From the IMG/VR virus record IMGVR_UViG_3300022902_000077: a stretch of 23,717 bases of DNA; one strand, 5' to 3'. The translations under genes were made by a program, and so were the position numbers. This DNA is from a virus. Shown here in pieces: positions 1 through 23,717 of this stretch. A model generated the notes under the pieces. The model made no database searches. It saw nothing but the letters and a program-made list of their open reading frames with translations, and had not been told where the DNA came from. Within the stretch, counting starts at the first letter, position 1. Each line of letters starts with the position of its first letter.

Positions 1-518
1 AACATACCAGCAAGAAATGCTGAATAAGACCAACGTATCCACCTATACTTAACAAGTGCGAGGGTCTTACCGCTAGTATACATTTCATTAGCTAGTGCAT
101 CATATATTGTGTCATCGGTTCGTAGCGTATCAGCATAATTTTCTTTATATTCTTCCACATCCAAATGAGAAAAATGACCAAAATAAAGTGGGTTGAAATG
201 CGGCGATGTTCTATCTAAATTTCCATCTTCATCTTTTGGATAATTGGTGTTTGGTATTATCGCTACTATCGCACACAATAATGATAAAATACAGCAAACT
301 GCAAAGAACATCAACGGATATTTCATTACAGGATTGTCTAATTCCGCAACTGTAACTGAAAACACAATCGCCGAAACTGTAATCATTATGTTGGCTTTTT
401 GATCAGCCATTATATTCAACCGCATCTGATTGGTAACATTCAATCTGAAAATGTTATCTACAGCAGTTCTATCTTCTGGTACATTGTCAAAAAAATTGAC
501 TGATTCTTTACTTTCCAT
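1..518 (-). CDS. Pycsar effector-like membrane protein (PycTM / DUF5706 family), 3' end off-window
   Basis: Hand translation from ATG at 518 is open to the window edge (172 codons): MESKESVNFFDNVPEDRTAVDNIFRLNVTNQMRLNIMADQKANIMITVSAIVFSV...PLMFFAVCCILSLLCAIVAIIP...FNPLYFGHFSHLDVEEYKE...MYTSGKTLALVKYRWIRWSYSAFLAGM. ADxKAN before TM1, P after TM2, NxLYFGHF and KY..(L/I)R.SY..F..G are the motifs I recognise for DUF5706/PycTM. Not in the ORF track. Confidence 0.82.
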   Translation of the reverse strand, partial: MESKESVNFFDNVPEDRTAVDNIFRLNVTNQMRLNIMADQKANIMITVSAIVFSVTVAELDNPVMKYPLMFFAVCCILSLLCAIVAIIPNTNYPKDEDGNLDRTSPHFNPLYFGHFSHLDVEEYKENYADTLRTDDTIYDALANEMYTSGKTLALVKYRWIRWSYSAFLAGM

Positions 519-520
519 CA

Positions 521-1279
521 CTACAATTGACTTTTTAATGTTTCTACATATTTTGTTATAGAATGAGTCAATCCATCCGTTTTTGAAATCAAACCATTAT
601 CGTTATCCGGCCCCCAATCCAACGACACACTATTCACAAAGACCCCTGTATGAAGAAAAGGCCAAGGAGGAGTGAAAGTAACAGGATCTGAATTACGAAC
701 CACACGAAAATGAATTGGTTGTCCTCCAGACAAAACTTGAGTAGATACTTTTGGTGATCCGTAAGAGAAAACTTGAACATTGTGACCTCTTTTATGTAAC
801 CACATTCCTACTATTTGTGCTATCGCACCGCCTAAACTGTGGCCTGTGATATAAACGGTATGTTCTAGTGTGTAGAGTTTTGCATTGTTTACAAAAGTAT
901 TGTCTATGGATTGCATAACATAAGTTGATGCATCTTTAAATCCTTTATGAAGATAAATTCCCAATACGTCATCTTTTACCAATCTTGCATCCAAATCTGC
1001 GAGAACATTATTTTCGTTTGCAGTACCTCTAACAGTGATAATTGTAATACCATTATTCTGTTTTACTTCAAATACAATCTCATCAGTTGAACCATTCTCA
1101 TAAATTGCAGCTGAATACTCTGCGTGTTCAATGAGTGATTCTATTGTAACTGGTAGAGTTGATTTATCACCACTTGTCGCACCCGCCTCTTCGGCACTCT
1201 TCGCACATCCACTAAGAACTAGTATCGTTCCTACTATGATGACTAGATAATTCCTCGCCCTTTTTCCAAGCTGTAGCAC
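521..1279 (-). CDS. Lipoprotein, class-3 lipase (alpha/beta hydrolase)
   Basis: GTG start with GGAG 9 nt upstream; basic n-region, hydrophobic h-region and lipobox LSG|C; VRGT, HKGF, nucleophile elbow GHSLGG, YGSPKV, DPV and a distal His (HSI), typical of Lipase_3. Confidence 0.88.
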   Translation of the reverse strand: MLQLGKRARNYLVIIVGTILVLSGCAKSAEEAGATSGDKSTLPVTIESLIEHAEYSAAIYENGSTDEIVFEVKQNNGITIITVRGTANENNVLADLDARLVKDDVLGIYLHKGFKDASTYVMQSIDNTFVNNAKLYTLEHTVYITGHSLGGAIAQIVGMWLHKRGHNVQVFSYGSPKVSTQVLSGGQPIHFRVVRNSDPVTFTPPWPFLHTGVFVNSVSLDWGPDNDNGLISKTDGLTHSITKYVETLKSQL

Positions 1280-1502
1280 TTAAAATCGCTCCAAATGATA
1301 TGTGAAATATTCCTCCACCTTCTAATGTAAGTGGAATCCAACGTGATGCGTCACAGATTAACCCTTTAGCGACCATCATATTACAATAACTATCCATCTG
1401 AATATTCCAGACAACCGGACCTATGAAAAAATCACATAAGCAAATGAAAAGATAAACGATGGCCGCCCAATCACGCCAAAATCTGTTGATTGTCTTATTC
1501 AC
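1212..1502 (-). CDS. Small membrane protein, putative holin (resembles the phage/GTA 3TM holin-like family)
   Basis: 96 aa, two hydrophobic segments; WRDWAAIVYLFICLCDFFIGP and WIPLTLEGGGIFHISFGAIL resemble the W-R..W.Y..IC.FDF / W.PLTL.G.G.FH pattern of phage proteins annotated as 3TM holins; GTG start overlaps the upstream TAG by 1 nt. Confidence 0.55.
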   Translation of the reverse strand: MNKTINRFWRDWAAIVYLFICLCDFFIGPVVWNIQMDSYCNMMVAKGLICDASRWIPLTLEGGGIFHISFGAILSATAWKKGEELSSHHSRNDTSS

Positions 1503-1843
1503 TATGCTTTCTTATCTGACATAGTAACAAGTGTAAGGATACTTCTTCCAGCTTCAATGGCAGTGTCAACAACCCATTCCAAATTTTCTTCGTCATAATC
1601 CCATTTTTCTCTGACGTATGCGACCAATTCATCATATTCTTCGTCATCAATGTCTGTAATTTCGGGAATAACATCTTCAATATTGTCAACTGCTTCAAAA
1701 AGTTTCTTCACAGGGTCAATGAAATATCTTGCATCTGTCCACGAAAACTTATCATCTGCTTTTGCTTTTCCAATTGCATCTACGAATGAAAAAATGAACT
1801 CCATAACGTCTTTAGTTTCTTTTATACCTTTAACTTCTGCCAT
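1502..1843 (-). CDS. Acidic hypothetical protein (113 aa)
   Basis: RBS AAGGA before ATG; stop overlaps the start of the holin-like gene; no recognisable family. Confidence 0.75.
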   Translation of the reverse strand: MAEVKGIKETKDVMEFIFSFVDAIGKAKADDKFSWTDARYFIDPVKKLFEAVDNIEDVIPEITDIDDEEYDELVAYVREKWDYDEENLEWVVDTAIEAGRSILTLVTMSDKKA

Positions 1844-1866
1844 TCTATTCCTTTATAATTTAATAA

Positions 1867-2115
1867 TTAAGCGAGATTAAATCTTACGATATAATCATTT
1901 ATGTGTTGTTCAGTAGCTACAACACCCTTTGCTTCAACTGCTTTTTTAGCAATTTCTCTAATATCAGTTTTTTCAACTGTCTCTTCAATTTTAGATTCTT
2001 CTTTTTTCGATTCAATTTCATCCAATTCAGATTGAACTATTGAGGATACAAAATCTATAACTGCTTCTTTTTCTTCCAATTCTTCTTTACTCATATTTTT
2101 TTTATTTTTAGGCAT
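1867..2115 (-). CDS. Hypothetical protein (82 aa, Lys/Glu-rich)
   Basis: Co-oriented ORF; start overlaps the deformylase stop by 8 nt. Confidence 0.7.
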   Translation of the reverse strand: MPKNKKNMSKEELEEKEAVIDFVSSIVQSELDEIESKKEESKIEETVEKTDIREIAKKAVEAKGVVATEQHINDYIVRFNLA

Positions 2116-2638
2116 TTTTTTCCTTTTCTTTATTTATTTTATTTAGATACTTAACACGTTTCTTTGTAGCTTGCCTCAACTTATATTTCGTTGCATTTTT
2201 AGTAAAAAGTTCTCCATTCATGTGTTCAGTTTCATGTTGATAAATCATAGATGGAAAACTGGTCAAACTTCCTGCTTCGTGTTCACCATCGAAAATTTGA
2301 TATTGAATAGCAATAGATTCTGCTCTAACAACAGGAAAATAAAGGCCGGGAAAAGACAAACACCCCTCTTTGACATAAGAAGTTTCTTCACTCATTTCCA
2401 AAATTTGAGGATTGAAAGCTATAATCATTTTATTTTCCATCATAAAACCAAAAACTTTAAGAGGTATTCCTATTTGATTTGCTGACAGTCCAACCCCTTT
2501 ATGGTGTATCATGTTTGCAAAAATCTGTTTAGACAATTTCTCAGAGTCAACTTGAGGGTTGTCGAAATCAAATACCTCTGGTATCTCTCTCAAAAAAGGG
2601 TCATCCTCTTTCACTAATTCGCATACTAAATCACTCAC
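2108..2638 (-). CDS. def: Peptide deformylase
   Basis: All three PDF motifs: GVGLSANQIG, EGCLSFP, QHETEHMNG (HEXXH). Confidence 0.93.
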   Translation of the reverse strand: MSDLVCELVKEDDPFLREIPEVFDFDNPQVDSEKLSKQIFANMIHHKGVGLSANQIGIPLKVFGFMMENKMIIAFNPQILEMSEETSYVKEGCLSFPGLYFPVVRAESIAIQYQIFDGEHEAGSLTSFPSMIYQHETEHMNGELFTKNATKYKLRQATKKRVKYLNKINKEKEKNA

Positions 2639-4353
2639 GCTACCTCTATTTTACTAAATTGTTTTTCTTTTAAAAATTTAATCGTTGAACGGAATTTGTC
2701 ATACAAAATTTCACCCTTATGAGAAATCACGAACACATTTGTTTTGTCATCAAGTGTATTGAGTATCTTCAAGAAAGCCTCTGTACCATCAGCATCCAAT
2801 GAAGAGTCGAACACCTCATCTAAAATCAAAAGGTTTGTATTCACACTGTTTTTGAGTTTAGCGACCATTCTCCATGTGAACAGTAATGCTAAGTCAATTC
2901 TCATTTTCTCACCCTCAGAAAAGGAAGAATAAGAAAATTCATCACGATACTGAGATTGTATTGTTTCGTTGAAATTTTCATCAATCGAAAAGTTAATTAG
3001 AAATTCCAGTTCGTTTAAGTATTTATTCACATATTTGTTTATGATGGGAACATACTGTCGAATAATCTTTGTTTTGATACCCGAATCTCTCAGCAACTCA
3101 TTAGCGTAATTATAGAGTTGTTTAGTATCACACTGTTCCTCATAATCTTTTTGTAACTCTTCAAATTCACTCTCTAATAATTGTAACACATTTAACTCGG
3201 AATTGTCAAGTTTTTTCTTATCTTTTAATTCATTGATGTCACTTTTTGTTCTATCAATATTATTTTCTAACGATTGAATTTGAGATTTGGCAGCTGACAA
3301 TTGATTGTTTTTTTCTGAAATCTGTCTAGCAATGTTACGAAATTCATCAAGTTGTATTCTTAGTTGTTCAATTTCAGTTGATATTTTTCCCAATCCATTT
3401 TCTTTTTCTGTAATACTGGTAGACAAACTGGTAATTTTTTCTTCTTTGAACTCATCATCTATGTTCTGTTTACAAGTTGAACAAGTCGAATTCTTTTCAT
3501 AGAACTTGACTTCTTTTTGTTCTTGCTTTAGTTTGATTTCAATTTGATTTTGGAGATTTCCAAACTCAGAATTTTTTGTTTGAACTTTATCCTCGGCAAT
3601 AAGTTTATTGGTCAATGTGCCGATATCATTATGGTATGTGGTGAGAGATTCGATAGCAGTTGTTTTTTGGTCTTCAAAATTTGAAATGTCTGATTCTTTT
3701 TTCAAAATATCGGATTGATTGTCATCTTTGAGTCTTTCGATATAGTTCTTTTGAATCTTTGTTTTGGATACATTCAACTCTCTCTTATTTTCATTATCAT
3801 TTGTATTCGTTTTCAACTCAGAATTCTTTACCTTGAGCAGAATATTCATAGCAGAAAATATTTGAATGTCGAGAAGGTCTTCAACGATTGTTCTACGGTC
3901 TGATTGTTTGAGTTGCATGAATGGTTCAAATGTAGAACTACCCAAAACGACAATCTGAGTGAAAGATTTGTAATTCAATTTGAGAATTACCTTTTCTAAA
4001 TATTCTTGATAATCACGATTGTTTGCCAATTGGTCAAACATCTTACCATCTTGCAGTATCTCAAATACATTTGGTTTGACACCTCTACGAACAGTAAAAT
4101 TCTTATTACCGATAGTGAAATCAATTGTAACCATCAACTTTTTTTCATTGATGGTATTTACTAATTGAGATTTGTTGATGTTACGGAAAGCTTTGCCGAA
4201 TAATCCGAAAGTAAGAGCATCTAAAATTGTTGATTTTCCTGAACCATTTTCGCCGATAATAAGAGTTGTGGGAGACCTATCGAAAAAGACAGTTGTAGGA
4301 ACATCTCCTGTGCTTAGAAAATTACTCCAAGAGATTTTTTTAAAAATTATCAC
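2635..4353 (-). CDS. gp46: gp46 recombination endonuclease subunit (Rad50/SbcC-like ATPase)
   Basis: Walker A GENGSGKST, long coiled coil with CSTC zinc hook, signature FSEGEKMRIDL, Walker B LILDEVFD, ISH. Confidence 0.97.
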   Translation of the reverse strand: MIIFKKISWSNFLSTGDVPTTVFFDRSPTTLIIGENGSGKSTILDALTFGLFGKAFRNINKSQLVNTINEKKLMVTIDFTIGNKNFTVRRGVKPNVFEILQDGKMFDQLANNRDYQEYLEKVILKLNYKSFTQIVVLGSSTFEPFMQLKQSDRRTIVEDLLDIQIFSAMNILLKVKNSELKTNTNDNENKRELNVSKTKIQKNYIERLKDDNQSDILKKESDISNFEDQKTTAIESLTTYHNDIGTLTNKLIAEDKVQTKNSEFGNLQNQIEIKLKQEQKEVKFYEKNSTCSTCKQNIDDEFKEEKITSLSTSITEKENGLGKISTEIEQLRIQLDEFRNIARQISEKNNQLSAAKSQIQSLENNIDRTKSDINELKDKKKLDNSELNVLQLLESEFEELQKDYEEQCDTKQLYNYANELLRDSGIKTKIIRQYVPIINKYVNKYLNELEFLINFSIDENFNETIQSQYRDEFSYSSFSEGEKMRIDLALLFTWRMVAKLKNSVNTNLLILDEVFDSSLDADGTEAFLKILNTLDDKTNVFVISHKGEILYDKFRSTIKFLKEKQFSKIEVA

Positions 4354-4658
4354 TTACCCTCATTAAGAAGCTGTGGTTTATTGCCATGTTCAAATTTATG
4401 TTCTGCTTGTTTTATACTATCTTTCAAAATAATATTGACCATCTTGTTAAAGGTAATATCTCTCTCATGTGCCTGAAGAGCAACCCCCATAAAATCTTCA
4501 TCTGAAAGTTCTATATCAACTGCTGTGTGGGGTGTTTCATCTTTACCAATTTCAACTGATTGAGTCCGATTTCGTTCTTTGGTGAACACATTCACTCTAT
4601 CAGCTCGTTCCTGTCTGTCTCTTTTTCTATCATCTTCATCTTGAGAATAATTTGTCAT
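4350..4658 (-). CDS. Hypothetical protein, possible ribbon-helix-helix DNA-binding domain
   Basis: ORF with 4-nt overlaps on both sides; VDIELSDEDF..VALQAHERDITFNKMVNIIL has a strand-helix-helix pattern (weak inference). Confidence 0.6.
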   Translation of the reverse strand: MTNYSQDEDDRKRDRQERADRVNVFTKERNRTQSVEIGKDETPHTAVDIELSDEDFMGVALQAHERDITFNKMVNIILKDSIKQAEHKFEHGNKPQLLNEGK

Positions 4659-5410
4659 ACTTTCTTTTCCTTTTGAGTTTTGTTATAATCTGATTGGGAT
4701 TGAAATAAAGCATTGAACGAAATACTCCTGCGTTCAGTGTCACCTTCTTCGCAACGATAAGGATATACCATGTGTAGTTGTTTGGCCCCAAAAATAAAAA
4801 AATCACCGACTGTAGGTCTCATTGTTAATGAAGGTTGAGATAACTCCGTATCGTTTGAAGAATTTGACACAAAAGTAATAGCACCATCATCCATATCTCG
4901 GTGGTTTTTTTTGGCCGGTGCAAATTTTGGAACTTTGAGATACATCACACAAGAAAGTTGACATTGAGTATGTATATGAATAGGATTATATTCATTTGGT
5001 TGTTGAGAAACTACCCACATTGATAACATTTGAACTAACCAATTTTCCTTCTGAACTTGTTCTACATTAAATGGATATTGTTGACATTTTATCTGAATTA
5101 CATATTGTTGAATTACATCGTGAAAAAATTCAAATACTCCATCATTCTTCAAAATTTCATGGTCTACTAACAGTTCTGTTTCTATTTGTCCAGCAAGATT
5201 ATGACCATGACTTAAAGATTTTTCATCATCAATTACAAGGTCACTAATATCAATCATTTTTTGTAGGATTTCATCTGGCAATTTCGTATGCATCACTGGA
5301 ACAGACCAAGGCTGTATCATTTTTAATGGCATTTGTAATAGTAACGGATTCGAGTTTCCTTTTTCTTTTTTAGCATCTCTTTCTGCTCGTCTTCGTTCTT
5401 GTCTGTTCAT
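4655..5410 (-). CDS. Putative 2OG-Fe(II) oxygenase
   Basis: EYNPIHIH...LSCVMYLKVP, distal HMVYP and C-terminal RRSISFN match the HxH-type phage 2OG-Fe(II) oxygenase pattern. Confidence 0.8.
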   Translation of the reverse strand: MNRQERRRAERDAKKEKGNSNPLLLQMPLKMIQPWSVPVMHTKLPDEILQKMIDISDLVIDDEKSLSHGHNLAGQIETELLVDHEILKNDGVFEFFHDVIQQYVIQIKCQQYPFNVEQVQKENWLVQMLSMWVVSQQPNEYNPIHIHTQCQLSCVMYLKVPKFAPAKKNHRDMDDGAITFVSNSSNDTELSQPSLTMRPTVGDFFIFGAKQLHMVYPYRCEEGDTERRSISFNALFQSQSDYNKTQKEKKV

Positions 5411-6465
5411 TATACCGTTTCCATTGTCAAAGCTTCACTGTAAAGGTCTTGCATCAATTTATTCAAATCTTCTTTATTTTCCATTTGTAATCCATTTACA
5501 CAATTTTTGATTACACTCATTGTATCTTCAACATCCTCAATTCCATCTATATCATCTCCCAAATCTTCCATATCAAAAAGATTATCTACTACCGAAATAT
5601 TACTAGTTCCAGCATCAACCAACTTATCCATCAAAGTTTCAAACATATAATTATTGTTTTTATTTTCAATAATTATTTTTACATAAGTATCTTCATATTT
5701 TGAGAGATCACCATAATCATTTTTCTCATCGTTGTAATATATCTTATGAAACATCGAATATGGATTTTCTATAAACTCTGTTTCCATTGTTTCTGTATCA
5801 TAGATATGAAATCCTCTTTTGTCGTTATAATCGCTCCATGTTATTTCATAAGGATTTCCAAGATATGTGATATTTCCAGTAGTAGAACGATGATGAAAAT
5901 GACCAGAAAATACTCTTTGGAATGCCTTAAACATCGTTGAGGGATATCCATCCATACTAAAAGAACCCTTGTTCATTTCTATGCCTTCTAAATGTAGATG
6001 ACCAAATGCTGCTTTAGTTCTTGTCTTTTCAATTAGTTCTTTTGTTGCATCTTCATTATCTGCACACATCCAAGGCACAAACAATACCTTATGTTCTTTT
6101 GTCAGAGACACTTCACAAGGATCTGAATAAACCGAAACATTGTTCATTCCTCTTGTCAGTTCTTCCATCGAATTTACTTTGAGAGTGTTCTTATAATAAA
6201 TGTCGTGGTTGCCAACAATGAGTTTAGTGTTTACACCCATTTCTTCTAAAGGATGAAACAATATTTCTTTCATCGAATTGAGCGTCTTGAAGTTGATAAA
6301 TTTCCGTCTATCAACCACATCACCCAAATGTATTACATCGGTGATATCTCTCTCTTTCAGAGTAGGGAAGAATATATTTTCATAGAACTTACGAAAGAAA
6401 TCTAGGAATAGGAGACTATCATTTCTAGCACCGAAATGTGTGTCTGTCAGCAAAGCTATCTTCAT
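5410..6465 (-). CDS. gp47: gp47 recombination endonuclease subunit (Mre11/SbcD-like)
   Basis: TDTHFG, HLGD, GNHD, GHLH, SGHFH metallophosphoesterase motifs. Start placed at 6465 (ATGA overlap with the gp55 stop) rather than 6471. Confidence 0.96.
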   Translation of the reverse strand: MKIALLTDTHFGARNDSLLFLDFFRKFYENIFFPTLKERDITDVIHLGDVVDRRKFINFKTLNSMKEILFHPLEEMGVNTKLIVGNHDIYYKNTLKVNSMEELTRGMNNVSVYSDPCEVSLTKEHKVLFVPWMCADNEDATKELIEKTRTKAAFGHLHLEGIEMNKGSFSMDGYPSTMFKAFQRVFSGHFHHRSTTGNITYLGNPYEITWSDYNDKRGFHIYDTETMETEFIENPYSMFHKIYYNDEKNDYGDLSKYEDTYVKIIIENKNNNYMFETLMDKLVDAGTSNISVVDNLFDMEDLGDDIDGIEDVEDTMSVIKNCVNGLQMENKEDLNKLMQDLYSEALTMETV

Positions 6466-7076
6466 GCACAAGCTCTCATAAAAGAAGTAAGGGGAGATAA
6501 TTCCAAAATTGCATCATCTTTTTTCTTCGACACCACTTTAGGTTTCTTTTTCGCTCTTTTCTTTTCCTCAAACTGATAAATGAAATCATAGATATTAGCC
6601 TGTTTATCAACTGTCATCAAGGTTGCTCCTGCGGCTATACCACTCTGTTCACCAACAGTCATATTTTCCATATCTGAATTGTCTTCGATGGAATTATGAG
6701 CATCCATTTGTTTGTATTTTATATAAAGTTGTTTCTTTTCTTTTTCGATTCTTCTTAGGAAGGCGTAATATATTATCTGTGTGAAATAAGCAAATGGATT
6801 TTTGGATTTCTCAGGATTGAAATTACTTGCGTACATCACACAATTTTCTATTCCATCACTTACCATTTCTTCACGAAATGCATAGTTTATAAAATTGGGT
6901 CTATGAGATAATCTTTCTGCTATTTTGAGGAAACATTCACCTGCGTAATCTGGTAGTTGAGGTTTACGTTCATCTCCGTCATCGACTGACTTGAGATATT
7001 CACCTCTATATTCTCCCATGACTATTAAAAACTTTTCATTGTCTACATAATGTTGTTTTGTTCGTGGTCTAGCCAT
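6462..7076 (-). CDS. gp55: gp55 late-transcription sigma factor
   Basis: HYVDNEKF, Y.GECFLKIAERLSHRPNFINY, EMVSDGIENC, NPFAYFTQIIYYAFLRRIEKEKKQ. Confidence 0.97.
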   Translation of the reverse strand: MARPRTKQHYVDNEKFLIVMGEYRGEYLKSVDDGDERKPQLPDYAGECFLKIAERLSHRPNFINYAFREEMVSDGIENCVMYASNFNPEKSKNPFAYFTQIIYYAFLRRIEKEKKQLYIKYKQMDAHNSIEDNSDMENMTVGEQSGIAAGATLMTVDKQANIYDFIYQFEEKKRAKKKPKVVSKKKDDAILELSPLTSFMRACA

Positions 7077-7111
7077 ATGAATCCTTTAGTGGTAATTGTT
7101 AATAATATACT

Positions 7112-7140
7112 ATTATAACAAGTTATATCGATAAAGTCAA
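7112..7140 (-). promoter_or_regulatory. Sigma70-type (early) promoter driving gp55-gp47-gp46
   Basis: - strand TTGACT (7140-7135), 17-nt spacer, TATAAT (7117-7112), 36 nt upstream of the gp55 ATG. Confidence 0.85.
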
Positions 7141-7173
7141 GTGTTATTTTTTTGTTATTCTGTTAAAAAAGAC

Positions 7174-7202
7174 TTGACTAATTTCTCCGTATCTGGTATA
7201 TT
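7174..7202 (+). promoter_or_regulatory. Sigma70-type promoter firing antisense into the uvsW operon
   Basis: + strand TTGACT (7174-7179), 17-nt spacer ending in TGG (extended -10 TGn), TATATT (7197-7202). Confidence 0.6.
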
Positions 7203-7240
7203 AACTCTGGTGGGTTTGAGATGAAGGTAGTACTGAATTA

Positions 7241-7555
7241 CTAATTGACTAACATACTTGTAACCTCAAATGAATCCATATCTCTGTTTTCTTGTTCATC
7301 TAGTATTTCATCATATATCTTTGACATCTTTTTGGACAGGCTGGTCATTGTCACCACATACTTCGTAGATACAGGAATTATTTCATCATCTGTGTAAGGT
7401 ATCCATTTTGTAAAACGAACTCCTTCTTCGTCTTTTTCAAACACATGAGTTATTTGCACTGGGTGTTTCAGATTAAAAAACCCATCGGTTGGTTTCAAAT
7501 ACACAGCCAGAATTTCTTCTCCTGTTGAAAGTTTGATATATTTTCTTGATGCCAT
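7241..7555 (-). CDS. Hypothetical protein between uvsW and gp55 (possible Sm-like fold)
   Basis: YIKLSTGEEILA...LKHPV...FTKWIPYTDD resembles small ORFs at this position in T4-like marine phages. Confidence 0.75.
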   Translation of the reverse strand: MASRKYIKLSTGEEILAVYLKPTDGFFNLKHPVQITHVFEKDEEGVRFTKWIPYTDDEIIPVSTKYVVTMTSLSKKMSKIYDEILDEQENRDMDSFEVTSMLVN

Positions 7556-7556
7556 A

Positions 7557-9029
7557 TTATCCTTTGAGTGATATTACATAGATTTTATAAGGAAATTGTT
7601 CAGAACTATAAATCTTTATTCTTTCTGAAAAATGGTTTAGTGTATAATTTTTCCTATCATTGTGAGTTAGATCGTCTGAAATATCATAAAGTCTCGCTGA
7701 ATCTTTAGTCTCTGACTTCCTCAACCCTCTACCTATTGACTGTAAATTTCTAATACGACTCTTAGAAGGAGAAGCGAAAACAATGTTATGAATGTTCCGA
7801 ATATTGATGCCGGTACTGTATACACCATAACTTGCACAGATAATAGCATCTTTTTCTTTTTCGACAAGTTCTCTGACTTTTTCTCTTGAATCTGCATCTG
7901 TTCCTCCATAAACAAAAAAGATTTTCCTAGAAGAATCAACAATTTCTTCTAGTATTGAATGTAGAATGTTACCGTGTTTCTCTATCAATTGAAATAGAAC
8001 TAATGTGTTTCCGCTCAGACTATTTACAAGATTACAAATATACTTGTTTCGTTCTGAATGACCCACTATGAAATCTATCTCTTCTTGATAGTTCATTTTT
8101 GATACAATGGCACGTTCCTTTTTATTATATTTTAAAATAAGACAATTTATATCAATCGATGATATAGTCTTGTTCTTGATAAGTTCTTTTGTAGTGGTTA
8201 TTTTCTTTATTGTACCGAATAACCCCTCTAATATTAATTTATGTACCTCTACTCCGTCTAGTGTTCCAGTAGTTCCAATTCGATAAGGAGTATTTTCCAG
8301 ATTTTTTAATATCTTAGTAAGAGAACGAGCTTTGTAAAGGTGTGCTTCATCTCCTATCACTAAACGAAAATCGCTGAAGAAATCTTTTTCCAGTTCATAA
8401 AGTGACTGCCACGTTGAAACAATAATTGGTTTGTCTGTCTGTTTTTCTTGACCACCATAAATCTTGTGGACGAAATTTTCGACCTCAAACGTATTGTCAG
8501 CCTTTGCATAGGCCTCAAAATCAGAATACATTTGACTCACCAGAGAAAGTGTTGGAACAATAACCAAAGCTTTTTCAGGTAAGTAGTATCGTATCAGATA
8601 GTAAATTATAAGAGATTTTCCCGATGCAGTTGGTGATAATAACACACACCTTTTTTTATCAATTGAGTGTCTGACTGCAAGACTTTGATAATCTCTTAGT
8701 TTATATTCACAAGGAAATGATGTAAGAAATTTAAAATAATCGTCATTGGAGATTGGTTCAAGAATCTCTCCTGTATTATCTATAAGTTCATATTCTCTGT
8801 CATCAGCAAATCTACTTATTTCTGGTTTGAGACCAGCATAAATTCGATTGCTATCCATATTGAAAAGGTAAACATATCCATCCCATTTTTTTCTTCTGAA
8901 CATGGGCATGAATTGATAACCATTTGGTCTGAATCGAAAATAGTGATTCAATTCCATTTTCACATGAGGCTCACAAATAAGTCTAACGAATACCTCAGTA
9001 TCCTTTTCCATCAATATCTGAGTGGTCAT
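7557..9029 (-). CDS. uvsW: UvsW DNA helicase (SF2)
   Basis: LRDYQ, SPTASGKS, GDEAH, GTTGT, QSIGRGLR. Start placed at ATG 9029 (ATGA overlap with the uvsY stop) rather than 9056. Confidence 0.96.
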   Translation of the reverse strand: MTTQILMEKDTEVFVRLICEPHVKMELNHYFRFRPNGYQFMPMFRRKKWDGYVYLFNMDSNRIYAGLKPEISRFADDREYELIDNTGEILEPISNDDYFKFLTSFPCEYKLRDYQSLAVRHSIDKKRCVLLSPTASGKSLIIYYLIRYYLPEKALVIVPTLSLVSQMYSDFEAYAKADNTFEVENFVHKIYGGQEKQTDKPIIVSTWQSLYELEKDFFSDFRLVIGDEAHLYKARSLTKILKNLENTPYRIGTTGTLDGVEVHKLILEGLFGTIKKITTTKELIKNKTISSIDINCLILKYNKKERAIVSKMNYQEEIDFIVGHSERNKYICNLVNSLSGNTLVLFQLIEKHGNILHSILEEIVDSSRKIFFVYGGTDADSREKVRELVEKEKDAIICASYGVYSTGINIRNIHNIVFASPSKSRIRNLQSIGRGLRKSETKDSARLYDISDDLTHNDRKNYTLNHFSERIKIYSSEQFPYKIYVISLKG

Positions 9030-9445
9030 CCAAGACCTGCAACAAATTTTCTCCAATTAATTGCATTATTAATATGAAAACTTCTATTCTCAATCATAGA
9101 AAGAACAGATTTCAGATACTCGACTTTACTTTTCTGTTCGTTCATAATCTTTTCAGCCTTCTGTAAGACCTCATCTGCTCCGACATAGTGGCGTTCTAAC
9201 TCTGTCTTCGATACTCTAATATTATGGTCTGGAGCCTTTCCGTTTTTAGAAATGACAACTTCCCATCGTTGTTGAAAAAGGACTTTCCAATGAGTTTCAA
9301 GATCACTCATTTTTCGTTTCTCTTTAGAATAGATGTCTAGATATTTTTGGTGTACATTGGGTATGTTTAGAGACTCATTATCCAAGTCTTTGTCATCAAT
9401 GTGAGCATCTTCTTCCCACATCAACATAATTTTTTCAAGTTCCAT
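9026..9445 (-). CDS. uvsY: UvsY recombination mediator
   Basis: Helical 139-aa protein (WEEDAHID...ESLNIPNVHQKY...RSFHINNAINWRKF) in the canonical position before uvsW. Confidence 0.9.
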   Translation of the reverse strand: MELEKIMLMWEEDAHIDDKDLDNESLNIPNVHQKYLDIYSKEKRKMSDLETHWKVLFQQRWEVVISKNGKAPDHNIRVSKTELERHYVGADEVLQKAEKIMNEQKSKVEYLKSVLSMIENRSFHINNAINWRKFVAGLG

Positions 9446-9449
9446 AATT

Positions 9450-9983
9450 TTAGTTATTCAATAAGTTTTTTATCTCATAGTTAGTGTAACGAAATGTTGC
9501 TGTAGCAGTAAAATATTCAACGTCAGTAGCAGCACTACTGAAATCTAAGGAAGATATTGATATAGGGAATGCTTCGTAGAAATGAAATTCCATTTGTGGA
9601 TTCATTGCACTTGTCAAAATAGATAAAACGATAGTGGATACTGTTCCACCTCTAGGGGTTAAATCTGACTTTCCTTGAAGTAATCTATATTTTTCGTGAC
9701 CTTCAGCCAAACCTAACGCAATACATCTATCATAAATTTCAATCCAATTTTTAAGATGTTCATCGACTATGAAGGTCACTGACAATTCCTCAAAGGAAAC
9801 GTTACCTCCAGCGTATGGTATATTTGCAAATGGTGTGACCAGATCAATTGCTTCGATAGAAACGCCTGGCACATTTACTGATTGACAAAACCAAGTAAGA
9901 TGTGGTGCATCCTCCATCGATAATCGAAAGCTGATGTTGGAAAGATAATTTAAATTGTCTGGTACTTTATTTGATGCTGACAT
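9450..9983 (-). CDS. gp3: gp3 tail tube terminator / tail completion protein
   Basis: NYLSNISFRL, FCQSVNVPGVS, F.ELSVTFIVDE.LKNW.EIY, F.EAFPISISSLDF; synteny between gp23 and uvsY. Confidence 0.88.
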   Translation of the reverse strand: MSASNKVPDNLNYLSNISFRLSMEDAPHLTWFCQSVNVPGVSIEAIDLVTPFANIPYAGGNVSFEELSVTFIVDEHLKNWIEIYDRCIALGLAEGHEKYRLLQGKSDLTPRGGTVSTIVLSILTSAMNPQMEFHFYEAFPISISSLDFSSAATDVEYFTATATFRYTNYEIKNLLNN

Positions 9984-10006
9984 AGATTCCTTTTCTTATT
10001 ATATTA

Positions 10007-10654
10007 CTATTTATGTAACATTTTTTCAAACTCAGGATATCCGATATCTTTACCAACAAACACAAAGCTGCAATTTGGAAACTCTTCTTCTATTTTTCTA
10101 TGTTGACCAATCCAATCTCGACTCTCTGAATCGGAAACATTCGTAGAAGAACTGAGATAAACACCAGAACTAGTTTGACTGTGGAAATAGTCATATCCCA
10201 CACAATAAAATGTTTCGTTTGGATTTTCCAGACAAGCTATTCTTAGAGCAACTGTTTCAGTAATCCAATCATCATATTCATTTCCCCACCAATCAATGTT
10301 TTTTGTCAAATCGTTAGAATCTATCCAGAGAAAATACATCACTCCTTCATGGGCAAATTGTATAAAATTTTCTGTAGTTGGTTCGTTCTCTGCAATTTTC
10401 ATTCTCTTATCCGTAGATTGTTTCATCATATCATAATGAAAACTTGGAATGAGAGTAAAATTCCTAAAATGACAAACGTGTTTTTTGGTGTATCCATTAG
10501 TGACAAGTTCGACAAGAATTTGGATATTTTCACTAATTAAATTGTCAGGAATGAATCTTTTGTGAATGTAATCACAACCGTATGTAGTATGATTTTTGAA
10601 GAGGTTTACATCAGAAATGGTTTTAGAATAACCATTACCTATCACTATCAACAT
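10007..10654 (-). CDS. Hypothetical protein, glycosyltransferase-like (DUF115/sialyltransferase-like) fold
   Basis: IVIGNGYS...TYGCD.I...F.PD.L and ALRIA...FYCVGYD echo the GNGPS/GCN/IGFD pattern, with degenerate positions. Confidence 0.5.
   Translation of the reverse strand: MLIVIGNGYSKTISDVNLFKNHTTYGCDYIHKRFIPDNLISENIQILVELVTNGYTKKHVCHFRNFTLIPSFHYDMMKQSTDKRMKIAENEPTTENFIQFAHEGVMYFLWIDSNDLTKNIDWWGNEYDDWITETVALRIACLENPNETFYCVGYDYFHSQTSSGVYLSSSTNVSDSESRDWIGQHRKIEEEFPNCSFVFVGKDIGYPEFEKMLHK
10008..10015 (-). promoter_or_regulatory. Near-consensus T4 late promoter (CATAAATA) upstream of gp3
   Basis: One mismatch to TATAAATA, 25 nt upstream of the gp3 ATG. Confidence 0.5.
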
Positions 10655-10683
10655 TTTATTCTCACAAGAAAATGACTACAAAC

Positions 10684-10716
10684 AAAAAAAGGGAGCAGAT
10701 TTCTCTACTCCCTTTT
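10684..10716 (-). terminator. Rho-independent terminator after gp23 (possibly bidirectional)
   Basis: - strand GGGAGTAGA-GAAA-TCTGCTCCC (9-bp stem with one G-U, GNRA loop) followed by T7; A4 on the other side. Confidence 0.92.
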
Positions 10717-10743
10717 GAAATCCTACTATATGTAGGGAACGAA

Positions 10744-12126
10744 TTACATCAAGTTTGAAATTGAAGCTTTTCTGTAATAAACGTTCAAGTGAGGATTCGA
10801 TGTCAAGTCACCAGTAATACGACCAGTTGAAGTAGCCGCATTTTCAGCAAATGGATTAGCAACTAAACCATAACGTGTCTTGAAAGCGATTTGTGGTTGA
10901 AAACTAGATGAATCAACTGCACGAACCATCTGAAGAGGAACGTAAGGACAGTAGAATACACCAGCATCCATAGGTGAATCACCCTTGTAACCAACACAAT
11001 AAAATTCTTGTGCGTGAGCATCGGCATAAGGATCAACATAAACTTTATATCGACCATTAAGAACACCAGCAAACGTAGAAGAAGATGTGTCTGAATTAAT
11101 GTCAGTACTCATTGCTGGAGCATAATCCAACATTCCTGCCATTTGAAGTGCGGAAGCAACATCTGAAGAGGTCATAAGGATATTTCCTTTTCCTCGACGT
11201 GTGTCTTTTCCAATCTGGTTAGCATCTTTTTCAATCTGCATCATCAGACCTTTGAATTTTTCAACCATCCAACGACCATTAGAATCGGTGTCAAGGTCAA
11301 AAATTCCAGCAGTTGTAGTTCCAATTTGAGCACCAACAGCAGCGTTGATGTAAATCTTCCGAATTACTTCTCGGTTGATCTCAACTAGAATTTCACTAGA
11401 TAGGATGTTAGCAAGTTCTGCTTCTGCATCCAATCCATGAACAGCACGTAAATCCTGTGCTAATTCCATAGAATACGAACCTTTGAGGGCACGTGTTCCT
11501 GCAGCGATGGAAATCTTCTCTATTGAGAAGGACATTTCACCAGCAATATTACCTTCACCACCGTCTGTTTCCAGAGCACTTGAAGCAGCAAATTCTGTTC
11601 CTGTTTGACCAGTTCCGTCAGCGGCCGTGATCAAAAGACCAGGCGTCTTGACTGTATCACCAGTATTAGCTGTTCCAGATTCACTTGCAACTGTATCAGC
11701 ATTAACACCAGGCATTTCAGCACCGGCCATTGTATTAACACGACTTTTGAGTGCGAAAATAAGACCTGTTGGTCCAGACATTGGTTGTACACCACAAACG
11801 TCATATGCAACTAACTGAGGCATAGCACGTCGAACCATTGAGATCAAAACTGGATCTGCAAAGTTGAACGCTGTTGTTTGTACTGGGTTTCCAGCAACAC
11901 CACCCAAAGATGGGTTAGTGGATGTCAAAGCGTTGATTGTTGTTGGTGTTGCTTCCGACAATAAACCAGATTGACCTTGCATTGCTTGATCTTGAACGTA
12001 TTGGTGTTCTGTGTTCTCAAGACACATAGCTGTAACGGCACGTTTGTGACTATCCGTGATCTTAGGAAGATCTGGATGATCCAAAACTGGAGCCCACTTT
12101 TCAGATAAATTTTGTTCTAGTTTCAT
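10744..12126 (-). CDS. gp23: Major capsid protein gp23
   Basis: KWAPVLDH, DPVLISMVRRAMP, CGVQPMSGPTGLIFA, ELAQDLRAVHGLDAEAELANILSSEI..EINRE, YCPYVPLQM, FKTRYG. Confidence 0.98.
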   Translation of the reverse strand: MKLEQNLSEKWAPVLDHPDLPKITDSHKRAVTAMCLENTEHQYVQDQAMQGQSGLLSEATPTTINALTSTNPSLGGVAGNPVQTTAFNFADPVLISMVRRAMPQLVAYDVCGVQPMSGPTGLIFALKSRVNTMAGAEMPGVNADTVASESGTANTGDTVKTPGLLITAADGTGQTGTEFAASSALETDGGEGNIAGEMSFSIEKISIAAGTRALKGSYSMELAQDLRAVHGLDAEAELANILSSEILVEINREVIRKIYINAAVGAQIGTTTAGIFDLDTDSNGRWMVEKFKGLMMQIEKDANQIGKDTRRGKGNILMTSSDVASALQMAGMLDYAPAMSTDINSDTSSSTFAGVLNGRYKVYVDPYADAHAQEFYCVGYKGDSPMDAGVFYCPYVPLQMVRAVDSSSFQPQIAFKTRYGLVANPFAENAATSTGRITGDLTSNPHLNVYYRKASISNLM

Positions 12127-12172
12127 ATTATTTAACTCCTATAATATGGATTAAAAAAATTGTAATATTTAA

Positions 12173-13249
12173 TTACCGAGCAATAGCTTTACTATATGCT
12201 TCCATGATGTTGTTCATCTTAACAGGAGTTTCCTCTTGTTCTTCTGAACTAACACTGTCTTCACTAATAACTTCATCCTTTTTAACTTGACTAGGAAAAT
12301 AACTTTCCTTAATCTGTTTTACTTTACTTTCAAAATCTTCGACATCGCCTTCTTCCATTGAAACACCTTCTGTAAGTTCTTTCAATTTTTCGGATTGTGT
12401 ATCAGCAAGGTCATTGCTAATTTCTTCGACAATCTTATTTTTGCGATATTCGTTAAGTTCGTTTGTAACTTTAACGTTCTCTTCGATTTTGCCATTTAAT
12501 TTGGTTTCTAATTCCTCAACGCGGTCAAATAAGTTCTCAACCATGTCTACTTTTTCTTCTGGAACTTCGATGTAATGTTCTTGAAATAGACCTTTCAATC
12601 CACCAATGAACTCTTCTGTAATTTCACTTCTAAGTGAACTATCGAGGGAAAGTTCGTTTTCTTTCATCCACTCTTCAACAACATAGTTCAAGTATCCGTC
12701 AACTTTTTCTGTCAACTCATCCCTAAAGGAAATGATTTCTTCTTGAAGATTCTTAGAATATTCTTCTTCCAGTTCTTCGGTCTTCTTTGTTACCGTTTCC
12801 ATAACTTTCTGATAAACAGCGGCTTCAAAAATTGTAGATGCTTTAGACTTAAACTCTTCAGAAAGTTCTTCACCTTGAACAAGTGCTTCGATGTCTTCTT
12901 TGACATTGATTTCTGGAAGGTCAGATGCTTTTATCTTCTTTTTCTTTTTACCGACTTCATCTTTTTCGTTGTCAGAATCAGTTGGGGTTGGTCCACCTAA
13001 ATCTTCTGCTTCAGCAACATCCATTAAAGATTTCCACTTAGCGGTGACTTCTTCTTTTTTCATACCATTAACAGCATCAAAAAGAGCTTTAATCATTCCC
13101 GATTTAGTAGAAGGCATTTTGACTTCTTCTATTTTTTCTTCTTGAACTTCTTCTTCTTGAACTTCTTCTTCTGGAGTTTCAACAAGTTCATCCTGTTGTT
13201 CTACTTCTTCCAGAACTTCATCTTGGTTTGTAATTTCTTCGTTACTCAT
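12173..13249 (-). CDS. gp22: Prohead core scaffold protein gp22
   Basis: Very acidic coiled coil; LSEEFKSKASTIFEAAV, YLNYVVEEW; between gp21 and gp23. Confidence 0.93.
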   Translation of the reverse strand: MSNEEITNQDEVLEEVEQQDELVETPEEEVQEEEVQEEKIEEVKMPSTKSGMIKALFDAVNGMKKEEVTAKWKSLMDVAEAEDLGGPTPTDSDNEKDEVGKKKKKIKASDLPEINVKEDIEALVQGEELSEEFKSKASTIFEAAVYQKVMETVTKKTEELEEEYSKNLQEEIISFRDELTEKVDGYLNYVVEEWMKENELSLDSSLRSEITEEFIGGLKGLFQEHYIEVPEEKVDMVENLFDRVEELETKLNGKIEENVKVTNELNEYRKNKIVEEISNDLADTQSEKLKELTEGVSMEEGDVEDFESKVKQIKESYFPSQVKKDEVISEDSVSSEEQEETPVKMNNIMEAYSKAIAR

Positions 13250-13291
13250 TTGAAAACTCCTAAAAATTTATAGTAAATTGGTTCGTGTTAA

Positions 13292-13299
13292 TATTTATA
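13292..13299 (-). promoter_or_regulatory. T4 late promoter TATAAATA upstream of gp22
   Basis: Exact consensus, intergenic, 43 nt before the gp22 start. Confidence 0.8.
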
Positions 13300-13303
13300 A
13301 TAA

Positions 13304-13960
13304 TCATAAATTAGACATTAATTTGGTGAATTCTCTCAACTTAATTTCTTCAAGTTGTTTTGAAGGAGCTGCTTCAATAATTTTCTTCGCTCTTTCTATA
13401 TCTTGTTCCTTTAGTAATCCATTATCCCAAACCCATTCTTTACCTTCCATAATACCTTCAACGAAAGCATTTGGAGCGGATGGATCAGCAACAATGTCTG
13501 CAGCGGTTGCAAGATAAAAATCGCTTTGAACGATTTGTGCTTTGTCTTTTGATTCTGATTTCAAAGTTCCCATTCCCCTTGAGGAAACACCCAACTTGCA
13601 ACCTTCATCAATAAAACTCTTTACTATTTTTCCATTTGGTGTATCGAGTATTTTTGCTCGACCAACAAAGTTAGACCCCTCTTTTACCAAAGAAGTAATC
13701 ATATGAGAAGCACGATCCAAATTAACAGTAGGACCGTCAGGATGACCTAACTCTCCAAATGCACGTTTTGGTTCAACGTATTCTTTCACATAACGTTTTA
13801 CTTCTTTTTCTAGAACGCCCAAAGGATATATTCTTCCGTTTTTATTTTTCGTTTCCGATTGCATAAAAATACCTTCGATAAAATACTGCTTAGGTTTATC
13901 GGAACTTGCTTCAACTAGTTCATAATCCACGGCTTCTTGTAACTCGCAAATTAATTTCAT
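13304..13960 (-). CDS. gp21: Prohead protease gp21
   Basis: IEGIFMQ..KNKNGRIYP, GELGHP, LGVSSRGMG, D.VADPSAPNAFV. Confidence 0.97.
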   Translation of the reverse strand: MKLICELQEAVDYELVEASSDKPKQYFIEGIFMQSETKNKNGRIYPLGVLEKEVKRYVKEYVEPKRAFGELGHPDGPTVNLDRASHMITSLVKEGSNFVGRAKILDTPNGKIVKSFIDEGCKLGVSSRGMGTLKSESKDKAQIVQSDFYLATAADIVADPSAPNAFVEGIMEGKEWVWDNGLLKEQDIERAKKIIEAAPSKQLEEIKLREFTKLMSNL

Positions 13961-13966
13961 TTTGAC

Positions 13967-14287
13967 CTACCCTTTGTTATTAAATGCAAAATCTAAGACT
14001 TTCATGAATGATTTTGTATCTTTGTTCATGTTGTCTTGTGTTTTTTTCTTATTACTACTATTTAGTGAATCGAATGTCTTCAGAATAGTTTTTGCTGAAT
14101 CTGCATCAATTGGTACAGATGTTCCAGATTTGAAAGTTATATTCGATTCTTTTTTCTTTTTTACTATACTTCTTAGTTGGTCTATAACATCTTCACCCAA
14201 AGGTTTTTTTGACCGTATTACCTCTTCTACTTTTTTCTCGGTTACAGGAAAACCTATTGATTTTCTAAACTCTTTAAACGATTTCAT
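13967..14287 (-). CDS. Basic putative internal head protein
   Basis: N-terminal MKSFKEF resembles the T4 capsid-targeting sequence (MKTYQEF); located in the head-core cluster. Confidence 0.55.
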   Translation of the reverse strand: MKSFKEFRKSIGFPVTEKKVEEVIRSKKPLGEDVIDQLRSIVKKKKESNITFKSGTSVPIDADSAKTILKTFDSLNSSNKKKTQDNMNKDTKSFMKVLDFAFNNKG

Positions 14288-14553
14288 TATATACCAGCTG
14301 ACGCTACTACTGTGTAAGTACCATTTGTTACATTTGCTAGTATAAATTGGTCAGGATCTTTATTAATTACTGTTACTGACGCCGCAGGTAAAGTAATAGA
14401 ACCCTGAACCGTTCCGCCCGTTCCTCCTTCAGTTCCATCATTTTCAACTACTGAAATGATTGAAACAGCTGAGCAATAAACTGCAACAGATGTTGCTTTA
14501 CCCAAACTTAATTCGGTGGCAGTTGTGGCAGTTTTTGCTGCTAATAGTTTCAT
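14287..14553 (-). CDS. Small beta-rich virion protein (hypothetical)
   Basis: Ala/Thr/Val/Gly-rich 88 aa; coupled by overlaps to both neighbours; resembles ORFs found between gp67 and gp21 in marine T4-like phages. Confidence 0.65.
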   Translation of the reverse strand: MKLLAAKTATTATELSLGKATSVAVYCSAVSIISVVENDGTEGGTGGTVQGSITLPAASVTVINKDPDQFILANVTNGTYTVVASAGI

Positions 14554-14771
14554 TGTGTCTCCATTGGTTGTGCTTCTACTTCTGGTTGAATTTCTATTTT
14601 ATCCTGAAACATACTAGCAGAAACTTCTTGTTTTCTTGTTGCTAAAGAATTCATTACTTTATCTGCTATGATTGAATCAAAAGCATCGTTTACTTTTATT
14701 GGTTGTGAATTCATCGCAAAATCTACAATGTCTACAGCTTTAAATTCTTTTTGTGCTGGTTGTTCTGCCAT
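14550..14771 (-). CDS. gp67-like prohead core protein
   Basis: 73 aa, immediately downstream of the portal as gp67 is in T4; own late promoter and GGAG RBS. Confidence 0.6.
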   Translation of the reverse strand: MAEQPAQKEFKAVDIVDFAMNSQPIKVNDAFDSIIADKVMNSLATRKQEVSASMFQDKIEIQPEVEAQPMETQ

Positions 14772-14799
14772 TTTTTATCTCCAAAAAATTATCTATTAA

Positions 14800-14807
14800 T
14801 ATTTATA
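14800..14807 (-). promoter_or_regulatory. T4 late promoter TATAAATA
   Basis: Exact consensus between the portal stop and the gp67-like start. Confidence 0.8.
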
Positions 14808-14822
14808 AACATTATTTACACT

Positions 14823-16322
14823 TTAAACATCATCAATGGTCATATCACCATCAAAATCACCCTCTTTTTTCTCTTTTTCTATCTGTACATCTTCGGTTCT
14901 TATTTCTTCTTCTGACTGTCTTAGAATGTTCTTTCTAAAATATTCTCTAGAATAATAATTACCGACATATTCTTCCATGTTTCTGGCAAGATCAACTCTT
15001 TGGGTCATTGTTTCTTGTTGTTTGAATTCTGTATAGTAATGATCCTTTTCAAACTTATAATGAACTTTGTCTCTTATTTGTGACCATTCTTCAGAAGTTA
15101 TTATGTTCTTCAGTAACAATTGTTTTTCTAGTATTTCACCGAAAAGCATTGAAAATCTTGTTTGTAATTTACCAATAAACTTACTGAAAAGAAGCTCGTC
15201 CCTAGTAATCTCGCTTTCTCTCCCCAAAGAGAAACCAGAGTCAGCCTCTAGTCGAGATACAGGAACGTGCATTGCCTTGTACATTTTCTTTTGAAAGTAT
15301 TCTACATCCTCTAATTGACCTAGATTTTCTCCGCCTGGAAGAGTAGTAATCTCTGTTCCTCTACCACCTTCTCTACGAGGCAACCAATAATCTTCCAACA
15401 TTGATTGGTGTCGTCTGTCGTCTTTGACTTCACCAGTAGTTGAATCATAAACCAGTTTATTTTTATATCGTGTCATGATGTCACGAATATATTGTTCTGC
15501 TTTTAATTTAGGTAGATTACCAACATCAATATAGAAAATCCTTCGTTCAGGTGCTCGTGAGATACGATAGATGACAATAGCATCTTCTACCATTCGGAGT
15601 TGATTGAGTGGTTTGATTGCTTTGTGGAGATAGGATAATACACCAGTTTTTGTAGGATTGAGTAAACCAGAAGTAGAGTATGCGATACTATCACCTGAAA
15701 TTAGTATACCATCAGAAGTTCTATTTCCCAATCCAGATTCATTATAATTGAACATTGAATTGACACTTACTTCTTTTTTCTTTGGGTCAGCTGTATCTTT
15801 TTGATTGATCTGTTTTACTTTTTTGATTTTTGTAGCATCTAGACTACGGAGTTCAACAATTCCAAGATTTGGATTGTTCTCATCAATCATAATATGATAG
15901 TATAATTTACCTTCTACATACCATCTACGAAAAATATCGTAACCAAAATTATTAAAATTCAACAAATCCAATACTGTATTGAATTCATTAATTACTTTTT
16001 TCTTGATTCCATCAGATAGATTTGTTTTGTCAAGGATAATATCAACAGGATTTCGTGTATCATCTATTACAATTGATTCGTTGATAATATTGTCTATTGC
16101 TATTTCGCAATCAGAAGTTTGAGCCATTTCACGATATTTTAGGATCAGTTCAATTTCGGTTTTATACTGACCATCTAAATCTAGAGAGGTTCCGTAAGCA
16201 CCAGCTCCAGATACCATCATGGAACCATCGTCATTTTCCGGCATAGTAAATGCTGGAATACTTGCGTTTGCTGCTCCTTGATTCTTTCTTTCAATTTTGA
16301 AACCAAATATTTCAAAAGCCAT
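14823..16322 (-). CDS. gp20: Portal protein gp20
   Basis: FRRWYVEGKLYYH, SYLHKAIKPLNQLRMVEDAIVIYRISRAPERRIFYIDVGNLPK, EDYWLPRREGGRGTEITTLPGG. Confidence 0.98.
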   Translation of the reverse strand: MAFEIFGFKIERKNQGAANASIPAFTMPENDDGSMMVSGAGAYGTSLDLDGQYKTEIELILKYREMAQTSDCEIAIDNIINESIVIDDTRNPVDIILDKTNLSDGIKKKVINEFNTVLDLLNFNNFGYDIFRRWYVEGKLYYHIMIDENNPNLGIVELRSLDATKIKKVKQINQKDTADPKKKEVSVNSMFNYNESGLGNRTSDGILISGDSIAYSTSGLLNPTKTGVLSYLHKAIKPLNQLRMVEDAIVIYRISRAPERRIFYIDVGNLPKLKAEQYIRDIMTRYKNKLVYDSTTGEVKDDRRHQSMLEDYWLPRREGGRGTEITTLPGGENLGQLEDVEYFQKKMYKAMHVPVSRLEADSGFSLGRESEITRDELLFSKFIGKLQTRFSMLFGEILEKQLLLKNIITSEEWSQIRDKVHYKFEKDHYYTEFKQQETMTQRVDLARNMEEYVGNYYSREYFRKNILRQSEEEIRTEDVQIEKEKKEGDFDGDMTIDDV

Positions 16323-16345
16323 AATTTATTCTCCTAATATAATGT

Positions 16346-16924
16346 TTATTCATCTGTTTCATCTCCACCAAGAACGTCTTTTCGATCCCAATGATCATAT
16401 GCCCAATTACAAGTATAAGTTTCTATTGCACTAGACTCCCAACTAAGAGGAATGCTAGATATTGAAGTTGGAAACGCACCTCTAAAATAATAGGTTTGTA
16501 ATGACTTCCCATTTTTACTATACTGAGTTACATTTAAATCTGTTTTGTAATCAGCATTAGTGCCTTCGTTGACTGCAGATGTTCCTACTATATCGATATC
16601 TCTAGTATTTAGGTCAGGTTTTGACACTAAATTTATCCATCTTTCAAGATTTTTTCGTATATCAAAATTTTCATCGTTGATAATTGTAGTTTCCCACGCG
16701 TCAAAAGTTCTATCGGATGCAACTTTTAGTGCTTTTCCATGATAGAATATGTCGTATGTTGTAAGTGTAGATGCGGGAATAGATGAGGCTGAAATTAGGA
16801 ATTTATATTTGTCACTACCGACTACCGATAGAGCGGAGGGGAAGTTAAGATTAACATTAAAAAGGGATGATCGTGCACCACCCCCTGTTAGATTTGATTT
16901 GAATTCTGAGATTCCGAAAGCCAT
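16346..16924 (-). CDS. gp19: Tail tube protein gp19 paralog 3
   Basis: SEFKSNLTGGGARSSLF, ASSIPAS, YHGKALKVASDRTFDAW.TT.IND, FP..I..I.LSWE, W.YD.W. Confidence 0.88.
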   Translation of the reverse strand: MAFGISEFKSNLTGGGARSSLFNVNLNFPSALSVVGSDKYKFLISASSIPASTLTTYDIFYHGKALKVASDRTFDAWETTIINDENFDIRKNLERWINLVSKPDLNTRDIDIVGTSAVNEGTNADYKTDLNVTQYSKNGKSLQTYYFRGAFPTSISSIPLSWESSAIETYTCNWAYDHWDRKDVLGGDETDE

Positions 16925-16944
16925 TCATTTATCTATTTCTATGA

Positions 16945-17490
16945 TTAGTTTGATGACCATGTATCAAAGCACCATTCTACTGAATACTCTTCTATACCGT
17001 CAGTTTCCCACGAAAGAGCAATCTCCCCAAGATTTGTAGGCCAAATATTATTAATGGTGTAACTTTGACCATCTTCACCGTCTTTGTTTACCTGAGTGAC
17101 GGTAGCTTGTCCCTCGAAATATGCTCCATCTACAGTTGCATAAGGACCATAATCCGTATTTCTTTCGCCGTCAAGTTGACCAGAAATTGTTCTCATCCAT
17201 TCCATGATCTTATTTCTCATAGAAAAGTCATCATCATTAATTATAGTAGTCGTCCAGTTATCAAAAGTTCTAAATCCAGCATATTTAATTGGTCTTCCAA
17301 CATAGTTTACAGGAAGAGCAGCAATAGTTGAGCCTGGAATCTGTGCAGATTTAACTAGTATAGTTTCGTTGTTTTTAAAAGATAACGAACCATCAACCGA
17401 ATTATCTATTTTTACTTTAAATAAATTAGGTCTTGCGCCCCCGCCGTTTGAAGCAATGTTAGATTTAAATTGTGAAACTGCAAATGCCAT
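16945..17490 (-). CDS. gp19: Tail tube protein gp19 paralog 2
   Basis: SQFKSNI..GGGARPNLF, SAQIPGS, YVGRPIKYAGFRTFDNW.TT.IND, WPTNLGEIALSWE. Confidence 0.9.
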   Translation of the reverse strand: MAFAVSQFKSNIASNGGGARPNLFKVKIDNSVDGSLSFKNNETILVKSAQIPGSTIAALPVNYVGRPIKYAGFRTFDNWTTTIINDDDFSMRNKIMEWMRTISGQLDGERNTDYGPYATVDGAYFEGQATVTQVNKDGEDGQSYTINNIWPTNLGEIALSWETDGIEEYSVEWCFDTWSSN

Positions 17491-17505
17491 ATTTTTCCTT
17501 TTAAA

Positions 17506-18069
17506 TTATTCTTGGTCGCCCAAGTCTGTGGAAGTAAGTTGAGCAGTTGTAGTGTAATAGTTATATTCCCAAGTAACATTAAATTCTTCCATTGCACCTG
17601 TTGTGTCATAACTTAACTCCATTGCATCAACAGCACTTGGCCAACAATCTTGAAAATTAAAGTCTATTGCTACACTACCATCTTTTGTATATTGTCTTAT
17701 TATAATCGTAGTATACCAATCAGCCGGAACCACACTCCCCGCTAAATTGTTTTCGCTTCCGTTAATATACTCTGCCCATTTCTCCATCGCGATTCTTATT
17801 CCATAATCTTCTGGATTAATGAACGTGGTGGATAAAGTTCCAAACGTCATTTCGCCAGGGATTTTAACTGTTCGACCAAAGTATTGCTTTTCTATTGGTG
17901 TAATAGTTAAGCCAGGAATTGAAGTAGTAGTACATTGATACTGAGATTTCCGTAGTGCCTCCAACCCTTCAGGTCCAGACGGAGAGTATATTTGAACGTC
18001 AAATAAACTAGGTCTAGCGCCCCCTAATGAGAGCGCCGACTTAAAATCTGAAATTTTTCCTATTGCCAT
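17506..18069 (-). CDS. gp19: Tail tube protein gp19 paralog 1
   Basis: SDFKSALSLGGARPSLF, TSIPG, YFGRTVKIPGEMTF, WPSAVDAMELSYD, EEFNVTWEY. Confidence 0.88.
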   Translation of the reverse strand: MAIGKISDFKSALSLGGARPSLFDVQIYSPSGPEGLEALRKSQYQCTTTSIPGLTITPIEKQYFGRTVKIPGEMTFGTLSTTFINPEDYGIRIAMEKWAEYINGSENNLAGSVVPADWYTTIIIRQYTKDGSVAIDFNFQDCWPSAVDAMELSYDTTGAMEEFNVTWEYNYYTTTAQLTSTDLGDQE

Positions 18070-18095
18070 TTAATTTCTCCTAATCTTGTTGTAAT

Positions 18096-18103
18096 TATTT
18101 ATA
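18096..18103 (-). promoter_or_regulatory. T4 late promoter TATAAATA upstream of the gp19 cluster
   Basis: Exact consensus between gp18 and the first gp19. Confidence 0.8.
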
Positions 18104-18112
18104 TCAAAAATA

Positions 18113-20416
18113 TTAAACAGCACCAACGACTTCAGAGAATTCTACACCACTTCTAACAGCAACAAAGTTGAGTTGGATGAAGTTGATAGCACGTGAAGGT
18201 TTGATAAAAATGTCTCCTCTAAACGAATTAGAATCTACAACTTGAGCAGTATTGTTAGAAGCATCACACACGACTCTAAAGTCCTGTATTCCACCTCTAC
18301 CTTGAATGTCTCTCAAGAAAGGTTCTACCATTGCAACAAACTGTGAACGTGTGAACTCATCGTTGAATTCAAACATCTGAAACTTAGCAGCATTTGAAAT
18401 TGCTTTTTCCAGAAGAATGAATAATCGTCTTACGTTGATTCTATCAAACGCAGATGGTTTAGTTAATTGTGTCTTATCTCCAAAAAGGAGTGTTCCTTCG
18501 CCTGGAAATGAAACAACAGGATTGACTTGTGCTTGGTACAACTTATCACGTTCCGCTTTCTTAGGATTGTAAGGAAGTTTTACCACACCTTTAATCTGAC
18601 CTCTGGTAAAACCAGCTGGGGAAAAGAAAGGATCACGAACTTGATCTGTTCTAGCACAAGTTCCAGCTGTATCACCATTCAATGGAACATATCTGAATTT
18701 ATCAGCGTGTTTGTCAAACTGATACTTATATCCAGAATCCATAACAGCGTAAGAGGAATTCTTATTGACAGTATCCCTAAAATCAATTACGTTATCTGTA
18801 GCAGTTGAAGAATCTGTTACACCAACAACATCTGCTTTTTCTGGTGAAAAGAAAGCAACACAATCTTTTCTTGCATCAGCAATATTATCAATAACGTGTC
18901 TTATGACTGTTGAACTGTGATTACCACACAACACAAGTGAAATATCCACATCTTCAGCAGATGCCATTAGGTCATATGCACGAATAATATCAGCACCTGA
19001 CGGACCTGTTCCGTCTGTTCCACCATTAAAACTAAGTGACAATGGAAATGATGCATTTTCAAATGTATCTTGTGTTTGAGCACCCGATGCATCAGCGGTT
19101 GCACCCCAAGCACGGAATGTTGCAGTTCCGTCAGTAACTAATGTTCCGTTACCAGCGGTATCGTTACCGGCTACTGCAGATGAAGTTGTTCCGTGAGCAC
19201 CCATTGTTGGATGGTCTAACCACCACACATATTTTGAATACTTATTGATGAAATTCTTGTAGAAAATATCTTCACCTTGACCATCTCTTGATGCACTTGC
19301 GACTGACAAATTAGCGTGTGCTTCTAAAACTTCTCCTTTTGTTCCTGACCAATCACCATTTTCATCGATAATAGCAACGTGAATTTCATCTTGTGCCATA
19401 TCTTTGTCATCAGCAAAAGTGGAAGTCGTTGGTGCTCCTGTAGAAAATGCACCTTTGTATTCCCATTCTCTTGCGATAGCAGCGGTAGCATTAGTACCGT
19501 TGAATTTCGTAGAAGTTCCTATAACCGTATTTGATGTGATAGTATTAACTCTGTGTGATTCTCCACCAATTACTATTGTATCACCAACAACAAACTGTTT
19601 GTCGAACATTGTTCCTGTTCCTGTTACAACTTTTGAATCAGCAGTAGTTACAGCTGTTCCCTTTATAAAAGTAGAAGTTGTCGAAAACGCAGAACGTTTC
19701 TGTATTGTAAATGCTTTGGCCGTCGCATCAGCTGTATCGGATGAACTTGTTGCAAATACTGATGCGGTATTCAAATCAGTAATTCCAGCTACTATATGGT
19801 ATCCTACCTCGTCAGTAATTTTGATAGCATCTCCAACTCTTAATTCATCTAAAAATAAAGAACTTGCGGTTCCTTCTAATACACCAGTTGAAGCAGTCCA
19901 AGTTACTGTGCTTGTTCCTGTAACAGAAGGTCTATCAGCAGGACAAATTGACATTTTAAGACTGTTACCTAAAGCACCTGCCCATTTCGCTATAAATGGT
20001 CCTAGTGCAGCAAATCCTGAAATACCACCACCAATTGCTCCACTTTGTTCTGGATCAAATGTGTTATAGTAACTTTCAACAGTTGTTGTCTGAACGTTTA
20101 CATATGTTGCGGTATTTGCAGCTGCATTTTTTGGTGCAGCTGCATTTGATGAAGTTGTGTTAGCAGCACGAACAACGTTCAAAGCACTTGTGTATGCTAA
20201 GAAGTTAGCTGCAGTATAGAATGCTTCAAAATTGTTATCGTCTGGTTTTTGAAAAACATCTACCAGATTGTCTTGATCTGTAACCAAAGAAATTTGTTCT
20301 ATTGGCCCCCAATTGAACCTACCAGCAAAACCACCGACTGAAGTACCAGCGGCTACTACTACATTAGTAAGGTCAATTTCAGATGTGTTTACGCCAGGAC
20401 TTACTTGAAAGGCCAT
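18113..20416 (-). CDS. gp18: Tail sheath protein gp18 with internal tandem beta-domain insertion
   Basis: MAFQVSPGV...EIDLT, F.WGP, YVPLNGD.AG.C, SPAGF.RG, LFGDKT, FDRINVRRLF, F.GDIFIKP.R.INFI.LNFVA. Confidence 0.97.
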   Translation of the reverse strand: MAFQVSPGVNTSEIDLTNVVVAAGTSVGGFAGRFNWGPIEQISLVTDQDNLVDVFQKPDDNNFEAFYTAANFLAYTSALNVVRAANTTSSNAAAPKNAAANTATYVNVQTTTVESYYNTFDPEQSGAIGGGISGFAALGPFIAKWAGALGNSLKMSICPADRPSVTGTSTVTWTASTGVLEGTASSLFLDELRVGDAIKITDEVGYHIVAGITDLNTASVFATSSSDTADATAKAFTIQKRSAFSTTSTFIKGTAVTTADSKVVTGTGTMFDKQFVVGDTIVIGGESHRVNTITSNTVIGTSTKFNGTNATAAIAREWEYKGAFSTGAPTTSTFADDKDMAQDEIHVAIIDENGDWSGTKGEVLEAHANLSVASASRDGQGEDIFYKNFINKYSKYVWWLDHPTMGAHGTTSSAVAGNDTAGNGTLVTDGTATFRAWGATADASGAQTQDTFENASFPLSLSFNGGTDGTGPSGADIIRAYDLMASAEDVDISLVLCGNHSSTVIRHVIDNIADARKDCVAFFSPEKADVVGVTDSSTATDNVIDFRDTVNKNSSYAVMDSGYKYQFDKHADKFRYVPLNGDTAGTCARTDQVRDPFFSPAGFTRGQIKGVVKLPYNPKKAERDKLYQAQVNPVVSFPGEGTLLFGDKTQLTKPSAFDRINVRRLFILLEKAISNAAKFQMFEFNDEFTRSQFVAMVEPFLRDIQGRGGIQDFRVVCDASNNTAQVVDSNSFRGDIFIKPSRAINFIQLNFVAVRSGVEFSEVVGAV

Positions 20417-20477
20417 ATCTTCTCTCCGTTAAATTTATTTTTTGAGTTTTTGTTCAAAGTATTTGTTACTCTAACAA

Positions 20478-20489
20478 TATTTATAAATA
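20478..20489. promoter_or_regulatory. Palindromic TATTTATAAATA: late-promoter motif on both strands
   Basis: Perfect 12-bp palindrome giving TATAAATA on - (20485-20478, towards gp18) and on + (20482-20489, towards the endonuclease). Confidence 0.75.
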
Positions 20490-20540
20490 ACTGTGATTTC
20501 ATTTTTTATATATAGTATACAGTAAATATAAAAAAAACTC

Positions 20541-20606
20541 GGATGAAGGAGCTGTTTCAGTCAACTCCCACATCCTAAACAGTAACACTCTGTTACGGAG
20601 AATGTC
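20541..20606 (+). promoter_or_regulatory. Structured 5' leader of the endonuclease gene (two hairpins, then RBS)
   Basis: GGATG(20541-45)/CATCC(20571-75) enclosing GGAG(20548-51)/CTCC(20565-68); GTAACA-CTC-TGTTAC (20582-96) directly before GGAG (20597-600). Confidence 0.5.
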
Positions 20607-21386
20607 ATGTCTAATAATATATATCATTACACCTATATCATTACAAATACAAAAAACCAAATGAAATATATTGGTGTACGGAGTTGTAGTTGTCCACCAA
20701 AAAATGATGAATATATGGGTTCTTCTAAAGTACTCAATGAAGTAATGGAGATATCACATGAACATTTTACAAAAACTATTATTGATACTTTTTCAACTAG
20801 AGCAGAAGCAAATATTAGTGAACATCAACTGCACAAAAAATATAATGTCGCACAAAATCCAGAGTTCTATAATCTTTGTAATGCCCCTATGGGATTTTGG
20901 AACAAGGGCATGAAAAAGAACGAAACCCCGGCCGAAAAACGTGAAAAAGCATTAAAACGTTTCAATTCCAAAGTTATTAAAACCAGTAATTGCCACGAAT
21001 GGAACGCTTCCAAACAAAAACAAGGTTATGGGATGTTCTCTTATGATGGAAAATCCAAACCAGCTCATCGATTTGCTTATCTTCTTCACAAAGGAGACAT
21101 CGCTGAAAATATGGTGGTTCACCAAACTTGTGAAAATAATAGTTGTGTAAATCCAGACCATCTTGTTTTACAAACTAAAAGTCAAAATAAAAAAAATTAC
21201 AACTCTACTCATGTCAGTAAAGAGATGGTAGAAAAAAGTAGCGTTAAATTTCTTTATCGTCTTCGTAGTGTTAGACCAGAATTGGAAAAAGAAATTGATG
21301 CATTACTGTTGTTACTTGTTACTGAAAAGATGAAAGATGATGATGACTTTGGTTTTGAAGAAATAAAGAAAGAAAATTATCTCTAA
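20607..21386 (+). mobile_element. Free-standing homing endonuclease gene: Seg-like GIY-YIG domain fused to an HNH/His-Cys (His-Me finger) domain
   Basis: YTYIITN...YIG...YMGSS...E...FYN at the N-terminus; CHEW...GYG...AHRFAY...G.I...V..TCENNSCVNPDHL...T..QN at the C-terminus; only gene on the + strand, between gp17 and gp18. Confidence 0.88.
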
Positions 21387-23717
21387 TAATATTCTCTCTG
21401 CCATTCTTGTCCAGCTGGTTGCCACACGTTATCATCGCCAGGGATTGAATGTTCATCTGGATCATGTCCATCTTCAATAAACCCAAAGGGCACCATTTCT
21501 TCTTCTATCATTTTCATTTGCTCGGAAAACATTTTTTCTCTTATATCTTGGTCTGTGAGTTCTCTGAAGTACCTCTGTTGAACTAACCAAGAAAAGAGAA
21601 CACAACACATCACCAAATCATCATGAGTTCCATCGTCTGCTTCCCACGATGTACTTTTTCCAATAAACGTTGTCAACTCACTTATTGTATCAAAATCTTC
21701 TATGATTAAATTGTCTCTCTCTATCATGTCTTTGAGAGTTGCACAACCAATTCGTTTTACTTGTTTAGTGGTACGGATTCCCATTGATACATTTTTAGAA
21801 AAACCTCCACCAATCTGTTGACCATTTCTACCGTGCATCGTGACCATCATCATATTTTCGTATTCCATATCATGATAAAGTATGTCAGCTACTTGTTGTC
21901 CTATGTCGTTTACTTCCACTAAAACAAATGCTTCGTTGTATTTCTGAGCAGCTGTAAAAATAACATTAGGATATAACATTGGTGAAATATCATTTTTTCG
22001 GTACTTTGCGACTTGACGGTAAGGTTGTTTCGTTACATCAAACAAAGAAAATGCAGAGTAATCTAATCCCACGCCTCTAGCAACATCACACACCATTACA
22101 TAAGTATGTCCCAATATCGGTTCTTGGTAAACATCCAATCCACCTTGTTGATAAACTGGTGTTTTGTAAGCTAACGAAAGAAGTTTCTCTGTAGAAATAA
22201 GTGTGTTAGAACTACCTAAGAACGAACATTCAAACTCAGACTGAAACTGCCGTTCCGAAGTATTCCGTATCGTTTTCTCTTTCCATTTTTCATCTCTGCC
22301 TGGAACTTGTGACCAATGAACTGAAATGGGGGAATAATCATTGTTTTTTTCTTCGGCATCTGTCCACAATTTGTAAAACATATTCATGCCGTTTGGAGTA
22401 GATACTATGAATACTTTTGTGGTTTGACCAGAAGAAATAGTAGGATAAACCGAACTGAAAAACTCTTCGGAAATATTGGAAGGCACAAATGCAAATTCAT
22501 CAAGAAATATGCAATTTGATACTTCTAAGTCATTTGCATAAAAGGAATGTACATCTTCAACGTGTAACAAATCATATACATCACAATTATTAGAATTTTT
22601 AACCTCAACAACGTCACAAAACTGATTATCTAATGTTCTTATTTTAGATTTTAATGTAACATCCTTAGCTGGTATAAACCCATTTTTGGTAGATATTTTA
22701 TGATCTGGCGTACACTTGATGCTATTGTTATCTGTTCGTATTTGTAGTGTTTTTTGATTTACACTTTTACTGATTCCATAAAACCTTTTCCATCCACCAC
22801 TCGTATATACTTCCCATCTACCAACTTCATTCCCTTGTTCCAAGGCCCGCCCTGAGTTTTGATCCGTCTTTTGGCCGATTCGCTCATTCGTTTTTTTGAC
22901 TCTTCTGATCGCTTCATACCACGATGTTTTTCGGCCGTCTTGCGTATTTTTTCTGGATTCTTGTTGATTTTCTCCATATGTTCTATGGTTTTTTTCACCC
23001 CCGTCAAAGCTTTGGATATTTTTTCTCCAAACCCCAAAGGCTTCTTCACACCCAACAGCTTCCCCTTCATGGTTTTTGACTGCTTCAATTTTTGTTCTTT
23101 TGGTATAGTTTTTCCTTTGTGAGAGTTTCCAATCTTTCTTTTTGTTTCTTCTGAATGTTTCGTCCCTGTTTGTATAATTCTCCGAGCTTGGGAAAATTCC
23201 AAAATTGACTGCCGCCGTTGATGTTCCGTGAGTTTCACCAAAACCCCCTGCCTGCCCTGGCACATTAGAAAATACGCGCACGACATTTTTGCTTTGGGCA
23301 TTCCCGATAGAAATTTTGGAAGTAGATGGTGTGCTATCAAATGCTCTTTGATTGTCAATTTCACTATATTGGTTATTTGGTTTCCGCCATTTAGAGATTT
23401 TGGTATTATGTGGTGTTTTTCTGATACGAGCTCTATGTCTAATGTTCTCAAAAGTGCTTTCTTCATCAGAGAAAAGTACCAATTCTTGTATTTGTTGTTT
23501 ATCATCTCCATACTCATATTTATAAGTATTCATTTCTCTGGATGAATTAGAATAAAAATCTGATATAGAAGTCTTGATTGTTTTATTATTAAAATTATCC
23601 TTTAATAACAGAGTAGAGCTACCAGATATGCAATTAAATGAACTTCCCCGAACAGCTGAACCAGAAGTCGCGGATGCAAGAATCTTTGAGCCATTTTCTA
23701 GCTCAATATTTCCCTTG
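21383..23717 (-). CDS. gp17: Terminase large subunit gp17 precursor (intein-containing; 5' end off-window)
   Basis: The frame of track ORF 21383..23533 stays open to the right edge: ...KGNIELENGSKILASATSGSAVRGSSFN|intein|CIFLDEFAF (Walker B), IVSTPNG, DVARG..LDYS, HDDLVM. Confidence 0.96.
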   Translation of the reverse strand, partial: KGNIELENGSKILASATSGSAVRGSSFNCISGSSTLLLKDNFNNKTIKTSISDFYSNSSREMNTYKYEYGDDKQQIQELVLFSDEESTFENIRHRARIRKTPHNTKISKWRKPNNQYSEIDNQRAFDSTPSTSKISIGNAQSKNVVRVFSNVPGQAGGFGETHGTSTAAVNFGIFPSSENYTNRDETFRRNKKKDWKLSQRKNYTKRTKIEAVKNHEGEAVGCEEAFGVWRKNIQSFDGGEKNHRTYGENQQESRKNTQDGRKTSWYEAIRRVKKTNERIGQKTDQNSGRALEQGNEVGRWEVYTSGGWKRFYGISKSVNQKTLQIRTDNNSIKCTPDHKISTKNGFIPAKDVTLKSKIRTLDNQFCDVVEVKNSNNCDVYDLLHVEDVHSFYANDLEVSNCIFLDEFAFVPSNISEEFFSSVYPTISSGQTTKVFIVSTPNGMNMFYKLWTDAEEKNNDYSPISVHWSQVPGRDEKWKEKTIRNTSERQFQSEFECSFLGSSNTLISTEKLLSLAYKTPVYQQGGLDVYQEPILGHTYVMVCDVARGVGLDYSAFSLFDVTKQPYRQVAKYRKNDISPMLYPNVIFTAAQKYNEAFVLVEVNDIGQQVADILYHDMEYENMMMVTMHGRNGQQIGGGFSKNVSMGIRTTKQVKRIGCATLKDMIERDNLIIEDFDTISELTTFIGKSTSWEADDGTHDDLVMCCVLFSWLVQQRYFRELTDQDIREKMFSEQMKMIEEEMVPFGFIEDGHDPDEHSIPGDDNVWQPAGQEWQREYY
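22759..23517 (-). CDS. HNH homing endonuclease with NUMOD3 repeats, nested in the +1 frame of the intein
   Basis: NNKY..WY..., EKHHIIPKS.NGGN...NIV.LT.KEH..AH.LL (phage HNH), then NUMOD3-like KHSEETKRKIGNSHKGK and KRSEESKKRMSESAK. Likely real start at 23505 (MINNKY). Confidence 0.9.
   Translation of the reverse strand: MSMEMINNKYKNWYFSLMKKALLRTLDIELVSEKHHIIPKSLNGGNQITNIVKLTIKEHLIAHHLLPKFLSGMPKAKMSCAYFLMCQGRQGVLVKLTEHQRRQSILEFSQARRIIQTGTKHSEETKRKIGNSHKGKTIPKEQKLKQSKTMKGKLLGVKKPLGFGEKISKALTGVKKTIEHMEKINKNPEKIRKTAEKHRGMKRSEESKKRMSESAKRRIKTQGGPWNKGMKLVDGKYIRVVDGKGFMESVKV
23517..23524 (-). promoter_or_regulatory. T4 late promoter TATAAATA inside the intein coding sequence, upstream of the nested HNH
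   Basis: Exact consensus formed by the intein-frame codons TAT AAA TAT; HNH ATGs follow at 23517, 23511 and 23505. Confidence 0.65.

Follow-up and report, generated by a model that had tools for sequence, protein, structure and literature searches.

The DNA examined here is a 23,717-nt stretch from a virus (IMG/VR record IMGVR_UViG_3300022902_000077), and this whole stretch is referred to as the window. At its left edge lies a minus-strand open reading frame that starts with an ATG at position 518 and runs off the edge, such that positions 3..518 hold its first 172 codons and its 3' end is open. Reading of the sequence bore out the earlier note made on this DNA, which had placed the start of the ORF 2 nt after the stop of a lipase gene: the lipase TAG occupies 523-521, and the ATG lies 2 nt beyond it. 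An alternative start, a GTG at 521, would give a product of 173 aa and overlaps the lipase stop as TAGTG; the overlapping stop and start suggest that the two genes may be translationally coupled. The gene and the cassette upstream of it consist of the following features:

3..518, minus strand: PycTM-family protein (PF18967, pJV1-SpdB3-like 3TM), N-terminal 172 codons, by profile match, hydropathy, and model

516..523, minus strand: gene junction TAGTGATG, read from the sequence, in which the lipase TAG overlaps a GTG and is followed by the ATG

524..1279, minus strand: class 3 lipase (E 5e-21), with a lipoprotein signal (…LVLSGC-AKS) and a GHSLGG serine motif

1215..1502, minus strand: TM96, a 96-aa small membrane protein with no Pfam or PHROG family

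1505..1843, minus strand: acidic protein of 113 aa, by composition (30 D+E vs. 14 K+R)

These genes are closely packed, the stop of the acidic-protein gene overlapping the TM96 start (TAGTG) and the TM96 gene overlapping the start of the lipase gene, i.e., its signal peptide and lipobox, by 68 nt in a different frame, at 1212-1279. The lipase and the acidic ORF are as the earlier note described them. Of the holin-like gene that it also listed, the small membrane protein stands, and the holin part is a lead from a language model that no family assignment accompanies. An Atlas search with TM96 returned viral hypothetical clusters only, one of which has GTA_holin_3TM in 11% of its members and is likewise treated as a lead. 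The Ala that follows the lipobox Cys of the lipase would suggest sorting to the outer membrane by the E. coli rule. At 1867-2115 lies a Glu/Lys-rich gene of 82 aa, of which a metatranscriptome contig (run X15) carries a version that is 27 nt shorter at 1984, in frame.

The DUF5706/PycTM identity that had been proposed for the left-edge ORF was upheld by a profile search. The 172 residues encoded in the window matched Pfam PF18967 (PycTM) over profile positions 5-107 of 107, with an E-value of 5.4e-23 and 81.9 bits against a curated cut-off of 27.2 bits, and they also matched three PADLOC PycTM models (best, 2e-16). A relative that is 97% identical (L001) supplies the whole protein, which is 222 aa long and scores 81.4 bits against PF18967. 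The window protein ends at residue 172, within the third membrane helix (TM3); positions 3..518 accordingly encode a cytosolic N-terminal helix, TM1, TM2, a cytosolic helical domain, and the first residues of TM3, while ~50 aa (TM3 and a Cys-containing tail) fall past the left edge. Hydropathy of the full-length L001 protein placed membrane segments at residues 42-60, 70-88, and 163-181, and an AlphaFold2 model (pLDDT 93, from an 86-row alignment) has helices that match these segments, in the order of a long N-terminal helix running into TM1, then TM2, a loop with a small β-bridge and short helices, a long helix running into TM3, and a helical tail. The N-terminus would lie in the cytoplasm, followed by two membrane helices, a cytosolic helical domain of ~75 residues, and the third membrane helix. 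Cellular homologues, which are 180-190 aa long, align with core residues ~12-183. Beyond this core the phage clade has ~40 C-terminal residues of its own, in which two cysteines are conserved (a few phage subclades lack this part); this tail would sit outside the cytoplasm. Three residues (D39, K41, and K157) do not vary among the 86 phage and cellular sequences compared, the motifs MADxKAN and FNPLxFGHF are retained and are invariant inside the phage clade, and the protein carries the conserved residues of PF18967, KY(R/K) being among those conserved family-wide.

Self-association was examined by predicting a complex of four copies, which gave an ipSAE of 0.45 vs. 0.00 for the best of three controls. 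It thereby passed a mark that, in the calibration, 20 of 30 proteins solved as homodimers and 1 of 23 solved as monomers attained, the run having used its own alignment and four copies, unlike the calibration set. In the four-copy runs at least 89% of contacts agreed and partner pLDDT was at least 65. The prediction supports self-association via the N-terminal helix/TM1 and the cytosolic domain, and the model gives neither a ring nor a stoichiometry. No solved relative was found by sequence, and Foldseek of the model against PDB and BFVD gave no match below E 0.2; a wide structural search returned generic helical bundles only (Z ≤10.3, under the level that is meaningful for helical proteins).

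The phage protein is under strong purifying selection, with dN/dS of 0.05-0.12 between the window gene and six relatives. A protein search returned 730 clusters (90% identity), every one of marine metagenomic origin, and at least 13 studies contributed the 14 seawater DNA runs in which the stretch itself occurs nearly whole. Three metatranscriptome libraries also contain pieces of it as contigs, which give no proof of transcription, strand, or level; one of these contigs is identical to positions 462-612 and spans the junction of the lipase and PycTM-family genes, and together the contigs leave ~75-440 of the window uncovered.

Apart from the cassette, the window is taken up by a block of T4 type comprising a large terminase with an insert, an HNH-type gene, sheath, three tube paralogues, portal, scaffold, major capsid protein, UvsY, UvsW, gp47, a 2OG oxygenase, gp46, and peptide deformylase, after which comes the cassette. 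The carrier is a T4-like phage of lytic type, the earlier note having called it lytic, and the evidence supports the window gene as a genuine PF18967/PycTM-family member of such a phage. The late-promoter motif TATAAATA, in its exact form, sits before structural genes and was not found before the cassette in the window. The cassette follows gp47, gp46, and deformylase, which are early or middle genes in T4. Several features of the block are recorded here in their own right. The large terminase frame (21383-23716, minus strand) is continuous, but TerL homology ends at ~22516 and resumes at ~23627; the gap is an in-frame, intein-like insert of ~370 aa, inside which a TATAAATA motif lies at 23517-23524. 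Between terminase and sheath, on the opposite strand, is an ORF of 259 aa (20607-21386, plus strand) whose homologues in related loci have HNH_3 / His-Me endonuclease domains, and it probably encodes a homing endonuclease. Three tandem paralogues of ~180-190 aa (16346-18069, minus strand) lie downstream of the sheath gene; they are likely tail-tube paralogues and are 35-38% identical to a duplicated family in another of the related loci (L020).

Scanning of viral contigs yielded 30 related loci at 60-97% identity, the ORFs of which were clustered for comparison of neighbourhoods. In 27 of the 30, the gene immediately upstream of the PycTM-family gene was F1, which encodes a protein of ~365 aa with a signal/anchor helix and an SBP_bac_3 domain (E 4e-11) and is usually preceded by F2 (~150 aa, one TM helix, CxxCH) and F3 (~115 aa, multi-pass). 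The CxxCH of F2 is a periplasmic, haem-type motif. The complete F3-F2-F1 block (e.g., L002:521-2433, plus strand) occurs in about 22-27 of the 30 loci, is not present in the window, and has no PHROG annotation. In most lineages it lies between gp15/gp16 and the large terminase, and in the closest relatives of the window (L002-L004 and L007) it precedes a block of acidic protein, primase, and ThyX; in L002-L004 a TATAAATA motif is located 86 nt before F3. The window and L001 differ from L002-L004 in that F3-F1 are absent between the lipase and the PycTM-family gene. The earlier note had proposed looking for DUF5706 genes beside lipases in viral records, and such adjacency was indeed found: the TM96-lipase pair adjoins the PycTM-family gene in 13 of the 30 loci, on either side of it. 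TM96 always comes before the lipase, the pair keeping this order wherever both were seen, while the acidic 113-aa protein has a homologue in one related locus only. Every recurrent neighbour in the 30 loci is an envelope-directed protein and none is a nucleotide-signalling enzyme; the PycTM-family gene is a cassette-type gene of a mobile envelope-protein island. Among the scanned neighbours there was no lysozyme, amidase, or transglycosylase, and no endolysin or recognised holin adjoined the gene at any locus. Between the PycTM-family gene and terminase, several relatives carry F10 (L014:983-1282, plus strand, and six other loci), a product of ~99 aa with one N-terminal TM helix, a coiled-coil-like periplasmic part, and a Pro-rich tail end, i.e., a spanin-like shape without a family.

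The gene is confined to phages in the collections that were searched. A tblastn search of 50,697 deposited phage genomes with the phage protein gave no match, and PHROGs held no family for it or for TM96, F3, or F10. Hits in species-representative genomes amounted to four MAG contigs (L031-L034), assigned to Nitrososphaerales, Chloroflexota, and two Flavobacteriales. These were considered as cellular hosts and rejected, since their flanks, where long enough, carry the same gene families as the viral loci (gp15/gp16 or F3-F2-F1), and they are most likely mis-binned phage contigs. With these set aside as phage DNA, the phage-clade gene was found in viral contigs only.

PF18967 itself proved to be much broader than Pycsar. 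It was present in 167 of 401 sampled Bacteroidota genomes (42%), mostly as a single copy, a frequency that is, to our knowledge, far above that of any defence system. When 42 of these genomes were compared by coordinates, one (G223) had a cyclase match within a few kb and eight had no PF00211 match at all, both counts being among the matches listed. The Bacteroidota copies (G009-G407; e.g., L043-L072) are mostly single HD-domain fusions of ~400 aa in a conserved neighbourhood, and the neighbours of this long form are metallophosphoesterases, GAF proteins, and transporters. A library-wide phmmer search returned 1,274 representatives, including such fusions and one protein with EF-hands. Among homologues encoded on plasmids, the Fulvitalea copy adjoins a cyclase and the Chondrinema copy does not.

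The phage protein is distant from all of these, its identity to any cellular homologue reaching no more than 41-46% in a search of 1.8 billion representatives. Of the cellular homologues, the nearest (P0126 and P0127) are on contigs too short to show context; the four nearest with a readable context (P0129, P0132 from a cyanobacterial MAG, P0136, and P0139; 35-41% identity) stand alone amid housekeeping genes and have no Guanylate_cyc neighbour. A maximum-likelihood tree was built from 154 domains, limited to the 150 best hits to the phage query, and in it the 14 phage sequences formed one clade (SH-aLRT 100), nested in a 39-row group (SH-aLRT 91) with all four of the context-known stand-alone homologues. 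The other main branch was formed by the HD fusions and two cyclase-adjacent sequences, both of the HD-fused type, the sampling including no canonical Pycsar PycTM (e.g., that of E. coli). As judged from this tree, the phage clade is old and monophyletic. The earlier note had read the gene as a Pycsar defence effector captured from a host. That reading is not supported: the family is widespread and seldom near a listed cyclase match, the nearest cellular relatives are stand-alone proteins in a housekeeping context, and the phage clade is old and diverged.

Such relatives raise an alternative in which the phage protein is a non-lethal auxiliary channel, i.e., a copy of housekeeping type that tunes the ion or solute balance of the infected cell, possibly with F1. 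It would accord with the closest cellular relatives being single-copy chromosomal genes amid housekeeping genes, with the occurrence of a family member in 42% of sampled Bacteroidota genomes, and with the position of F1, an SBP_bac_3 protein, directly upstream in most loci. However, the window and L001 are without F1-F3 and yet the gene is under the same strong constraint, it is accompanied in the window not by transporters but by a lipase and a small membrane protein, and the family members that have been characterised are toxic when active. We consider this alternative unlikely.

A cyclase was sought at several levels. Pfam scans of the window genes returned T4-type core genes only, with no match to PF00211, the class III cyclase domain. 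No cyclase was present in the 6.8 kb downstream of the PycTM-family gene in L001, where the genes encode an acidic 289-aa protein, a Zeta-toxin-like P-loop protein, a primase-like protein, ThyX, and ribonucleotide reductase. PF00211 was likewise absent from all 30 related viral records, which are fragments (1-42% complete, several hundred kb in total, five of them each 28-76 kb long), while control genomes gave matches. Among the listed PADLOC matches of 82 window and locus proteins (best 25 of 69 families, to E ~1e-6) there was no cyclase. A cyclase elsewhere in the phage genome is unlikely, with some room left for one by the fragmentary records. The statement in the earlier note that no cyclase is in view thus holds beyond the window, and the downstream contig it had asked for, as represented by the near-identical L001, yielded no cognate cyclase. 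The gene is supported as an orphan, and since the partner that defines a Pycsar system was sought and not found in these records, the phage protein is not part of one.

These searches bear directly on the idea of a cNMP-gated suicide trap, in which a cyclase encoded elsewhere in the phage genome, or cyclic nucleotides of the host, would trigger the pore and so exclude competitors or abort co-infection. All of the family-invariant residues are kept, characterised family members are activated by cNMPs, and the incomplete viral records leave room for a distant cyclase. Against this are the absence of PF00211 from the window and the 30 viral records, the lack of an adjacent cyclase in the nearest cellular relatives, and the fact that the gene changes genomic context together with envelope genes and never with a nucleotide-signalling gene. 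We therefore regard a trap as quite unlikely. No ligand site is defined for the family, so that its sequence speaks neither for nor against gating of the phage protein by cNMPs.

As to the host, the sheath protein shows no more than 52% identity to its counterparts in Pelagibacter phage HTVC008M, Stenotrophomonas phage DLP_6, and Methylophilales phage Melnitz, and the gp46 DNA is closest to Melnitz and to cyanomyophages. Placement of deformylase within the DNA-metabolism block is a core trait of pelagimyophages (PMC7029224), and the layout of the window resembles theirs in this respect. Based on these relatives and on the placement of deformylase, a marine heterotroph is the probable host, and it may be of the SAR11 or OM43 type. 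Streamlined hosts of the SAR11 type generally carry few defence systems, and if the pelagimyophage-like layout points to such a host, this would speak against an anti-Pycsar decoy, in which the phage protein would either poison the PycTM rings of the host as a dominant-negative subunit or act at the membrane as a sink for cCMP/cUMP. Predicted self-association through conserved helices would suit a poisoning subunit, and phages do counter Pycsar by removing the signal, e.g., with Apyc1 and sponge proteins (PMC13712596). However, the known sponges are small soluble proteins, and an old monophyletic clade at no more than 41-46% identity to cellular homologues is a poor fit to co-assembly with a particular host effector. 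A decoy also gives no role to the phage-specific periplasmic tail or to the envelope-gene neighbours, and we consider it very improbable.

The explanation that we favour, at a probability of roughly 0.5, is that the protein self-associates into a channel of the inner membrane which needs no cyclase and is run by the phage to its own timing. The PF18967 protein would assemble into a ring and form an inner-membrane channel, like EcPucTM, and the phage itself would express this channel from the mobile envelope-gene island, thereby changing the permeability of the inner membrane at a time of the virus's choosing. The likeliest purpose would be to assist, late in infection, in collapsing the membrane potential or in letting out proteins that degrade the envelope; the cell might instead be depolarised earlier. 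Channel activity, trigger, timing, and a part in lysis are all extrapolated from the family and the surroundings of the gene. A permeabilising or depolarising role fits the behaviour of active family members, the adjoining lipase and small membrane proteins, the phage-specific tail outside the cytoplasm, and the lack of a signalling partner. Of the three roles that the earlier note had offered, i.e., a trap, a dominant-negative subunit or nucleotide sink, and a repurposed pore, the last fits the envelope-protein neighbourhood best, and the other two, which require a host Pycsar system or cyclase, are less likely. Several observations count against a virus-timed channel, and against a classical holin in particular, namely the lack of an adjacent endolysin or recognised holin, the lack of TATAAATA before the window cassette, and the loose linkage to the lipase pair (13 of 30 loci). 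The channel may also be regulated and non-lethal, since the cellular orphans of its branch presumably spare the cells that carry them.

A broader proposal, which we put forward tentatively and hold to be doubtful, is that marine T4-like phages turned a Pycsar-type pore into a virus-run channel which, with TM96 and an outer-membrane lipoprotein lipase, and mostly also with secreted binding and CxxCH proteins, would constitute an undescribed mobile system for envelope breaching or lysis. If so, it would represent a new class of holin or viroporin that shares ancestry with a bacterial immune effector. Should the narrower idea of a virus-timed channel be true, a bacterial suicide effector and a viral membrane-permeabilising device would be linked by common descent. 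The locus is a tractable experimental candidate for the poorly known lysis and envelope machinery of marine T4-like phages of heterotrophs. We found no paper describing a phage-borne member in the literature on DUF5706, PycTM, spdB3, and Pycsar in phages. What has come to light is an abundant, strongly conserved, phage-specific clade of a pore family that occurs in seawater metagenomes from many studies and is missing from catalogues of cultured phages. A Pfam match to "PycTM" is not evidence of Pycsar, and pipelines that name such proteins "Pycsar system effector" overcall.

Among known systems, the PycTM/PucTM effectors (EcPycTM and EcPucTM) are of the same Pfam family as the phage protein and resemble it in having three membrane helices and a helical domain in the cytosol, in the residues invariant across the family, and in self-association, which for the phage protein is predicted. 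The hexamer of EcPucTM, with a channel of ~15 Å lined by TM2, is described in a preprint on Pucsar that names the family "pJV1-SpdB3 3TM" and in which cGMP could not be placed (bioRxiv 10.64898/2026.08.12.744502). The phage protein differs from these effectors in that it has no partner cyclase in any related record, is encoded by a lytic-type phage, has an additional C-terminal tail with two cysteines, and branches with cyclase-less stand-alone proteins, away from the cyclase-adjacent ones that were sampled. Those stand-alone short bacterial proteins (P0129, P0132, P0136, and P0139) are its nearest relatives, with a core of ~180-190 aa and no adjacent cyclase; unlike the phage protein, they are chromosomal and uncharacterised and have neither the C-terminal tail nor an envelope-gene cassette. 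The HD-PycTM fusions of Bacteroidota (~400 aa) have the same 3TM domain at their C-terminus and mostly no adjacent cyclase, but they carry an N-terminal HD phosphohydrolase domain and belong to the other main branch, and some (the Fulvitalea plasmid copy and that of G223) adjoin a cyclase. In Streptomyces, spreading of the plasmid that encodes SpdB3 depends on this protein, which is toxic alone in E. coli (PMC4447253). SpdB3 is likened to the phage protein by name and behaviour, as a membrane protein of a mobile element that acts without a cyclase; its function is intramycelial DNA spreading with TraB and other Spd proteins. Finally, holins and viroporins might be considered functional analogues, being small, oligomeric, virus-encoded proteins of the inner membrane that alter permeability on a viral schedule, although the phage protein has no sequence or fold relationship to them and no adjacent endolysin, and its putative N-in/C-out arrangement of three membrane helices differs from that of class I holins.

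Follow-up and report, generated by a model that had tools for sequence, protein, structure and literature searches.

An HNH homing endonuclease gene nested out of frame within a predicted intein of a T4-like large terminase

The large terminase gene at one end of an uncultured virus record (IMG/VR IMGVR_UViG_3300022902_000077) raises the question of how a single stretch of DNA can keep two overlapping reading frames open on the same strand. The DNA analysed, here called the window, is 23,717 nt long. An initial sequence-only reading held that the terminase (TerL, gp17) frame has no stop from the window edge to 21383, and this is confirmed, as the frame is stop-free from 23716 to a TAG at 21385-21383 on the minus strand. 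It had also described a complete, shifted HNH+NUMOD3 open reading frame at 22759..23517 with its own start and stop, and this ORF of 252 aa is indeed present. The parts of the terminase gene are as follows.

23633..23716, minus strand: fragment of the TerL (gp17) N-extein, ending ...RGSSFN and truncated by the window edge; its alignment with the intein-less S-MbCM6 TerL has no gaps.
22514..23632, minus strand: complete intein of 373 aa, from Cys1 (CISGSS...) to ...EVSN and followed by Cys+1, assigned from invariant residues, conceptual excision and the Hint fold.
23540..23632, minus strand: N part of the Hint domain, with block A and a helix, intein residues 1-31 (AF2 pLDDT 76-92).
22817..23539, minus strand: polar loop of 241 aa, read in the intein frame through the HNH gene, assigned from AF2, Pfam/PHROG searches and composition.
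22514..22816, minus strand: C part of the Hint domain, 101 aa, with block B TPDH (22700-22711), block F (VYDLL...HSF) and block G (...VSN) (AF2 pLDDT 84-95).
21383..22513, minus strand: TerL C-extein, with Cys+1, Walker B (CIFLDEFA), the nuclease domain and the stop (Terminase_6N and Terminase_6C).

Pfam finds both Terminase_6N and Terminase_6C in the long TerL frame. Conceptual excision of the intein yields a colinear TerL that matches the TerL of the intein-less cyanophage S-MbCM6 without a gap at the junction, where ...SFN is followed by (C/V)IFLDEFA, and the conceptually spliced protein is 59% identical to it (237/403). The features of a class-1 intein are present, namely Cys1 directly after the extein, a TxxH block B (TPDH), a terminal Asn (N373) and an invariant C+1, and residues C1, T308, H311, D354 and N373 are invariant among 19 sequences. 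The intein ends in ...VYDLL..HSFYAND.EVSN before the Cys of the C-extein, and its penultimate residue is Ser in the window, His in most relatives and Lys in one (L002). Pfam intein models do not match the window's intein, while a PDB sequence search matches it to the Spl DnaX mini-intein (E 2.7e-6) and also to NrdJ-1. In the AF2 model, residues 1-30 and 262-373 form a Hint fold at pLDDT 76-95 that resembles inteins by Foldseek. The model gives 62 Foldseek matches at E ≤ 0.001, those listed being inteins or related Hint domains, and the structural matches of the Hint part include the gp41-1 intein (6qaz, E 6e-8) and the atypically split Cat intein (6dsl, TMt 0.77). These features point to a class-1 intein lying just before Walker B of a T4-like phage large terminase, and splicing is predicted.

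The second frame and the candidate start signal ahead of it lie within this intein.

22759..23517, minus strand: HNH+NUMOD3 homing endonuclease ORF, 252 aa plus TAA, shifted +1 relative to the TerL/intein frame (ATG at 23517, TAA at 22761-22759).
23517..23524, minus strand: TATAAATA, a motif like a T4-type late promoter within intein codons (TAT AAA TAT), with an ATG (23511) 5 nt downstream; putative function.

The HNH frame matches phrog_655 'homing endonuclease' in PHROGs (E 5e-31) and NUMOD3 (PF07460) in Pfam at 22.7 bits against a cut-off of 20.4, and NUMOD3 is matched in 15/15 HNH family members (best 1.5e-15). Pfam HNH scores the window's protein at 14 bits, below the 21.4 cut-off, and matches 14 of the 15 family members (best 6e-5). 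The HH..N..H motif is present, with H35, H36, N50 and H59 invariant. AF2 models residues 1-115 at pLDDT 78-96 and residues 227-252 below 50, and Foldseek with the whole model gives only weak matches to HNH domains. The closest cultured relatives, at about 33% identity, are annotated as free-standing homing endonucleases of T4-like phages, and at E ≤ 1e-10 no other relative of the HNH protein is found among cultured phages. The sizes foreseen for the two products hold by calculation (373 aa for the intein and 28.9 kDa for the HNH protein). The initial reading had located the endonuclease relative to the canonical B-to-F region; it does lie within the intein, but not in that region. The insert follows about 31 residues past Cys1, between blocks A and B, and block B TPDH comes after the HNH ORF, whose tail overlaps the first ~18 codons of the Hint C part.

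An intein-frame stop arises wherever an HNH codon ending in T precedes a codon starting with AA, AG or GA, here called a risky codon. The HNH ORF has 82 risky codons, and the hand counts of about 75 Lys, Asn, Glu and Asp codons, about 44 of them Lys, prove to be exactly 75 and 44, with seven AGN codons making up the rest. A T-ending codon precedes none of the 82, compared with 40 of 170 non-risky positions in the same ORF and 33% (592/1815) of the risky codons in the window's other genes, and the probability of 0 of 82 from these counts is approximately 2e-10 to 1e-14. Permuting synonymous codons within the HNH gene gives a mean of 11.3 stops (minimum 3) and not one stop-free frame in 20000 shuffles, and resampling the gene from the codon usage of the window gives a mean of 26.6 (minimum 11), bearing out the expectation that the open frame is not due to chance. 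The third frame across the overlap contains 29 stops. In nine loci pooled, T-ending codons precede 0/780 risky codons, compared with 439/1430 (31%) non-risky positions, and the corresponding relative frame of 74 free-standing HNH relatives contains 14-73 stops, none having fewer than 14. Chance is therefore ruled out as the explanation of the open frame, by two shuffle nulls and 74 natural controls.

Homologs with the same dual frame, which had been proposed as a check, were also found: another 18 IMG/VR loci keep both frames intact (19 with the window), with HNH identity down to 43%; a metagenome scan returned only a duplicate of one of them (L003). Because 19 independent assemblies agree, an assembly or frameshift artefact is ruled out. 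Removal of the insert at the RNA level is rejected, since neither an intron nor a translational bypass would need a stop-free frame. The results show that the dual open frames are real and are kept by selection against stops.

The codon positions indicate which frame carries the protein-level constraint. Across the overlap, differences at HNH codon positions 1, 2 and 3 are 0.36, 0.31 and 0.54, and the amino-acid sequences are 53% identical when read in the HNH frame versus 32% in the intein frame. Position 3 of the intein frame is the least variable position in the overlap (0.25), whereas in the Hint flanks it is the most variable (0.50 in the N part and 0.51 in the C part). By this measure, the amino-acid constraint in the overlap sits on the HNH frame, which is under purifying selection. 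The suggestion that an essential packaging gene is selected to read through an alternative frame is upheld by stop avoidance, by the 19 loci, by the codon-position statistics, by the structure predictions and by the homing signature described below.

The product of the intein frame across the overlap had been described as having no recognisable domain, and neither Pfam nor PHROG matches it. Intein residues 31-261 are modelled by AF2 at pLDDT 25-40, as a low-confidence loop of about 230 residues between the well-folded Hint parts, and the loop is polar (GRAVY -1.39; 72% polar or charged residues). A single-sequence scan using the intein frame gave no match, and a word-indexed protein search with the loop frame returned only 2 proteins and is therefore uninformative on abundance.

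How the HNH protein is started can be considered from the sequences around its ATG. In all 19 loci a Met is kept 2-6 residues ahead of an NKY motif, and (T/C)ATAAATA lies at most 5 nt from the ATG at the HNH start in 11/19 loci. Ahead of the HNH start there are TATAAATA-type or AAGGAG-type motifs. TATAAATA occurs five times on the minus strand of the window, and three of the four other copies sit 26-61 nt upstream of late-gene starts. We conjecture a leaderless HNH start from an internal late promoter, and the HNH protein would then be translated separately. Alternatively, the HNH might have no start of its own: some ribosomes would leave the TerL/intein frame at a programmed +1 frameshift and make a TerL(N)-IntN-HNH fusion, while the majority continue through the intein loop. 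No convincing Shine-Dalgarno site precedes the ATG at 23517, 23511 or 23505 in the window, and nuclease-IntN fusions do occur in the family (GIY-YIG in frame with IntN, in L112 and similar loci), both of which are compatible with a frameshift. However, a stop interrupts the HNH frame at 23532, only five codons ahead of the ATG, no slippery motif is seen, and the Met stands at the same place in 19/19 loci, after (T/C)ATAAATA at a fixed 5-nt spacing or after AAGGAG-like sites, so that we regard a frameshift as improbable and favour separate translation.

The relatives also bear on whether the intein moves. In two pairs of loci (L095/L097 and L089/L094) the whole intein, including the HNH, is 93-100% identical, while the exteins are 65-83% identical, with a step at the intein ends. 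Near-identical intein+HNH units within divergent TerL alleles are a signature of homing, and the element is apparently mobile. Two loci, L087 and L096, are deletion derivatives lacking the HNH gene; an ungapped prefix/suffix comparison places in L087 a clean in-frame deletion of 684 nt relative to L089, leaving a mini-intein of 144 aa. Such loss of the gene would also fit an HNH that no longer serves homing and persists as a passenger, either domesticated (a packaging-associated HNH, for example) or in decay, in an intein inherited vertically, and HNH proteins that assist the terminase are known in other phages, according to the citation of Kala et al. 2014 in PMC4422536. This is unlikely to be the explanation, as purifying selection acts on the HNH frame, which all 19 loci keep intact, the closest cultured relatives of the HNH are annotated as free-standing homing endonucleases, the near-identical units sit in divergent TerL alleles, and the HNH gene is not essential for packaging, as its loss in L087 shows.

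In a tree of the 101-aa Hint C part, 27/42 inner branches are unresolved, and the mini-inteins L087 and L088 nest with good support among dual-coded forms; the tree is used for this nesting only and not for the order of events. Split relatives of the same intein family occupy the same TerL site (L112-L133), and L112 and loci like it carry the in-frame fusion of IntN with a GIY-YIG nuclease mentioned above. One intein family is thus found in three states at one TerL site, as a mini-intein, as a contiguous dual-coded intein and as a split intein. Trans-splicing of two TerL halves that are translated apart, as known for GOS-TerL and AceL-TerL, with the open frame irrelevant, an artefact or due to chance, is suggested by the position of the insert, which coincides with the break in atypically split TerL inteins, and by the split relatives at the same site (PMC2677866 and the loci found here), but it is very improbable, as stops would then accumulate as in the 74 free-standing relatives instead of the 0/780 in nine loci, and the stop-avoidance statistics already contradict it, the 19 assemblies speaking against artefact and the shuffles against chance.

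We therefore return to a mobile TerL intein with a nested +1 HNH gene, a read-through loop, a separately made HNH protein and homing of the whole unit, an account that we hold to be probable. A gene of the free-standing HNH/NUMOD3 type would sit in a surface loop of the Hint domain, on the same strand and shifted +1. Ribosomes translating TerL would run through it in the TerL frame and produce a polar loop of ~230-240 residues, probably disordered and itself functionless. Both Hint parts would still fold together, and excision of the whole 373-aa intein would give active TerL. As TerL is essential, HNH codon choices that make a stop in the TerL frame would be eliminated, which explains why T-ending codons are entirely lacking before codons starting with AA, AG or GA. 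The HNH protein would be made separately from its own conserved ATG, from a transcript that probably begins at the late-promoter-like TATAAATA within the intein codons and gives an almost leaderless message, and in some relatives a Shine-Dalgarno site may take the role of the promoter motif. The nuclease probably cuts intein-free TerL alleles, and the intein with its nested gene would therefore be copied in as one unit. We infer protein splicing, separate translation of the HNH, promoter use and the specificity of DNA cleavage.

A more far-reaching reading is possible but tentative. The mini, dual-coded and split forms may be an evolutionary series at one hot-spot loop, in which the dual-coded form would be either a direct precursor of split inteins of the GOS/AceL-TerL type or a stable alternative to them, and TAT AAA TAT would serve both as intein codons and as the late promoter for a leaderless nuclease mRNA. 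If this were true, one change of A, G or C to T, silent in the HNH, would turn a cis-splicing terminase into a trans-splicing one.

The locus offers an unusually clean case of natural selection on two overlapping frames, one merely kept open and the other kept for protein function. The models suggest that a Hint domain can accommodate about 230 unstructured residues exactly where natural atypical split inteins break. Split inteins of the GOS/AceL-TerL type are used in protein engineering, and a family whose mini, dual-coded and split forms share a single terminase site is useful for engineering and for studies of split-intein origin. The locus is also a warning for annotation, as nested nuclease genes within terminase ORFs are routinely missed.

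The layout itself is already known, and the dual-coded TerL intein opens no new category; the proposal of a new third architecture does not stand in view of prior cases (PMC4422536; bioRxiv 10.1101/2025.01.02.630785; bioRxiv 10.64898/2026.09.14.751524). In brucellaphages of the Tb/Pr group, an HNH gene runs in another frame across the middle of the large terminase gene, as here, and in 2015 it was described as an out-of-frame HNH putatively encoded by an intein (PMC4422536). Brucellaphages, unlike the virus described here, are podoviruses of Brucella, and PMC4422536 does not analyse the avoidance of stops, the point of insertion or the mobility of the element. The class has been described in preprints of 2025-26, which report non-canonical inteins of actinobacteriophages whose endonuclease occupies a frame or strand of its own (Gosselin, Arsenault and Gogarten, bioRxiv 10.1101/2025.01.02.630785, which cites an antisense LAGLIDADG endonuclease from Gorbalenya 1998) and, in 2026, a dnaX intein of cyanobacteria that carries its endonuclease out of frame (bioRxiv 10.64898/2026.09.14.751524). 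As in the window, these are contiguous inteins with the endonuclease as a separate overlapping ORF, and many of the cases are in TerL. Their origin through invasion by a free-standing endonuclease gene has been proposed and ongoing transfer inferred (bioRxiv 10.1101/2025.01.02.630785; 10.64898/2026.09.14.751524). The same-strand out-of-frame case in the preprints is an endonuclease VII-like protein in the usual endonuclease region, whereas the endonuclease here is HNH/NUMOD3, lies between blocks A and B and belongs to T4-like phages from uncultured aquatic viromes.

The atypically split TerL inteins (GOS locus, Dassa et al. 2009, PMC2677866; GOS-TerL and AceL-TerL, PMC11766414) share with this intein a gp17-type TerL host and a break point just after motif N1/block A, IntN being 25-37 aa in the split inteins and the insert here following residue 31. 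The C part is 104-122 aa in the split inteins and ~101-112 aa here, and in both cases the C part begins within the 3' end of the endonuclease gene. The window's intein model superposes on the Cat intein 6dsl with an rmsd of 2.1, while the sequence itself resembles the Cat consensus only weakly (E 0.12). The endonuclease is HNH here and GIY-YIG or Vsr-like in the split inteins, and, unlike in the latter, one polypeptide is encoded in the window and its 18 relatives, where IntN is not followed by a stop and IntC does not have a start of its own. The ShiLan-type hidden HNH of phage methylases (PMC11855218) is likewise an alternative-frame HNH whose insertion is stop-free in the host frame, and its product is also predicted to form a loop that the host protein tolerates. 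The methylase insertion lacks a splicing domain and is retained in the mature protein, whereas the loop described here is predicted to be removed together with the intein.

The window is a structural module of a T4-like phage, in which the TerL, tail sheath, tail tube, portal, scaffold and major head protein genes all lie on the minus strand, and the closest matches of the TerL C-extein are to gp17 of cyanophages. TerL carries an intein with an HNH/NUMOD3 ORF nested within it:

23716 (window edge) to TAG at 21385-21383, minus strand: TerL frame, without a stop
23632..22514, minus strand: intein of 373 aa in the TerL frame
ATG 23517 to TAA 22759, minus strand: HNH ORF of 252 aa, +1 relative to the TerL frame
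22700-22711: intein block B, TPDH
23524-23517, minus strand: exact TATAAATA within intein codons, ATG 5 nt downstream
13292-13299, 18096-18103 and 20478-20485, minus strand: exact TATAAATA upstream of late structural gene starts
14800-14807, minus strand: exact TATAAATA just downstream of the portal gene

The third frame across the HNH overlap has 29 stops. A 259-aa free-standing nuclease gene (20607-21386, plus strand; N-terminal SegE-type GIY-YIG, C-terminal HNH_3 by Pfam and PHROGs) is convergent with TerL, with a 4-nt overlap at the TerL stop, and represents another selfish-nuclease gene immediately beside the intein-bearing terminase.

The intein frame acquires a stop wherever an HNH codon with a final T is followed by one that begins with AA, AG or GA. 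Hand counts in the sequence-only reading (75 Lys, Asn, Glu or Asp residues, 44 of them Lys) and its statement that none makes a stop proved correct on recount: T precedes none of the 82 codons able to create one, compared with 33% in the same context in the window's other genes. At the remaining HNH positions, T precedes 40 of 170 codons. Permuting synonymous codons within the HNH gene gave a mean of 11.3 stops and a minimum of 3 in 20000 trials, and resampling by window codon usage gave a mean of 26.6. IMG/VR was scanned with the HNH protein, the HNH alignment and the Hint C part as queries. The scans yielded 18 further loci with an HNH ORF of 224-267 aa (identity to the window HNH as low as 43%) at +1 inside an open TerL frame; their inteins are 351-389 aa long and occupy the identical TerL site. 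Codon by codon in nine loci, T precedes 0 of 780 risky codons versus 31% at non-risky positions. The further loci and the stop statistics rule out a sequencing artefact. In 74 more distant free-standing HNH relatives from the same scan, the corresponding frame contains 14-73 stops. The comparison also shows long-term selection for both frames.

The protein information in the overlap resides in the HNH frame. Pairwise differences at HNH codon positions 1, 2 and 3 are 0.36, 0.31 and 0.54, and the amino-acid sequences are 53% identical when read in the HNH frame versus 32% when read in the intein frame. The flanking Hint parts show the normal pattern in the intein frame, with position 3 most variable (0.50-0.51), while inside the overlap intein-frame position 3 is the least variable (0.25). 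The intein frame is thus constrained there only to stay open. In the predicted structures, intein residues 1-30 and 262-373 have pLDDT 76-95 and match inteins (gp41-1, 6qaz, E 6e-8; the Cat atypical split intein, 6dsl, TMt 0.77), and residues 31-261 have pLDDT 25-40. The HNH frame has a confident fold at residues 1-115, with helices throughout the NUMOD3 repeats; confidence is low for its tail (residues 227-252), which is encoded where the Hint strands resume. In agreement with the substitution pattern, each stretch of the DNA thus encodes folded protein in one frame only, according to these predictions. PHROGs matches the HNH frame to a homing endonuclease (E 5e-31) and gives no match for the loop frame.

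A Met is kept in all loci, 2-6 residues ahead of an NKY motif. Three of the four other minus-strand copies of TATAAATA in the window, at 13292, 18096 and 20478, sit 26-61 nt upstream of late-gene starts and are consistent with T4-type late promoters. Given T4 late-promoter geometry, a transcript from such a motif would begin at or next to the HNH ATG. (T/C)ATAAATA lies within 5 nt of the ATG in 11 of 19 loci, and AAGGAG-like sites take its place in several others; both motifs are putative HNH expression signals.

The intein begins with Cys1 in CISGSS and has block F/G ...VYDLL..HSFYAND.EVSN; Cys+1 is the first residue of Walker B (CIFLDEFA). Conceptual excision gives a TerL that aligns gaplessly with TerL of Synechococcus phage S-MbCM6, which has no intein, with the junction between ...SFN and (C/V)IFLDEFA. 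The penultimate intein residue (22514-22519) is Ser, as in L006/L102; it is Lys in L002/L098 and the usual His in most relatives. The site between blocks B and F, cited beforehand as normal for endonucleases, serves as a reference but is not the one used here: the insert begins past intein residue 31, upstream of block B. Elsewhere in TerL, the N-terminal part of the L008/L111 TerL frame reads ...NGILSHN/SITT where relatives show GKTTT, and a second intein appears to lie in the Walker A P-loop of this TerL. The 1143-aa TerL P0002, a protein-search match, has a related dual-coded loop and a LAGLIDADG_3 Pfam domain, and probably contains two different inteins.

In two locus pairs (L095/L097 and L089/L094), identity is 93-100% over the entire intein, HNH included, and only 65-83% in the exteins. 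The change coincides with the intein ends, and on the 3' side identity is raised over a short stretch. Intein and nested gene thus travel as a unit from one divergent terminase allele to another, the pattern that homing would produce.

At one TerL site, this intein family occurs as contiguous mini-inteins (132-163 aa), dual-coded inteins and split inteins. Two mini-inteins retain parts of the HNH region:

L087:2372-2803: 3' end of the HNH region, left by a clean deletion of 684 nt
L096:2324-2803: about 25 codons of the HNH-region 5' end only

L087 and L089 are identical over 104 nt, exactly 684 nt are then absent from L087 (from just before TATAAATA to within the GGPWNKG codons of HNH), and near-identity resumes. 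L087 and L096 show two independent nuclease losses; the loop is thus dispensable, and loss of the nuclease gives mini-inteins. In the split forms the break comes after some 35-60 residues, and a number of them have an in-frame fusion of IntN to a GIY-YIG nuclease. L112, L113, L115, L117, L118, L127 and L128 are split relatives (about position 1450 in each); in L112-type loci the N-extein and a block-A peptide of ~35 aa read stop-free into the GIY-YIG nuclease, and just 3-14 open codons precede the C part. In split relatives L116, L121/L123, L126 and L133, the IntN frame ends ~35-45 residues past Cys1, and these look like classical atypically split GOS/AceL-type TerL inteins. A tree of the short Hint C part is too weak to order the three states.

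As to origin, each of the 74 free-standing relatives has at least 14 stops in the frame that corresponds to the intein frame. Because the L002 HNH has one NUMOD3 repeat fewer, the stop-free frame could possibly have arisen by growth of the repeat region under the open-frame constraint. Invasion by free-standing endonuclease genes has been proposed for non-canonical actinophage inteins (bioRxiv 10.1101/2025.01.02.630785).

The sequence-only reading had proposed a new third architecture, but the general layout is already in the literature: actinophage inteins, many in TerL, have an endonuclease in another frame or strand (bioRxiv 10.1101/2025.01.02.630785, 2025), a cyanobacterial dnaX intein likewise has an out-of-frame endonuclease (bioRxiv 10.64898/2026.09.14.751524, 2026), and a methylase insertion with a hidden out-of-frame HNH was published in 2025 (PMC11855218). 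Specific here are, first, the occurrence in uncultured T4-like phages of this HNH/NUMOD3 family, for which the closest relatives from cultured phages (~33% identity to the window HNH) are homing endonucleases of the free-standing kind; second, one intein co-existing in mini, dual-coded and split states; and third, an insertion point that coincides with the atypical split point, where the natural break lies in the GOS gp17 fractured gene and in the GOS-TerL and AceL-TerL inteins (PMC2677866, PMC11766414).
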